64,000 nucleotides of DNA from Promethearchaeota archaeon (GTDB taxonomy: Archaea > Asgardarchaeota > Lokiarchaeia > Sigyniarchaeales > SOKP01). The stretch is from positions 51,493 to 115,492 of the forward strand of contig RDOA01000007.1 in NCBI GenBank assembly GCA_011364925.1, given 5' to 3'. This document shows, piece after piece, positions 1-64,000 of the stretch. Each line of letters starts with the position of its first letter. Position 1 is the stretch's first letter. Below the pieces are notes generated by a model, which did no database searches, was not told the DNA's origin, and saw only the letters and a program-made list of their open reading frames with translations. The position numbers were made by a program, and so were the translations under genes.

Positions 1-822
1 TGGTTGATGTAATAAAACTAAGGGAAGAGTTTAAAGAGCCTTTCGATTTAGTTACGACTTCTGATGGGATTACATTATTTTTAAGGAAATGGGAGCCTCC
101 GAATCCTTCAAATATAGCTGTTCTTATTTTGCATGGGATTACATCGTATAGTAAACCTTACGAGATGTGGGAATCCAGTCTCCCAAGCAGGATTTACAGT
201 AATTGGCTTAGATCTGAGAGGTCATGGATTATCTGATGGAATTCGAGGTGATTACCCCAGTAAAGAGAGATTAATCAACGATCTTGTTGAAACCATTTCA
301 TTTTTAAAGAATCAATTCAAATCTCTAATAATATTCGGTCATAGTTTAGGTGTTCTTAACGCTCTAATCGCAACTACAAATATAAGCGAAAAAGTTGACG
401 GTTTAATTTTATTAAGCGCCGGGAAAACGGTTAATCCTGGAGTGTATAGAAAACAGTCGTTTACCCAGAAATTAAAGATCCTGTTTAGTTCGATCGTGCA
501 TCCAAGTAAACCTGTTATAAAGTATTATCGAGAAGGCATTTTAGGTTTGGATGATCCATTGTTTAATTTTAATTACACATTCAGATTTATGAGACTAATA
601 AATTTTAAGATTATAGACCGTTTGGATGAACTACACTGTCCTTTATTTTTTGGTATCGGAGAACACGATGAGATTTTTTCTATTGAATCAGCTCAATCAC
701 TATTTAACGATATACCTTGCCAAGATAAGCAATTTTTTATAATGCCCGGTGCTAAGCATGCTGTGGGATTTACTAAAGAGACATTCAATGAAATAATATC
801 TTGGTTGAAAACCAAATTCTAA
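1..822 (+). CDS. Alpha/beta hydrolase (lysophospholipase/monoacylglycerol lipase-like), frameshifted near 168; starts at the window edge
   Basis: Frame 3 from nt 3 reads VDVIKLREEFKEPFDLVTTSDGITLFLRKWEP..AVLILHGITSYSKPYEM. Frame 1 continues GNPVSQAGFTVIGLDLRGHGLS, then GHSLG nucleophile, D and H (AKHAV). Confidence 0.8.
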
Positions 823-858
823 TAATTTACCCAAATTAACTCTATTATTTTTATAATT

Positions 859-1704
859 ATGGAAACCAAAATTCAAAAGGTTGCGATAATCGGAGCTGGT
901 TTTACGGGAAAACAAATCGCAGCCCAAACAGCTTTATACGATTTTAAAGTGCAAATCTACGATATTAATTCTACAACCTTAAAGGAAGCCGAGAAATACA
1001 TTGTTGGAGTGTTAAAACGAAATAAGCGAAAAGAAGCAATTCAAAAAGTCTTATACTATTCTGATTTAACTCAAGCATTAGAAAATACCGATCTAGTAAT
1101 CGAAGCTGTTCCGGAAAATCTTGAGTTAAAAAAAGAAGTATTCTCACAAATAGACAACATTGCTCCAACACACGCTATAATAGGGACTAATAGTTCTTCT
1201 TATCCAGTATCAAGAATTGAATCTGCGGTCAAGAGAAAAGATAAAGTCCTAAACTTGCATTTCTATCCTCCTATTCCTACCCGTCCAATGGTAGATATTA
1301 TGCGTGGTTCCGAAACAAGTGAAGAAACGTTCGAAAAAGGTAAAATATGGATAACAGAAATTGGATGCGAACCGATTATTGTTAAAAAAGAATGTTTAGG
1401 TTTTGTGTTTAATAGAATCTGGCATACGGCAAGAAGAGAGGCTTTAAACATGTGGGATAAAGGAAACGCTGACATAGAAACCATTGATAAAGCGTGGAAG
1501 ATTTTTACTGGGATGAAAATGGGTCCATTTGTTCTAATGGACGGGATTGGATTGGATACTGTATATGCGGTACAAATGTCGTATTACAATGAAAGCGGAG
1601 ATCCTCGCGATAAACCACCAGATAGGCTTAAAGAAATGGTTGAAAAAGGCGATCTCGGTATAAAAACAGGAAAAGGATTCTACACTTGGAAAAAAAGGAA
1701 ATAA
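859..1704 (+). CDS. 3-hydroxyacyl-CoA dehydrogenase
   Basis: GAGFTG Rossmann motif, EAVPENLELKK, GTNSSS, LHFYPP, GFVFNR, MGPFVLMDGIGLD, GIKTGKGFY. Confidence 0.93.
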   Translation: METKIQKVAIIGAGFTGKQIAAQTALYDFKVQIYDINSTTLKEAEKYIVGVLKRNKRKEAIQKVLYYSDLTQALENTDLVIEAVPENLELKKEVFSQIDNIAPTHAIIGTNSSSYPVSRIESAVKRKDKVLNLHFYPPIPTRPMVDIMRGSETSEETFEKGKIWITEIGCEPIIVKKECLGFVFNRIWHTARREALNMWDKGNADIETIDKAWKIFTGMKMGPFVLMDGIGLDTVYAVQMSYYNESGDPRDKPPDRLKEMVEKGDLGIKTGKGFYTWKKRK

Positions 1705-1712
1705 ATTTGTTT

Positions 1713-2648
1713 TTACCCGTTTAATAATAAAATCAAGACCCAAATAAGACCAAAACTGATTAGAATTGTTAAATTCACAGTAATCGTAACTAATCTCTTA
1801 TCGTAACCGTTTTCTACTGAGAAGGGAATAACTGCAAGACCAACTGGTAATATTAAAGCCAAACAAATTATAATTCTAAAAAGAGAGTTGAAAATGTTTG
1901 GTGGCAATAAAAAAAATATGGAAAGACCTGTAATGAGACCTATTATGTACCTTAATGCTAAAACTTTAATTATTGATATCCATTCTGATTTAGAGAATTT
2001 AAATTGAAGAAATATTCCTAATAATAACAACGCTAAAGCTGAATTTGCCCTTGCTATAATGTCGATAAGGTCAGAAATAAAGCTTGGGAACACAAATCCC
2101 GCGAAATTGAGAATCAAAGCGACGATATAACTTATAAGTGGAGTAGATTTAAGTAAACGTCTTAAAATAAATTTGAAATTTATTTTCATTTCGAGATTCT
2201 GATTATTTGGGGAATATATTGTTGCTAGAATGTAACATAACACGAATATTGTAAAACCGTTCCCTGCATCGACAAGAATTATGTATTGCATTCCTGCTTG
2301 CCCCCATATCCCCTCTACTAAAGGAAAGAAGAAATTTGCGATGTTAAATCCCACTGTTGTCATAATCATAGCTCCTTTCAAGTAAGAAGGATCTTTTCTA
2401 AAAACCAAAATTGCAACGAAAGCCATCAAAAAACCAAAAGAAATACTAATAAAAGGTAATAAAGCCATTGAAAAATCAAATTGGATTGTTGTCGTAAACT
2501 TAAAGATAACTGCGGGGAGTGTGATATTGAAGATGATTTTCGCAATTGTATCACCATCTGATTCCTTCAATACTTTTAATTTTTTAATTAAATACCCTAT
2601 TATTATTATTGTAATAGAGATTAAAAAAACTACATTTACATCTGCCAT
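1713..2648 (-). CDS. AEC (auxin efflux carrier/malate permease) family transporter
   Basis: About 10 TM helices; IIIIGYLIKK N-terminus, FNITLPA, LALLLLG motifs. Confidence 0.82.
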   Translation of the reverse strand: MADVNVVFLISITIIIIGYLIKKLKVLKESDGDTIAKIIFNITLPAVIFKFTTTIQFDFSMALLPFISISFGFLMAFVAILVFRKDPSYLKGAMIMTTVGFNIANFFFPLVEGIWGQAGMQYIILVDAGNGFTIFVLCYILATIYSPNNQNLEMKINFKFILRRLLKSTPLISYIVALILNFAGFVFPSFISDLIDIIARANSALALLLLGIFLQFKFSKSEWISIIKVLALRYIIGLITGLSIFFLLPPNIFNSLFRIIICLALILPVGLAVIPFSVENGYDKRLVTITVNLTILISFGLIWVLILLLNG

Positions 2649-2874
2649 GCTTACATAATTCTAATACTTGTATTTTTGGTTATTAAAATATTTAAAACAA
2701 TTAAATAATTATCGACCTTGTTTTTATTCAGAATCAAAATATATTTTTTAGAGTTAAAAATCGCACTACATCGAATTCAAAGTTTATAGGGGCGAATTTA
2801 GATTAGAAAAAGACTTATAAGAAAATGGAATACAACATAGATTAATAATAACATTTAAACAAAAATGAATTAAA

Positions 2875-4239
2875 ATGTCATCAGACGAAATTAATGAAGA
2901 AGTTGAGTATGAAACCACTACATCTAAACGCAATATATTCTTTTGGGCAATGTACGACCTCGCAAATACGATTTATTCTATGGTGATTGTTAGCTTAATA
3001 ATAAATCGTTACATATTGGTCATAGGACAACTTGAATATGGTATGACTTATGGAACTGCCAGTTTTCTCTTTGGAACAGTCTCATTTGCAATGCAAATTG
3101 TTATAGCTTTATGTATACCGTTTTTAGGATCGTTAAGTGATAACATAGGTAAGCGTAAACCTTTCGTTATAAGTCTGACGGGAATTATCCTTATCTTCGC
3201 AAGCTTGATTGGATTTTCCCATAACCTCACATTAGTTCTATTATTTTACATCATAGCAAACATTGCATATCAATTTAGTTTGCTATTCTATGATGCTATG
3301 CTTCCATTTATTGCTAAAAGAAAGGACATTGGTAAAGTTGCGGGATTTGGTGTTGCTTGGGGTTATTTAGGTACGATTATTTCGCTTTTGATCATGATGC
3401 CTTTGATCCTCATATTAGGCGATATGGATTCAACACCTCCAGGTTTAACTTATGGATATACCGGATCTTGGATGCCATTTGTTATATCTATGATACTTTT
3501 TTTGGGTTTTGCGATTCCTTTTCTATTTGTTCGCGAAAAGCAAAAAAAAATGAAAAGACCCCCGATTGGTAAATTAATTAGTAACTCGTTTAAGCAAATA
3601 GGTAACACATTTAAAGAGATCAGGACGCATAAGTATATGTTTATTTTTATACTAGGGTATTTTTTTGTTGCAGATATTGCTAATGTAATAGTTCTATACA
3701 TGACACCAATTATTACTGATGGATTAGTTGTTGGAGGAGGATCTACAACATTCGCAATACTCTTTATAATTATCGCTACTTTCTCGGCTGTATTATTTAC
3801 TTTTTTTGTTGGATGGTTTGGTGAGAAATTCGGAGCAAAAAATACGTTCTTCCTTGTAGGGCTATTGTGGGGTATAGCATTAACTATCGGTGTCGTTTTA
3901 GTTTTTACAACTACTTCTATTGATATTGGTGGGAACGTTCCATTTATATTTACGCTAATAATGGGCATAGTAGCTGGTCCTGCTTTAGGAGGAACATGGA
4001 CGGCACAAAGAATCATGGTCGTAGAACTTGCTCCTAAAGAAAAGTTTGGTGAATTTTTTGGATTTTCTAAGCTGACTGGTAAATTCTCATCCGCGCTAGG
4101 GCCTTTAGTTTGGGGTCTTGTATTGTTATCTTACGACATAATAGGAAAAGCTGCATACGGTTGGGCTATGATCTCTGTAGGGGTTATCATGGCAATTGGA
4201 ATCGTTATCCTAAGCTTCGTAAAGACGAAATCAGAATAA
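2875..4239 (+). CDS. MFS transporter (UMF1/Atg22-like)
   Basis: WAMYDLAN, GSLSDNIGKRK, FYDAMLP, GEFFGF..GKFSSALGP; 12 TM. Confidence 0.88.
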   Translation: MSSDEINEEVEYETTTSKRNIFFWAMYDLANTIYSMVIVSLIINRYILVIGQLEYGMTYGTASFLFGTVSFAMQIVIALCIPFLGSLSDNIGKRKPFVISLTGIILIFASLIGFSHNLTLVLLFYIIANIAYQFSLLFYDAMLPFIAKRKDIGKVAGFGVAWGYLGTIISLLIMMPLILILGDMDSTPPGLTYGYTGSWMPFVISMILFLGFAIPFLFVREKQKKMKRPPIGKLISNSFKQIGNTFKEIRTHKYMFIFILGYFFVADIANVIVLYMTPIITDGLVVGGGSTTFAILFIIIATFSAVLFTFFVGWFGEKFGAKNTFFLVGLLWGIALTIGVVLVFTTTSIDIGGNVPFIFTLIMGIVAGPALGGTWTAQRIMVVELAPKEKFGEFFGFSKLTGKFSSALGPLVWGLVLLSYDIIGKAAYGWAMISVGVIMAIGIVILSFVKTKSE

Positions 4240-4490
4240 ATCAGTATCCAATACTTTTTTTTTATTTTTATTTGAAAATAAATATAAAATTAGTTATTAA
4301 GCTATTTTTTACATTATTTCCCCATTCTAAAATCTAAAATTACTGGCTAATCCAGTATTACTCTTAATTGCAGAAGAACAAGCACAAAAAAAACAAGAGA
4401 AATCCTAGGATTAAGCTAGTTTTTATACTATGAAACTTTAATTCTTGAAAGTAATAAAAATAAAAGAAAAGAAGGAAGGAATAAGTTAAA

Positions 4491-5906
4491 TCATTGTAGA
4501 TATGGATGTTGTTTTAATTCTTCTCGCATTTTTTTAAGTTTTTCACCATGTAATGGAAATCGTGATAAAATTATAATCGCTATTCCACATCCAATTGCAG
4601 GAAAAACAAACATTATCGTTTTGATTGCAAACTCTACTTCACTGAGAGGTATAAGAGGGTTATAATCATTCGCCCAAGATGTTCCTTGAAACACAATTCC
4701 AATAGTTAAGATGGCAAATATGGTAGAAAACCTATGAATGAATGCGTTGACGCCGTAATAACTCGCAGATCGTTTTACACCGAACTTAAGAGCATCCTCA
4801 TCAATTACATCACCATGTATTATATCAACATAGAAAAGAGCACCTGATAATGCGATCCCTTGAATAGCGGTCACTATAATTCCAAAGACTACATTTCCAA
4901 GTGGTATAAGCACAAAGAAGAACAGTAAGACGATCCATATTCCTAAAGTAAGCATGAAAGCATTTCGCATACCTAGTTTCCTACCAAGTCTCATGTGGAG
5001 TGGCAACAATAATGCTGCTATAATTAATGCTGAAGCTAACGATATCGTAATAATAAATCCTTGGTCTATAAGTAATATGTAGACCCCAAATAATGGTAAT
5101 ATTAGTATTAGAGTATTAAAGACATACCATACAAGCATATTAGTGAATGTAAACTTAAGGAACGTCGTATTCTTAGCTGTAATTTTAAGCGATTGATAAA
5201 ATGAAGGTCTCTTTTCGAAAATTTCTTGATCTTCGTCTTTTTCCTTAATGCCTTTGAGCAGAAAAGGAATTGCGGTTAAAATCGTTATCACTGCGACCAT
5301 TGTTCCACCAATTATATAGTTAATTTTAATAATATTAAGTCCAGCAGGAGTAGTTGTCTCATCTGGTACTAACGGAGAAAATAAAAGAGAAGGAAGACTT
5401 GCAATAATGATGCCTAAGACAGTTAAAGCTTTTACAAAAACATTTGTTTGTGATCGGTGACTTTCAGTTGGGAACATTTCCGGAAATAATGCATTTACAT
5501 TTACATCCCATAAGGTGTAAAAAAACTCAAATAACATGATAATGAAAAGGAAATATATATATTGAAGAATTTTTTCACTCGCCGCAAAGGGAACGGTAAA
5601 TAAGAAAATCATCATTAAAGATAATGGAATAATAGTTATAATTAGATAAAATTTCCGCTTCCCTAATTTACCCTTATGTCTTGTTCTTTCAGAAAGACCG
5701 CCCAAGATTGGATCATTGATGCTATTCCATAAAGACCAAACTATAAATCCAATCATCACTGGAACTGTACCCAAATTTACAACAGCAAAGTAATAAGTGA
5801 ACACAAAGAGATTAAAAAATTGATATACCATCTGATCGGGAATTGCAGAGAGAGCAAATAAGAATTTCTTTTTAAACGGTAATCGTTCGTCGCTCATACT
5901 TTTCAT
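4491..5906 (-). CDS. MFS transporter, GPH (glycoside-pentoside-hexuronide:cation symporter) family
   Basis: WNSINDPILGGLSERT, DVIDEDALKFGVKRSASYYG; 12 TM. Confidence 0.88.
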   Translation of the reverse strand: MKSMSDERLPFKKKFLFALSAIPDQMVYQFFNLFVFTYYFAVVNLGTVPVMIGFIVWSLWNSINDPILGGLSERTRHKGKLGKRKFYLIITIIPLSLMMIFLFTVPFAASEKILQYIYFLFIIMLFEFFYTLWDVNVNALFPEMFPTESHRSQTNVFVKALTVLGIIIASLPSLLFSPLVPDETTTPAGLNIIKINYIIGGTMVAVITILTAIPFLLKGIKEKDEDQEIFEKRPSFYQSLKITAKNTTFLKFTFTNMLVWYVFNTLILILPLFGVYILLIDQGFIITISLASALIIAALLLPLHMRLGRKLGMRNAFMLTLGIWIVLLFFFVLIPLGNVVFGIIVTAIQGIALSGALFYVDIIHGDVIDEDALKFGVKRSASYYGVNAFIHRFSTIFAILTIGIVFQGTSWANDYNPLIPLSEVEFAIKTIMFVFPAIGCGIAIIILSRFPLHGEKLKKMREELKQHPYLQ

Positions 5907-6081
5907 ATCGCTATTTTTTTTTTAAACATTATAAATTGTAATTAAGGTTGATTACGCTATATTGTATTTAAAATTATGCTTAAGAGTATAATACAAAATC
6001 TTCATAAGAATAAGCCTTATAAGATGATGGAATACAAAATCTATCAATTTTTTATTTGAGATTAAATTTAAAATTAGATTT

Positions 6082-7236
6082 TTAAGCCAATTTCTTCTCA
6101 GGCAAAATATTAACGCGACGATATGGACCTTCGATTAACGAAATAGCATTCTCGGGGCACAAATACGCACACACACCACATCCAACACATTCTTCTCCTA
6201 TTCTCTCCGCTAATCCTTCTTCGTTTAACTCTAACACTTGATTAAAACATTTTTCGACACATGTTCCGCAACCTATACATAAATCTTGATCAATATTAAC
6301 AGTATATTTTGCGATATTAACCATCGGAAACTTTACGGACACTTTACTAGTTGGACAGCAACAACTACAGCAATTACATATTGCTACTTCATCTTTGCTT
6401 AGATCTGAATTGAGATGATAAACTTTATGAACTAAACCTGCGTCTTCGATATCTTTTAAGATAGATAACGCTTCTTCTTTAGAAATAAGTCTTGTAAAAC
6501 CGTGTTTGGCTGTATGTCTTGCACTTTTCCCGAGCGTGAAACAACTTTCTCCGGGTGGATTCTGTTGGCATTTATGCCCTAAAAATTCCTCTTTTTGGCG
6601 ACAATAACATTGACCAACAGCTATATCGTCGAATTTGTTAACGATTTCCCTAATATCTTGAGCAGTGACAACTTGTTCTTCTGGTACTTCCAAGTCCTGA
6701 TTAACTATTATTTTAATCTCATCTCCAGTTTCTTTATTCTCTCTAATTGGAACTGTTCGATCCATTGCTGGTATAGTTTTCACCATGTTGGGAAGATTGT
6801 CGTAGTCATTTTGAGCGAGTGTTCCTAATTCCTTCTCTGTTTCGTGGAATAACTTTGCTAATCTTACCATTTCGTCGGTTTTTTCTAATTTTTTCATGAA
6901 AGTATACTCAAATTGACGGTATATAGGAGCTAGACGAAAAACCACTATACCTTGACGATTAGGTTGATCAAACATTACACCATGTTTCGCTAGACGGTCT
7001 ACCATTTTCAAAATCTCTTCTTCAGAATAGGATTTCTCACAGTATTTTGCTATGCTCTCCTTTAGTTGTTCCATCGTTTGAGAGATGTTCCTTTTAAACG
7101 CCAGTAAAAAATCTAAATATTCTTCCGGTATAGCATACTTTAAAATCTCAATCACATTATCTGAAACGATGTATGGTCCAGCTTGATTTAATATGTTGCC
7201 AATTTTTTTATATTTTTCATTAATATCTTCTGTCAT
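6082..7236 (-). CDS. 4Fe-4S dicluster domain protein
   Basis: CYCRQ, ICNCCSCCC, CIGCGTCVEKC and CVGCGVCAYLCP; start taken at MTED (7236) rather than 7263. Confidence 0.85.
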   Translation of the reverse strand: MTEDINEKYKKIGNILNQAGPYIVSDNVIEILKYAIPEEYLDFLLAFKRNISQTMEQLKESIAKYCEKSYSEEEILKMVDRLAKHGVMFDQPNRQGIVVFRLAPIYRQFEYTFMKKLEKTDEMVRLAKLFHETEKELGTLAQNDYDNLPNMVKTIPAMDRTVPIRENKETGDEIKIIVNQDLEVPEEQVVTAQDIREIVNKFDDIAVGQCYCRQKEEFLGHKCQQNPPGESCFTLGKSARHTAKHGFTRLISKEEALSILKDIEDAGLVHKVYHLNSDLSKDEVAICNCCSCCCPTSKVSVKFPMVNIAKYTVNIDQDLCIGCGTCVEKCFNQVLELNEEGLAERIGEECVGCGVCAYLCPENAISLIEGPYRRVNILPEKKLA

Positions 7237-7407
7237 TTTTTTCTCTCTTAAGCAATTATTCATTACTTACTATCTCGCTTTCCATTTAATAAAAAATTAT
7301 GGATATTGTTATAAACATTCCTCTGCATTCCCTAAATTAGGAGTAATCAAAAACTGGAGTGCCCAAGCCTTAAATTTATTTAAAAAGAAATACTCAAATT
7401 GCTTATA

Positions 7408-7992
7408 ATGTCAGATATGAATATAGAAGTTTATTATTTTGAGAAGGGAGGACCCCAAAATACAGATAAAGCATTGGAAGTAGCGAAAAAATATGCTCAA
7501 CAATTTGGTGTAAAGGATATAATAATTGCTAGCACAACAGGGATGACAGCTCAAAAAGCTAAAGACGTGTTTGATCTTGACAAATTCAAACTTATAATCG
7601 TAACTCATTCGTATTTTTTTGGTGGACCAAACAAGAGGCAGGAGTTTCCCGAAGATTTGATTGAAAGTTTGAAAAAAGAAGGTTTAATAGTGTTTTCCGC
7701 AACACACGCTTTTGCGTCAATAGAAAGAAGCTTTCGAGTGTCTTTAAAGCAGTGGGCACCTGTTGAACTAATGGCGAAATACCTAAGAGAAAATTTTAGC
7801 CAAGGCGTCAAAGTTTGCATGGAAATTGCAACTATGGTTTCTGATGCGGGATTAATTTCGAATCTTGAAGATGACATCATTTGTATAGGTGGGACGGGAA
7901 GAGGAGCGGATACTGTCTGTCTGATTAAACCTGCAACTACCAGCTTATTCCATGAATTAAGAGTTAAAGCAATTCTTGCAAAACCACTGTAA
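7408..7992 (+). CDS. Pyruvate kinase alpha/beta (PK_C)-domain protein, DUF1867-like
   Basis: YFEKGGPQNT, IASTTGMTA, QGVKVCMEIATMVSDAG, IGGTGRGADT. Confidence 0.85.
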   Translation: MSDMNIEVYYFEKGGPQNTDKALEVAKKYAQQFGVKDIIIASTTGMTAQKAKDVFDLDKFKLIIVTHSYFFGGPNKRQEFPEDLIESLKKEGLIVFSATHAFASIERSFRVSLKQWAPVELMAKYLRENFSQGVKVCMEIATMVSDAGLISNLEDDIICIGGTGRGADTVCLIKPATTSLFHELRVKAILAKPL

Positions 7993-8088
7993 TTATAAGA
8001 ATAAAATAAAAATTAAAGTATAATTAACTTTTTTTCCAAATTTCATTATTATATCCAGTCAAAAAAAATTTTATTCTCAAAATCATAA

Positions 8089-9081
8089 ATGAGTACTATG
8101 GGTAAAAAAATAAAGTGGGGAATCTTAGGTTGTGGAAAAATTGCCCATAAATTCGCTGAAGGATTAAAAGTAATTCCTGATGCAATATTAGAAGCTGTTG
8201 CGTCAAGAACGGAAGGAAAAGCTGAAAACTTTGGAAAATTATTTGGAGTAGAAAATAGGTATGATAACTATGAAGATCTGGTAGAAAACGCCGAAATAGA
8301 TGTTATATATATTGCAACAACTCATAATTTTCATCATGAGAATGCATTACTCTGTTTAAACCACGGAAAACCGGTTCTATGTGAAAAGCCTATTACACTG
8401 AACGCTACACAAACGGAGGACCTAATTAACTCTGCTCGTAGTAATAATTTATTTTTAATGGAAGCAATGTGGATGAGATTTATACCATGTATAGTTAAAT
8501 TAAAGGAACTTTTAGAGCAAGGTATAATTGGAGAAATTAAGCATCTAACAGCTAATTTTGGAATTAAAAAGGAATTGGATTCTAAAATTCGGTCGTTTAA
8601 CCCTGATTTAGGTGGTGGCGCATTACTTGACCTTGGAATTTATCCAATTTCATTTGCTAGAATGGTTTACAAGCAACCTCCTTCAAAGATACAAAGTAGT
8701 GCCTATATTGGAACAACATCAGTCGATGAAAAATCTTGTTATTTATTTGAATACGAAGATGGACAGACTGCTATGCTCTCTTCTTCGCATAGATTAATTA
8801 TGCCACACGATGCTTTCATTTATGGAACTAAAGGATATATACAAGTTCCTGACTTCTATCACCCTTCAGAAATGATTCTGAAATTAGAAGGCGATAAAAA
8901 GAAAACGATTAATGTACCTTTTAAATCTACGGGTTATAATTACGAAGCTATGGAAGTCATGCATTGTCTTAATACTGGAAAACTCGAAAGCATTCTCATG
9001 CCTTTAGATGAAACTTTAGAAATTATGAAAACTATGGATACATTACGTTCTCAATGGCATTTAAAATATCCAGGAGAATGA
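8089..9081 (+). CDS. Gfo/Idh/MocA family oxidoreductase (dihydrodiol/D-xylose dehydrogenase-like)
   Basis: WGILGCGKIA, LCEKP, EAMWMRF, GGGALLDLGIYP. Confidence 0.92.
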   Translation: MSTMGKKIKWGILGCGKIAHKFAEGLKVIPDAILEAVASRTEGKAENFGKLFGVENRYDNYEDLVENAEIDVIYIATTHNFHHENALLCLNHGKPVLCEKPITLNATQTEDLINSARSNNLFLMEAMWMRFIPCIVKLKELLEQGIIGEIKHLTANFGIKKELDSKIRSFNPDLGGGALLDLGIYPISFARMVYKQPPSKIQSSAYIGTTSVDEKSCYLFEYEDGQTAMLSSSHRLIMPHDAFIYGTKGYIQVPDFYHPSEMILKLEGDKKKTINVPFKSTGYNYEAMEVMHCLNTGKLESILMPLDETLEIMKTMDTLRSQWHLKYPGE

Positions 9082-9099
9082 ACCTAAGGGGGAATTCCA

Positions 9100-9489
9100 T
9101 TGAAAATAGAACATATTGCTATTTGGGTTAAAGACTTAGAAAAGATGAAAATTTTTTATGAAACTTATTTTAATGCAAAATCAAATGAGAAATACTTCAA
9201 TAATACCAACAAATTTTCATCGTATTTCTTAACCTTTGAAGGTGTGACAAGATTGGAACTTATGCAAATGCCCTCAATTCCAGAGTCATCAAATAATCCA
9301 TATATACAATCGATGGGTTTAGTTCATCTCGCAATCTCTGCAGGATCTAAGGAAAAAGTGATTAATTTGACTAAACGTTTGGCTAATGACGGCTACGAAA
9401 TATTAGATGGTCCAAGATATACAGGTGATGGTTATTTCGAAAGTACGGTATTAGATCCCGAAAACAATCGAATTGAAATTACTGTATAA
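9100..9489 (+). CDS. VOC family (glyoxalase/bleomycin resistance) protein
   Basis: IEHIAIWVKDLE, HLAIS, GPRYTGDGYFES, DPENNRIEIT. Confidence 0.9.
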   Translation: MKIEHIAIWVKDLEKMKIFYETYFNAKSNEKYFNNTNKFSSYFLTFEGVTRLELMQMPSIPESSNNPYIQSMGLVHLAISAGSKEKVINLTKRLANDGYEILDGPRYTGDGYFESTVLDPENNRIEITV

Positions 9490-9526
9490 TTTGAGACATT
9501 AATAAAATTAGAATAGGATTTTATTT

Positions 9527-10645
9527 TTATTTTCGAGATTCGTAATATGTGTTTTCTCCAGTTTCTTTGTTAAAGAAATGAAGTTTTTCTTCATCAAAAA
9601 TAAGATTAACTACGTCATTGATCTTAAAGTTTTCAATATTTCTGATAAGTGCTATTATTCTCTCCTCTTCTACTTTTAGATGAACTTCGAATTCTCTCCC
9701 AGTTAGCTCAATAATCTCAATGGTTGCCTTAATTGAGTTATCAGATTCATTTTTAGACAACTTAATATCTTCAGGTCGAATACCTAAAACGATTTCTTTG
9801 CCCTTCAATTCTTTTACGATACTGAATTCACTAGGTACTTTATAATTTATCTTCTTTGTAGTAAAATATACTGTTCCATTTTCTTCTTTCACAGATCCAT
9901 CAATTAAATTCATTGGAGGACTTCCAATAAATCCAGCGACGAATAAATTTTTTGGAAGGTCAAATATCGTTTGTGGTTTGTCGATTTGTTCAATTTCTCC
10001 CTTATTCAAAATAGCTATTCTATCTCCTAAAGACATAGCCTCAATTTGATCGTGGGTTACGTATATAGTAGTTATGCCCAATCTTCGATGCAATTTTTTT
10101 AGTTCTGCTCGAGCAAATATTCTCAGTTTTGCATCGAGATTTGAAAGAGGTTCATCCATCAGGAACGCGTTAGGTTCCCTTACAATTGCTCTTGCTAAAG
10201 CTACTCTTTGTCTTTGACCTCCGCTGAGTTGCTTTGGTTTTCTGTCTAAAAGCTCTTCTATCCCCAAACTTTTTGCGGTAGAGTGAACTAATTTCTCAAT
10301 TTCTTTCTTATCCATATTCTTTATTTCTAAGGGAAATGCTATATTTTTAAAAACCGTCATATGGGGATATATTGCGTAGTCTTGAAAAACCATCGCAACA
10401 TTTCTATCCTGAGGTCTTTCGTAATAGTTTTTTTCCGCACTAGTAACAATTTGTTCGTCAAACCATATTTCACCTTCTTCAGGTTTAATCAATCCAGCAA
10501 TGCACAAAAGGGTAGTTGTTTTTCCGCATCCAGAGGGACCTAATAAAATAAATAATTCTGAGTTTTTTATATCTATATCAACATTATTTACAGCATTACT
10601 TTCTCCATATTTTTTAACTAAGTTACTTATTCTTATATTTGTCAA
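9527..10645 (-). CDS. Carbohydrate ABC transporter ATP-binding subunit (MalK/UgpC-like)
   Basis: GPSGCGKT, LSGGQRQR, LMDEPLSNLD, YVTHDQ, C-terminal TOBE; GGTGA RBS before TTG. Confidence 0.95.
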   Translation of the reverse strand: MTNIRISNLVKKYGESNAVNNVDIDIKNSELFILLGPSGCGKTTTLLCIAGLIKPEEGEIWFDEQIVTSAEKNYYERPQDRNVAMVFQDYAIYPHMTVFKNIAFPLEIKNMDKKEIEKLVHSTAKSLGIEELLDRKPKQLSGGQRQRVALARAIVREPNAFLMDEPLSNLDAKLRIFARAELKKLHRRLGITTIYVTHDQIEAMSLGDRIAILNKGEIEQIDKPQTIFDLPKNLFVAGFIGSPPMNLIDGSVKEENGTVYFTTKKINYKVPSEFSIVKELKGKEIVLGIRPEDIKLSKNESDNSIKATIEIIELTGREFEVHLKVEEERIIALIRNIENFKINDVVNLIFDEEKLHFFNKETGENTYYESRK

Positions 10646-10655
10646 AATATCACCT

Positions 10656-11441
10656 CTATCCTTTAACTGCTCCCGCCATTAGACCTTGCATTAGATATTT
10701 TCCTAATAATACAAAAATTATAATAACTGGTAGTGAATAGAGAAACGATCCTGCCATTACATTATTCCATGCCGTTTCTGTACTCCCTGCTATATTGGAA
10801 AGTGCAAATGAAGCAGGTTCAAAATTTATATTTGTTAATGTTAATGCAAATAGATAATCATTCCAAATGCTAGTAAATTGAAATACTCCTGCGACGACGA
10901 ATGGTAATGGAGATAATGGTAAAATAATTCGTTGATAAATTGTCATAATTCCTGCTCCATCAACTTTTGCCGCCTTAAAAAGACTTTCTGGAATGGATTC
11001 ATAATAACTTCTAAATAGAAGAGTAGTCATCGGTATTCCGTAGATAGTATGAACTAAAACCATGACCCATAGTGAATCATATATCCCTAGATTTCTTATT
11101 GTGATAAAAAGAGGAATTATAATGGATTGATAAGGTAGGAAGATTCCTATTGTTAATAGTAAAAATACTGTGTTTGATCCTCTAAATTTTAACTTTGCCA
11201 CTACAAATCCACAAATCGATCCGAGTAAACAAGATAAGATTGTAGCAATAGAAGTAAACAGTATAGAATTAAATAAGGGTCCTATTAATTCGTTATAGGA
11301 TGCTATAAAACCATCAAATACTAAAGTGGTTGGTGGTGCGAAAGGTAAAGTCTGTGCTAAATCTGCTTGAGTCTTAAGGGCAGACATAATACCTGACCAT
11401 AATGGTAAAATCATTATTATCGCAATTATTATTAAAATCAA
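10656..11441 (-). CDS. Carbohydrate ABC transporter permease (MalG-like)
   Basis: 6 TM, EAA-like loop SIPESLFKAAKVDGAG, WNDYLFAL; frame open upstream past 11474. Confidence 0.9.
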   Translation of the reverse strand: MILIIIAIIMILPLWSGIMSALKTQADLAQTLPFAPPTTLVFDGFIASYNELIGPLFNSILFTSIATILSCLLGSICGFVVAKLKFRGSNTVFLLLTIGIFLPYQSIIIPLFITIRNLGIYDSLWVMVLVHTIYGIPMTTLLFRSYYESIPESLFKAAKVDGAGIMTIYQRIILPLSPLPFVVAGVFQFTSIWNDYLFALTLTNINFEPASFALSNIAGSTETAWNNVMAGSFLYSLPVIIIFVLLGKYLMQGLMAGAVKG

Positions 11442-11577
11442 GTAAAGGATCGAATGTTTTGTTAACGTCGCAATAATAAAATTAAGTTAAATTAGAGATA
11501 GAATATTAGAACAAAGAAATTAAATTATATTTTTTTTAAAAGAAATTATTAATAACAAAAATAAATAAAAAAATGAA

Positions 11578-12765
11578 TTAAATAATATCTAACTTCTTTC
11601 CAACTTTCTCTATTGCGTTTAAAGCCATGTTTAAATCGTCTTTTGTTAACAAAGCATTCATTTGAACACGAATTCTTGATAATTCTCTCGCAACCATAGG
11701 GAAAACTATTGGAGTTCCATAAATGCCTTCATCTTCGAAAAGAACTCTTGCCAATTCTTGCGCTTTCCCAGGATCTCCAATAATCAAGGGAATTATAGGA
11801 GTTGATGAGTTTCCAGTATCATATCCCATACTTTGAACTTCTTTCTTAAAATAATTAGTATTCTCCCAGACTCTTTTTACATGTTGAGGTTCAGTTTCAA
11901 CTACATCAATCGAAGCAATGTTAGCGGCTACTACACCTGGAGGATGTGCTGTACTAAGTAAATAAGTTCTACTTTTATTTGCGCAAAATTCGATTAAATC
12001 TTTTGAGCCAGCAACAGTCCCTCCGAACACTCCAAAACCTTTACTCATCGATCCACCTTCTACATGAACTTTCCCTTGTAGATTAAAATGAGCAACTATA
12101 CCACGCCCTTCCCCAAGTACACCTTCCCCGTGGCAATCATCTACAAAAATCATGGCTCCAAATTCCTCTGCAACTTGTGCGATACCGTCTAATGGAGCCA
12201 TATCTCCATCCATTGAGAAAACTCCATCAGTGATAATACAAATTCTACGAGCACTTTCCTTTTCCGCTTCTTTTAGTTGATTTTCTAAGTCTCCAACATC
12301 GGTGTGTTTATAAATAATTCTTTTTGCTCCAGATAACCTAACACCATCGATTATTGACCCGTGATTTAATTCGTCTGAAACCACAATATCGGGTTTTCCA
12401 ACTAACATAGGAATTAACCCAGAATTAACAGCAAAACCGGTCTGGCATAAAAGCGATGCCTCAACCTCTTTAAATTTCGCAAATCTTTCTTGAAATTCTT
12501 TTGTTAAGTTAAAACTTCCAGCGATAACTGGAACTGCCCCAGCTCCAGCACCGTATTTTTTAGTTGCGTCTATTGTTGCTTGTATAATTTTTGGATGTGT
12601 TGCCAATCCAAGATAATTATTAGTGTTTAGCATTAAGACTTCCTTGCCATCTACAATGGAATGAGGTTTAGAACCTTCTTCTAAGTATCTAATAATCCAC
12701 TCAAGGTTATTGTTTCTTAATTCTGTCATATCTTCTTTAAGAAAAGCAACCGGATCTCTTTTCAT
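11578..12765 (-). CDS. kbl: Glycine C-acetyltransferase (2-amino-3-ketobutyrate CoA ligase)
   Basis: NNYLGLA, SDELNHGSIIDGVRL, TDGVFSMDGD, DDCHG, SMSK PLP lysine; divergent from a threonine dehydrogenase. Confidence 0.87.
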   Translation of the reverse strand: MKRDPVAFLKEDMTELRNNNLEWIIRYLEEGSKPHSIVDGKEVLMLNTNNYLGLATHPKIIQATIDATKKYGAGAGAVPVIAGSFNLTKEFQERFAKFKEVEASLLCQTGFAVNSGLIPMLVGKPDIVVSDELNHGSIIDGVRLSGAKRIIYKHTDVGDLENQLKEAEKESARRICIITDGVFSMDGDMAPLDGIAQVAEEFGAMIFVDDCHGEGVLGEGRGIVAHFNLQGKVHVEGGSMSKGFGVFGGTVAGSKDLIEFCANKSRTYLLSTAHPPGVVAANIASIDVVETEPQHVKRVWENTNYFKKEVQSMGYDTGNSSTPIIPLIIGDPGKAQELARVLFEDEGIYGTPIVFPMVARELSRIRVQMNALLTKDDLNMALNAIEKVGKKLDII

Positions 12766-12937
12766 AAAATCACCTTATCTTTTTGAAACATATGTGTAAA
12801 TTAATACTTTAAGTGTATATAGAAACCTATATTAGTTTTTCCTATAATAATTATAGGGGTTAAAAGTGGGAGAAATTTGGATAAACCTTTTTTAATTGGT
12901 TGAATTATGAATGTCACTATATTTATGAGCTTAAGAA

Positions 12938-13894
12938 TTGATGAAATTGAATAGAAAAATACTTGTAATAGGTTCAGCGGGGCAAATAGGATCTGAATTA
13001 GTACCCGCGTTAAGAGAGAAATACGGTGGAAACAATGTTATAGCAACTGGTAGAAGGACTCCACTTCCCGACACTATTAAAAATTCTGGACCAGTGATTT
13101 ATCTCGATGCGTTGGATAAAGATTCATTAGCAAAGGTTATCTTTGAGTATGAAATTGATACAATTTTTCATATGGCTTCAATTTTATCAGCAACTGGAGA
13201 AAAAATGCCTCAAACGGCGTGGAATATCAACTTGAATGGTTTAATCAATGTCCTTGAAGTTGCGAGAAGTTATAAAATTGATCGCGTCATTTGGCCGAGT
13301 TCAATTGCTTCTTTTGGTCCTACGACTCCTCGAGAAAATACACCTAACACTACGGTGTTACAACCGACTACGATGTATGGTATAACCAAAGTAGCTGGTG
13401 AACTCTTAGCAGAATATTACTACAATAAATACCAGCTCGACGTTAGGTCAATGAGACTACCCGGGATCATAAGTAGCGAAACATTACCTGGTGGGGGAAC
13501 AACAGATTACGCTGTTGAGATATTCTACGAAGCCATTAAAAAGAAAAGATACACATGTTTCTTAAGAGAAGATACGGTGTTACCTATGTTGTACATGCCA
13601 GATTGCAATAAGTGTATGATGGATTTATTAGAAGCAGATAATTCGAAATTAAAAAGACGCGTGTACAATTTAACTGGTATCAGTTTTTCCGCGGGTGAGA
13701 TCGCTGCAGAGATTAGAAAACATATTCCTGAATTTGAGATCGAGTATAAACCAGATTTTAGACAGGCGATAGCAGATTCTTGGCCTAAAACGATTGATGA
13801 CTCTCCCGCACGGGAAGAATGGGGTTGGAATCCTGAATACGACCTTGAAGCTATGACAAAAGATATGATCGAAATTCTAAGTAAAAGACTATAA
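12938..13894 (+). CDS. tdh: L-threonine 3-dehydrogenase, SDR/epimerase type
   Basis: GSAGQIG, PSSIASFG, YGITK, PGGGTTDYAV, RQAIADSWP. Confidence 0.88.
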   Translation: MMKLNRKILVIGSAGQIGSELVPALREKYGGNNVIATGRRTPLPDTIKNSGPVIYLDALDKDSLAKVIFEYEIDTIFHMASILSATGEKMPQTAWNINLNGLINVLEVARSYKIDRVIWPSSIASFGPTTPRENTPNTTVLQPTTMYGITKVAGELLAEYYYNKYQLDVRSMRLPGIISSETLPGGGTTDYAVEIFYEAIKKKRYTCFLREDTVLPMLYMPDCNKCMMDLLEADNSKLKRRVYNLTGISFSAGEIAAEIRKHIPEFEIEYKPDFRQAIADSWPKTIDDSPAREEWGWNPEYDLEAMTKDMIEILSKRL

Positions 13895-13962
13895 AAGTTA
13901 AAAACCATAATTCCCAATTTCTTTTTGTATTTCAAAATTAATCTGAATTAGTGTGATTTTAG

Positions 13963-14733
13963 ATGAAAATTGTATTTCACGAGCGGTACTTTAATTCGAG
14001 TTATGCGATGGATCCAGCAGCGTCCCAAGGACGCCTAGAAGGCATTATAGAGACATTGTCAGGTAAGAGTGAGTTTGAATTTATCGAACCAAAACCAGCA
14101 ACAAAAGAAGATATTTTAAGAGTTCACTCGGAAAGACACTACAACTATGTCCACCGGGATACTTTATTGTATGAGTTAGCCTCACTTGCTGCAGGGGGAG
14201 CAATTTTAGCGGCTGAAGAAGCTTACGAAGGCAATCCAACTTTTGCTGTTATCCGACCTCCGGGGCATCACGCGTCAGCAGATTCGTGTTGGGGCTTTTG
14301 TTATTTCAATAATATCAGTATTAGTTTACTTAAACTATACGCGGAAGGAAAAATCAAATCTGCGTTTGTACTCGATTTTGATCTGCATACTGGGGATGGG
14401 AACATCAATATCTTAACATTCAGAAGTGATAATTTACGTGTCAAAATACTCAATCCTGAATCTAATGATAACTCAAAATATATTAAAGAAGTCAAAACTT
14501 ACATGGAAGATTTAAAAGATATTGATATTTTTGTAGCCTCAGCGGGATTTGATCAAGCAATTGAAGATTGGGGGAACCTATTATACCCTGAGGATTATAG
14601 AGAGTTAGGAAACTTAATGAAAATATACTCAAATAAATTAAGCAAAGGGAGGAGATACGCACTCTTAGAGGGTGGTTACAATCACGATGTTCTTCCCATT
14701 AATGTTAACTCTTTCATTCAAGGTTTTAAATAA
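13963..14733 (+). CDS. Histone deacetylase-family (Zn-dependent) protein
   Basis: RPPGHHA, GFCYFNN, DFDLHTGDG, SAGFD, LEGGY. Confidence 0.92.
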   Translation: MKIVFHERYFNSSYAMDPAASQGRLEGIIETLSGKSEFEFIEPKPATKEDILRVHSERHYNYVHRDTLLYELASLAAGGAILAAEEAYEGNPTFAVIRPPGHHASADSCWGFCYFNNISISLLKLYAEGKIKSAFVLDFDLHTGDGNINILTFRSDNLRVKILNPESNDNSKYIKEVKTYMEDLKDIDIFVASAGFDQAIEDWGNLLYPEDYRELGNLMKIYSNKLSKGRRYALLEGGYNHDVLPINVNSFIQGFK

Positions 14734-14952
14734 CCATAGGTATTATTTTTTCTTTGTTTATTGATTTTGTACTCATTTACGCCTTTATTTAGATTTTTTA
14801 CGAAAGAGGGATTTTTGACAGAGAAGTACATATTGAACACTCTAAGGATCTCTGATATTTAAAATATTCCAAGGATTAATCTGTAAAATTGGGTGCTTTA
14901 ACTTAAATCCTTTTTTTTTGATATTTAAAATACAGTGGATTAGACAACAATT

Positions 14953-17394
14953 TCATGTGTTTTCTAGATCTTGTCCGCAATATACGCAAAACTTGTAAGT
15001 GGGTTGGACCGGAATTCCACAGTTTGGACAAAAGTTACTTTTTTCTTCTTTTATAGTGCTTTTATCATCGATAGGAAATCTATCGCGAAGGTTTATCCTA
15101 GGTTCATGACGAATAAATATCTTTTTTCTGAAAACAATCAAAATGATTGCTAGCAGTGCTACTATCCCAATTCCTATACTAATTAAAATATAGGGAATTA
15201 AGAAGGGTTTTATAGGAATTAATGGTGGTATCGGTGGTTCTTGGATATTGATTGCAAAATACATCAAATCGGAAGTAATAGATTGTCCCATAGATGATAT
15301 TCCACTTAGAATCAATGAATGAACGCCATTTTCGGGAATAGGAATAACTTGATTTCCGGAAATTGATACGTTATAACCACCATCTAAAGAATAACCTACC
15401 CAGTTTAAAGTTGTTGTGCTTGTATAGCTTATTAATATACCCTCTTTTTGATTATCTCCCAAGACATAATCAAGGTCTTGACTCTCTCCTATTGCATCAA
15501 TCCAAAAACCACTTGTAGAAGCAGAAGATGTGAAAATTCTAATTCGTTCTATAGAATTACCTACATTTCGAAAATTAATCGGTCCAGAATCAAAACCATC
15601 TATAATGAGTTTAAATTGATTTTCATTCAATCCTTGATAAGCTGGTGCACCAAGTCCTCTAAAGTGAATCGTTAAATGATACCAAGTATTATCTTGAGGA
15701 TCATAAACACTATCAAATGTAGGAATTGGAATTAAATCTACACCATTATAATATTTCCACTTATAAAAATCTAAACTTATGTGAATTAGAGGAAGATAAG
15801 TATCATCATCCCACCATTGTATTGCTATCCCATCTGAAGCATCTTCAGCGTATAACCAAAATTCAGTGAATCCATAATCGAGATCTGTAAAATTGTAGTT
15901 TAATCTAACTCTTCCAGAACTACTCTCATCATCAATATGAACGACTTTATTATGGCCAGATTTTTCAGAAACTACAAACGCATGGCAATTCGAATCTGAA
16001 GGAAGGTCATCCATATTAAAAGGTAATAATCCATCCTCCGTGTCTTCAAATCCTGTCGTTCCAACATAATATCCGACCATAGGTTCATAGTATGTTTTAT
16101 TTTCAGGATTGATAATATTGATATTGTCTATTGGGGATTGTGGCGTATAGTCATACTTTAAGGTAAGAATATCTTCTACCCCAGCACCTACGCTTGTTGA
16201 TCCTCCAACAGCGTAAATATTTAACTCAGAATCGTAGGTAAGGCTACGTATAGCCTCGACACCTGTGTCACCCCACGATTTATACCAATTTAAGTTCCCT
16301 GATGTATCATAATTAAGTAAAATACAATCCCCATTTGTAGATACTCCGTGAGTTGAAGTATATCCACCAATAAACAATTCATCATTCGGCAGAATAGTCA
16401 TTGACCACCAGCTATTTCCATACACACCACTACTTCCAAAAGTTCGATACCATTGATAATTACCGTTTTTGTCGTATTTGAGCAGTAAACCTTTCATACT
16501 GCTAGCTGGGTGCCCAAAAGTGTAACCTGTGAGATAGATGTTGTTATTAGAATCAATAGCTAAGGCTCTACCTCTTTGAGTCCAGTCAGCGTCCCAATCT
16601 TCTGCCCATTGAAGAATACCTGAGGAATCATACTTCAAAATATAATTATCATACTCTCCTGAAGATGGATCCATACTATCAGAATGACCAGCTACATATA
16701 TATAGCCTTCTGAATCGATTTCGACATCCTCAGTCTCTTCAGCGAGGCTACCTCCCCATGTGTTATTCCAAATCTGATTAAGCGAACTATTAAATTTTAT
16801 GAGAACCGAATCTCCATCGGTATCACCAAAGCTTTTAGTTTTTCCAGCCACATAGAGATTTCCCGTTGAGTCTCCAACTATTCCGCGAGCTTCATCCAGA
16901 TCGTTACCACCCCATGTTATATTAGATTGATAATTACCTAAATTATCAAATTTTACAACACATAAGTCCCCGTAAGGATCTCCCGCATTAATAGTATACC
17001 CTGCGATATATATATTATTTAGTATATCGATAGTAAGGCAATTTGCGACATCATTATCAGGTCCACCCCACGTACGAACCCATTGTTCTACTCCGGAAGT
17101 GTTATATTTTATTAAAGTCATATCGGTATTTCCAGAATTATTTACATTAGTATATCCGCAAACATACAGAAAATTGTCAGAACCAATTACTGCACCAAAA
17201 CCATAATCTTCATATGACGATCCCCAATCTTTATACCAGTCAAAAACATATTCACTTGATAAACTGGTAGTATTAGGGTACTTGTCCAATTCAATAGAAG
17301 TCGAACAATTACTAATAGACATTGAATTGATTAGGAAATACAAGACAAATAAGATACTTATGAAACAAAATTTTTTTCGAGCGATTTTACGCAT
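14953..17394 (-). CDS. Cell-surface SBBP beta-propeller protein with C-terminal TM and cytoplasmic zinc ribbon
   Basis: Signal-like MRKIARKKFCF..; about 7 W-G-G..D..GNIYxxG repeats; TM ILISIGIGIVALLAIILIVFRKK; CPNCG..CVYCG. Confidence 0.8.
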   Translation of the reverse strand: MRKIARKKFCFISILFVLYFLINSMSISNCSTSIELDKYPNTTSLSSEYVFDWYKDWGSSYEDYGFGAVIGSDNFLYVCGYTNVNNSGNTDMTLIKYNTSGVEQWVRTWGGPDNDVANCLTIDILNNIYIAGYTINAGDPYGDLCVVKFDNLGNYQSNITWGGNDLDEARGIVGDSTGNLYVAGKTKSFGDTDGDSVLIKFNSSLNQIWNNTWGGSLAEETEDVEIDSEGYIYVAGHSDSMDPSSGEYDNYILKYDSSGILQWAEDWDADWTQRGRALAIDSNNNIYLTGYTFGHPASSMKGLLLKYDKNGNYQWYRTFGSSGVYGNSWWSMTILPNDELFIGGYTSTHGVSTNGDCILLNYDTSGNLNWYKSWGDTGVEAIRSLTYDSELNIYAVGGSTSVGAGVEDILTLKYDYTPQSPIDNINIINPENKTYYEPMVGYYVGTTGFEDTEDGLLPFNMDDLPSDSNCHAFVVSEKSGHNKVVHIDDESSSGRVRLNYNFTDLDYGFTEFWLYAEDASDGIAIQWWDDDTYLPLIHISLDFYKWKYYNGVDLIPIPTFDSVYDPQDNTWYHLTIHFRGLGAPAYQGLNENQFKLIIDGFDSGPINFRNVGNSIERIRIFTSSASTSGFWIDAIGESQDLDYVLGDNQKEGILISYTSTTTLNWVGYSLDGGYNVSISGNQVIPIPENGVHSLILSGISSMGQSITSDLMYFAINIQEPPIPPLIPIKPFLIPYILISIGIGIVALLAIILIVFRKKIFIRHEPRINLRDRFPIDDKSTIKEEKSNFCPNCGIPVQPTYKFCVYCGQDLENT

Positions 17395-17588
17395 TCTAAA
17401 TCTTGCAGCAAGATTTCTGTTTATTACTATCAAATAGATGTGGAACAATATAAATCTAACTCTCCAATATAGATATCATATTCGTCCTCTAGGAGTTTTT
17501 GCGAAAATTCTAGATTTAAAACCACTGAGACAAATTTTATATAACGGTATAAATTCAAATTTTCAAGAATAAAACGAGGTCCTATAAA

Positions 17589-17957
17589 TTGAAAGATCCT
17601 ATTATTCAGACTTTTAGTTTGACTAAAGTTTTTAAGGACGTTACAGCGGTTAAGAATTTAAACTTAAAAGTCTAGGGGGGAATATATGGACTACTGGGAC
17701 TTAATGGAGCGGGAAAAACGACCACGATAAAAATGATGGTCGGTTCGGTGTTTCAGATGTCTATCCAAGATACTAAGAGAAAGATAAGTGAACTCCTTAA
17801 GCTTGTAGAATTAAATGATGCGAAATCACGCATAATCGCAAAGTATTCTGCTGGTATGAGACAAAGGATTGGTATTGCTCAGGCGTTAATTAGAAGGAGG
17901 TATAATCACGATGTCCTTCCTAACAATGTGAACTCTTTCTGTCAAGGTTTCAAATAG
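17589..17957 (+). pseudogene. Chimeric pseudogene: diverged 5' copy of the ABC ATPase (21243) fused to a copy of the HDAC 3' end
   Basis: TTG start matches 21243; in-frame TAG at 17673; 153-nt in-frame deletion; 17890-17957 matches 14665-14733 (YNHDVLPxNVNSFxQGFK*). Confidence 0.9.
17890..17957 (+). repeat. Diverged direct copy of the HDAC 3' end (14665-14733)
   Basis: ttagaaggagg-tataatcacgatgtccttcctaacaatgtgaactctttctgtcaaggtttcaaatag vs ttagagggtggttacaatcacgatgttcttcccattaatgttaactctttcattcaaggttttaaataa. Confidence 0.9.
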
Positions 17958-18008
17958 GGATCGTTGTTAACATCTCTATAATAAATCAACCTTTCTATTT
18001 ATTGTTAT

Positions 18009-18030
18009 TTGACAGAAAAGTATAAATATT
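18009..18030 (+). promoter_or_regulatory. Putative BRE-TATA promoter of the 18106 gene
   Basis: gacaGAAAAG-TATAAATA about 80 nt before ATG; a decayed copy (gacagagaagtacatat) lies at about 14817. Confidence 0.5.
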
Positions 18031-18105
18031 CTGCTTCAAGTATTAACTGTAGGATGGTTTTTACGAAATCCTATCTATCGAAAATAACAATCTAAAGGTA
18101 TAATT

Positions 18106-21102
18106 ATGAATAATGCAAGACATATTTCAATCTTGGGAATCATCTCTCTCGGATTAATCTTTAGTTTATCGTTCTTTAATTTCGCGACGTTGATTCCCGA
18201 TAAAAAAACTGATACTTTAGCCCTAATTAATCCCAAAAGTTCTTCAATTGATCCTTTCCTTTATGAAGACTATTTAACAATAGGAGGGAGTTACATCGCA
18301 ATATCTAGCGATATCAAATTGGATAGCTCAAATAATATCTACATTACCGGTTCACTACAACTCGATGAAACTGAGGATACTGAAGCTTTTCTAGCTAAAT
18401 TTGACAATACTGGATCTCAATTGTGGTTTATAACATGGGGTGGTGATTATGCTGATTCTGGAGGGGGAATTGCGTTCGATTCCACGGGCAATGTATACAT
18501 GGGAGGATCAACATCCAGTTTTGGTCCGGCCGTACCTGATGCAAACTGGTTTTTAGCAAAATTTGATAGTTCAGGTAATCAACTGTGGAATTATTCATGG
18601 GGAACTGGTGAAGGAGAATGGGGAGGAGCAATAGTCGTAGATTCAGCGGATTATATTTATTACACTGGTTCCACTTGGGGTCACGGAGGACCTTCGGCAA
18701 ATGTAGGATTAATAAAGTTCAGTAGTGCCGGAGTACTTCAATGGGACCGTTATTGGGGTCCCGGTGGTTATGACTCCCCTAGAGATATAGCCATTGATGC
18801 TTCAGACAATATTTACATTATTGCTGGTTCTGATACAAGGAGTCTCGGAGGCAGGGATGTAGCACTGATTAAATACAATAGTGCGGGAACGTTACAATGG
18901 GATACAGCGTGGGGCGGCACTGGTTACGACGATCCAAGAGGAATGACACTTGATACTTCAGGTAATATCTATATCACAGGAATGACGGATAGTTTTGGAG
19001 TTGGTGATTACGATATTTTTGTTACGAAATTCGATGGAACACCTACTCAGCTCTGGAATTTCACATGGGGAGGTGTCAATTCAGATATTCCAAGAGCAAT
19101 CGCAGTAGATACGGCTAACAACATGTATATTGGCGGTCATACCGAGAGTTTTGGTTCTGGAGATAGCGATATAGTTACAATTAAATACGACAATACTAGA
19201 GTTCAGCAATGGAATAAAACTTGGGGAGGAACTGGTTACGAGGAATGTACAGATTTGCAGATTGATTCTTCAAATTATACGTATATCACAGGGCAAGTTA
19301 ATAGCTTCAATACGGTATCTACAAATGTTTTGTTACTTAAATACAATAATTCAGGTAATGAAGAATGGTATAAATCTTGGGATGGAGAAAGTAGGGATGA
19401 ATGTCGAGAAATAGCTTTTGATTTGCAAGGAAATTATTATTTGGCGGGGTTTACCGAAACCTTTGGTGGAATGAGCGCAGATTCAATAGTGATTAAATAT
19501 AACCAAGCAGGCATTCACCAATGGAACGCAACTTGGGGTGGAGATAAACGAGATGAAACAAATGCTCTCGCTGTAGATCTCCTTGGAAATATATATGTGA
19601 CTGGAGAAACCGAGAGTTTTGGACCAGGAGATACGTGTGCATTCCTTTTAAAGTATAATTCAACTGGAGATTTGCAATGGAATTATACATGGGGAGGAGC
19701 TTATCTCGATGCCGGAAGTGGACTTGTTATCGATTCTTCATTTAATGTGTATATGGGCGGTTCAACATCAAGCTTTGGTCCAGCCGTACCCGATGCAAAC
19801 TGGTTTTTGGCAAAGTTTGATAGTTCAGGTAATCAACTGTGGAATTATTCATGGGGAACTGGTGAAGGAGAATGGGGAGGTCGTATTGCTATAGATTCTA
19901 CAGACCATATATATTATATAGGATCGACTTGGGGTCACGGAGGGCCTTCGGCAAATGTAGGATTAGTTAAATTTAACAGTTCAGGAGATCTAGAATGGGC
20001 TCGTTATTGGGGACCTGGTGGATATGATTCTCCAAGAGATATAGTTATCGATTCCTCTAACTATATCTATATCGTAGCAGGGTCGGATACTCGGGGTTAC
20101 GGCGGTAGAGATGTGGCGTTAATTGTGTACGATGATTCTGGAACGCTACAATGGACTGATAGTTGGGGGAGTAGCGGATTTGACGATCCAAAAGCATTAA
20201 CATTAGACAGCGAAGGTAATATTTACGTTACCGGAGTAACTGACAGCTTTGGTAATGGAGATTACGATGTTTTTACCTTACTTATTGAAGAATCCAGTTC
20301 AATCCAAAGAGTGAAGATCTTTGGGTCTAATGAAGACGAGGAAAGTCGTGATATAAAGGTAAATTGGGCAGACGATGTGTTCATCGGAGGGTTTACAGAA
20401 AGTTTCTGCACAGGAAGCGGCGATATGTTGATGCTTACTTATGAAATGGATCTTCTTCCTCCAATTATTTCGATAATCGATCCAGCACCAAATGAATTTT
20501 GTGGTGTAAATGGACCAGATTATGAAATAATTATAACGGAAGATAATCCTGATACTCTTTGGTATACACTAGACGGTGGCATAACTAATGTTTCACTTTC
20601 AGGACTCATAGGTACGATCGATCAAACCGAATGGAGTAAATGTGGCAACGGTACCGTAGATATAACCATTTATGCTAGAGATTTATCTGGATTTGAGTTA
20701 TTCGAAACAGTAACAGTAAAGAAGGATATTATCGCCCCCGTTTCTGAGATTGATTATACACCATACAGCGGAACTAACCAAGTAATTGCAACTACACCAT
20801 ATACTTTGAGTGCCAGCGATGGAGGTGGGTGTGGAGTTGCTGTAATTAGATATAGAATAGACTCTGATACTTGGACCGATTATACTGGGGCTTTTACACT
20901 AGGAAGTTTAAGTCCAGGATCGCATCAAATAGAATTTTATTCTGTAGACGATTTGGACAATGTAGAAGATATTCAGAGTATTAATGTTCAACTTATTGAA
21001 CTTCCACCAGAAATTAGTGGATACAACCTTTTAATATTATTGAGTATAATCGGAATCGTAACTCTGTTGCTTCTGCGAAAAAAATTTAGATCAAAATTTT
21101 AA
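18106..21102 (+). CDS. Secreted SBBP-repeat (double beta-propeller) surface protein with Ig-like domains and Loki-CTERM-type anchor
   Basis: Signal/anchor; about 14 WGG..D..GNIY repeats; C-terminus PEISGY + TM + RKKFRSKF. Confidence 0.85.
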   Translation: MNNARHISILGIISLGLIFSLSFFNFATLIPDKKTDTLALINPKSSSIDPFLYEDYLTIGGSYIAISSDIKLDSSNNIYITGSLQLDETEDTEAFLAKFDNTGSQLWFITWGGDYADSGGGIAFDSTGNVYMGGSTSSFGPAVPDANWFLAKFDSSGNQLWNYSWGTGEGEWGGAIVVDSADYIYYTGSTWGHGGPSANVGLIKFSSAGVLQWDRYWGPGGYDSPRDIAIDASDNIYIIAGSDTRSLGGRDVALIKYNSAGTLQWDTAWGGTGYDDPRGMTLDTSGNIYITGMTDSFGVGDYDIFVTKFDGTPTQLWNFTWGGVNSDIPRAIAVDTANNMYIGGHTESFGSGDSDIVTIKYDNTRVQQWNKTWGGTGYEECTDLQIDSSNYTYITGQVNSFNTVSTNVLLLKYNNSGNEEWYKSWDGESRDECREIAFDLQGNYYLAGFTETFGGMSADSIVIKYNQAGIHQWNATWGGDKRDETNALAVDLLGNIYVTGETESFGPGDTCAFLLKYNSTGDLQWNYTWGGAYLDAGSGLVIDSSFNVYMGGSTSSFGPAVPDANWFLAKFDSSGNQLWNYSWGTGEGEWGGRIAIDSTDHIYYIGSTWGHGGPSANVGLVKFNSSGDLEWARYWGPGGYDSPRDIVIDSSNYIYIVAGSDTRGYGGRDVALIVYDDSGTLQWTDSWGSSGFDDPKALTLDSEGNIYVTGVTDSFGNGDYDVFTLLIEESSSIQRVKIFGSNEDEESRDIKVNWADDVFIGGFTESFCTGSGDMLMLTYEMDLLPPIISIIDPAPNEFCGVNGPDYEIIITEDNPDTLWYTLDGGITNVSLSGLIGTIDQTEWSKCGNGTVDITIYARDLSGFELFETVTVKKDIIAPVSEIDYTPYSGTNQVIATTPYTLSASDGGGCGVAVIRYRIDSDTWTDYTGAFTLGSLSPGSHQIEFYSVDDLDNVEDIQSINVQLIELPPEISGYNLLILLSIIGIVTLLLLRKKFRSKF
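18490..19880 (+). repeat. Intragenic direct repeat (offset 1254 nt)
   Basis: NVYMGGSTSSFGPAVPDANWFLAKFDSSGNQLWNYSWGTGEGEWGG occurs twice (18490, 19744); 18562-18626 is identical to 19816-19880. Confidence 0.92.
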
Positions 21103-21242
21103 TTTTTTTTTTCTATTTTATAAGCAAAATTAATAGCACGATTCAGATGTAAAACTGCTTCTTCTAAATATAAAGCTGCTAAGAAAAATTTTATATTACC
21201 GTAATGATTCATAAATTCAAGAATTAAACGAGGTCCTATTAT

Positions 21243-22184
21243 TTGAAAGATCCTATTATTCAGACATTTAGTTTAACTAAAGCCTTTAAAGATGTCATAG
21301 CGGTCAAAAATTTAAACTTAAAAGTCTCAAGAGGGATATATGGACTCCTAGGACTTAATGGAGCGGGAAAAACAACCACGATAAAAATGATGGTTGGTTC
21401 ATTGTTTCCAACTCAAGGTAGTATCGAAATATTTGGTCAAAATATTCATAGAAATGCAAAAATGGACATTCATAAACGAATTGGCTATGTTCCTGAACAC
21501 CCAACGTATTTTTTATCAATGACCGCAGAAAAATTACTCACTTATATCGGTTCAGTGTTTCAGATGTCTATCCAAGAAATCAAGAGAAGGATAACTGAAC
21601 TCCTTAGACTTGTAGAATTAACTGATGCGAAATCACGCATAATCGCAAAGTATTCTGCTGGAATGAAACAAAGGATTGGTATTGCTCAAGCGTTAATGAA
21701 CGATCCTGAACTTTTAATTTTAGACGAGATTACCTCAAATTTAGACCCAATTGGGCGGAATCAAATGATAGAATTGCTAAAGGACCTCAAAAAACAGGGT
21801 AAAACAATTTTCATATCCACTCATGTTTTACCTGAGATACAAAAGATGAACGCAGATTCTATTGCTATTATTGATCACGGTCATCTTATTATGGAAGGAA
21901 CTGTTGACAAATTAAATGAGGAACTTAAAACAAAAGAAATCGTAATAAGTCCAAACCATAAATTGCTTCGGGAAGCTCTTTTTTCAGTCGTGTCAAACAT
22001 CAAAGAAGAAGAAGATACATTAGTAGTTAATACTGACAAATTAGACGAAGTCTGGCAATTAATCGCTAAAGTCGCTCTTCAAAATAATATTCTTATCAAG
22101 GAATTTCGCTCTACTTTTCTAAATATCGAACAAATTTTTATGAAAGCGTTAAACTCCAAACAAATTGAGGGGATTGAAAAATGA
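21243..22184 (+). CDS. ABC-2 type exporter ATP-binding protein
   Basis: GLNGAGKT, YSAGMKQR, ILDEITSNLDP, STH. Confidence 0.93.
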   Translation: MKDPIIQTFSLTKAFKDVIAVKNLNLKVSRGIYGLLGLNGAGKTTTIKMMVGSLFPTQGSIEIFGQNIHRNAKMDIHKRIGYVPEHPTYFLSMTAEKLLTYIGSVFQMSIQEIKRRITELLRLVELTDAKSRIIAKYSAGMKQRIGIAQALMNDPELLILDEITSNLDPIGRNQMIELLKDLKKQGKTIFISTHVLPEIQKMNADSIAIIDHGHLIMEGTVDKLNEELKTKEIVISPNHKLLREALFSVVSNIKEEEDTLVVNTDKLDEVWQLIAKVALQNNILIKEFRSTFLNIEQIFMKALNSKQIEGIEK

Positions 22185-24067
22185 ATAACATAATTAAGAA
22201 GCTATATTTAGGAAAATTCTCAACCCTTATCCTTTCTTTATTTATTATTGGATTAGTCATGACTTATTTTACACTCCTTAATAATAATCAAGTTAAAACA
22301 TATTCTCAAGATATTTCTGCTCCACTCCAAAATAGCATAACTTTTGAAAGTGGATATATCCTGATTGAAAATCAAACCATCTCTGAAGATCTTATTATTA
22401 AATTCACTGCAAGCGTTACTTTTGTGAATTCTACTCTGTTAGGTAGCGTTTATATGTTCAACACTGGGAATCTTTTTATACTTCAAAATTCATCCATAAC
22501 GCAGAACGTTGTGATTTCAGATTACTCATATCTCTATATAGCGAATTCTACAGTTGGAGGTTCTATTGAATCTAGAGACACAACAATTATGGAACTATCC
22601 AGTTGTTATACTCCTTTAACGACAGTTTGGAAATTTGATTCCGCGACTATTCTTATAAATAGTAGTATCATTTCCACATTTAATGAGTTTGGAACTGGTG
22701 GAAACACTTATATCATAGATTCACAAATCACTTTAGTTTCATTGAATGGATTACCAACCTCACAGACATTCATTACGAATTCTGATATACTCATTTTAAA
22801 TGATTTGGTGTTTCCTGCAGTCTATATTACTGGACCAGTTAGATTCAGTATTCTTACATTTAATGCAAGCTATTCTACATCTGAGCGAATTATTAACCTT
22901 ACTTGGATAGGATGGGATAGCCCAATCATAAACGGTTATGTCAATATTACATTTGAAATCTTTTTGGATAACCAACTCTATACCGAAATTAATGGTTCTG
23001 GTTTCTTTAATCAGAACATTAGAAGCTACCAAATGCAAATACCGGAGCCAGGCAAACATAATATAACCATTGTATCGATCGATAGTAAAGGGAATAGCTA
23101 TTCGTCTACGATCATTATTGAGATAATCAACTATCCTACATTTCCTTGGATACCTTTCGTTATAATTGTAGCAGTTATTATAGGGGTTATCGTCGCGTTG
23201 ATGATTTGGATAAAGAATAAACGGAAACGCGGGTACTTTAGTTCAATAGGAACAATATTTAAAACAGAATTGGTTGCAAGCAAGAAAAAACTTCTAATAC
23301 TAGGGGTTACAAGTGTTATTCCGGGGTTAATCCTCTTTTTTTCCTTTTTTGTGATAAACCAATTTATTGGCTCGATGGCAATTGATGGTATTAGAGATTT
23401 CATTAATATGTTCTTTAATTTTTATATTTACTATTTTGGATTAATCTTTAGTATTAGTGTAGGTGCTGGATCTGTAGCTAGCGCGAAAAAAAATGGGACT
23501 CTATCGTGGTTTTTTAGCAAGCCGGTAAGAAGGTGGGAGTTTCTTTGGGGTAAAATATTTTCTTTTATCGTAATGATTATCATCACTATGATTTTCGTCT
23601 CGATATCGTTTACTCTCAGTGCCTTGTTTTTCATAGATCCAATATACATCGGAGATATTCTTTCTATAGGGGGATATATATTTCTTATAGGTCTAATAGC
23701 TCTAATCCCTTTAACAGCGTTAGTTGTGTTTTGTTCAAGTGTGTTTAAAAAAATTGGTTTAGCATATGTAATACCCATTGTATTTTTTATGGCGTTACCT
23801 ACGATAACTAGTTTTCTCCCAATTTTAGCGGGAAGTGATTGGCCAATGCTCTTTTCGTTCACATTTTACTTTGAACAACTTTCTAAAGTCTGGATTTCTA
23901 ATATAGGTGGATTATTTGGTTCAATTGGAACTTATGGTGAATTATTAGGTATTACCATTACGCCTTTAACATTAGAACCCATAATGGTTATTCTGATAAT
24001 GCTGAGTTTAGCTGTAATATTTTTTGGACTTGCTACAATAATTTTCCAAAGACAAGATATCCCTTAA
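22181..24067 (+). CDS. ABC-2 type permease fused to a large N-terminal extracellular (beta-helix-like + Ig-like) region
   Basis: 4-nt overlap with the ATPase gene; N-terminal TM, S/T/N/I-rich beta repeats, then 7 TM with GTLSWFFSKPVRRWEFLWGK motif. Confidence 0.8.
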   Translation: MNNIIKKLYLGKFSTLILSLFIIGLVMTYFTLLNNNQVKTYSQDISAPLQNSITFESGYILIENQTISEDLIIKFTASVTFVNSTLLGSVYMFNTGNLFILQNSSITQNVVISDYSYLYIANSTVGGSIESRDTTIMELSSCYTPLTTVWKFDSATILINSSIISTFNEFGTGGNTYIIDSQITLVSLNGLPTSQTFITNSDILILNDLVFPAVYITGPVRFSILTFNASYSTSERIINLTWIGWDSPIINGYVNITFEIFLDNQLYTEINGSGFFNQNIRSYQMQIPEPGKHNITIVSIDSKGNSYSSTIIIEIINYPTFPWIPFVIIVAVIIGVIVALMIWIKNKRKRGYFSSIGTIFKTELVASKKKLLILGVTSVIPGLILFFSFFVINQFIGSMAIDGIRDFINMFFNFYIYYFGLIFSISVGAGSVASAKKNGTLSWFFSKPVRRWEFLWGKIFSFIVMIIITMIFVSISFTLSALFFIDPIYIGDILSIGGYIFLIGLIALIPLTALVVFCSSVFKKIGLAYVIPIVFFMALPTITSFLPILAGSDWPMLFSFTFYFEQLSKVWISNIGGLFGSIGTYGELLGITITPLTLEPIMVILIMLSLAVIFFGLATIIFQRQDIP

Positions 24068-24108
24068 GAATAAAATATAGAAGGTTTTGTAAAGAAAGAA
24101 GAAGAACC

Positions 24109-25431
24109 TTAATTTATTTGATAAAATTCTTCTTCGAATTCAGGCTTTCCTTGATATTTTTGCATGAAGAGAAGCGGGGCTTTTTCGAGATTTTTGAAAA
24201 TGTACGATGGTACTTTGATCCCTGCTTGTTTTAGTGCATTTTGTACGTTCTCAGGTTGAGGTGGGCAACCATCAATTGCGATGAGCTCATTAATATTTGG
24301 ATGGTCTTTATTTAAATTGTATTGGCATTGACCTAGTAAGATTGTCTTATTCATTCCTTCAGAAGGCTCCATGATTTTTCCCGTAAGTATTTCAACATTA
24401 TCGAAATCTTCACCTTTCCATGCAGATTTAATTGCTGTTAAGATTACGCCATTGTAGAAACTACAGTAAGTACATATCGTTTCGTCGTACTTGGGATAAC
24501 TAATTCCCCCTATTCCTGCTTTTGCATAAGCTAATGGCAGAGTGTTGTTCTTTTCGTAGATAAAATCCCATCCATGTGGTACAGCAAGATCATCAATTCT
24601 TTCTCCTTTAACTTCAATATCCGATAAGTCAATTGGGCGATTTCTATCTTTTGCCGCTTGAACTAAATGAGGAACGGCGATAGGATCAATACCTAGAAGA
24701 TTTGAACCAACTAAATCAGCTGAGAGTATGTTAGTTGAAGCTACAATTATATCGCTTCTATGGGCTTTACCATCAAAAGTAGGACCTCGTTCTAACGTAT
24801 ATATCCCATCTATGATTGTTAACCCGGGAGGTGCTTTGTTTGCTAATTGCGACACGTTATAGTGTAGATTATATTTTGGGTCATCTCCATGAAATTTTTT
24901 ACGCGATGGGATATTGATCGTCCCTTTTAAATTTTTTATTCCTAAACTCACGACACATTGCGCGTGAGTTTTTAGAACGGGTACATCAATAAGAAAGTCC
25001 GAATGAAGCATATCTGCGTTCATTTTTGCTGTGACTCCTTCAGCTAACTCAACCTTTTCAAACTGTCTCTGAAATATGTCGTATACTTTCACTCCATATC
25101 GTTTTTTAAAGATATTATAACCAAGCTTTTCGAAAGCATCTTCGGCAGTTTCTCTATCTTTTGGATTTTCCGTAACAATTCCCTCTCCGATAGATATATC
25201 CTTAACACCTTGTTCTTTAAGAAGTATTAAAATCTCTTCCATTACAGTTGAAGTCGTAAGCATTCCCCATTTAGGAAAATCGCAATGTCTATTCCAATAA
25301 ACCAAGTTAGGTTTAATGAATACTTTCGCGTTCGAGTCAAGTTTTTCAAATCCATTTGCAAGTTCGATAGCCTTTTTTACGGAATTCTTCCCTTTCTCAT
25401 ATTTTACTATAGATACGATTGATTTACTCAT
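24109..25431 (-). CDS. DUF362 domain Fe-S protein
   Basis: VFIKPN, PVLKTH, SLGIKNLKG, IIDG; C-terminal CTYC, GQC, DGCPP. Confidence 0.85.
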   Translation of the reverse strand: MSKSIVSIVKYEKGKNSVKKAIELANGFEKLDSNAKVFIKPNLVYWNRHCDFPKWGMLTTSTVMEEILILLKEQGVKDISIGEGIVTENPKDRETAEDAFEKLGYNIFKKRYGVKVYDIFQRQFEKVELAEGVTAKMNADMLHSDFLIDVPVLKTHAQCVVSLGIKNLKGTINIPSRKKFHGDDPKYNLHYNVSQLANKAPPGLTIIDGIYTLERGPTFDGKAHRSDIIVASTNILSADLVGSNLLGIDPIAVPHLVQAAKDRNRPIDLSDIEVKGERIDDLAVPHGWDFIYEKNNTLPLAYAKAGIGGISYPKYDETICTYCSFYNGVILTAIKSAWKGEDFDNVEILTGKIMEPSEGMNKTILLGQCQYNLNKDHPNINELIAIDGCPPQPENVQNALKQAGIKVPSYIFKNLEKAPLLFMQKYQGKPEFEEEFYQIN

Positions 25432-25609
25432 ACCGATATACCATTTTCTTTTCTTTAATACTTTTGGTGAATTGAATATTTACTATTTTAAAAATTAAAT
25501 TGTTTTTAAAATGAACCTAATGACTACTTAACATCTTTTCTGAGTCTTTCTTTAGGATAGCATTGATGTTTTATTTCGTCATCATCATCTTATATAAAAA
25601 AAAAATAGA

Positions 25610-28483
25610 TTAGAAAAAGATGCCCAACTTACGAGCTCCATATTTAACGATTTCAAAAGATACAATACAGATTAACGAAATCAAAAAGCACACTAACCAA
25701 TCCAAACCTGTCAGAAACATAAACCTAAAATTTAAACCCCATTCAGCTAGCGTTACTTGAAAACCCGGAATGTACATGAGCGCGAGAAATACACTGAACA
25801 GACACCCGATTAATAAATACATAAACTTTGTGCTGTCTTCTTTAATGCTCTTAATCAACGATTTATTAGGTCTGCGAATTTGAAAAACTAAAAACGATTC
25901 ACAAAAGAATAATGTAACCATGAGCATCGTAAGAGTTTTTGCTTCTTGAGGATAGACCCATACATCTAAAAGAGGTATATATTCTGGAAAGGTAACATAA
26001 CCTCCACTTAAGCCACCAAAGTTGAGATTTTCTGGAAACACCGGATAAACTCCCGTAATTGTGGTGAAATAGACTACAAACATACTAATCGATAATAAAG
26101 CTCCAAAGACAAATAAAAGAATAACAGTTTTTTTTGAAAGAATCTCTTCTTCATCGTGAGGCTTTTGTTTCATAACATCCTTCGATGTTCTATCAAAAGT
26201 GAGAATAAGCCCCGGAAATAAGTGCAATGTGACTGAGAGGAAATACCATTGGAATAAAAATGCTTTATCTAAGAAATAGGGAAATTTTAATATTATAGAC
26301 AGAATAAACTGAACAATTCCTTCAAAAACATTAATACAAATGTAAAAGAACACTACAGCTCTTATACGCGAAAATATTCCACGCCCTTGTTTGATCCCCG
26401 TAACTATTGAATTAAATGAATCGTCGCTTATAATCATATCAGCGGCTTCTTTGCTTACATCTGTTCCTTGAATCCCCATAGCAATGCCAGCATCTGCCAT
26501 ATTAAGAGCTAAAGCATCGTTCACTCCATCACCTGTCATAGCTACGACTTGATTCGCGTCTTGATATTTTTCTATAATTTCTTGTTTATGTTCAGGAGAT
26601 ACTCTTGCAAACACTTTAATTTTGCTGAAATCATAAAACGAACTTACATCCTTTATTTCTTTTCCTTCAACCACAGTTTCATCTTCACTTTGGATTATTG
26701 AAATCTGCTTAGCAATTGCTCGAGCGGTTTTTACCGAATCTCCCGTAATCATTACAACTTCGACTCCCGCATCGTGGCATTGTTCGACGCTTTGTTTTAC
26801 ACCTTCTCTGGGAGGGTCTAAAATTGTACAAAATCCAATATATATCATATCGGATTCACACAATTCTCTACTTCTATCGTCTTCTGGAGGGAGAGCATCT
26901 AATTTTTTATAACATAAACTTAAAATCCTAAAGCCCTTTTCAGCATAAGCATCTGCAATCTTCATAATCTTTTCCTTAATCTCATCTGTGAGATCTAACT
27001 CTTGGTCTTTATATAGAACTTTTTTACATAGTGGCAATAATATCTCGCTCGCACCTTTAGTGAAGGAATAATACTTATCCTCTCGCTTATAAATTTTAGT
27101 CATCCGCTTTACTTTAGAATCAAACGGATATTCTTTAATATACTCGAAATCTTCAAGTAAATAATCTCCCATTCCTTTTTGAAAAAGTACCATTAAAGCA
27201 CCTTCGGTTGGAGAGCCAATAACGTTCCAGTTTGGAATTACTTTTCCCGATACTACAACTTCATTTTTTACCAAAGCTGAATTATTATTTAGAAAACCTG
27301 AAGTGAGGAGCAATTTGAGTTGAGGAAAATCATCAATATGCTTTACGATTACAGAATTTTTGGGATCATCTATTAAAATAATTTCTCCTTCTGGACTATA
27401 TCCGCTACCTGTAACCTTATAAGTTGAACCGTTTGTCCAAACATGTTGAATTGACATTTGGTTTTTAGTTAACGTGCCGGTTTTATCCGAACAAACTACG
27501 CTTACACGTCCAAGACTATCTACTGAAGCTAAATTTCTGATAATTACCCCATGTTGAGCCATAGCTAACACCCCAGTTAGTAGGATAATTGTAACGAGTA
27601 GGGGAATATTAATTGGAAGCAAATCTAAAGCGGAATTCAAGCTCTTTACTACATCAATAGTACCGTATGCAAAATAAAGTATGATTAATATAATAAACCA
27701 GACTCCAAAGACAATTAATCCAAGCCATTTTCCAAAGTTGTTCATTTTCTGTCGAATAGGAATATCTGAAGTACCAGCTTCTTCTAGTCCTCGCGAAATC
27801 TTTCCAATTTCTGTATCTTTTCCCGTTTTTACTGCTATTGCAGTAGCATTACCTGTCGTGACAAAAGTTCCATAAAAAACCATATTATGTTTTTCACCAA
27901 TTGAAATATCTTCTTTCTTTAGAGCAGTACCTTCTTGAGTTTTCCTTACAGGCTCTGATTCACCAGTAAGACTAGACTCATTAACTTCGAGATTAGAAGA
28001 TTGGACTAATCTGCCATCTGCTGGTACTCTATCTCCCTGTTTTAAAACTAGTAGGTCTCCTGTTACAACATTTTTAGTCGGTATGTCAGCTTTTTTTCCA
28101 TTTCGGATAACAGTAGTAGTAGGAGCAGTCATCTCTCGTAATGCGTTTAACTTTTTTGTTGCTCTATATTGCTGAATGATTGCTACAAAACAATTAAGAG
28201 CTACTATTCCCAAGGTGAGAAGGATAAAAACTAAATCTTTTTCCCCACCAAAAACTGAGGCTAGAAATAAAATTAACGCCCCAATTAAGTATATCACAAT
28301 CAACCAATTAAATAACGGAGCAAGATAGATTTTAATAAAACCTTTAGATGCTTTAGGAATTTCGTTAGGCCCGTATTGTTCTAGCCTTTTTTGGGCTTCA
28401 GCATCCGATAAACCTTTAGTAGAGTTAGTTTGAAATTTGTTGTAGATTTGCTCTAACTCCACATTAAAATAAGTCTCTTCCAT
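25610..28483 (-). CDS. P-type ATPase, P2-like scaffold with atypical M4 motif PINIP
   Basis: TGES, CSDKTGTLT, KGA, MITGD, TGDGVND; 10 TM. Confidence 0.93.
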   Translation of the reverse strand: MEETYFNVELEQIYNKFQTNSTKGLSDAEAQKRLEQYGPNEIPKASKGFIKIYLAPLFNWLIVIYLIGALILFLASVFGGEKDLVFILLTLGIVALNCFVAIIQQYRATKKLNALREMTAPTTTVIRNGKKADIPTKNVVTGDLLVLKQGDRVPADGRLVQSSNLEVNESSLTGESEPVRKTQEGTALKKEDISIGEKHNMVFYGTFVTTGNATAIAVKTGKDTEIGKISRGLEEAGTSDIPIRQKMNNFGKWLGLIVFGVWFIILIILYFAYGTIDVVKSLNSALDLLPINIPLLVTIILLTGVLAMAQHGVIIRNLASVDSLGRVSVVCSDKTGTLTKNQMSIQHVWTNGSTYKVTGSGYSPEGEIILIDDPKNSVIVKHIDDFPQLKLLLTSGFLNNNSALVKNEVVVSGKVIPNWNVIGSPTEGALMVLFQKGMGDYLLEDFEYIKEYPFDSKVKRMTKIYKREDKYYSFTKGASEILLPLCKKVLYKDQELDLTDEIKEKIMKIADAYAEKGFRILSLCYKKLDALPPEDDRSRELCESDMIYIGFCTILDPPREGVKQSVEQCHDAGVEVVMITGDSVKTARAIAKQISIIQSEDETVVEGKEIKDVSSFYDFSKIKVFARVSPEHKQEIIEKYQDANQVVAMTGDGVNDALALNMADAGIAMGIQGTDVSKEAADMIISDDSFNSIVTGIKQGRGIFSRIRAVVFFYICINVFEGIVQFILSIILKFPYFLDKAFLFQWYFLSVTLHLFPGLILTFDRTSKDVMKQKPHDEEEILSKKTVILLFVFGALLSISMFVVYFTTITGVYPVFPENLNFGGLSGGYVTFPEYIPLLDVWVYPQEAKTLTMLMVTLFFCESFLVFQIRRPNKSLIKSIKEDSTKFMYLLIGCLFSVFLALMYIPGFQVTLAEWGLNFRFMFLTGLDWLVCFLISLICIVSFEIVKYGARKLGIFF

Positions 28484-28672
28484 GAAACATTCTCCCGCGA
28501 CTATTAATGATTTTATAGTTGATTATATTAAACATTTATATTAAATTTAGAATAACATTTCTTATTTTTATTTTATAGTATTTTTGTTAATAAAATTAGA
28601 TATGAAAACAAAAAGCACCTTTACTTATTAAACCTTTAAAAGCCTTTAAATGAGATAATAACAGAGAATTAA

Positions 28673-31558
28673 TTAGAATATCAACCCTTTCGATCTGGCA
28701 ATATATTTAAAAATTTCTATCCCTAACAAACCCGGCAGTGCCAAAGCAATACAGATTAACCAATCTGTTCCACTAAGAAACAGGAAATTAATTTGAAGGT
28801 TTAGTCCAAATTGGTCGTTTATATAGTAATTTACTGGTTGTGAAAACGATACGAAAAGTACTTGTAAAGCAAGAGTGAACACGCAAATTAAAAAAAGCGC
28901 AGGACTAAATTCTTTTGTAATACTTTTAAATAAGTTTTTATTAGGACGCCGAATACTCCAGATAAACATAGTTTCAAGAATGTAAAGCGTTGTAACAAAC
29001 ATCGTTCTTGCTTTTTGCGCCAATAGTTCGGCAGGTGTAGAACCAAATGGTATATAACTAAGACCAGGATTTAGATTCCATTCGTTTAAGGGGATCATTC
29101 CTCCTAAGGTTAATTGTAGTGCTAAGACTAGTCCAATACCCATTAAAATTGCATGGATTACCAAAAGTATCCACATATTCTTATTTAACAGTTGTTCTCC
29201 GTTTCTGGGGGGTTCTTTCATTACATCTTTGGGATGTTTATCAATTACTAAAGCCAAAGCGGGTAGAGAATGCACAATCCCATAAATGTAAATATGTTGC
29301 CACTCGGAACTAAAAAGTTGAAATAATGGAACGAATTCATAGGAAAAGAAAATGACAGATTCCATTAAATTTAAACAAATAAAAAAGTAAATTATTGTGC
29401 GAATTCTCGAAAATAAGCCACGCCCGATTTTTACACCCCTTACGATAGATGTAAAATTGTCATCGCTTATGACCATATCCGCAGTTTCCTTAGCAACGTC
29501 AGTTCCAGTTATACCCATAGCTATTCCTGCATTTGCTAGTTTCAAAGCTAATGAGTCGTTAATGCCATCACCAGTCATAGCACAAATACGATTCTTTGAT
29601 TGGTATCTTTTTACTATTACTTCTTTATCAGAAGGATTCACTCGAGCAAAAACTGACACCTTTTCGAAATTTTCACCACTTAGATCCTTAATTTCGTTAC
29701 CCTCTACAACTAAATCTCCTTCTTTATAAATTCGCATCTGGGAGGCAATCGTTTTTGCTGTAGCAGGGTGATCCCCGGTGATCATTGCAATTTTAATGCC
29801 AGCAGATTCAGCTTCTTCAACTGATTCTCTAACTCCAATTCTTGGTGGGTCAAGTATCGAAACATACCCCAAGAAAACAATTTGATTTTCAATATCTGTT
29901 CTGACGAACTCTTGATTATTCTTAATTTTTCTATAACCAATAGCTAACGTTCTATACCCTTGGTTTGCTCGTATTTGAATATTTCCAATTATGGAGGTTC
30001 TAAGTTTTTCAGTTAACGGTTCTTCCGCTCCATTTATTTCAATTTGAGTGCTTATATCTAAGATTCTCTCGGGAGCTCCTTTCGAGAACGCTAAAAACTC
30101 AGAGTCATTTTCGTTAAGCTTACATACAGTTGTCATTCGTTTAAGATCAGAATTGAATGAGAATTCCTTGGAAAGAGTATACTGCTTTTTCAAATCGTAA
30201 GGAAGAAATCCTGCCTTCTCTGCTAACACGAGCAATGAAGCCTCTGTTGGGGAGCCTAAAGCTTTTCTTACGGCTAATTCTTTCGATTCTTTTAGTCGTA
30301 CTTTTACGTCTTCATATACTAATTTAGCAGTGTTATTTAACACGCTTGATTCTATAAATTTTATAAAAGTTGGATTTTCCTTTAATTCTGTAGCTTTTCC
30401 GTTCTCTTGTATCATCCCTTCGGGATCATAACCCGAACCTGAAACATGGTATTCTTTATTGTTTATCCAAAACATCTCGACAGTCATTTCGTTCTTAGTA
30501 ATAGTTCCCGTTTTATCTGAACAAATCACAGATACTCTTCCAAGGGATTCTATTGCGGACAAATTTTTAATGATAACTCCGCTCTGAGCCATATTTAGTA
30601 CCCCAGTAACAAGCACGAGGGTAGTTAATAGCGGTAAATTGATAGGCATAATTCCCATCGATCTTAAAATAGATGATATAACCGCTTCTCTAATGTGTTC
30701 GCCAACAAATAATCCTTCTAACCCTAAAACTGCAAACTTATACGCGATTAACGCAATTAGATAAAGGATAACTATTGTTCCTAAGATGTAACCTAATCGA
30801 TTCAGCTTTCTTGTGAGTGGAATTTCCTCTATGCTTCCCATTTCGTTTAATTGGTTCGAAATTTTCCCGATTTCGGTATCAAGTCCCGTCCCGGTGACTA
30901 ACGCTTTCGCTCTCCCCGTATGTACATAAGTTCCCATAAATACCATATTAATTTGCTTTTGAATGGATAAGTCTTTTTCTTCTAGTAGTTCAGTACTTTT
31001 TTCCGCTGGTTCACTTTCTCCAGTAAGAGGTGCTTCATCAACCGATAGATTCGTTAACTCGATAATTCTCGCATCTGCGCCAATTTTATCGCCTTGATCT
31101 AATAGAATGATATCTCCTGGAACGAGTTCTTTTGAAGGAATCTCAAATTGAATCCCATCTCGTAACACAACGGTTTTCAAAGCGGCAATTTGTCTGAGGG
31201 CTTCTAACGCTTTTCGAGCCCGATATTGTTGGGTAATAACTGTAATTGAATTTATAATTACTACGGTAAAAGTGATGATAGTAGAAGTTCGATCTCCGAG
31301 TAGCACAACAATACTCCCTGAAACTATCAATATTATTATTAAGAAATTAAAAATTGGTGCGAGGTATATTTTCCATAATGATTTTCTAATTTTCGGCAAT
31401 TCATTGAAGCCATACTTTTGAATTCTGCCTTCAATTTCTGATTCTTTCAATCCTTCGTTAGGACTGGTTTTGAATTGAGTGAGTAATTCGTCTAACGGCG
31501 TGAAGTAAGCTTGATTAGAAGGGTGTTGGGTTTGATTCATAGGAAGATCTACTTTCAA
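28673..31558 (-). CDS. P-type ATPase, P2-like scaffold with atypical M4 motif PINLP (paralogue)
   Basis: TGES, CSDKTGTIT, KGAPE, MITGD, TGDGIND; 10 TM. Confidence 0.93.
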   Translation of the reverse strand: MKVDLPMNQTQHPSNQAYFTPLDELLTQFKTSPNEGLKESEIEGRIQKYGFNELPKIRKSLWKIYLAPIFNFLIIILIVSGSIVVLLGDRTSTIITFTVVIINSITVITQQYRARKALEALRQIAALKTVVLRDGIQFEIPSKELVPGDIILLDQGDKIGADARIIELTNLSVDEAPLTGESEPAEKSTELLEEKDLSIQKQINMVFMGTYVHTGRAKALVTGTGLDTEIGKISNQLNEMGSIEEIPLTRKLNRLGYILGTIVILYLIALIAYKFAVLGLEGLFVGEHIREAVISSILRSMGIMPINLPLLTTLVLVTGVLNMAQSGVIIKNLSAIESLGRVSVICSDKTGTITKNEMTVEMFWINNKEYHVSGSGYDPEGMIQENGKATELKENPTFIKFIESSVLNNTAKLVYEDVKVRLKESKELAVRKALGSPTEASLLVLAEKAGFLPYDLKKQYTLSKEFSFNSDLKRMTTVCKLNENDSEFLAFSKGAPERILDISTQIEINGAEEPLTEKLRTSIIGNIQIRANQGYRTLAIGYRKIKNNQEFVRTDIENQIVFLGYVSILDPPRIGVRESVEEAESAGIKIAMITGDHPATAKTIASQMRIYKEGDLVVEGNEIKDLSGENFEKVSVFARVNPSDKEVIVKRYQSKNRICAMTGDGINDSLALKLANAGIAMGITGTDVAKETADMVISDDNFTSIVRGVKIGRGLFSRIRTIIYFFICLNLMESVIFFSYEFVPLFQLFSSEWQHIYIYGIVHSLPALALVIDKHPKDVMKEPPRNGEQLLNKNMWILLVIHAILMGIGLVLALQLTLGGMIPLNEWNLNPGLSYIPFGSTPAELLAQKARTMFVTTLYILETMFIWSIRRPNKNLFKSITKEFSPALFLICVFTLALQVLFVSFSQPVNYYINDQFGLNLQINFLFLSGTDWLICIALALPGLLGIEIFKYIARSKGLIF

Positions 31559-31644
31559 AATGAAGTGTTTTATATACTAATGAATGGTGAATTTATATTT
31601 TTAATTATGTGTCCATTCCTCTTTTTATGTAGGAATTTTAAGAA

Positions 31645-32607
31645 TTAGATGCTAAATTCTTGAGGATCTCCTAAGATGCTTACTAAGATGTGATACTTTT
31701 TCCTAATGGTGGTACTTGAAAATCTACTAGTTTGTTCGACGATACTTTGGGTAAATATTTTGCGGTTTTCAAGCGTTTGTCCTATGTAATAGATTAGTCC
31801 GGCTGTGAAAGCTTTGTAATTTAAATTTTGGATGTCTTCATACGGGATTATTCTTAAAATTTTATCGGCAGTTAGTTGCATTTCCATTTTTAAATTCGTA
31901 TAATCTTGTTCGTTTTGAAAATATTGTTTTACTCGTTCGAATTGAATGTTGTTTAAATCTTTTTGAAAGAGAATTTTAATTTTTTTCTTGATTTCTTGTT
32001 CTAAGTTTTCAAGGTTATTATACAATTTTAATCTCTTATCCGTTCTCATCAATTTTAACATCGCGTTGTTAAGCATTTTCTTATTTATTTTGTGTCCAAG
32101 TTCTTTAGCAGCGTTTATGAAATCTTCAACTCTTACATTTGTAGTTTCTTTTATTTCCATCCATATAATCGCTAAAAAGATGATAACCATGTTTTCGTAG
32201 GTTTGACGATGGTGCCTATTATACCGCAAATATTTTTCCTTTATTTCGGAGTATTTTATGTTATCAATATTCATTCCAATACCATAGCTTTTAAGCATGC
32301 TTATCGTTTTTTTTTGTTCTGTAAAGCTAGTTTGAGAGTCTTGGAACCACTTGTTTAATGTTTTTAACTGTTCGTATCGTTTTCTTGTCTCAGGATCTTG
32401 AATTGCTTTAGAATCGCCTATTCTGATCTTTCTTTCGTAATCTAATTGCGAATCTGAATAAAATTCTGGAATAGGAGCTCTTTCAAAAGCGATTTGGTCT
32501 GTCTCAGTTAACCCACAATCTTGACAAACAAAAAAACCACCTTCTTGTTTCACATTTTTATGCTCGCATTCAATATAATCTAACGAGTCTTTATTATTTT
32601 CATTCAA
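31645..32607 (-). CDS. Divergent TFIIB/TFB-like protein
   Basis: N-terminal Zn ribbon CEH..CQDCG; C-terminal cyclin-like repeat AFTAGLIY and HTH-like TQSIV..SSTTIRKKY. Confidence 0.65.
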   Translation of the reverse strand: MNENNKDSLDYIECEHKNVKQEGGFFVCQDCGLTETDQIAFERAPIPEFYSDSQLDYERKIRIGDSKAIQDPETRKRYEQLKTLNKWFQDSQTSFTEQKKTISMLKSYGIGMNIDNIKYSEIKEKYLRYNRHHRQTYENMVIIFLAIIWMEIKETTNVRVEDFINAAKELGHKINKKMLNNAMLKLMRTDKRLKLYNNLENLEQEIKKKIKILFQKDLNNIQFERVKQYFQNEQDYTNLKMEMQLTADKILRIIPYEDIQNLNYKAFTAGLIYYIGQTLENRKIFTQSIVEQTSRFSSTTIRKKYHILVSILGDPQEFSI

Positions 32608-32780
32608 GTACCTTTCAATTATTTGTATAGTTATTTTCGCAATTGAATCAAAAAAAATAGGAGTTTCTAATTTAATAACTTTAATTTTAAATAAAAAACC
32701 ATCAAATTAAATATTATATAAAAGATTCTTCAATGAATATAGAATAATAATTTTTTTTAGGAATACCGAGTTGATAAAAG

Positions 32781-33350
32781 TTGGAAAGAAAAGCCGTTCT
32801 TAAGTGGTTGAAATTTTTTAGTATTATCTTTGTTCTGCTTTCTGTAGTCGAACTCCTTGATTTAATATTATTCAGCACTATTATCAATCTAAATTTAGAT
32901 GGAACTTCGTATACTGTTGCAAATGTAATCTTTCAATCTGGCTTTATGGCAGTTCACGCCACGCTTTTATGGGTCTTTTTATTATTCGTTATTTGTGCTT
33001 ATATTGCTATATCTTTTTCAATATTCACTATCGCTAAAAAAGACTCCATTGAAAATCATACTCTTGCTAAATTTTTACTATTGATTGGATTATTTCTCAT
33101 AATTGGTGGGTTTATAAAAACAAATTTTATGACACTATTAGGTAATAGCCATATCAATACAGGCATTACAACCACTACCCTTCAAAATGCGCTATATAAT
33201 CCCGCTATTACTCCATTATTTGGAGCGATAATGTGGATCTATTTTACGGTGGTTGTAAGCTTTTTCTTGTTTTCTGGATTGGTCTTTGGAGGAGTAGGTC
33301 TTAGATGGATGCTTATTATTCAAGAAGAAAAAAAACACAATCAAATTTAA
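32781..33350 (+). CDS. Hypothetical membrane protein (about 4 TM)
   Basis: Four hydrophobic segments; TTG start. Confidence 0.7.
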   Translation: MERKAVLKWLKFFSIIFVLLSVVELLDLILFSTIINLNLDGTSYTVANVIFQSGFMAVHATLLWVFLLFVICAYIAISFSIFTIAKKDSIENHTLAKFLLLIGLFLIIGGFIKTNFMTLLGNSHINTGITTTTLQNALYNPAITPLFGAIMWIYFTVVVSFFLFSGLVFGGVGLRWMLIIQEEKKHNQI

Positions 33351-33435
33351 AATCTGACTTTTAGTTCTTTCATTTAGGCAGATAACAAAAAATAAAACAA
33401 AAAAAGAAAAATGAAATGACCATTTATTGATCAAT

Positions 33436-34371
33436 CTAAAGTCTAGATTTAATTTGTTTTGCCCTAGATCTTAGTGTTACTTCTGTAATCTTGGCAACAT
33501 CTGCTACAAGAGATTGCGTTTTTCGAATCGAACCATCTTTCGCTGCAATGTAAATACATGCTGCAGCTAATCCTTTTGGATCTTTTCCTGTTCGCGCTAA
33601 CCCGTTCTGAGACGCAGTTCTTAACATGTCGATCGCTTTCTTCTGAACATTCATTGGAAGGTTTAATTCGTTCCCAAACCTAAAAACTAAACTTTCAGCG
33701 GTAATAGGCTGATATCGCAAACCTAACTGAGGCAAAACCTCTCTTATAATCATAGCTAAACTTCTATGGACAGTTCTCCTAGGAGTTAAAGAAGCTTCAC
33801 ATACCTCATCTAATAATCGTGGGAAATCGTGAACCCTAATCGCAGCGTATAAAGATCCTGCAATAAAGCCATTAATTGATCTTCCCATGGTTAACTTCTT
33901 TTTAGCAACAATACTATATACTTTCCAGGCTGTTTCTGAAATGTATTCAGGAATGTTTAACTTTGAAGTTAACATTTTTAATTTGGGTTTAGCTTCCCAA
34001 AAGTTCCTTTCTATACTTGAAATTAACGAGTTTTGAATTTTTGATAGACGTGAAAATAATGCTTGGTCTTTTGGACCTATTGATTTACCTTTCGAATCGG
34101 TCTTTGTAGTTGGGAGCATTGTCCTTGGGCCAAAATCTCTCCATCTTGGTTCTGTTCGGCGACGATTCTGAATCTCCTCAATAGTGTAAGCTCTCCTTTC
34201 ATTTCCTACAAACGTTCGATCCGCAATCATACCGCAATTTAAGCAAACTTCATTACCATCGCGTTCTTCGATGTTAGGATTAGAGCAACAATCAACAAGT
34301 TTAGCAGACGGTAAACTGTCTTGATCAATATGGTTACTTTTGATAAGATCACGGTAATTACTATTCATCAT
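33436..34371 (-). CDS. tfb: Transcription initiation factor IIB
   Basis: Zn ribbon CC..VCLNCG, ERRAY, ERN, GRS..AGSLYAAIR, GKDPKGLAAACIY, TQ..VA..ITEVTLRSR. Confidence 0.93.
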   Translation of the reverse strand: MMNSNYRDLIKSNHIDQDSLPSAKLVDCCSNPNIEERDGNEVCLNCGMIADRTFVGNERRAYTIEEIQNRRRTEPRWRDFGPRTMLPTTKTDSKGKSIGPKDQALFSRLSKIQNSLISSIERNFWEAKPKLKMLTSKLNIPEYISETAWKVYSIVAKKKLTMGRSINGFIAGSLYAAIRVHDFPRLLDEVCEASLTPRRTVHRSLAMIIREVLPQLGLRYQPITAESLVFRFGNELNLPMNVQKKAIDMLRTASQNGLARTGKDPKGLAAACIYIAAKDGSIRKTQSLVADVAKITEVTLRSRAKQIKSRL

Positions 34372-34483
34372 GCATCACAAAAAATGTATTTTTACATAGT
34401 GTCATCTAAAAATAAAATTCTATAAGAAATTAGATGATATTACGAGTTTAATAACGTAATAATATCCTTATATCCAAGCTGCA

Positions 34484-34500
34484 TTTATAAATCTTTGTCT
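34484..34500 (-). promoter_or_regulatory. Putative BRE-TATA promoter of tfb
   Basis: Minus strand reads agacaaaga-TTTATAAA about 113 nt upstream of the start codon. Confidence 0.45.
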
Positions 34501-34653
34501 CAAAAATCATAACACTCAAGAGAGGGGGAATGAAGTGGGACTTAGATAATGGGATTTTGCACGCCTCTGTCAATATTTTACGAAAAACCGTAAGGTTTTA
34601 GATGTATCGCCTTCTAATTATAAATAAAAAATTTTGTCGTTCTGGTTTAGAAA

Positions 34654-35169
34654 ATGGAATTTTACGATGTTATAAGAAAACGAAGAAGTTATAGAGCTTA
34701 TAGGGCTGAGATGCCAGAAGAAGAAAAGGTAAACCGAATTTTAAACGCTGCCCGGCTTGCTCCGACGTGGGCTAATATGCAAGGCATGCATTATATTGTC
34801 GTTAAAGACCCCGAAACTGTAAAGCGCGTATGGAAGGGAGTGGGGCAAAGCCAAAAATTTGTCGAGGCTCCTATGTTTATTGTCGGTGTAATTTCTGAAT
34901 CCGATTCTGGAAAAAATTCTAGTGGGTTAGAATGTTTCCCTTTAGATTGCGGGATTTGTTTTGAACATTTAATTTTAGCGGCTACGGCTGAAGGTTTAGC
35001 CACCTGTTGGATTGGTTGGTTTAACGAGACAAAAGTAAAGGAAGTGCTTGAAATACCGAAGAAGTATAGAGTTCTCGCATTAACACCACTAGGGTATCCT
35101 GTTAGAGAAAAAGGAGAAGTAGTAGATCGAAAACCCATCGAAGAAATTGTGCATTATAATAAGTTTTAA
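34654..35169 (+). CDS. Nitroreductase family protein
   Basis: RRSYRAY, AARLAPTWANMQ, GLATCWIG, LGYP, RKP. Confidence 0.92.
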   Translation: MEFYDVIRKRRSYRAYRAEMPEEEKVNRILNAARLAPTWANMQGMHYIVVKDPETVKRVWKGVGQSQKFVEAPMFIVGVISESDSGKNSSGLECFPLDCGICFEHLILAATAEGLATCWIGWFNETKVKEVLEIPKKYRVLALTPLGYPVREKGEVVDRKPIEEIVHYNKF

Positions 35170-35233
35170 TTTTTCTTAAGCTCCTATTTCATGATGAAGT
35201 AAAAATCAAATAATTTCTAATTTTATTCTAATT

Positions 35234-36955
35234 ATGAAGATTGTAAGAATCAATGTTAAAACGCTTAAGATTAATTATGAAGAAATACCAAGCAATTCAA
35301 AATACTATTTGTTAGGTGCTCGGGGGTTAACTTCACAAATTGTTTTAGATGAAGTCCCTCCCAAATGTAACCCATTTGGACCAGAAAACAAGCTTATTTT
35401 GGCAAACGGGCTACTCACAGGAAGTCCCTTTCCCAATTCTGGAAGAAGCTCAATAGGAAGCAAAAGTCCTTTAACTAATGGGATCAAAGAGGCTAATGTA
35501 GGTGGTAGACCTTCACTCATGCTGGCTAAATACGGTATAAGAGCATTAGTTTTTGAAAACATATCCTCCGAACTAAGAATTCTCTTAGTAAATGAGAGCG
35601 GAATAGAGTTATTACCTGGTAATGAATATAAAGGATTAGGAAACTACAAGCTACATGAGAAACTAAGAGGAAAGTATGGTGAAAACATTGGAATATATTC
35701 TATTGGACCAGCAGGTGAACACAAAATGAAATCAGCAAGCATTGCTGCGAACGATATGGAAGGGTATCCAAGCAGACAGGCAGCTCGAGGAGGTTTAGGG
35801 GCGATTATGGGCGCAAAAGGCATCAAAGCCATAATAATTGTACCTACAAAGGAATCAAAAGTAAAAATGCACGATCTGAAGAAGTTTAGAGAAACATCAA
35901 CTCCGTTTGCTAAAGAATTAGCAGACACTAAGAAAGTATTTTCTACATTCGGGACGCCCTTAATGATGAGACCTATGAGTGAACGGCAAGGAATTCCTAC
36001 AAAAAATTTTCGAATGGGCTCCTTTGATAGAATATCCGAAATTTCAGGTGAAAAATTACACGAACTCGTAATAGCAAGGGGGGGTAAGAAAAATTTAGCT
36101 TGTTCTCCCTACTGCGTTATTCGATGTTCTAATCTTGTCGTAGATGAAAATGGTGATCATATAACTTCAAGTTTTGAATACGAAACTATGGCTTTGAACG
36201 GCGCAAATTTAATGATCGATGATTTAGACAGCTTAGCCCGAATTGATCACTTATGTGATGATGTAGGAGTCGATACTATCGAATTTGGTGGAACTATTGG
36301 TGTAGCAATGGATTGCGAGAAGATTTCATGGGGTGATGCAAAATCTGTTCTTACTATTTTAGACAAGGAAATTCGCAATAATAAAGATATAGGCAGTTTA
36401 TATGGTAATGGCGTTAAAAATATTGGAGAGAAGCTGGGTGCTAAGAGAATACCAGTGGTTAAAGGACAAGGTATTTCTGCGTACGACCCAAGAGTTTTTA
36501 AAGGAATGGGCGTTACATACGCAACGAGTCCGCAAGGTGCAGATCATACGAGTGGGGCCGCTATAGCTGGAAGAGTGGCAAGTCAAATAAAAGATTATGG
36601 TGAGTTGACTGAAAACAAAGGTAAGTTGGATTTGTCGTACGAATTACAAACCTATACAGCAGTTCTAGATTCGATGGGTTGCTGTTATTTTATAGGTCCG
36701 AGTTATGAGAACATGGAGGTTATAGCTTCTGCTATTAATGCTATGTATAATTTTAGCTTAACAAGGGAAGATGTCATCAATATCGGGAAGAAGATTATAA
36801 AGACCGAAATCGAGTTTAACGAAAAAGCGGGTATTTCAGCTGATATGAACGATGTGCCTGAATTTTTAAGAAACGAGCCCTCTGATCCTAGTGATTTAAA
36901 ATATACTTTCACAAAAGAGGAATTACGCGACTTTTGGAAGAAATTAGATCAATGA
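35234..36955 (+). CDS. Aldehyde:ferredoxin oxidoreductase family (tungsten) protein
   Basis: KSPLT.GIKEAN.GG, IGPAGE, AARGGLGA.MG.K, EYET, CDDVGVDTI, YDPR, GADH. Confidence 0.92.
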   Translation: MKIVRINVKTLKINYEEIPSNSKYYLLGARGLTSQIVLDEVPPKCNPFGPENKLILANGLLTGSPFPNSGRSSIGSKSPLTNGIKEANVGGRPSLMLAKYGIRALVFENISSELRILLVNESGIELLPGNEYKGLGNYKLHEKLRGKYGENIGIYSIGPAGEHKMKSASIAANDMEGYPSRQAARGGLGAIMGAKGIKAIIIVPTKESKVKMHDLKKFRETSTPFAKELADTKKVFSTFGTPLMMRPMSERQGIPTKNFRMGSFDRISEISGEKLHELVIARGGKKNLACSPYCVIRCSNLVVDENGDHITSSFEYETMALNGANLMIDDLDSLARIDHLCDDVGVDTIEFGGTIGVAMDCEKISWGDAKSVLTILDKEIRNNKDIGSLYGNGVKNIGEKLGAKRIPVVKGQGISAYDPRVFKGMGVTYATSPQGADHTSGAAIAGRVASQIKDYGELTENKGKLDLSYELQTYTAVLDSMGCCYFIGPSYENMEVIASAINAMYNFSLTREDVINIGKKIIKTEIEFNEKAGISADMNDVPEFLRNEPSDPSDLKYTFTKEELRDFWKKLDQ

Positions 36956-36982
36956 AATGAAATTTTTTAATTAGCGATTCTA

Positions 36983-37522
36983 TTAGATGTAGTTTAATAA
37001 TCCCTTTTTTCTCATTAAGAATTCTGCAAAGATAATCAGAACTAACCCAAGGATAAGAGTCGGTGTTATAAAAGCAAGAATTACAATTATTTCTCCTAAA
37101 TGTAACCATAGAGTAATGTTTAAAATGTAAGAGCCAAGACCGCTCATTATGAATATTATTTTTCCTTTTTTATATAATGAAAGAGAGAAATGCCAGCAAC
37201 ATATTAATAGAATGTTTGAACATTCAAATAAGGAAAATATGATTAGAAGTGAGTTAAGCGTGAAGAACACAATAATATTTATACAGATAATTGCGAGAGA
37301 AATTAAGAGTAAAAATATATTGGAGTTTTTAACAAAAAAATCACGCTCTATCTTTAACAGAACGCTCAAAGTAAAAGGGAAGAAAATAATAATCAACAAA
37401 CAATAAAATAGAAACGTATTTTGTGCTAAAATAATAAAGAGGATTGATAAAATTATACTTAACATTATTAGAAAAGAGCCTAAGATCCGAAGAAACCCTT
37501 CCTTTTTACCATGTATGCTCAT
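36983..37522 (-). CDS. Hypothetical membrane protein (about 6 TM)
   Basis: Highly hydrophobic ORF filling the intergenic space. Confidence 0.65.
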   Translation of the reverse strand: MSIHGKKEGFLRILGSFLIMLSIILSILFIILAQNTFLFYCLLIIIFFPFTLSVLLKIERDFFVKNSNIFLLLISLAIICINIIVFFTLNSLLIIFSLFECSNILLICCWHFSLSLYKKGKIIFIMSGLGSYILNITLWLHLGEIIVILAFITPTLILGLVLIIFAEFLMRKKGLLNYI

Positions 37523-37639
37523 TTCTAATCATTTTAAAGATATTTTAACTCTAAGAAATTATAAATTTAAATAGAAAAAAAAGTATTTTGAATTAACGAA
37601 TATTTTTGTACGTTGACTAATTTTTGAGTTTTGTGAAAA

Positions 37640-39010
37640 ATGAATAAAGATGATATTTTAACTCAGTTAGAAGATATAGTAGGCAAGGATTTTGCAACAA
37701 ATCGCTCAGAAGATCTGTATATTTATTCTCAAGATCCAGGTGCGTCATTGCCAAGAAAAGTTGATTTCGTTGTAATGCCTAGTTCTACCGAAGAAGTTCA
37801 AAAGATTGTAAGAATTGCCAACCAAGAGCGTATTCCTATCGTTTCCATGGGTGGTGGTCTTACTTTGAGTGGGTTAATAATTCCAGTTAAAGGCGGGATA
37901 ATCTTAGATATGAAACGAATGAATCGTATAATTGAAATTAATCAATTTAGCCAATATGCACTCATTGAAGCAGGGGTTACAACGGGGCAAATCCTTTCAC
38001 ATCTAAACGAAAATTACCCCCATCTTCAACCTCCAATTCCAGATGCTCCTCCTTCTGCTACAGTTGCAGGAAATACGCTAATCCACGGCTCTGGATACTT
38101 ATCCCAAAGATACGGAGGTCATGGTTCTATGATAAACGGTTTAGAAGTCGTATTAGCTAATGGAGAGGTATGTAAGCTTGGATCTTGTGCTCTTTCTGAT
38201 TATTGGTTTGATAGAGGACCAATTCCAGATTTCATTGGTCTATTTACTAGCGCGTTTGGAACTATGGGCGTAATAACTAAGCTTTCGGTACAATTATTTC
38301 CAAAACCGAAGATGCGAGATATTATTTTTGGATTATTGAATGATCCCAAAGATATTCCAGACTTGCTTTTAAAGATCACAGCAACGGGCTATGCGGAGGA
38401 TATACTTCTAGGAATGCAAGATAAACCCGAATGGATGAAAGGTTATGTGTTCGTTATGACATATATCACGGGTGATTCGGAAGAAGATATTGATCGCCAA
38501 AGTAAAGTTTTAAAACGCATATATCGTAAAACTAACGCAAGGTTTATGAACGCTCCAGAAAAAATGAAAAATCTCTACTTAGACAAACCAATTTTTGCTG
38601 CTGGAGCTGCAGATTTTAGAAAAGGTGGTGGTTTTGAATACGTAGGAGCGTTTATGCCACTTGAAAAAATTCCTGACGCATATGAAAAAGGCGCAGAAGT
38701 TGCAAGGAAGTATGGAATTTCTCCAACTTTAGGTTCAAGGTTAATAGGTGGAGTTCATACAATTGTAATGTTTTTTTCATACTCGTTCAATAGAGCTAAC
38801 GCTTTAGATATGGAGAATGCTAGAAGTGCGCTTCACGAAACCAATCAGTTAGCGCTAGACTTAGGGGGTATTCCATGGAAAGCAGAGTTAGAAGGCCAAA
38901 AGTTAATCCTTAACCAAATAGATCCTAGTTATACTAAATTAATGAAAACGATTCGGACCGCTCTGGATCCGAATGGTATTATGAATCCAGGAAATTGGGA
39001 GGTTGATTAG
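37640..39010 (+). CDS. FAD-binding oxidoreductase, GlcD/D-lactate dehydrogenase-like
   Basis: VVMPSSTEEV, GGGLTLSG, GLEVVLANG, GTMGVIT, LDPNGIMNPG. Confidence 0.88.
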   Translation: MNKDDILTQLEDIVGKDFATNRSEDLYIYSQDPGASLPRKVDFVVMPSSTEEVQKIVRIANQERIPIVSMGGGLTLSGLIIPVKGGIILDMKRMNRIIEINQFSQYALIEAGVTTGQILSHLNENYPHLQPPIPDAPPSATVAGNTLIHGSGYLSQRYGGHGSMINGLEVVLANGEVCKLGSCALSDYWFDRGPIPDFIGLFTSAFGTMGVITKLSVQLFPKPKMRDIIFGLLNDPKDIPDLLLKITATGYAEDILLGMQDKPEWMKGYVFVMTYITGDSEEDIDRQSKVLKRIYRKTNARFMNAPEKMKNLYLDKPIFAAGAADFRKGGGFEYVGAFMPLEKIPDAYEKGAEVARKYGISPTLGSRLIGGVHTIVMFFSYSFNRANALDMENARSALHETNQLALDLGGIPWKAELEGQKLILNQIDPSYTKLMKTIRTALDPNGIMNPGNWEVD

Positions 39011-39012
39011 AT

Positions 39013-40185
39013 TTGGAAATAAAAACGGAACAAGATTGGAAGGATATCGTTCATAGATGTTTTAGATGCGGCTACTGCAAATTTACGCATGAGTTTTCTG
39101 ATTACAATTGTCCAAGTTACAAGAAACATTTATTTGAGACTTATTCTACAGGTGGTAGGTTATGGCTAATTTATGGAATCATTAGCGGAGAAATTCCATG
39201 GAGTCAAGGCGTAGCAAATGTGATTTACGCGTGTTCCACATGTGGAAACTGCACTGAAAACTGTAGGTTTGAAAAATTTAACGATTTTTTGGTCGACATT
39301 ATTGAAGCTGCTCGAGCTGAAGCCGTTGCAAACGGATTTTGCCCTGAAAAGCAAAAAGCTTTAATTGAACGAATTGAGAACCAAACAATGTTTAATCCCT
39401 ATGGCGAGTTAAACTCAGATAACGACGATTTAAAGAAGGAATATAATCTACCTGACGAAGCAGAATGGGTTTATTTTATTGGTTGCACATCCAATTACCG
39501 TCAAAAGAATCTAAGGGACGCTACTTTAAGGTTTTTGAAGAAAACTAATATTGATTTTACTTTAATTGATGAGCATTGTTGTTGCAGTCCCGTTATGAGA
39601 ACGGGCCAAATAAATTCCGTTAAGGATTTCATCAATTACAATATTAATCAAATTAATAAAACAGGAGCGAAAAAAATCATCACTTCATGTGCTGGGTGTT
39701 ATCGTACGCTAAAAAAAGATTGGTTAAAATACGGTTTTGATTACGGTTTTCAAGTATTTCATACTGTAGAATTAGTTAAAAAACTATTAGACGACGGGAA
39801 AATAAAATTTAATTCGGAATACAATAAAACAGTTACGTATCACGATCCCTGCCACCTTGGAAGGCACATGAATCTTTACGAGATTCCAAGAGAGGTATAT
39901 AAGAGTATTCCCGGCATCGATTTTAAAGAAATGAAACGGAACCGAGAAAACGCATGGTGTTGCGGTGCGGGAGGTGGCGTAAAAATTGGATATCCTGAAT
40001 GGTCTCTAGAAATTTCAAAGGAGCGCCTGGACGAGGCGAAATTAACGGGGGCTTCTGTAATATCCTCCGTGTGTCCATTTTGTAGAACAAATTTGACCGA
40101 TGCTAACAACAAGTACAATATGGGTTTTGAAGTTATTGATTTAGTAGAGATTTTGGATGAGTTAGAATTAGAAATTTCTGACTAA
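39013..40185 (+). CDS. Fe-S / CCG-domain oxidoreductase (GlcF/HdrD-like)
   Basis: CFRCGYC, CSTCGNC, YHDPCHLGR, WCCGAGGG, CPFC; 2 nt downstream of the FAD subunit gene. Confidence 0.88.
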   Translation: MEIKTEQDWKDIVHRCFRCGYCKFTHEFSDYNCPSYKKHLFETYSTGGRLWLIYGIISGEIPWSQGVANVIYACSTCGNCTENCRFEKFNDFLVDIIEAARAEAVANGFCPEKQKALIERIENQTMFNPYGELNSDNDDLKKEYNLPDEAEWVYFIGCTSNYRQKNLRDATLRFLKKTNIDFTLIDEHCCCSPVMRTGQINSVKDFINYNINQINKTGAKKIITSCAGCYRTLKKDWLKYGFDYGFQVFHTVELVKKLLDDGKIKFNSEYNKTVTYHDPCHLGRHMNLYEIPREVYKSIPGIDFKEMKRNRENAWCCGAGGGVKIGYPEWSLEISKERLDEAKLTGASVISSVCPFCRTNLTDANNKYNMGFEVIDLVEILDELELEISD

Positions 40186-40221
40186 TGACTTACTTTCGTT
40201 ATTATAACAGGTGTTATTGAA

Positions 40222-41088
40222 TTGAGATTAGGAGCTCATATGAGTGTTTCAGAAGGCAAGCACATGGCTTTCTACTTAGGGAGAGACTTGAAATGCGAAT
40301 CCATACAAGTTTTTATAAGAAATGTGCGCTCTTGGGCTACAAAACCTTTGGAGCAAAAGGATATCGACAAGTTTCTTGAGACTAAAGAGGAATTTAAAGA
40401 AGAAATATGGCCGGTAATAAGTCACAATAGTTACTTAATTAATTTAGCGAGTCTAGATCCCGAAAAACTTAAGAAATCGTACGACGCTATGTTAGATGAG
40501 TTGAAAAAAGCTACTCAATTGGAAATTGAATATGAAAATATGCACCCTGGCGTTATTCCTATTAGCGACAAAGAAAAAATCACTAAAGATGAAGCTTTTA
40601 CGCAAATCGCTACTCAACTCAATAAATTAATGGATGAGACTAAAGGATCTAAAGTAAGGATTTTATTAGAAACTACTGCGGGTCAAGGAAAAGGTTTAGG
40701 GAATAAGTTTCACCATTTAAAGACTTTAATCAATAAAATCAACGATAAAAACAGGATCGGGGTATGTTTTGATACAGCACATTCTTTTGCTGCGGGATAC
40801 GACTTTACCACTAAAAAGAAGTATGAGGATATGTGGAATGATTTTGATGATGTCATTGGATTGAAGTACCTATTTGCATTCCATCTAAACGATACTGAAA
40901 AGGAATTAGGATCGAGAGTTGATCGTCATACTCACATAGGTCAAGGAAAAGTTAGCAAGGAAGCTTTTGGATTCTTGGTTAATGATGAAAGATTTAAAGA
41001 TCTTCCAGGAATTCTAGAGACTCCAAAAGAGAAAGATTTGAAAGAAGATGTTATGAATCTAAAAATGCTTCGATCGTTGATAAAATGA
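40222..41088 (+). CDS. nfo: Endonuclease IV (AP endonuclease)
   Basis: LGAHMS, HNSYLINLAS, HPG, LETTAGQG, CFDTAH, HLND, DRHTHIG, ILETP. Confidence 0.95.
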   Translation: MRLGAHMSVSEGKHMAFYLGRDLKCESIQVFIRNVRSWATKPLEQKDIDKFLETKEEFKEEIWPVISHNSYLINLASLDPEKLKKSYDAMLDELKKATQLEIEYENMHPGVIPISDKEKITKDEAFTQIATQLNKLMDETKGSKVRILLETTAGQGKGLGNKFHHLKTLINKINDKNRIGVCFDTAHSFAAGYDFTTKKKYEDMWNDFDDVIGLKYLFAFHLNDTEKELGSRVDRHTHIGQGKVSKEAFGFLVNDERFKDLPGILETPKEKDLKEDVMNLKMLRSLIK

Positions 41089-41097
41089 CATATAATA

Positions 41098-41496
41098 TTA
41101 ATCATGAACCTTGAACCACAGTGGGCTAGTATCATCTACTAGACCGTTGTAATTAACTGTCAATTCCTCTCCCTTTTTTATGTCTCGAACTGCAGAAAAC
41201 TCAATGGCTTCATTGTCGTAATCATACAGATATTTCAAATTAGGAGTGTACGAATGGTTTATAAATTGACTAACGCTAAGAGTGATTGCATTTTTGAAAG
41301 CGGGCATATGTTTTGGATCTTCCCAAATGTAACAATAATTGTACAAATGTGTTTTTTTAATTTTTTTATAATCTTCATTGGGTATTAAGATTATGTACGC
41401 AATATCTACTAAAGTTCCTTTAGTAATGGGTTTTTTAGCAAAAGCGCCTCTCCCCTTTTCCTTAGAAATGAATTTAACTTGAATATACTCGTGCAA
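41098..41496 (-). CDS. SET-domain protein-lysine methyltransferase
   Basis: KGRGAFA, FINHSYTPN, AVRDIKKGEELTVNY; GAGGG RBS + TTG. Confidence 0.9.
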   Translation of the reverse strand: MHEYIQVKFISKEKGRGAFAKKPITKGTLVDIAYIILIPNEDYKKIKKTHLYNYCYIWEDPKHMPAFKNAITLSVSQFINHSYTPNLKYLYDYDNEAIEFSAVRDIKKGEELTVNYNGLVDDTSPLWFKVHD

Positions 41497-41524
41497 TTAA
41501 ATCCCTCTAAAATAATATATCTTA

Positions 41525-42121
41525 TCATTCAATTGATGCGTGTCGCTTATCAATATCCTCTTCACTTATGTTTAATAGAAGCATGAGGGAAGAACCTATA
41601 GAATCTAAGGTAGATAGCGTAGAAATATCGAATAAAGAAGTGAAGGGGGCTAATGATTCTTGTAAAATCGCTTTTTCTTTGCTTTTCCCCTCAATTATTA
41701 TTACTAAATTAGCTATCTTTGCAATAGAACTCTTAGGATTCCCTGTAAATAAAGCGATTTTCCCTCCAATATTTTTTGCCTCTTCAGCTATAGCTTTAGG
41801 TGATGTTGTTTCACCGCTTCCACTTATTAGAACCAATAGATCGTCTTTGCTATATCGATATGTAACAGCATCAGAAACATAACAAGAATTAATACCCAGA
41901 TGCATTAACCTCTGAGCGAAACATCTCCCTATAAATCCAGATCTACCAGCTCCATACACAAAAACTATTCTATTTTTAGAATTAATTGTAACAATCATAT
42001 CAATTAATTTTAGGATTTGAGATGTGTCAATTGATTCAAAATTTTTTTTAATTATTTCTGATATTTCCATCATTGTATTTTGAAATCTTTCTTTTATATC
42101 GTTTGAATTGACGCCATCCAT
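41525..42121 (-). CDS. hxlB: 6-phospho-3-hexuloisomerase-like SIS domain protein
   Basis: YGAGRSG, AQRLMHLG, ISGSGET, LAPFTSLFD, RHASIE. Confidence 0.8.
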   Translation of the reverse strand: MDGVNSNDIKERFQNTMMEISEIIKKNFESIDTSQILKLIDMIVTINSKNRIVFVYGAGRSGFIGRCFAQRLMHLGINSCYVSDAVTYRYSKDDLLVLISGSGETTSPKAIAEEAKNIGGKIALFTGNPKSSIAKIANLVIIIEGKSKEKAILQESLAPFTSLFDISTLSTLDSIGSSLMLLLNISEEDIDKRHASIE

Positions 42122-42123
42122 TG

Positions 42124-43329
42124 TTATTTTTCCTCCTTTGAGAAATCAGGATGCACACAACTTCTCCATTGATCGACAGTCTCTTTAGGACCTAATCCTA
42201 TCAAAAGATCTCCTACTTCAAAAAGGAAATCAGACTTGAAACTATAAATCCATTTATCTTCGCGTTTGAGAGCTATAATGTGAAAGCCTCGCTTATATTT
42301 TTGATTTTGTAATTGCTTATAGGTTTTATCTTTGAAATAAGAATCACTCGAAATAGTTTCTCGTACAACAATTTCGGGTGTTTCTTCAATAGCTTTCTGT
42401 AGTATGATATGTGGTTCAAATCCTTCTATAATATTTTCAGCTATGTGAGCTGCGGCGTCAGCAATCCCTTCACAAGAAAACACGATTCTCATAATTCCAG
42501 TTAATGATCGTGGCGAATCTACTAAATGAGCAAATTCTAATAGATCCTTTTCGAAATTAATGTTGAGTCCATCTAAAATATCTTCCATTTCGAGGACATC
42601 TTCGGCGACTTCGTAGCTATTAAAGAATAGTGCTGCTAACGCCAATTCTACCATTGTTTCTGAGATATCAGTAATTAATACGTAATCTTTTTTAAGCACT
42701 TGGATATAATCAAGGATTTCGGGATTTGCTAGATCAAAATCCGCTTCTTCTTCCACATTATCAATATTGAAAGAAAATTTTTCGTTATCGTAAGCTAACG
42801 CTTTCAATTGTTTGATTGATTCAATCTCGCCTTTGATTATTAAAATATCGTGAACTTGGATTACATTATCTTTTTCGAATAACCACTCGTCCTGTCTTTT
42901 AATTGCTATTAGATCCACTCCATATTTTGATCTAAAATGAACATCCCTACGATTCATCCCTATAAAATCACAATTCTCATTGACAGTTATTTTTACAATG
43001 GGTTCGGGAACTTCGTCCCAAAATAATTGCGTGAATTCAGATATGTCACTATTGATATATACAACTCGAGCGATATCTGCAAGAGCATCCGAAATTTTGT
43101 CAATAGAATAACCCATTACCACTATGGGTTCTAAAGCTTTCGCTTCTTTAAAGCCACCAGCTTGAGTTTGAATTATCTGCAAATTCAAAAGAAATACTAA
43201 TTCATGGATTCTTTTTTCAATTTTAGAAGTTTCGTCTGCAATTTCTCTAATACTAAACTTTATTGCGCTATAAGCGAGATCTATCATTAAATCTATTTTC
43301 TTTTTCATTTCTTTTAAGATATCTTTCAA
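42124..43329 (-). CDS. Tandem PhoU + TrkA-C (RCK_C) regulatory protein
   Basis: LMIDLAYSA and MVELALAAL PhoU repeats; IAIKR..W and IALKR..W RCK_C domains; true start may be at 43377/43380. Confidence 0.82.
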   Translation of the reverse strand: MKDILKEMKKKIDLMIDLAYSAIKFSIREIADETSKIEKRIHELVFLLNLQIIQTQAGGFKEAKALEPIVVMGYSIDKISDALADIARVVYINSDISEFTQLFWDEVPEPIVKITVNENCDFIGMNRRDVHFRSKYGVDLIAIKRQDEWLFEKDNVIQVHDILIIKGEIESIKQLKALAYDNEKFSFNIDNVEEEADFDLANPEILDYIQVLKKDYVLITDISETMVELALAALFFNSYEVAEDVLEMEDILDGLNINFEKDLLEFAHLVDSPRSLTGIMRIVFSCEGIADAAAHIAENIIEGFEPHIILQKAIEETPEIVVRETISSDSYFKDKTYKQLQNQKYKRGFHIIALKREDKWIYSFKSDFLFEVGDLLIGLGPKETVDQWRSCVHPDFSKEEK

Positions 43330-43394
43330 TGAGATTGGTTGATACTTAAACTTCTTCCTTTTTTCTTGTTTTTTAATTATTTTCTCACTCTCGT

Positions 43395-43949
43395 TTATAA
43401 TATAAATATGTGGATGAATATTATTATTAATAAAGGTGTTAAAAAGTCTGATAAAGAGGTTATAATAGGAATTAAATAATTATTGGGATCTTTTCCATTT
43501 CTAAATAATAATATGGAACCGATAAATAAAAATACAAACATAACTCCAAACAGAATTAAAACTGTAACATTTAAAATTGATATAATCAAAAGGGGATTAA
43601 CTATTTCTATTCCAGTAACAATTCCTATTATATATCCTATGCTGATTAATGCTGCAAGACTTAATAAAATTGTTATCAATAGTCCATAAAAATCTTGTTT
43701 CAATCGATTGGATGTCTTAATTTTTGGAGATAAAGTCCCTAAGTACAAGTGGGAAGTAAGTCGAGATACTAGCACCGTTGAGATGTTACCCGTTAGTGAA
43801 TTTAAAGAGGGTAATACCAATAAAATTATCGGAAAACTTGCTAATATCTGCTCATTACTAGATAACAAGGTACCTGAAAAGAGTCCCATTACTGAACTAA
43901 TTAAAACGACGATAATTGACTCTTTAAAGATTTTTTTAAAGTAATCCAT
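43395..43949 (-). CDS. MgtE integral-membrane-domain protein (half 2)
   Basis: PSLNSLTGN..SRLTSHLYLG, KDPNNYLIPIITSLSD; start taken at MDYF. Confidence 0.85.
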   Translation of the reverse strand: MDYFKKIFKESIIVVLISSVMGLFSGTLLSSNEQILASFPIILLVLPSLNSLTGNISTVLVSRLTSHLYLGTLSPKIKTSNRLKQDFYGLLITILLSLAALISIGYIIGIVTGIEIVNPLLIISILNVTVLILFGVMFVFLFIGSILLFRNGKDPNNYLIPIITSLSDFLTPLLIIIFIHIFIL

Positions 43950-43951
43950 TA

Positions 43952-44506
43952 TTATGGAACCCCCAGCATGATTATTGTTAAGTAGAAACAAATGATTGTA
44001 AAAAAATCGTCAATTGCCGTCATCATGGGATTAACTACATTATTTGGATCTAAACCGCGTTTAAATGCGATAAAATTTAAAAGAGTTGAGCACGGGATTG
44101 AAATCGATAAAGTGAAAACGATTGAAACAACCGGAATTGCAATTAATAACCCGATATTGAAAATATAAAGTTTAACTAGTAAAAAGTTCATTAAAATGCT
44201 GAATATACCGATGGCAAACGCAGTTAAAAGCGATAACAAGAAGGTAGCCATGACATTTTCAAACCATGATTTAACATTAAATTCTCCAATGATAAAGTCT
44301 CGTGAGGTTCGAGCTATAAAAGGGCCACTCAAATTTCCTCTAAGCGACAACAGGGCAGGAATAATTAGAATTAGTAAAATAAAACTCTTAAAGGAGATGA
44401 TTAAAAGAGATAGCACAATCCCAGCAAGGATATCACCCACAATGGAAACCATTTCAGACGGAAAGTTTTCTTTAATGATTTTACCTTTAGAATCTTGTGC
44501 TTCCAT
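43952..44506 (-). CDS. MgtE integral-membrane-domain protein (half 1)
   Basis: PALLSLRGN, GLDPNNVVNPMMTAIDD. Confidence 0.85.
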   Translation of the reverse strand: MEAQDSKGKIIKENFPSEMVSIVGDILAGIVLSLLIISFKSFILLILIIPALLSLRGNLSGPFIARTSRDFIIGEFNVKSWFENVMATFLLSLLTAFAIGIFSILMNFLLVKLYIFNIGLLIAIPVVSIVFTLSISIPCSTLLNFIAFKRGLDPNNVVNPMMTAIDDFFTIICFYLTIIMLGVP

Positions 44507-44737
44507 GTGTCATCCTCATCATCAGATGATGTTAACATTTCCTTCATTTTCTTTAATATTTAATAAATCTCTAACTTATTTAAAAATTGCTATATATCAT
44601 TAAATTTATCAAAAATTAAAATTCAATTAATTTCATTGATTCTTTTTATAGAGTTGATAAATGAAATGTGATTTCGTTCATTCAAAATTAGTTGCACCTA
44701 AAATGAAATAATAAAAAAAACTTAAAAAAAAAAAAGG

Positions 44738-47110
44738 TTATTTAAGAAATTTTTTTCGATATATTGATATTATTCCTAATATTGCTATTGCACTAAATCC
44801 TAACACTAGAATAGGTTCATATCCAGGTATTTCAGAAACTTGGCTTAAATCTATATAAGCGAAAGCAGAAATCATACCTCTTGGCCCCCAAGCTCCCGTT
44901 GTAAGAGTTATCGAATTAGCATCGTAGTCATAAACTATGTTATCATAAAATTCCGGAGGTGGTGAATCCCATTCCTCTGTTCCAGACGTGTTATAAGCGA
45001 AAAAGATTAGTTCAGTTTGGCTTAAATCTATTGTAGATGGAAAGTAAATGGTAAAAGTGATATTTCCATCAACCTGTCCATAGTTCGTAATTAACTGATC
45101 AAAAAATATCAATGCACTACCATTTGGTAAGGAAACATTTACAGGATTAAATGGGATTACACAGTAAATGTACTCAGCAGTTGGACCCGCTAACACATTC
45201 ATTTCCACATCGACAGAGATATCCAGTGAGAAATCACTTTGTAAAGCAAACGAATTGCTTCCAGCTGAGAGCGTCTCAACTTTCTTCATATAAGATGAGA
45301 TAAAGGTCCATTCTGAACCTGGAATTGGAGCTTTCACCCATCCATGCATCATAATAACTCTTCCTGTTGGTACTTCAAAATGATAATAGAGCGTCTTATC
45401 TTCAGTTGAGTTGTGTAGAAATATGGTATCTGAAGATGTATATGTGATCTCGTCATAAATTGATTCGAACATTACGAAGAAATCACCCATGTCAGATGCA
45501 ATAGTATTTTCAGGGACTAACAAGGGCGGACCACCAGCTTCAAAGATTATCGGTGAAATAGGCCAATATGTATTTGCGATACATATGATATCAGTACCCA
45601 TTAAAGACCAAGATTCTGTATTCGTATCCCAAACTTCAAAAGATGCTTCAAGATATGAGAAGAATTGTAATTCTGGTTGTCCCGTTATAGGAATTGTAAC
45701 TCCAATAGTACTGTACAAGTAAGCAAGCTCTGTCATATTCGCATAAACAGTATATGATCCGCTAACAGTACCTCTGAAATCTCTCTGAGTATCTTCATTT
45801 GATTTGGTGTAAAAGGTGTCGCCAGGTGCTAATGACCAATCAACAAGAGTTTCAGATTTAAGCTCATAAAACATAGTGTTTGACCCATCATATGTTAGAA
45901 AGGATTGAACTAACCCAGTAGTCTTATCGATCGATACCTCAGCAAAATCAGTCCCTGTCGAATTTTTGAGGATAGTTCGAAGATATCCGTTCTCATAATA
46001 TGTGATTTCGTCGAATGGTGTATCCCAAATTTTAATTGTATCATTATTCCACATAAACTCAAAATTTTCTTTTTGTACATTGCTAGGATATACAAATGTT
46101 AACATCGGACCCATCGAATCATAATATTGTGGATAAAAATTATTTGCTAAACCTATTGGTTCATCAATTTCAATGAGTTCATAGTCAGTTCCATTCCAAT
46201 CATAAATATCAGCATACACAACCTCATAAATCATATAGATGATGGAGGATTCGTCAAACCAATTTTTAGTCTTCTCAAGCATAAGAGGTGAAATATCTGT
46301 TATGTGAAACTTAACATCCATTGCGTCGTCTATCCAGTCCATACCTTCGTAAAGATCGTAAAGAATATCTTCTCCTACACTAACACCCCATTCTACTTCA
46401 TCAGTTATATCAAAATCAAAAACTCTCGTTATTGTTGCATTTATATAAACCGGACCATTCATCCAGATCACTAAATACGCATTCGCAGATTCTAAGGTAC
46501 CATTATCATAATAAAAACTCTCTATGAAATATCCATCAGTTGAATTTGAGAATAAAATTCTATTGGTTGCAGGATCCGATTCAAAATGGTCATACTGATT
46601 GTTCCCTGTAGCTATTCCAGAGGGATAATAGAATGATTCGTTTAAAATATCATCCATTATATCAACTTGAAGACCACTTGAGCCATTTAGTGGTAAAAGC
46701 ATAGCTGTACCACTACGTCCCGCTCGATATTTATGTTCAATAGTGTCGGAACTATTAAAACCAAAAAGTGCAAATTCATAAGGATCTTCATAGGCTTCAA
46801 TTGCAGCACTTGTCAGGTTATAAAAACATTGAGTGGCATTTACTTGTGAAAAATCATTAACACCAAGATAATCCAAGGTAACATTTTCTATTGATGTGAT
46901 GTTGTAAATCCAGATATCTTTAAACATTGCAACAACTTCTCCATTGGTAACATTAGTTACGATAAATTCGGTTTCATAATATAACTGGTCCCCCACATCT
47001 ACACCCCAGTGCCATCCATTATTTGGATGTGACATAGGGATATCTGGACCCGCTTTTACATTTAAGAGAATATTGCTTAAGCTTGCACTTGAAGTTAGTA
47101 CAAATAGCAA
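44738..47110 (-). CDS. Large acidic secreted/surface protein with Loki-CTERM-type anchor
   Basis: Three repeats starting WGVDVGD/WGVSVGE/WSLAPGD; many NxS/T sequons; C-terminus EIPGY + TM + RKKFLK; signal peptide extends to about 47152. Confidence 0.78.
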   Translation of the reverse strand: MLFVLTSSASLSNILLNVKAGPDIPMSHPNNGWHWGVDVGDQLYYETEFIVTNVTNGEVVAMFKDIWIYNITSIENVTLDYLGVNDFSQVNATQCFYNLTSAAIEAYEDPYEFALFGFNSSDTIEHKYRAGRSGTAMLLPLNGSSGLQVDIMDDILNESFYYPSGIATGNNQYDHFESDPATNRILFSNSTDGYFIESFYYDNGTLESANAYLVIWMNGPVYINATITRVFDFDITDEVEWGVSVGEDILYDLYEGMDWIDDAMDVKFHITDISPLMLEKTKNWFDESSIIYMIYEVVYADIYDWNGTDYELIEIDEPIGLANNFYPQYYDSMGPMLTFVYPSNVQKENFEFMWNNDTIKIWDTPFDEITYYENGYLRTILKNSTGTDFAEVSIDKTTGLVQSFLTYDGSNTMFYELKSETLVDWSLAPGDTFYTKSNEDTQRDFRGTVSGSYTVYANMTELAYLYSTIGVTIPITGQPELQFFSYLEASFEVWDTNTESWSLMGTDIICIANTYWPISPIIFEAGGPPLLVPENTIASDMGDFFVMFESIYDEITYTSSDTIFLHNSTEDKTLYYHFEVPTGRVIMMHGWVKAPIPGSEWTFISSYMKKVETLSAGSNSFALQSDFSLDISVDVEMNVLAGPTAEYIYCVIPFNPVNVSLPNGSALIFFDQLITNYGQVDGNITFTIYFPSTIDLSQTELIFFAYNTSGTEEWDSPPPEFYDNIVYDYDANSITLTTGAWGPRGMISAFAYIDLSQVSEIPGYEPILVLGFSAIAILGIISIYRKKFLK

Positions 47111-47267
47111 AGTTAGGATAGTTTTAAAATACGATTTTTTTAAATTCGTCGTTTATCAACCCTAAACCTAGTTTTATAAAATAAATTTAAATTATTGATA
47201 TTAATACATCTTTATATAATTGTGCTAATATTAAGTTCAATATTTGTGTCAAGTAAATAAGTAGGAT

Positions 47268-48788
47268 TTAAAGGTTTTTAAGCCAATTAGGATCAATTTT
47301 ATTTAAGGCGCCCTCGACTTCTTTTCTAACGTCCCAATTATCGTCCCATAAAGAATTTGATAAAGCCTTAAGCGCTTCTCTATTGCCCATTTGACCTAAT
47401 GCCTTTGCAGACGCTATCCTAATTTTTGGATCTTTATCTTTGAGCATATCTATGAAAGGAGAAATGTCACTGATGGTTTCAAACTTTCCTAGCGCTAATG
47501 CTATCCAGCTTTTAATGAAAAGATCATCATCGTTAATTAAAGGTAGTAGATCTTCCACATTCTCTTCACTGCCTAATTTTATCAATACTTTTACTGCTGC
47601 TCTTCGTGTCTTCCAATCTTGAGATTTCAAAAGCGTTTTTACTTCACCAATAATTATTTGATTTGGATTGATAGATAATGAATCAATAGCAATCTCTCTT
47701 ACCTTATTGACAGCATCGTGTAATAACCCTAATAACAGGAATTTTTCTTGATCATTACCTATTTTACCTATTAACTTTGCACATAAGCTCCTTACTTTCC
47801 ATTCTTTTGCTTTAAGCCCTTCAATGATTTGATATGGAATTCTACCTCCAGAAATTTGAACGAGGGAATTAAAGGCTAATTTTCTTATTTTGTTATCGTT
47901 GCTTTTAAAAGAGTTGATCATATAATCAATCGAACTTTTATCCTTGAGTAAACCTAAGAGTTTGATTGCTTCCTTCCTCTCAACCATATTTTTACTGTTT
48001 GCGACTTCGTAAACTTTTTCATAGGAGTTTTGTGTAATGTAGATGTTCTTTAACGATTGTAGGGCTAACTTGCGGATCTCTTCATCCTTATGTTTTAGTA
48101 AGTTTAGAAGAGGATCTATTGCTCGCTTGCTTTTTATATACCCTAAAGCCTTAATGCTTGCCTTTTTAACATCAACATCAATATCCTCCAACAGATTTAT
48201 GATAAGACGTGCGTCTTTTGTTTTAATAGTTTTTTCTAATGCTTGAATCGCATTACTCCTGACTTCGGGATCGGTTTTATGAAGCAATTCTTTTAAAAAA
48301 TTCGTTGATTCTTCATCCTGAATCCTACCTAAAATGAAAGGAATTGAACGCTTAATATGGACATTTCCTTTATTATAAAATCCTATTATTTCGTTTAGGT
48401 TTCCTAAATTTCCTATATTTACTACTGAGTTGATTACACTGTCCCTAATTTCTAAAGAAGGATTGCTAAGCATTTCCAATAGTGGGATTAATGAAGTATG
48501 GCTTTTTTCTTTCCCTAATGCAACCACTGCCATTTTCCGAACTTCAATGGAATTATCAGAGAGAGCCTTAATTAAAATTGATTTTGAGGATTCTGGCACG
48601 TTATTAGATAAATATTTAACAATTTCAGCTCGTACTCTCCCATCTGATTCAATTTTATATTGTTTAGAGAAAAAAGTCAAGCTTTCGTTATCATTTAAAT
48701 TTCCAACAGCGTTTAATATCCTTATTTTTTCTTCTGGAGTTGTCGCTTTAAGATACTCCTCCCTAAATTCTGGAAAATTCATATACAA
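47268..48788 (-). CDS. HEAT-repeat (PBS lyase-like) protein
   Basis: About 15 repeats of L.D....VR..A..ALG. Confidence 0.88.
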   Translation of the reverse strand: MYMNFPEFREEYLKATTPEEKIRILNAVGNLNDNESLTFFSKQYKIESDGRVRAEIVKYLSNNVPESSKSILIKALSDNSIEVRKMAVVALGKEKSHTSLIPLLEMLSNPSLEIRDSVINSVVNIGNLGNLNEIIGFYNKGNVHIKRSIPFILGRIQDEESTNFLKELLHKTDPEVRSNAIQALEKTIKTKDARLIINLLEDIDVDVKKASIKALGYIKSKRAIDPLLNLLKHKDEEIRKLALQSLKNIYITQNSYEKVYEVANSKNMVERKEAIKLLGLLKDKSSIDYMINSFKSNDNKIRKLAFNSLVQISGGRIPYQIIEGLKAKEWKVRSLCAKLIGKIGNDQEKFLLLGLLHDAVNKVREIAIDSLSINPNQIIIGEVKTLLKSQDWKTRRAAVKVLIKLGSEENVEDLLPLINDDDLFIKSWIALALGKFETISDISPFIDMLKDKDPKIRIASAKALGQMGNREALKALSNSLWDDNWDVRKEVEGALNKIDPNWLKNL

Positions 48789-48918
48789 TATCCCTAATCT
48801 TATACTTTGAATAAAATGAGTCTATAACTAGAAAATCGAGTTCCTATTTTTATTATTACGCAAATGTAAAATTATACTCCTTGTAGTAAAATTAAATTCT
48901 ATCGTTACATATTGAATT

Positions 48919-49629
48919 TTGATTATGAAATTTATCCCCTATGAGTCTCGCACAAAGGCTGGAGAAATTTTAGCTGAATTTGTACTAAATCGCAATCAAG
49001 ATATAAAGCGAGTAATTGAAAAAAACAGAGAAAACGTTTTCTTGTTTGCTATTCCTAATGGTGGCGTCTCCGTGGCGGAAGGATTTTGCAGTGTAATTAA
49101 AATTAATTACGATATCTTAATCGTTAGAAAGATTAAGATTCCTTATAACACTGAAGCCGGTTTTGGTTCAGTTACTACAGATGGCACGGTCTTAATTAAT
49201 GAATCATTGCTACCCCATTTAAATCTACCAAAACAGTCAATACAAAGATCTATCGAGACCACAAAGAGGGAAATCCGGGAAAGAATCGATTTTTACGGTA
49301 AAACTTCTGATGTAGAATCACATTATAAATCTTTCATAAAAGATAACTATGTGTTTATAGCGGACGATGGTTTAGCTTCAGGATACACTATGCTGGCGGC
49401 TATTAAGATGATTAAAAAATACAAACCGAGACAATTATTTGTAGGAGTCCCAACTGCACCATTACACACCGTAAACAATATTAAAAGCGAAATTGATGAG
49501 GTGTATTGCCCTAATATAAGAGAAACGTCTTGGTTTGCTGTAGCTGATGCGTACAAATATTGGTACGATGTTTCAGAAAATGAGGTTTTTGATATAATTA
49601 GAACATCATCATATTATATTAACAAATAA
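48919..49629 (+). CDS. Phosphoribosyltransferase family protein
   Basis: AIPNGGV, VRKIKIP.N.EAGFG, PRPP motif IADDGLASGYT. Confidence 0.88.
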   Translation: MIMKFIPYESRTKAGEILAEFVLNRNQDIKRVIEKNRENVFLFAIPNGGVSVAEGFCSVIKINYDILIVRKIKIPYNTEAGFGSVTTDGTVLINESLLPHLNLPKQSIQRSIETTKREIRERIDFYGKTSDVESHYKSFIKDNYVFIADDGLASGYTMLAAIKMIKKYKPRQLFVGVPTAPLHTVNNIKSEIDEVYCPNIRETSWFAVADAYKYWYDVSENEVFDIIRTSSYYINK

Positions 49630-49683
49630 TTTGGAACACAACTATTTGTAGAGTATAAAAGAAAAGTAAAAAAAATAAGAAAT

Positions 49684-49950
49684 TTACGAACTGAGTAATT
49701 GAAAGAGTATCGTGGCGTGAGGGATATAGAATTGATCTTTTACTTTTATTACAACTGTATGGAAGTATTCGGCTAAACCTAGAAAACCTCGTATAACAGA
49801 TTCATCCTCTTCGAACTTAAAAACAACTCTGGCAATAGCTGCACTGGTGCTAAAATTGGCTTTTTCATATACCCTTTCATCGATTAAGGGAATTTTCAAT
49901 TCGTTTACAATTTCATACACTCGCTTGATAAAGAGTTCTCGTTTCGGAAT
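49684..49950 (-). CDS. Small hypothetical protein (about 88 aa), probable ATT start
   Basis: RBS AGGTGT, then ATT-PKRELFIKRVYEIVNELKIP in frame with the GTG ORF at 49920. Confidence 0.6.
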   Translation of the reverse strand: MPKRELFIKRVYEIVNELKIPLIDERVYEKANFSTSAAIARVVFKFEEDESVIRGFLGLAEYFHTVVIKVKDQFYIPHATILFQLLSS

Positions 49951-50050
49951 GTTTATACACCTATTAAGATTGAATTCTAATTATTAAAGATACAAATGAA
50001 ATATGATATATAATATATTAGATTTGAAAAATTTAATTGTTTTTTTTTTC

Positions 50051-50118
50051 TTAACAAATTTCAGATTGTGGAGATTTTGTTTAACTAGTATAAAAAATGC
50101 GATACAAGTATTATAAAA
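50051..50118 (+). repeat. 68-bp direct repeat, copy 1
   Basis: 64/68 identical to 52576-52643; both preceded by a T-run. Confidence 0.92.
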
Positions 50119-50329
50119 TTCGGGATTAAGAGTTATCTTGTAATATAGAGATAGGATACTTCTCATCCGAGAATAAATCAAAAAAGAACTCAATAGGAGC
50201 AATAGCTTTTTTAAAAACCTTTAATTTATGCGGAGGATTCTTTATAGGACTAATCTAAAGTAATACCATTATTTTAAAAAATAATAAAAAAAAAAATTTT
50301 TAATAATGATTTGATTTAAATCTGCATTT

Positions 50330-52099
50330 TTAACTGAAGTAGCATCCGTAAAAATAAGTTCTGGAAGCAGGGTTTGAAACGAATCCATGGAAATTGTTCA
50401 CCCAGGCGTCATAATTGATAGCCGAGACAAGTGGCATTCCAGGGTAGTCTACCTCAACCATTTCTCTTTGAAGTTCCCAGTACATTAACTTTCTTGTTTG
50501 TGGATTAGTCTCGGTGAGACCAGCGTCCATCAGTCTCTGTGCGGGTGCCGTAGTTGGGTTATAGTTTACGTTGTAGTTTCCCCCGTTCATATCTGATTGA
50601 TTACTCCAAATTGGGTTAAACCAGTTCTCGGGATCGAGATAATCAGGCGCCCAACCAAGAGCGTATGTATCCATTTTATGGCGATCAACCAAGATTGCAT
50701 CAAGCATGTCGCCAAACGCGACACCAATCGAAGATAAGTCGACACCGATGTATTGGCAATCAAACGATAATCTATCTCCATAGGCTTGCCTTTTCGTATT
50801 TCCGAGATTCCAGGTAAAGTTATAGGAAGCAATTGGAGAACCACCGGTAGCAACCGTAATCCATTGGGCATCTGTACTTGCAGCGGTTAAGCCCTTCGCG
50901 GCGCAAATCGGACCCCAAACAGGGTCAGTCAAGAGAACGTTTCTCGCAAAGGCTCGATCGAAGGTAGGAGCATTTAAACTATAGTTGGCATATGCTATTC
51001 CCATTGGTATATAAGTAGGCCATCTGACCGCATCACCATTCCGAATTACATCAATTACATACGTGTAGTTATACGAGTAGGCGATTGCTTTTCTCATAAC
51101 AACGTCAATATGATCAACATTGAAAGTGATATAGTCACTTGAAAAAAAGTTTCCGGCATAAACCAAGTCTAAATTTGGGTCAGCTTCAATTTGGGTGAAG
51201 AATGGTCTGTCTGGTCTTATTAATACATTAACGTCACTAGATAAGAACGCTTGGTTCATAGTGTTTATATCGTCAAAAACATCCCAAATGACTGAGTCAA
51301 GTTGTGCGGGTCCTTGCCAATAGTCGTCGAATTTGACTATCTTCTGTTCGACATCAGCTAAAATGTATGAAAGTTCGAAAGGACCTGTTCCTACTAATTT
51401 CTCGTCGTTTCGATAGTATCTATTTGGTGGAGCGTGATTTGGGGATAACATTGACATACCATAGAATCCCAAAAGTGCCATGAAAGAAGCTTTTACCTCG
51501 TTTAACACGATCTTAATTACATAATCTGAAACTACTTCAGTCCTATTAAGAAGTAGCGACCCAGTAGAAGTTTTGTATAAGATAAAAGTCTGAGTTGGTA
51601 GAACGGTAGTAGGCAAAGAAGTATTGAATGGGAAATCGTATCCACCAGCTGTATATCCATCAGGATAGTAGGAATTACCAGACCAATTCATAAAGTAATT
51701 ATACCTATCAAGGGTCCATTTAGCGGTATAAGCGTTGAATAACGTTCCGTCGTGGAAATAAACGCCCTGTCTAAGAGGAATAGTGTATTCTAAACCGTCT
51801 GGTGAAATGGTAGGTAACGCTGTTGCTAATAATGGGATAGTTGGGAAAGCTGGATCTGACCAGTTTACTACATATAATGACTCAGCAATATTTTCGATTA
51901 CATTGCTAGACGCAGTATCATACGCGTATTGTGGATCAAGATCTACTACAGTGTCTGTTGTAGCGACAATAGCTTCTTGCTTTGGCGGCGGTGGAGTAGG
52001 TTGAATAAGTCCCAAGAAGCTACCAAGGATTATGTTACCTACACCAGAAAAGATTAACGCAATCGCGAGAATCACTATTACTATATTTTTTCTTTCCAT
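50330..52099 (-). CDS. ABC transporter substrate-binding protein, family 5 (oligo/dipeptide)
   Basis: DLDPQYAYD, PLLAT, LRQGVYFHDGT.FNA, GTGPF, GWAPDYLDP; N-terminal TM anchor. Confidence 0.92.
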   Translation of the reverse strand: MERKNIVIVILAIALIFSGVGNIILGSFLGLIQPTPPPPKQEAIVATTDTVVDLDPQYAYDTASSNVIENIAESLYVVNWSDPAFPTIPLLATALPTISPDGLEYTIPLRQGVYFHDGTLFNAYTAKWTLDRYNYFMNWSGNSYYPDGYTAGGYDFPFNTSLPTTVLPTQTFILYKTSTGSLLLNRTEVVSDYVIKIVLNEVKASFMALLGFYGMSMLSPNHAPPNRYYRNDEKLVGTGPFELSYILADVEQKIVKFDDYWQGPAQLDSVIWDVFDDINTMNQAFLSSDVNVLIRPDRPFFTQIEADPNLDLVYAGNFFSSDYITFNVDHIDVVMRKAIAYSYNYTYVIDVIRNGDAVRWPTYIPMGIAYANYSLNAPTFDRAFARNVLLTDPVWGPICAAKGLTAASTDAQWITVATGGSPIASYNFTWNLGNTKRQAYGDRLSFDCQYIGVDLSSIGVAFGDMLDAILVDRHKMDTYALGWAPDYLDPENWFNPIWSNQSDMNGGNYNVNYNPTTAPAQRLMDAGLTETNPQTRKLMYWELQREMVEVDYPGMPLVSAINYDAWVNNFHGFVSNPASRTYFYGCYFS

Positions 52100-52186
52100 T
52101 TTTTAATCACATTATAAATTTTGTTATATATTTTTAATTTAAATGTATGGCTTAGGAATTTGCTAGTTATGTATACTTATAATAGT

Positions 52187-52232
52187 AATTACAATTTTGA
52201 TGTATTGTTGTACAACATTTACCGTTGTAATT
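52187..52232. promoter_or_regulatory. Palindromic putative operator upstream of the SBP gene
   Basis: Perfect TGTTGTACAACA (52206-52217) inside AATTACAA...TTGTAATT arms. Confidence 0.4.
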
Positions 52233-52575
52233 CCTTTTTTATTTAAAATGACTATTTTAAAATTGATTAAAAGATCTTAAATGAGAAGATGGATGATGGA
52301 TAATAATCTCAATTATCTTAAAGAATTTATTGGGCAACTACAGAAAAAACTCCTTTTACCTCAATATTTAGACATAAATGAGAAATATTTTGGTATAAAG
52401 AAGCAACTATCATTATTTTTCACCTGTGGAAATCAAAAAGAAGGTTGTTTTCATTCAAATTAAAACATTTTTATAATTACAACTTCCGAATGGAATAAGT
52501 GGTAAAAACTTCAATCACGGCGATAGAAAATCATTATAATAGGATAGAACATAGAAAAAATGAACTTTTTTTTTA

Positions 52576-52643
52576 TTAACAAATTTCAGATTGTGGAGAA
52601 TTTGTCTAACTAGTGTGAAAAATGCGATACAAGTATTATAAAA
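52576..52643 (+). repeat. 68-bp direct repeat, copy 2
   Basis: 64/68 identical to 50051-50118. Confidence 0.92.
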
Positions 52644-52741
52644 AAATAAAAATAAAAATATAAATTAATATAATACAATTACTACTATAGCTATATATTA
52701 TTCCATAAAAAATTAAAAAAGCTAGAGGAATTGATGGAAGT

Positions 52742-53440
52742 TTGGTTTCGAAAGATCAAAAGAAATTAGAGAGAGTCGTAAATTTTATGAAAAAGGGATT
52801 GGAATCCCTTTCTGACGATTTAGAAGAAACAGTTAAAGGAATTAATGATTTTATAAAATCATTAAACAAGGCACTTAAAGATTTGAAAGATGTCTCAGTA
52901 GAACCATCATTAAAGACTGTAAGTACATCCTCTAAAAAAGTTGTATCCACCTCAACGGGTCAAGCGAAGACTGCTGCTGCCAGCACATTATTCAATTTAT
53001 TAAGCGGTACTCCTGGAGCGGCACCGGCTATTGCAAGTGCTTCTCCGTCTATTGAAGCCCCACCTTCTTCTCCTACGGTTGGACCTCCAAAAAGACCTGC
53101 AAGTGGAGTTCCTCCAAAAGCTCCCTCTACAGGTGGCCCTCCTAAGCGTACTAATCTACCACCTGCACCCAAATTACCTCCAGTAGCTGGAACTGGTCCG
53201 CCACAAGCACCGAATAAAGGAGTTGTTCAAACACCATCATTTGCTAAAAGACCAACTCCACCTGCCGCTCCCGCTACCGGAATTCCCGCAAGACCACCTA
53301 GTGCGCCATCAACTAGCTCTGCTCCAGCCCCAGCTCCAGCTCCTGTAAGTGCAGCTCAAAGTGGTGGGGGATTAAGTTCTTTACGCGACGAAATGCTAGA
53401 GGAATTAAATCGCTTAAAGAAAATCATGAGAGGAGATTAA
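52742..53440 (+). CDS. Coiled-coil + Pro/Ala/Ser-rich protein with C-terminal amphipathic helix-LKKI motif
   Basis: N-terminal heptad helix, about 120-aa low-complexity Pro-rich linker with GPPKR-type repeats, C-terminal SLRDEMLEELNRLKKIM. Confidence 0.8.
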   Translation: MVSKDQKKLERVVNFMKKGLESLSDDLEETVKGINDFIKSLNKALKDLKDVSVEPSLKTVSTSSKKVVSTSTGQAKTAAASTLFNLLSGTPGAAPAIASASPSIEAPPSSPTVGPPKRPASGVPPKAPSTGGPPKRTNLPPAPKLPPVAGTGPPQAPNKGVVQTPSFAKRPTPPAAPATGIPARPPSAPSTSSAPAPAPAPVSAAQSGGGLSSLRDEMLEELNRLKKIMRGD

Positions 53441-53540
53441 GAACCTTTTTTTTACCTTTAATCTTTATTCCTAAGTGTTTTTAGCATCATCTACTTTCAG
53501 CAACAACTTTTTATTACAACTAATAAAATCTTAATTATTA

Positions 53541-54287
53541 ATGGAAAATAATGATTTAAATACTGTCGATAACGAAATCCCAATTGTAGTTCCAAATCGT
53601 ATTTTAGTGTTTGCTGGCCATCCAGACGACGAAATAATCTCATGTGGCGGTACTATAATTAAATATCAAGCTTTAGGATCCCAGATAATTATAGTGGTAG
53701 CAACCATTGGATTAGGCGGTTATGCAAAAAATGAAGAAGAAGCCAAGATAGAATCTCGAAGAAAACAGGAACTCGATATGATTAGAGCAGTATTAAATTG
53801 CAAAATTATTGAATTAGGATACTCTGAACTAAGCGTAGATCGAGATCATGTATTAGAAATAACAAATTTAATAAGAGAAATTAAACCACAAGTCATTTTG
53901 CTCCCTCACTATTCAGATTTTCACCGAGTCCATAGGAATCTTTCTTTAATTACAAAAGAAGCAATATACCATAGTTCTACAGGCAAAGCATATGGAGGTT
54001 CGGGACGAAATTGGACCCCTTTAGGAGCATATTACTACGAATCTCCGTCATGCAAATTTCAATACATTGACAGTTCGGTCTTTATCACCGTAGACATTGA
54101 AAAACAGTGGGAGAAAAAAAGAGAATTATTTAATAGAGTTTATAAGTCCCAGAGTGAAGTTTTAGAGAGAGTAGTAGAATGGGCCGAGGATACTGCGATT
54201 TTACGCGGAAATGAGATCAACTCTCAATATGGCGAAGCTTATATACCTGATACTACTTATACACCATTGAAAATTTTGTTAGTATAA
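53541..54287 (+). CDS. PIG-L/LmbE family deacetylase
   Basis: GHPDDE, CGGT, RKQE, DFHRVH, YKSQ. Confidence 0.88.
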   Translation: MENNDLNTVDNEIPIVVPNRILVFAGHPDDEIISCGGTIIKYQALGSQIIIVVATIGLGGYAKNEEEAKIESRRKQELDMIRAVLNCKIIELGYSELSVDRDHVLEITNLIREIKPQVILLPHYSDFHRVHRNLSLITKEAIYHSSTGKAYGGSGRNWTPLGAYYYESPSCKFQYIDSSVFITVDIEKQWEKKRELFNRVYKSQSEVLERVVEWAEDTAILRGNEINSQYGEAYIPDTTYTPLKILLV

Positions 54288-55223
54288 TCAGTTTCTTTCC
54301 CAGTACTCTTTAAGTTTTACTCCTAAATCCGATCCAATCGGAGTGGAACTATACGCTTTAGAATAATAATTTAAATCTGATAAAAAATCCTCTAACCTGT
54401 ACAATTTAGAATATTCTCTCATCCGTTTATCATGTATTTGTTTAGTTTCGCTAAGAGAAGCTATCGCGTCAAAATCAGTTTTAATAGCCTTTAAATCTCT
54501 AAAACTTAATTGAAAGTAATACTTTCCATGCTTTCGAATTTTAAACGGTACCCATAATAGATACATTAAAATGATTCCTAAATTAAACTCGAGCAGAGTA
54601 TTTATTATCATAGTTAAAAAACTCCAACCACCTTGTTCCTGACGAATTCCTGAAACTGAAAGAGTAAATTCGAGAGCAAATTCAACTAATGTTCCAACAA
54701 GAAATAGATATAAAATATCTTCTAATCTTAGTTTTTTCTTAAAATATAATATTGTAGCAACGACAATATTAATAAGGACTAATATTAATTCGTTTAATCT
54801 CTGATTATCGACATTCATATCTCTATATACTTTAATGATTGCATCGTTTAGAGGTATAATTTGAGATCCCACAGCAACAAGAGTCCAACCAATGTAAAGT
54901 AATAATGTCCAAAATAATAACTCTTTTCTATTTCTTTTTTCAAACATGACTATTACATAAGAGAACTGAACAAATCCGGGTGAAAAACAGAACCATACAA
55001 AGAACAGAAAGGGATTTATTGAACCAATATAATGCCTTGTTTGAGTAATTAAATACCAATACACATAATCTACGAAGATATATATTATCCAACCAACTAA
55101 CCCCCACAAAATTGGAGTCCAATACTTCTTTTTGATTAAAAAGAACACCCAAATTGTTATAAAGATGATGTCAAAGTAAATAAAATCTATTCCTATAGTT
55201 CTAGCCACTACTGAGGTTGTCAT
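54288..55223 (-). CDS. Hypothetical polytopic membrane protein
   Basis: About 7 TM plus a soluble C-terminal tail. Confidence 0.7.
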   Translation of the reverse strand: MTTSVVARTIGIDFIYFDIIFITIWVFFLIKKKYWTPILWGLVGWIIYIFVDYVYWYLITQTRHYIGSINPFLFFVWFCFSPGFVQFSYVIVMFEKRNRKELLFWTLLLYIGWTLVAVGSQIIPLNDAIIKVYRDMNVDNQRLNELILVLINIVVATILYFKKKLRLEDILYLFLVGTLVEFALEFTLSVSGIRQEQGGWSFLTMIINTLLEFNLGIILMYLLWVPFKIRKHGKYYFQLSFRDLKAIKTDFDAIASLSETKQIHDKRMREYSKLYRLEDFLSDLNYYSKAYSSTPIGSDLGVKLKEYWERN

Positions 55224-55434
55224 GGTAATTTTTGGACTTTATTTTTTTATAGAAGAAATATTTGATAGCTTATTAAACCCTTCAAAAATAACGAATTTTC
55301 GGAAGAGGGAATAATAAGCATTTAAATTCTAGTCAAATACATTTTCAAGAATTCAATCTTATTTAGCTAAAAATAAATAGGTTAAATTGTTAATTTATCT
55401 AAAGAGGAATGCAAGAAATTTAACAGTTTAAGAT

Positions 55435-56547
55435 ATGAATCTAACTGTAGTATTAGATATTGGGCAATTTTCAGCTAAAGCGGGATTTGCGGGAGAAGAT
55501 ATGCCATCTCAAGTGTTTTTTACTATTGTAGGAACGCCTAAATATCGACAGATTGATTACGAATACACAGGTCCTAGGAAAGACGATTTCTATGTCGGAA
55601 ATGAGATTCAATCGATCGGGTTGTATAAACTCTATTATCCCATAAATAAAGGAATAATTCAAGATTGGCTTTCGTTCGAAAAGATAATAGATTACATTTT
55701 TTATAATTTAAGAGTAGATCCGAGCTTAGTTAATGTGTTATTTGCAGTACATCCTTTATTTCCTTATAGTGATTTAAAAAGATTATTTGAATTATTTTTA
55801 GAAAATTATCAATGTAGAGCTTTTTATCCCGTATTAGATTCTATGCTTACATTATACGCAGGCGGGTTCCAAACGGGATTAGTTGTAGAGATCGGAGATA
55901 GCCTTACCAGATTAACTCCGATTTATCAAGGATACAAATTAGATCACGCGATAAAGCATATCGATATTGGTGGGAGAACTCTCACAAGATTTATGGAGAA
56001 AATTTTAGGTGAAAGAGGTTTTTCCGCAGATTCCTCAATCAGAAGAGAATTAGTCAGAGCTTTAAAAGAAAAGGCATGTTTCGTCTCTCTCGATTATAAA
56101 GAAGATCTTAAGAGAGTTGAACAATACGAAAAGGAATATTCTTTACCAGATGGTTCCACAATCTCGCTAGCGAAGGAGAGATTCGAGGTTCCAGAATTAC
56201 TATTCAATCCATCTATAGAATTAGAGGAACGATCCCTTCCAGAAGCAATCATGGATGTAATTGATATGTGTGACGTAGATGTCAGACCAGATTTATTAAA
56301 CAACATTTTTTTATCAGGAGGATCATCTATGTTTCCTAATATTAAGTCAAGAATTTATCAGGAATTAGAAATTGAATTAGCTCGTCGAAGTAAAAAAAAT
56401 CAGGTAATCAAAATCATTGCTCCCAGGGAACGCACTTTTTCAGTTTGGGTTGGAGGTTCAATACTATCAATGATTCCTGAATTTGAGCAGAACTGGATAA
56501 CTAGGGCAAAATATTTCAATGAAGGCATCCCTAAAAATCTTCTCTAA
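55435..56547 (+). CDS. Actin-related protein (Asgard actin/ARP homologue)
   Basis: KAGFAGED.P..F..IVG.P, YPI..GII.DW, GG..LT, KEKACFVSLDY, LPDG..I...ERF..PE.LF.P, LSGGSSMFP, IIAPRER.FSVWVGGSILS. Confidence 0.95.
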   Translation: MNLTVVLDIGQFSAKAGFAGEDMPSQVFFTIVGTPKYRQIDYEYTGPRKDDFYVGNEIQSIGLYKLYYPINKGIIQDWLSFEKIIDYIFYNLRVDPSLVNVLFAVHPLFPYSDLKRLFELFLENYQCRAFYPVLDSMLTLYAGGFQTGLVVEIGDSLTRLTPIYQGYKLDHAIKHIDIGGRTLTRFMEKILGERGFSADSSIRRELVRALKEKACFVSLDYKEDLKRVEQYEKEYSLPDGSTISLAKERFEVPELLFNPSIELEERSLPEAIMDVIDMCDVDVRPDLLNNIFLSGGSSMFPNIKSRIYQELEIELARRSKKNQVIKIIAPRERTFSVWVGGSILSMIPEFEQNWITRAKYFNEGIPKNLL

Positions 56548-56654
56548 GCATCTCCACTGTGTTATTAAAATATTACAAGCGTATTACTGTTTTTTAATAA
56601 TATTATTCTGGTATTATAACATAATAAAATTTCATTTTAAGTGGAGAATTAAAA

Positions 56655-57020
56655 ATGGAAGATCCTCAAAATACGAATCTTGAGCAATCAAAATTACTAA
56701 AAAGATATTATAAACCAGATTATTCTCAATTATTTAATAAATTGAAAGACCTTAAAACACCCGTAAAAAACGACATTTTAATATCCTTGCTAGACGGAAA
56801 TTGGCACACAGAGTTAGACTTAATTAGAGTAGCGAAACAAAAAATAAAGTATATGGGTGCCGTTACTTTGGGAACAATGATACATTCATTGAATCACCAA
56901 CTCAAAAACGATTATGTTGAGAAGAGAATAATAAACGGCAAACTCTCCTACAGAATATCAGATAACTACGTTGGGCTTACTCGAGCTGCTTATAACAAAT
57001 ACAAGTTTAAAATGGATTGA
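56655..57020 (+). CDS. Small basic hypothetical protein, possible winged-helix fold
   Basis: ILISLLDG.WH..LDL, helix GAVTLGTMIHSL, beta-wing VEKRIINGKLSYRIS. Confidence 0.6.
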   Translation: MEDPQNTNLEQSKLLKRYYKPDYSQLFNKLKDLKTPVKNDILISLLDGNWHTELDLIRVAKQKIKYMGAVTLGTMIHSLNHQLKNDYVEKRIINGKLSYRISDNYVGLTRAAYNKYKFKMD

Positions 57021-57042
57021 GGCTTATCAGATCTTACTTTTT

Positions 57043-59214
57043 TTACCTTCTTTTTACACATTCCTCTTTTATAATTTGAAAATCTGAACAATTAGAGCAA
57101 AAAGCATTAGTTCCTTCTTTATAACTCGCACTCCAACATCTAGGACATATATAATAGGTCAAACTCTTATTACTCTTCACTTTTGTAATTTTAAAAACGT
57201 TGAATCCACATTTTGAGCAAGTTGTATTTTTAAGTATATTGACTCTTCCTGTATTTGGAACTGATATATATGTTTTACAATTGTTGTCAGTACACGCAAG
57301 GAACCTTTTATTCTGAGAAGTAGTAACTAGTTTCATAGGGTTCTTTTTGCATGTGGGGCATTGGGAAGTAGTTAAAGGGAAATTTTGTTGCATTGCTGTT
57401 TTTAAATTTCCCTTCACTTTATCAAATTCGAAGGTTATAGCTTTTATATTACTTCGGAATTTATCAAACAAATCGAGGAATAAGTGCTTTACTGTCTTTA
57501 CAACATCATCCATCGATTTTCTCTTTTCCTTAACGTCCTCGAGTAGATTCTCAACGTAACGAGTGAACTCAGGTTTTAAAAATGGTAACCACACCTTAAT
57601 TAATTCACTTATGAGATATTTACCCCATTCTGTTATTTTAAAGCGGTTTTTAGCAACACGATGAATTAATTTACGATCTTCTAATATTTTAATAATAGTT
57701 GGACGGGTAGATTTTGTTCCTAAATGCTCTTTTTCCATCAATTTTAGTAAAGATGTGTCTGAGTAATGCGGTGGTGGTTGAGTTTCTTTTTCGTTCAATA
57801 GGATTTTGTTTATAGCAAGTTGTTTAGCTTTGATTTCAAACAACGGTTGATATTGCTTTTTCAAAAAAGGAGCTATTTCGTAAAAACCACTTTCTACAAG
57901 AGCAACTATCTGGGAAGTAAATATTTCATTTTTAATCGATAACCTAAGTGTAGTTCTTAACTCCTTTGCAGGTTTTCCAAAAAGAGCTAAATAATGTCGC
58001 GCTAAGATATCGTACACTTTCTTTTGAAGACTATTTTCGAATTTCGAACTATTTTGCTCTAAACTTACCAATGGAGTAATTGGGGGATGATCTCCGGCAT
58101 CAACCTTTCCTATAGTTGGCTTCATTCGATTTTCCGTAAACAGCTTGGTAGTATAAGATCCATAGTTTGAATGAGGTTTAAAGTTCTGAAGGTATAATTG
58201 GTGGTCAAATGTAGAATTATATTTGTCGCTATCAGTCCTAGGATAAGAGATAATTTGATTTAGGTATAGTGAATTCATTGTGTTCATTGCCGCTTTTGCA
58301 CTAATCCTCAAAGTTCTAGTCAGCAATACAAGTGCTTTGGAAGTGTTTAAAGGCGTTGGGGGATTAATTATTGCTGAATCTCTTGTGTTGTTTATTATTA
58401 ATGCGATTTTCTCATTTTTAATATTTTGATAAATTTTCTTTGCTTCGAGTTCCTTTTCCTTGATAAACGGATTTTTGATATGCATCGCTTTAATAATATG
58501 AGAATTGTGGACTAAATCAGCTGTAATCGTCCAGTATGGCTCGGGAACAAATTGTTCGATTTCGAGGTCTCTAAGATAGATTAAATAGAGCAACGAAGTT
58601 TGAACTCTTCCTATTGACACAAATCTGTTATGAATTTCGTCCAGTATCGGCTTAAAAGTGTTAGTAACCTCCCGTGTGCTTGAGAAACCAATGATTGCGT
58701 CGATTATCGCTCGAGCTTCACCGGATTCTCCCCAGCTCCATTTTGGGCTTATCAGATTTTGATATTTTAAGAGTATCTCTCTTTTCTCTAGTGAACTTAA
58801 CCATAATTGGTTGACTTTAATGTTTTTGTTAGCCTTTACGACATAAGGCAGTGCGTCAAAAAGCCCGATATTACACCCTTCTATATCTGCGTCAGTCGCA
58901 ATCACGCATTCATTGCATATTTTGGAATAATCATTTAGGGCTTTTATGTAAGATCTTGCGTAATTTATTGCCATTTTTGCGATTGCGCTAGGATTTGTAA
59001 TGATCTCTCTTGGATCTGATTTAGTCCAACTTTTATACGCATCCGTGTTCCTATATTCTAATATATGTCCGCGAAGAGGCAATACATAAATATCTTTAGA
59101 AGGGATTTGATAGACATTTAGAAATTTAGTTCTATTGATTACTTTAACAGATCCTAATGCTTTAGCAATTGCTTCGGCAGCCTTATTTTTTTCAGAAATT
59201 ATTAATGTCGGCAT
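57043..59214 (-). CDS. topA: Type IA DNA topoisomerase (Top3-like) with C-terminal Zn fingers
   Basis: TOPRIM IISEK..A and ATDADIEG, SIGRVQT, catalytic ISYPRTDS, DHPPITP, LGTKSTR. Confidence 0.93.
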   Translation of the reverse strand: MPTLIISEKNKAAEAIAKALGSVKVINRTKFLNVYQIPSKDIYVLPLRGHILEYRNTDAYKSWTKSDPREIITNPSAIAKMAINYARSYIKALNDYSKICNECVIATDADIEGCNIGLFDALPYVVKANKNIKVNQLWLSSLEKREILLKYQNLISPKWSWGESGEARAIIDAIIGFSSTREVTNTFKPILDEIHNRFVSIGRVQTSLLYLIYLRDLEIEQFVPEPYWTITADLVHNSHIIKAMHIKNPFIKEKELEAKKIYQNIKNEKIALIINNTRDSAIINPPTPLNTSKALVLLTRTLRISAKAAMNTMNSLYLNQIISYPRTDSDKYNSTFDHQLYLQNFKPHSNYGSYTTKLFTENRMKPTIGKVDAGDHPPITPLVSLEQNSSKFENSLQKKVYDILARHYLALFGKPAKELRTTLRLSIKNEIFTSQIVALVESGFYEIAPFLKKQYQPLFEIKAKQLAINKILLNEKETQPPPHYSDTSLLKLMEKEHLGTKSTRPTIIKILEDRKLIHRVAKNRFKITEWGKYLISELIKVWLPFLKPEFTRYVENLLEDVKEKRKSMDDVVKTVKHLFLDLFDKFRSNIKAITFEFDKVKGNLKTAMQQNFPLTTSQCPTCKKNPMKLVTTSQNKRFLACTDNNCKTYISVPNTGRVNILKNTTCSKCGFNVFKITKVKSNKSLTYYICPRCWSASYKEGTNAFCSNCSDFQIIKEECVKRR

Positions 59215-59398
59215 TAGATTCTTGATTACATGCCTTCTATATTTTAGATTATTATTATTTCAAAGGTTTATAAATAACAATAGATTTATATATTTCTAAT
59301 TGGTGTTTAATAAACATCTTCAAATTGAACAAGTGAATTCGGCTTATTATAATTTTACACCATAAAAAATGACTTGATATAAAACTTTAAAAGTTCAA

Positions 59399-62300
59399 TT
59401 AATCCTTTGGCAAAGTAAAACTAAATTTTGTACCCAAATCTCTCCCTTTCGATTCAACCCAGATTTTTCCTCCATGTGCTTCGATAAAGCCTTTAGCGAT
59501 ATACAGCCCTAAACCGCTACCTTTATTAAGTGTAGAGTACCCATCAACTCCTTGTTCAATTGAAACAAATTTTCCAAAAATTTTATCTATCTCTTCAGGA
59601 GTTAATCCTTTTCCATTATCTTCAATACTGAAGATAAGACTTTCATCATCCTCATCTACTAATATCGTGATATCTCCACCATTAGAAGTGAACTTGACTG
59701 CATTTGAAAGAAGATTTAGGAAAACTTGTGAAATTCTGAAATGATCCACTTCCAAATTAAGATCTTTTGAGATTTCAAGATTTATGGTTAACTTTTTTTG
59801 TCTAATCTGAAATTCTAATTCAAGAAGGCAGTTATTTATTAGTTCATGAACATTTTCTTCTCTTTTAACTAATTCAACTTTTTTTGCGTCAATTTTCATA
59901 ACATCTAACAATCGGTTTATATATTCCTCTAACCGATGGACATTATTTAATACTCTTCCGAGATCCTCCTTAATCTCTTCACCTAATTTCTTTTCTCTTA
60001 GAAGTATCAAATCAATATACCCTCCTACAGAAATAAGAGGGGTTTTTAAGTCGTGAGCTGCAATGCTGATAAAATCTGTCTTTAACCTATCCAATTCCTT
60101 TAATTCAATATTTTGTTGTCTTAGGATTTTTTCAGATTCAATTAATTTCTCTTCTGCAATTTTTTTTTCTGTTATATCCTGAATAATAGCTTGAATCACA
60201 ATTTCGTCTCCTAATTTAATCGTTGATAGTTCAGAGGAAACCCACAAAGGTTTCGAGTGTTTATCAAAGATTTTAATGGTTTGAGGTTTCATAATGATCC
60301 GTGAAGGTTCTCCTTTATCGATAAGCTCAGAAATTAATCTCAAATTTGGTTTAGTCTCATCAGGATAAATCCCTGCAAGTTGTAAGTAATTTTTTCCCAA
60401 AAGATCCGCTTTGTTATAACCAAAAAGATCGGTGGTTTTAGTGTTCATGTCCAAGACCTTACCATCATAATCTAAAAGAACAATACTAAAAGGAGAATTC
60501 TCGTATAAATGGCGATATTTTTCCTCAGATTCCTTAATTTTAATTTCGGCCATCTTTCTATCGGTTATATCGCTAAAAGTAACAGCAAAATATCCTCTTT
60601 TTGGAGAATATCCTGAAACTTTATACCAGCGACCTAATGGTTCGGAGTAATCTTCTATGTTTATAGGTTCCCCCGTAAGACCTACAGCTCCAAATCGGCC
60701 GATCCAATCTGCAGGATCATTTTCAATTCCGGGTAACACCTCTGTCACAGTTTTTCCAATTAAATTGTTTATTTTTATACCAGTCATTTCTTCAAAATGA
60801 ATATTTGCTTCGAGATATCTGTAATCACATGGTTTATTATTTTCATCTACAATTACCTCGTGGTATGCGAAAGCTGTATTCATATTTTCAAATAACGAGC
60901 GATATTTTTCTTCTGATTCTCTTAATCTTTCTTGAGCGAGATTCTGTTCTGTTACATCCATTATGAGTGCCAAGTCTGCAAATTTATTTTGATACATAAT
61001 TGTTTTACTATAAGATTCAATCCGCTTAATTTCTCCGTTTTTAGTAGTTATTCTATATGAATCAGTATCAGAAATATTTTTTTCATCAAATAATCGGCTT
61101 CGAAGCCGTTCTTCAGCAGCTTCTCGATCTTCATCATATACCTGATTAATCATTTCATTTGATGTCCAACTCAGCATCTCATCAATTGAATATCCACTGA
61201 TTCTTGACATCGCTTCATTTGCATATATTACTTTATTATCTTGAAGAATGGTAATACCTATCGCTGAATGCTCGGCAATCGTCCTAAACATTTGTTCTGA
61301 TTCTTTTAACTTCTGCTCCGCATTTTTACGTTCTGTTATATCAATTACTGAAATTAAATCAGCTGGTTCCCCTAAAAAATCTATTGATTTAGAGTAATTA
61401 TCTAACCATCTAATGTCCCCTGATTTTGTGATCAATCGATATTGATAATTAGAAATGTAATCACTCTCGCCATGTTGTTTCTTACTTAATTGTTCCATGA
61501 CTCTGATTCGATCTTGCGGATGAATATGTTCAAAAATTTTAGTAGGACCTAAAGCTAAAACTTCGTTGATAGTAAATCCACCTAAATTCGAGACTAATTG
61601 ATTTGCATACTTTACTTTATTATCCTGTAAAATTGCTATTCCCATTAACGAATTTTCTGCTATTGTTCTGAACTTTTGTTCTGATTCTCTAAGTTCCTTT
61701 GTTCTTTCTGATACGATTCTCTCTAGTTCTTTATTCAATACTTTCAATTCCTCTTCAGACTTCTGCAACCTTAAGTCAGCATTTTTTTTCTCAGTTACGT
61801 CTTGGATTAACACTTGTATCAATGTTTCCTCTCCCAATTTAATTTTCGAGCTAGTTAAATTAATCCAGATGTCTAATCCATCTTTTCGAGTCATTTTTAA
61901 CTCAAGTGGTTTCATAGATTCACCTTTCACAAAACTTGTAAATTTGCTTCTAATAAGGGAGATAAAATGTTCTGGCCTTTCAAACATATTTAATATTTCC
62001 ACAAAGTTTTTACCAATGAGATCTTCTCGGGTAAATGCGGATAGCATTACATCCGTAGTTGCATTGCAATCTATTAATGTACCGTTTAAATCAACGATCC
62101 AAATTGCGTAAGGAGATTTTTCAAAAAGGTGTCTATATTTCTCTTCTGATTGTTTTAACCGTTGTTCTAACTTAAATTTCTGAGTTATATCACGGGATAT
62201 TCCATAAAATCCAACTTTATTTCCAATATTATCTTTATTTAAGTAAACCGAAGTTTCTACGATAACTCTCTCATTACCTTTTTTGATGAACTCAAATCGA

Positions 62301-62884
62301 AAAGAATCTGCGGGTTTTCCGGTTTTATAAACAGTATTAAATACTTTAAACACCCTATTTTTATTTTCCTCATCCATCAGTAGTTTATAATTTTTCCCAA
62401 TCATTTCATTTAGAGCATAACCCGTCATTTGAGAGAAAGATTTGTTCATAAATGTGAATGTACCTTCTAAATCTACTTCAAAATACGCTTCAACTATATT
62501 TTCTACAATATCACTATACTTCAATTGAAAAAAGGAGATGTTTCGAGCGGTTAAAAACAGTTTAATTTCTTGATTTGAGTTTCGAAATAATTTTCCTTTA
62601 AACTCATAATACTCAAAGCCTTCTTTTTGACGTATTCTTAAAGTTTCAGTAGCTTTGCCATGTTTCAATAGTTTCTGGAGATATTTTTGGCAATTTGGTA
62701 TATCCTCAGGGTGAACAACATTGAATATTTTCTCGTTCAAACTGATATAGCCCAATTTTTCTAAATGAATTTTTTTGTTTACATATTCACATTTAAAATC
62801 TTCTTTTAAAACGAAAATTAGGTCTTCATAATTTTCTTTAAAGACTTCTCCAATGTTATACCCAAAATCAGAATTAGATGCCAT
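59399..62884 (-). CDS. Soluble multi-PAS sensor histidine kinase
   Basis: About 7 PAS/PAC repeats ending DITERK; H-box AAHDLKTPL; NLLSNAVKF, DNGKG, GSGLGL. Confidence 0.93.
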   Translation of the reverse strand: MASNSDFGYNIGEVFKENYEDLIFVLKEDFKCEYVNKKIHLEKLGYISLNEKIFNVVHPEDIPNCQKYLQKLLKHGKATETLRIRQKEGFEYYEFKGKLFRNSNQEIKLFLTARNISFFQLKYSDIVENIVEAYFEVDLEGTFTFMNKSFSQMTGYALNEMIGKNYKLLMDEENKNRVFKVFNTVYKTGKPADSFRFEFIKKGNERVIVETSVYLNKDNIGNKVGFYGISRDITQKFKLEQRLKQSEEKYRHLFEKSPYAIWIVDLNGTLIDCNATTDVMLSAFTREDLIGKNFVEILNMFERPEHFISLIRSKFTSFVKGESMKPLELKMTRKDGLDIWINLTSSKIKLGEETLIQVLIQDVTEKKNADLRLQKSEEELKVLNKELERIVSERTKELRESEQKFRTIAENSLMGIAILQDNKVKYANQLVSNLGGFTINEVLALGPTKIFEHIHPQDRIRVMEQLSKKQHGESDYISNYQYRLITKSGDIRWLDNYSKSIDFLGEPADLISVIDITERKNAEQKLKESEQMFRTIAEHSAIGITILQDNKVIYANEAMSRISGYSIDEMLSWTSNEMINQVYDEDREAAEERLRSRLFDEKNISDTDSYRITTKNGEIKRIESYSKTIMYQNKFADLALIMDVTEQNLAQERLRESEEKYRSLFENMNTAFAYHEVIVDENNKPCDYRYLEANIHFEEMTGIKINNLIGKTVTEVLPGIENDPADWIGRFGAVGLTGEPINIEDYSEPLGRWYKVSGYSPKRGYFAVTFSDITDRKMAEIKIKESEEKYRHLYENSPFSIVLLDYDGKVLDMNTKTTDLFGYNKADLLGKNYLQLAGIYPDETKPNLRLISELIDKGEPSRIIMKPQTIKIFDKHSKPLWVSSELSTIKLGDEIVIQAIIQDITEKKIAEEKLIESEKILRQQNIELKELDRLKTDFISIAAHDLKTPLISVGGYIDLILLREKKLGEEIKEDLGRVLNNVHRLEEYINRLLDVMKIDAKKVELVKREENVHELINNCLLELEFQIRQKKLTINLEISKDLNLEVDHFRISQVFLNLLSNAVKFTSNGGDITILVDEDDESLIFSIEDNGKGLTPEEIDKIFGKFVSIEQGVDGYSTLNKGSGLGLYIAKGFIEAHGGKIWVESKGRDLGTKFSFTLPKD

Positions 62885-63041
62885 TATTTAGCACAACCTT
62901 TTGAACTTATTAGATATAAAGTTCCTATTTTATTAACTAGTTAATCTTTTTAATAATTATATGCTTTCCTTAAAATTATTGCATTAAAGTATTAAAGGGA
63001 AATTTTCGATCTTTATCATACTAATATATCTTTTATGAAAT

Positions 63042-63650
63042 ATGGTTGTTGTTGATCCTTCATTTGAAATTGACGAGAAAGGGAGGGTAATTTGCCAGTC
63101 TCACTCTAATTATCCTAACTTAATTAAGCCAAATAAGACATATTTAGAGGAATTACAGTTAGAAACCCTATTAACCTGTAAATCGTGTTCACATTATGTA
63201 AACGATGATTGTTACTTTCCTAAATCTGAGATTGACAAAATAGAAATAGATAGATTAAGTAGATCTCGTTTTCAATGCAATCTTTGTGGAAATAAAATTG
63301 ATAGAATGCTGACAATAATGCAAAAAATTTACTTCGAGGTAAAGTTCAATATGAAAATGCCGTTGTTATGCTGTAGTTGTTATCAAAACATTAAAAACGA
63401 CAAATTCCCCGAATATCTTCGAAGGAGAATAAGGGAATCATTATTATTTTATACTCCTAGCGTATTTTTATTGATTAATCCCTACCCTTTTAACCTTATT
63501 GTTGCTTTTGTGTATGCCTTATCTGCTTTTTTGCTGAAAATAATTATTAAGCAAAAATTTCACTATAGTCTCTTCTTAGTCGATTTATTAAATGGAAGAA
63601 AGTTCTATAAGAAATATTTTAAAAATAAAAAGAGCGTCGATCTATCCTAG
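63042..63650 (+). CDS. Hypothetical Cys-rich protein with C-terminal membrane segment
   Basis: CQSH, CKSCSH..DCYF, CNLCG, CCSC, then hydrophobic helices. Confidence 0.65.
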   Translation: MVVVDPSFEIDEKGRVICQSHSNYPNLIKPNKTYLEELQLETLLTCKSCSHYVNDDCYFPKSEIDKIEIDRLSRSRFQCNLCGNKIDRMLTIMQKIYFEVKFNMKMPLLCCSCYQNIKNDKFPEYLRRRIRESLLFYTPSVFLLINPYPFNLIVAFVYALSAFLLKIIIKQKFHYSLFLVDLLNGRKFYKKYFKNKKSVDLS

Positions 63651-64000
63651 GTTACCGAACCAACCTCTAACCTGTTTTCGCATTATTTCTTGTTTTTTAA
63701 TAATTAAATCTAGATTTGCCTTAGTTTTATTTTTTAAATTTTCTATATCAGGAACGAATTGATATTTGGCGAAATAATCTTTAATATTTGCTGAAATAAG
63801 ATTTTGTGGAATTTTTAGATGATTATTTTTAAATCTCTCGTAAGAAGACTCCCATGATTCGAGAAAGGTTTCTAGATTATCTCTGTTCTCAAATATAGGC
63901 AGCACTCCTAGATTATTAGGGGACGTTATTGCTACATTTGCCCTACTTACTGAAAAACGGCTTCCGTTAAAAGATACTGCTATACCCTCTTCAACTTTTA
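63642..64000 (-). CDS. Hypothetical protein, 3' part only (runs off the window)
   Basis: Frame is open from the window edge (KVEEGIAVSFNGSRFS...) to the stop at 63642. Confidence 0.65.
   Translation of the reverse strand, partial: KVEEGIAVSFNGSRFSVSRANVAITSPNNLGVLPIFENRDNLETFLESWESSYERFKNNHLKIPQNLISANIKDYFAKYQFVPDIENLKNKTKANLDLIIKKQEIMRKQVRGWFGNLG

Follow-up and report, generated by a model that had tools for sequence, protein, structure and literature searches.

Pumps A and B, encoded in tandem on the minus strand of the window (the whole stretch of 64,000 nucleotides that was analysed), are best read as competent P2-type ATPases of an Asgard-wide clade in which Ca2+ site II has been dismantled and a new pocket formed, and their substrate is probably (about 0.7) a small inorganic cation different from Ca2+, and not a lipid. 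The clade of this pair appears, from sequence comparison, to be an old, Asgard-archaeal and apparently undescribed sister branch of the calcium-pump family. To our knowledge, the subfamilies of P-type ATPases are defined by their transport site, and until now the description of a new site has always brought a new substrate or mechanism with it. Here, a deep and strongly conserved subfamily, nearly universal among the archaea that stand closest to eukaryotes, has an invariant histidine in the place of a key aspartate.

Pump A is a P2-like P-type ATPase of 957 residues (ORF and translation, 25610-28483), and pump B is its paralogue, with 961 residues when read from the TTG at 31558 (28673-31558). 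The ATG at 31540, which gives a protein of 955 residues, is probably the likelier start of B, since it lies approximately 32 nt downstream of the TATATAAAA box located upstream of this gene (31568-31576). The two proteins are 40% identical over their full length, and both match Cation_ATPase_N, E1-E2_ATPase, Cation_ATPase, Hydrolase and Cation_ATPase_C of Pfam, all five above the cut-off. The description of the locus in the initial annotation, as a tandem pair of intact and well-diverged paralogues, is therefore retained. In the AF2 model of A (pLDDT 82.7), the helices M1 to M10 are visible. The AT-rich spacer of 189 bp between B and A (28484-28672, minus strand), read by eye, contains TATA-like boxes and a GGGAGA ahead of the ATG of A, which suggests that A may have its own promoter and that the two genes may be transcribed independently. 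An Rfam scan of positions 25000-33500 found neither a riboswitch nor another RNA family, and a scan for sigma-70 promoters and terminators, a method that is not relevant to archaea, gave counts at the level of shuffled sequence.

The motifs DKTGT, TGES, DPPR and GDGxND are all present in both proteins, which places them in the P-type ATPase superfamily, and the superfamily profile TIGR01494 gives 299 bits for A and 262 bits for B with a cut-off of 62. On the minus strand, the phosphorylation motif CSDKTGT is encoded at 27473-27493 in A and 30503-30523 in B, the TGES of the A-domain at 27956-27967 and 31013-31024, and the hinge, with the consensus TGDG[VI]ND in both, at 26516-26536 (TGDGVND in A, followed by a clade-specific AL instead of AP) and 29555-29575. 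The translations and computed coordinates thus agree with the earlier reading of intact P2-type cytoplasmic motifs. By these motifs, both A and B are catalytically competent and would run an ordinary E1/E2 phosphoenzyme cycle.

It is in the membrane that the two pumps depart from their relatives. M4 reads PINIP in A (27602-27616), with Ile at the position of SERCA E309 and Asn at that of G310, and PINLP in B (30632-30646), and the computed coordinates agree with those first reported. M6 reads SVTLH in A (26222-26236), with Ser at N796, Leu at T799 and His754 (26222-26224) at D800, and YGIVH in B (29270-29284), with Tyr at N796, Val at T799 and His763 (29270-29272); neither M6 contains an Asp or a Glu. 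The register of these substitutions, which were already proposed in the initial annotation, is supported by the HMMER alignment of A with the Listeria Ca2+-ATPase LMCA1 (6zhf), where Ile faces the M4 Glu, Ser the first M6 Asn and His the M6 Asp. Both paralogues retain, as had been claimed, the M5 Asn and Glu (INVFE at 26321-26335 in A, where N718 and E721 correspond to SERCA N768 and E771; LNLME at 29360-29374 in B) and the M8 Glu that corresponds to SERCA E908 (Glu862 of FFCES, 25895-25909, in A; Glu862 of YILET, 28970-28984, in B). In the AF2 model of A, the M4 helix is interrupted at residues 289-291 (P-I-N) and the M6 helix at residues 753-755 (L-H-L). The M1-M2 entry region of A (28160-28327) has the clade-specific residues Pro56 (canonical Gln), Asn59 and Gln105 (canonical Glu, SERCA E109). 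All these features are on the minus strand.

The signature was counted in 380 relatives aligned with MAFFT. Asn in M4 (SERCA G310) and His in M6 (D800) occur together in 170 of these and Gly with Asp in 186, while the two crossed pairs, Asn/Asp and Gly/His, are found in none; in two further sequences with the His, the M4 position is occupied by Met or Ser. From this lack of any mixture, it is clear that the Asn/His signature, as aligned, is not due to chance. Among the 172 signature-bearing sequences, a set weighted towards orthologues of A, E771 is kept in 172, E908 in 170 and N768 in 165, whereas all 172 have His, and none Asp or Glu, at the D800 position, which largely follows from how the set was chosen. 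In the same set, Gln56 is replaced by Pro in 167 and E109 by Gln in 163, and the E309 position is occupied by Ile, Leu, Val, Phe or Trp, giving the M4 consensus P-[ILVFW]-N-[ILF]-P. The M4 hallmark first proposed stands, then, for the Asn that follows a hydrophobic residue and not for the Ile itself. The M7-M8 loop is also longer in the clade and contains conserved residues.

In the mechanism proposed here, Ca2+ site II would have been dismantled by the change of the M4 Glu to a hydrophobic residue and by the release of the Asn and Thr positions of M6, which are free to vary, and the acidic residues of the M1/M2 entry would have been neutralised. A single replacement pocket would be fixed instead, formed by the M4 Asn, the M5 Asn and Glu, the M6 His and the M8 Glu. 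Since site II appears dismantled and the new pocket fixed, the cargo is likely to be inorganic, a small cation but not Ca2+, and a lipid would not be carried. The geometry of the pocket, the ion and the direction of transport are what we infer, the geometry from alignment to SERCA and LMCA1.

The clade comprises approximately 38 clusters at 50% identity and is monophyletic both in a FastTree tree of 133 rows (support 100) and in a quick IQ-TREE tree of 68 rows (support 99). In both trees it is sister to the sampled prokaryotic set of PEGLP Ca-pump-like sequences (support 90-97) and not nested in it, and it does not group with the P3-like or the P1B pumps that the source genome also encodes, the latter being the outgroup clade. 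The trees were built without eukaryotic P2A-D, P4, P5 or named reference sequences, and the position of the clade relative to these eukaryotic groups is given by profile scores and the fold search only. The best profiles are of the PMR1, SERCA and ENA types, with 407-476 bits, all below the cut-off: for A and B, respectively, TIGR01522 (PMR1 type) gives 476 and 445 bits against an equivalog cut-off of 798, TIGR01116 (SERCA type) 444 and 445 against 703, and TIGR01523 (ENA-type P2D) 446 and 407 against 645. TIGR01106 (P2C, Na,K/H,K) gives 398 and 352 against 946. The closest sequence in the PDB is LMCA1 (2e-116), and the best 50 Foldseek matches to the AF2 model are all P2 pumps (SPCA1, SERCA, H,K-/Na,K-ATPase, LMCA1). 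In the ESM Atlas, only generic P-type clusters were met. Basal members read AVAAIP-x-N-F-P, a small step from AVAAIPEGLP.

The literature on P-type ATPases of Asgard archaea and Lokiarchaeota yielded no paper describing a PIN[IL]P/M6-His family, and only unrelated matches to the M4 motif strings of the clade. A 2023 review does not mention this family and states that P4 and P5 are without prokaryotic relatives (PMC10654040). Neither the trees nor the literature place the clade inside a characterised prokaryotic group with the same motifs. The sequence data thus support a deep, distinct subfamily without a characterised member, and the covariation among the 380 relatives, together with monophyly, bears out the initial view that the substitutions are under selection.

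A survey of the signature across Asgard, suggested at the outset, found the clade to be near-universal, with a pump matched (E<=1e-150) in 308 of 400 genomes of the phylum and in 76 of the 90 high-quality ones. The tandem pair is typical of the order of the source organism; most Asgard lineages outside it have a single copy, and for this reason the idea of a heterodimer is unnecessary. A contig scan with the generic patterns C[ST]DKTGT and GDG[VI]ND returned, among the matches listed, only ordinary P2A-like genes of approximately 30% identity, and is uninformative on the clade outside Asgard. One cluster, P0136, was labelled Korarchaeota by its submitter; on its contig an Arf/Ras-type small GTPase adjoins the pump, and its nearest relatives among the genomes searched belong to the Asgard phylum (57% identity). 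The gene order TFB-like, B, A, DUF362 is kept in another genus. In the clade as a whole, the pumps lie among unrelated housekeeping genes, and gene context was rejected as a clue to the substrate. The source genome also keeps one canonical PEGL (N..D) pump, two P3A-like pumps and two P1B pumps, indicating that A and B would serve an additional function.

The leading candidate for the substrate, although a tentative one, is potassium taken up by the cell, possibly in exchange for protons, with the M6 His as a proton-carrying or built-in charge residue. This reading is favoured because the source genome and the sampled phylum are without the standard K+ uptake systems. Profiles of TrkH, Kup, KdpA, Ion_trans_2 and Ion_trans found nothing in the 100%-complete source genome, although it does encode ordinary transporters for Mg, Fe and Zn (CorA, MgtE-domain ORFs, FeoB, two ZIP proteins and one CDF), and among the Asgard genomes sampled TrkH was found in 0 of 400, Kup and KdpA each in 0 of 261, and the channel pore Ion_trans_2 in 28 of 261; this census was confined to Trk, Kup, Kdp and channel profiles. 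A published census of Asgard transporters (PMC7997004) never mentions Trk, Kup or Kdp, and for two of its five proteomes it gives no K+ system. Membrane ORFs of the source genome that match the GYG-type filter pattern T[IV]G[FY]G and have a Pfam match proved to be ABC-2 permeases and were set aside. Against potassium stand the poor quality of imidazole as a K+ ligand and the variability, within the clade, of the position (SERCA N796) that holds the K+ ligand D804 in Na,K-ATPase. Moreover, no phyletic complementarity between pump and K+ systems was seen in the sampled Asgard families: four of them (f18, f20, f24, f25) are without the pump and also without Trk, Kup, Kdp and channels, while two (f15, f28) have both pump and channel. 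Another route for K+ must therefore exist; in the source genome, a 2TM+RCK protein that lacks a GYG filter (C23:45967-47127) or the one CPA antiporter could carry it. That the phylum as a whole may accumulate K+ through this His-site P2-type subfamily, possibly as an H+/K+ exchanger, is slightly more doubtful still.

A transition-metal pump (Fe2+, Mn2+, Zn2+, Co2+ or Ni2+), in which a single site for a divalent metal would be built from the His, two Glu and two Asn, is unlikely. His, Glu and Asn are typical first-shell chemistry for such ions, the pocket residues are invariant, and in P1B-ATPases a transmembrane His marks transition-metal specificity (CPH; SPC with HEGT in P1B-4). One pump gene of the basal clade also lies near a VIT1 gene and a gene for a protein with a faint HTH_5 match, but a conserved metal-related context was not found across the clade. 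The source genome already has FeoB, two ZIP proteins and one CDF besides its two P1B pumps, the changes E109>Q and D59>N neutralise the acidic entry, which is unexpected for a divalent ion, and the pump is near-universal, strongly conserved and apparently inherited vertically, which suits core ion homeostasis better than the handling of trace metals.

Rather improbable is a proton pump, in which the M6 His, partnered by the Glu of M5 and that of M8, would take over as carrier from the M6 Asp of P3A, and no metal would be bound. Histidine titrates near neutral pH, the site retains just two of its four acidic residues, the charge of the entry funnel has been neutralised, and a hydrophobic E309 position is shared with P3A, the P3A-like genes of the source genome reading PVALP and PAALP in M4. 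These two genes, however, already encode P3A-like pumps and keep the M6 Asp, TIGR01647 (P3A) gives A 354 and B 329 bits against a cut-off of 615, and the conserved M4 Asn together with the kept N..E and Glu suggests a coordinated ion. We know of no P-type pump that uses His as a proton carrier in this way.

It is very unlikely that A and B still pump Ca2+ or Mg2+ through a pocket of the site I type alone. N768, E771 and E908, which are ligands of site I, are kept, the nearest relatives by sequence, profile and fold are Ca2+ pumps, and databases annotate the family as Ca2+-transporting ATPase; nonetheless no signature-bearing sequence has an Asp or a Glu at D800, the residue common to both Ca2+ sites, E309, N796 and T799 have been replaced, every equivalog cut-off is missed, and the genome has its separate canonical PEGL/N..D pump, CorA and MgtE-domain ORFs.

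The flippase-like reading of the initial annotation, taken here to cover any bulky cargo such as a lipid, polyamine or peptide and a prokaryotic ancestry of P4/P5 pumps in this clade, is scarcely credible: the hydrophobic E309 position resembles the PISL of P4, the source is an Asgard archaeon and the long M7-M8 loop has conserved residues, but TIGR01652 (P4) gives A 108 and B 109 bits against 431 and has no match above the cut-off in the whole source genome, TIGR01657 (P5) gives 254 and 231 against 618, PP[DEAV]xP is absent from M4, TGES stands in place of DGET and Asn and Glu in place of the M5 Lys, the fold matches and trees place the clade with P2 ion pumps and beside PEGLP pumps, the basal M4 is close to AVAAIPEGLP, and the buried polar pocket is conserved in the fashion of an ion pump. 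The same evidence removes a tempting but wrong lead, namely that A and B could tell us how the lipid flippases of eukaryotes arose.

If the non-Ca2+ cation is potassium and these pumps are the missing uptake system, a basic gap in Asgard physiology would be explained, which matters for cultivation, and the pump family would gain a His-based mechanism. These P-type pumps would then form a functional class of their own, doing in archaea what P2C pumps do in eukaryotes, where K+ is accumulated at the expense of ATP. If they are metal or proton pumps, the chemistry of P2 pumps would still be extended.

Among known families, P4 flippases share with the clade the hydrophobic residue after the M4 Pro and nothing else. 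P3A H+-ATPases have in common with it a non-acidic residue at the E309 position, and differ in their need for the M6 Asp, here His, in their N-terminus and in forming a separate tree clade; as had been noted at first, neither the P3A nor the P4 motif set fits. The P1B-4 Co/Zn/Fe pumps (SPC with HEGT) resemble it in having an intramembrane His and Glu as likely ligands, whereas their topology is different, CPx/SPC is absent from M4 of A and B, and they are distant in the trees. P2A pumps (LMCA1, SPCA1/PMR1, SERCA) are the best matches in sequence, profile and fold and the sister in the trees, with the same domains, cytoplasmic motifs, ten transmembrane helices, M5 N..E and M8 Glu; in the clade, PEGLP has become P-hydrophobic-N-x-P and the M6 N..TD has become x..xH, with M1 Gln>Pro, M2 Glu>Gln, hinge AP>AL, the longer M7-M8 loop and equivalog scores below cut-off. 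The P2C H+,K+- and Na+,K+-ATPases share the M5 N..E and the long M7-M8 loop and rank high in fold and sequence matches, whereas their M6 Asp/Glu ligands are absent here and no gene for a beta-subunit is evident. The gastric pump has a built-in positive charge, Lys791, beside the acidic residues of its site, and by analogy the M6 His of A and B could imitate this role.

Pumps A (25610-28483, 957 aa) and B (28673-31558, 961 aa when counted from the TTG at 31558) are both encoded on the minus strand, in a head-to-tail arrangement. The true start of B is probably the ATG at 31540, given that the TATATAAAA box lies about 32 nt upstream of this ATG and is too near the TTG. The spacer upstream of A is AT-rich, measures 189 bp and carries TATA-like boxes and a GGGAGA ahead of the ATG, which makes it likely that each pump has its own promoter. 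The two proteins are 40% identical across their full length, and the Pfam architecture of Ca/Na/K-type pumps is complete in both. The intact cytoplasmic P2-type motifs reported by the initial annotation (TGES, CSDKTGT, and TGDGxND, here TGDG[VI]ND) were found in each of them, along with KGA, DPPR, and MITGD, and all the motif positions that it had assigned were recovered on recomputation.

The register of the transport site was set by HMMER alignment to Listeria LMCA1 (6zhf, E = 2e-116), where the M4 Glu of LMCA1 pairs with the Ile of PINIP and its M6 N..ND pairs with S..LH. The substitutions proposed for M4 and M6 therefore hold, as does the retention of the M5 N..E and the M8 Glu in A and B. 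The AlphaFold model (pLDDT 82.7, pTM 0.76) has ten membrane helices, of which M4 is broken at residues 289-291 and M6 at 753-755; these breaks correspond to the two unwound segments that build the ion sites of P2 pumps. Asn292 and His754 are located at these breaks.

These two residues, an Asn at the position of SERCA G310 and a His at that of D800, define a signature that was followed by a HMMER search over 1.84 billion cluster representatives. About 35-40 clusters at 50% identity align full-length and carry it, with ordinary PEGLP / N..TD proteins ranking below. Among 380 aligned sequences, Asn is paired with His in 170 and Gly with Asp in 186, and neither Asn with Asp nor Gly with His occurs. 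In the 172 signature-bearing sequences, a set that leans towards orthologues of A, E771 (172/172), E908 (170/172), and N768 (165/172) are retained, while the M6 His (172/172) mostly reflects how the set was selected. The position of E309 is hydrophobic throughout (I, L, V, F, or W), and those of N796 and T799 vary freely. Further markers are a Gln to Pro change in M1 (167/172), a Gln in place of the M2 Glu, SERCA E109 (163/172), a Pro to Leu change in the hinge GDGVNDAP (165/172), and an extended M7-M8 loop, in which Pro, Asn, and Lys residues are conserved. The same pattern is seen in 32 representatives at 50% identity. On this sequence evidence, the signature is the mark of a family and no accident. 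Five PEGLP-type homologues (P0158, P0216, P0240, P0248, and P0264) are 1500-1700 aa long; in these the ATPase is confined to the C-terminal half and is preceded by 650-780 aa of N-terminal extension.

Trees were computed with FastTree (133 rows) and IQ-TREE in quick mode (LG+G4, 68 rows), rooted on the P1B pumps of the genome; E. coli MgtA was included in both, as were the P3A-like pumps and the canonical PEGL pump of the same genome. The signature sequences form a single clade (support 100 and 99, respectively), sister in both trees to the PEGLP set of Ca-pump-like prokaryotic relatives with M4 Gly and M6 Asp. Together with the full-length signature clusters, this bears out the proposal of a distinct subfamily. 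Basal subclades still have AVAAIP-[WFV]-N-F-P, a motif one step away from AVAAIPEGLP, and in crown members it has become MPINIPLL. The duplication that gave A and B is old, since the two belong to separate deep subclades. Given that the trees were built without eukaryotic or named P2A-D, P4, and P5 references, the relation to these was taken from NCBIfam scores and Foldseek. The NCBIfam scores for A, none of which reaches its cut-off, are 476 bits for PMR1, 446 for ENA, 444 for SERCA, 398 for P2C, 377 for P2B, 354 for P3A, 304 for P3B, 254 for P5, and 108 for P4, and the best 50 Foldseek matches in the PDB are all SPCA1, SERCA, H,K-ATPase, Na,K-ATPase, or LMCA1. These results speak against the earlier flippase-like reading. 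The clade is a real, strongly selected subfamily of P2-type pumps.

Close homologues are 71-98% identical, and those that are named (most rows are nameless) belong to Loki-, Thor-, Hod-, Hermod-, or Promethearchaeota; named representatives further include Hel- and Odinarchaeota. Matches at E<=1e-150, which near this threshold may be canonical pumps, occur in 308 of 400 genomes of the same GTDB phylum and in 76 of 90 high-quality ones. There are two per genome in the order of this archaeon and mostly one elsewhere; since one copy is the usual number, there is no need to assume an obligate A/B heterodimer. Two Korarchaeota-labelled MAGs (L098 and L099; GCA_012974725.1 and GCA_011774645.1) hold a clade member, P0136, with the motif PINIV and an adjoining gene for an Arf/Ras-type small GTPase. 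Its nearest relatives among the genomes compared are from the Asgard phylum (57% identity), so that either the bins are Asgard and mislabelled or the gene was transferred beyond Asgard.

The B-A tandem is found again in another genus (locus L016), likewise preceded by a TFB-like gene and followed by a DUF362 gene; outside such tandems, the clade gene stands alone amid unrelated housekeeping genes. The upstream gene (31645-32607, minus strand, 320 aa) lies between pump B and a bona fide TFIIB-repeat gene (33436-34371, minus strand) and keeps the same gene order at L016. Its product has no Pfam match but carries a CxH...CxxC zinc ribbon at the N-terminus, and may be a paralogue of TFB that has diverged. 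The DUF362 protein (24109-25431, minus strand, 440 aa) is encoded immediately downstream of A, and at L016 a second DUF362 gene, of 703 aa, follows the first.

Besides A and B, the genome encodes one canonical pump of the PEGL/N..D type, two that are P3A-like and two P1B pumps of the CPC type, and given that these are kept, the A/B pair is an extra function and not a diverged replacement of the Ca2+ pump. The P3A-like ATPases (G000:C70:4233-6332 and C38:12080-14071) are about 830 aa long, and their M4 reads PVALP/PAALP and their M6 LND[LI]P; prokaryotic P3A pumps are uncharacterised according to a 2023 review (PMC10654040). The inventory of this 100%-complete genome further includes CorA, FeoB, two ZIP, one CDF, and two MgtE-domain ORFs. 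The latter are adjacent and short (43422-43811 and 43979-44362, minus strand; open frames of 204 and 185 aa) and their matches, of 53 and 62 bits, are confined to the membrane domain of MgtE; lacking the usual cytoplasmic domains, they form a split or minimal MgtE-like pair.

Profile searches of the same genome found no TrkH, Kup, KdpA, K-channel pore (Ion_trans_2), or voltage-gated channel (Ion_trans) domain, while control genomes gave the expected matches. One CPA antiporter and one 2TM+RCK protein are left as K+ candidates. The latter (L111; G000:C23:45967-47127, 387 aa) starts with two TM helices and continues with a TrkA_N/RCK domain, a layout like that of MthK, but its pore loop reads EKVGDF, without the GYG filter, and it escapes the Pfam channel model; it may be a cation channel of an atypical kind. 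Among sampled genomes of the phylum, TrkH is found in 0/400, Kup and KdpA each in 0/261, and the K-channel pore domain in 28/261. The published census of Asgard transporters (PMC7997004) agrees with these tallies; it nowhere mentions Trk, Kup, or Kdp, and for two of its five proteomes it gives no system for K+. The K+ import of most Asgard archaea is not accounted for by standard systems.

As for the substrate, Ca2+ site II is gone in the clade: of the four carboxylates of the site two have been lost, and the entry residues are no longer acidic. This leaves an invariant pocket predicted to consist of Asn (M4), Asn and Glu (M5), His (M6), and Glu (M8). Judged by its residues, such a pocket would suit one small cation, or protons, but neither two Ca2+ ions nor a lipid head group travelling along a groove. 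For the unexplained K+ uptake, an orphan pump that is near-universal comes naturally into question, and we place the probability that these pumps are a K+ uptake system at about 30%. It is held there because His is a poor K+ ligand, because the four K+ systems are absent also from the Asgard families that lack the pump, and because the pump occurs together with a channel in two families (f15 and f28), so that pump and K+ systems show no complementarity. Transport of a transition metal is a somewhat weaker candidate, and a His-based proton pump, to which the pocket would also be suited, is unlikely. Residual Ca/Mg transport is more doubtful still, and a flippase-like role is the least probable. 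The K+ candidacy of the pumps is directly testable.

Database names for the clade proteins are Ca2+-transporting or cation-transporting ATPases. The signature or clade is described in none of the papers found in our literature search, nor is the clade listed in the 2023 review of the open questions of the field (PMC10654040), and it is apparently undescribed. What is new here is the count of paired covariation, the markers of the entry path and hinge, both trees, the tallies across the phylum and the inventory of K+ systems. The clade belongs to the lineage of Ca pumps, as an Asgard branch whose Glu/His pocket has been rebuilt, and is not a flippase ancestor.
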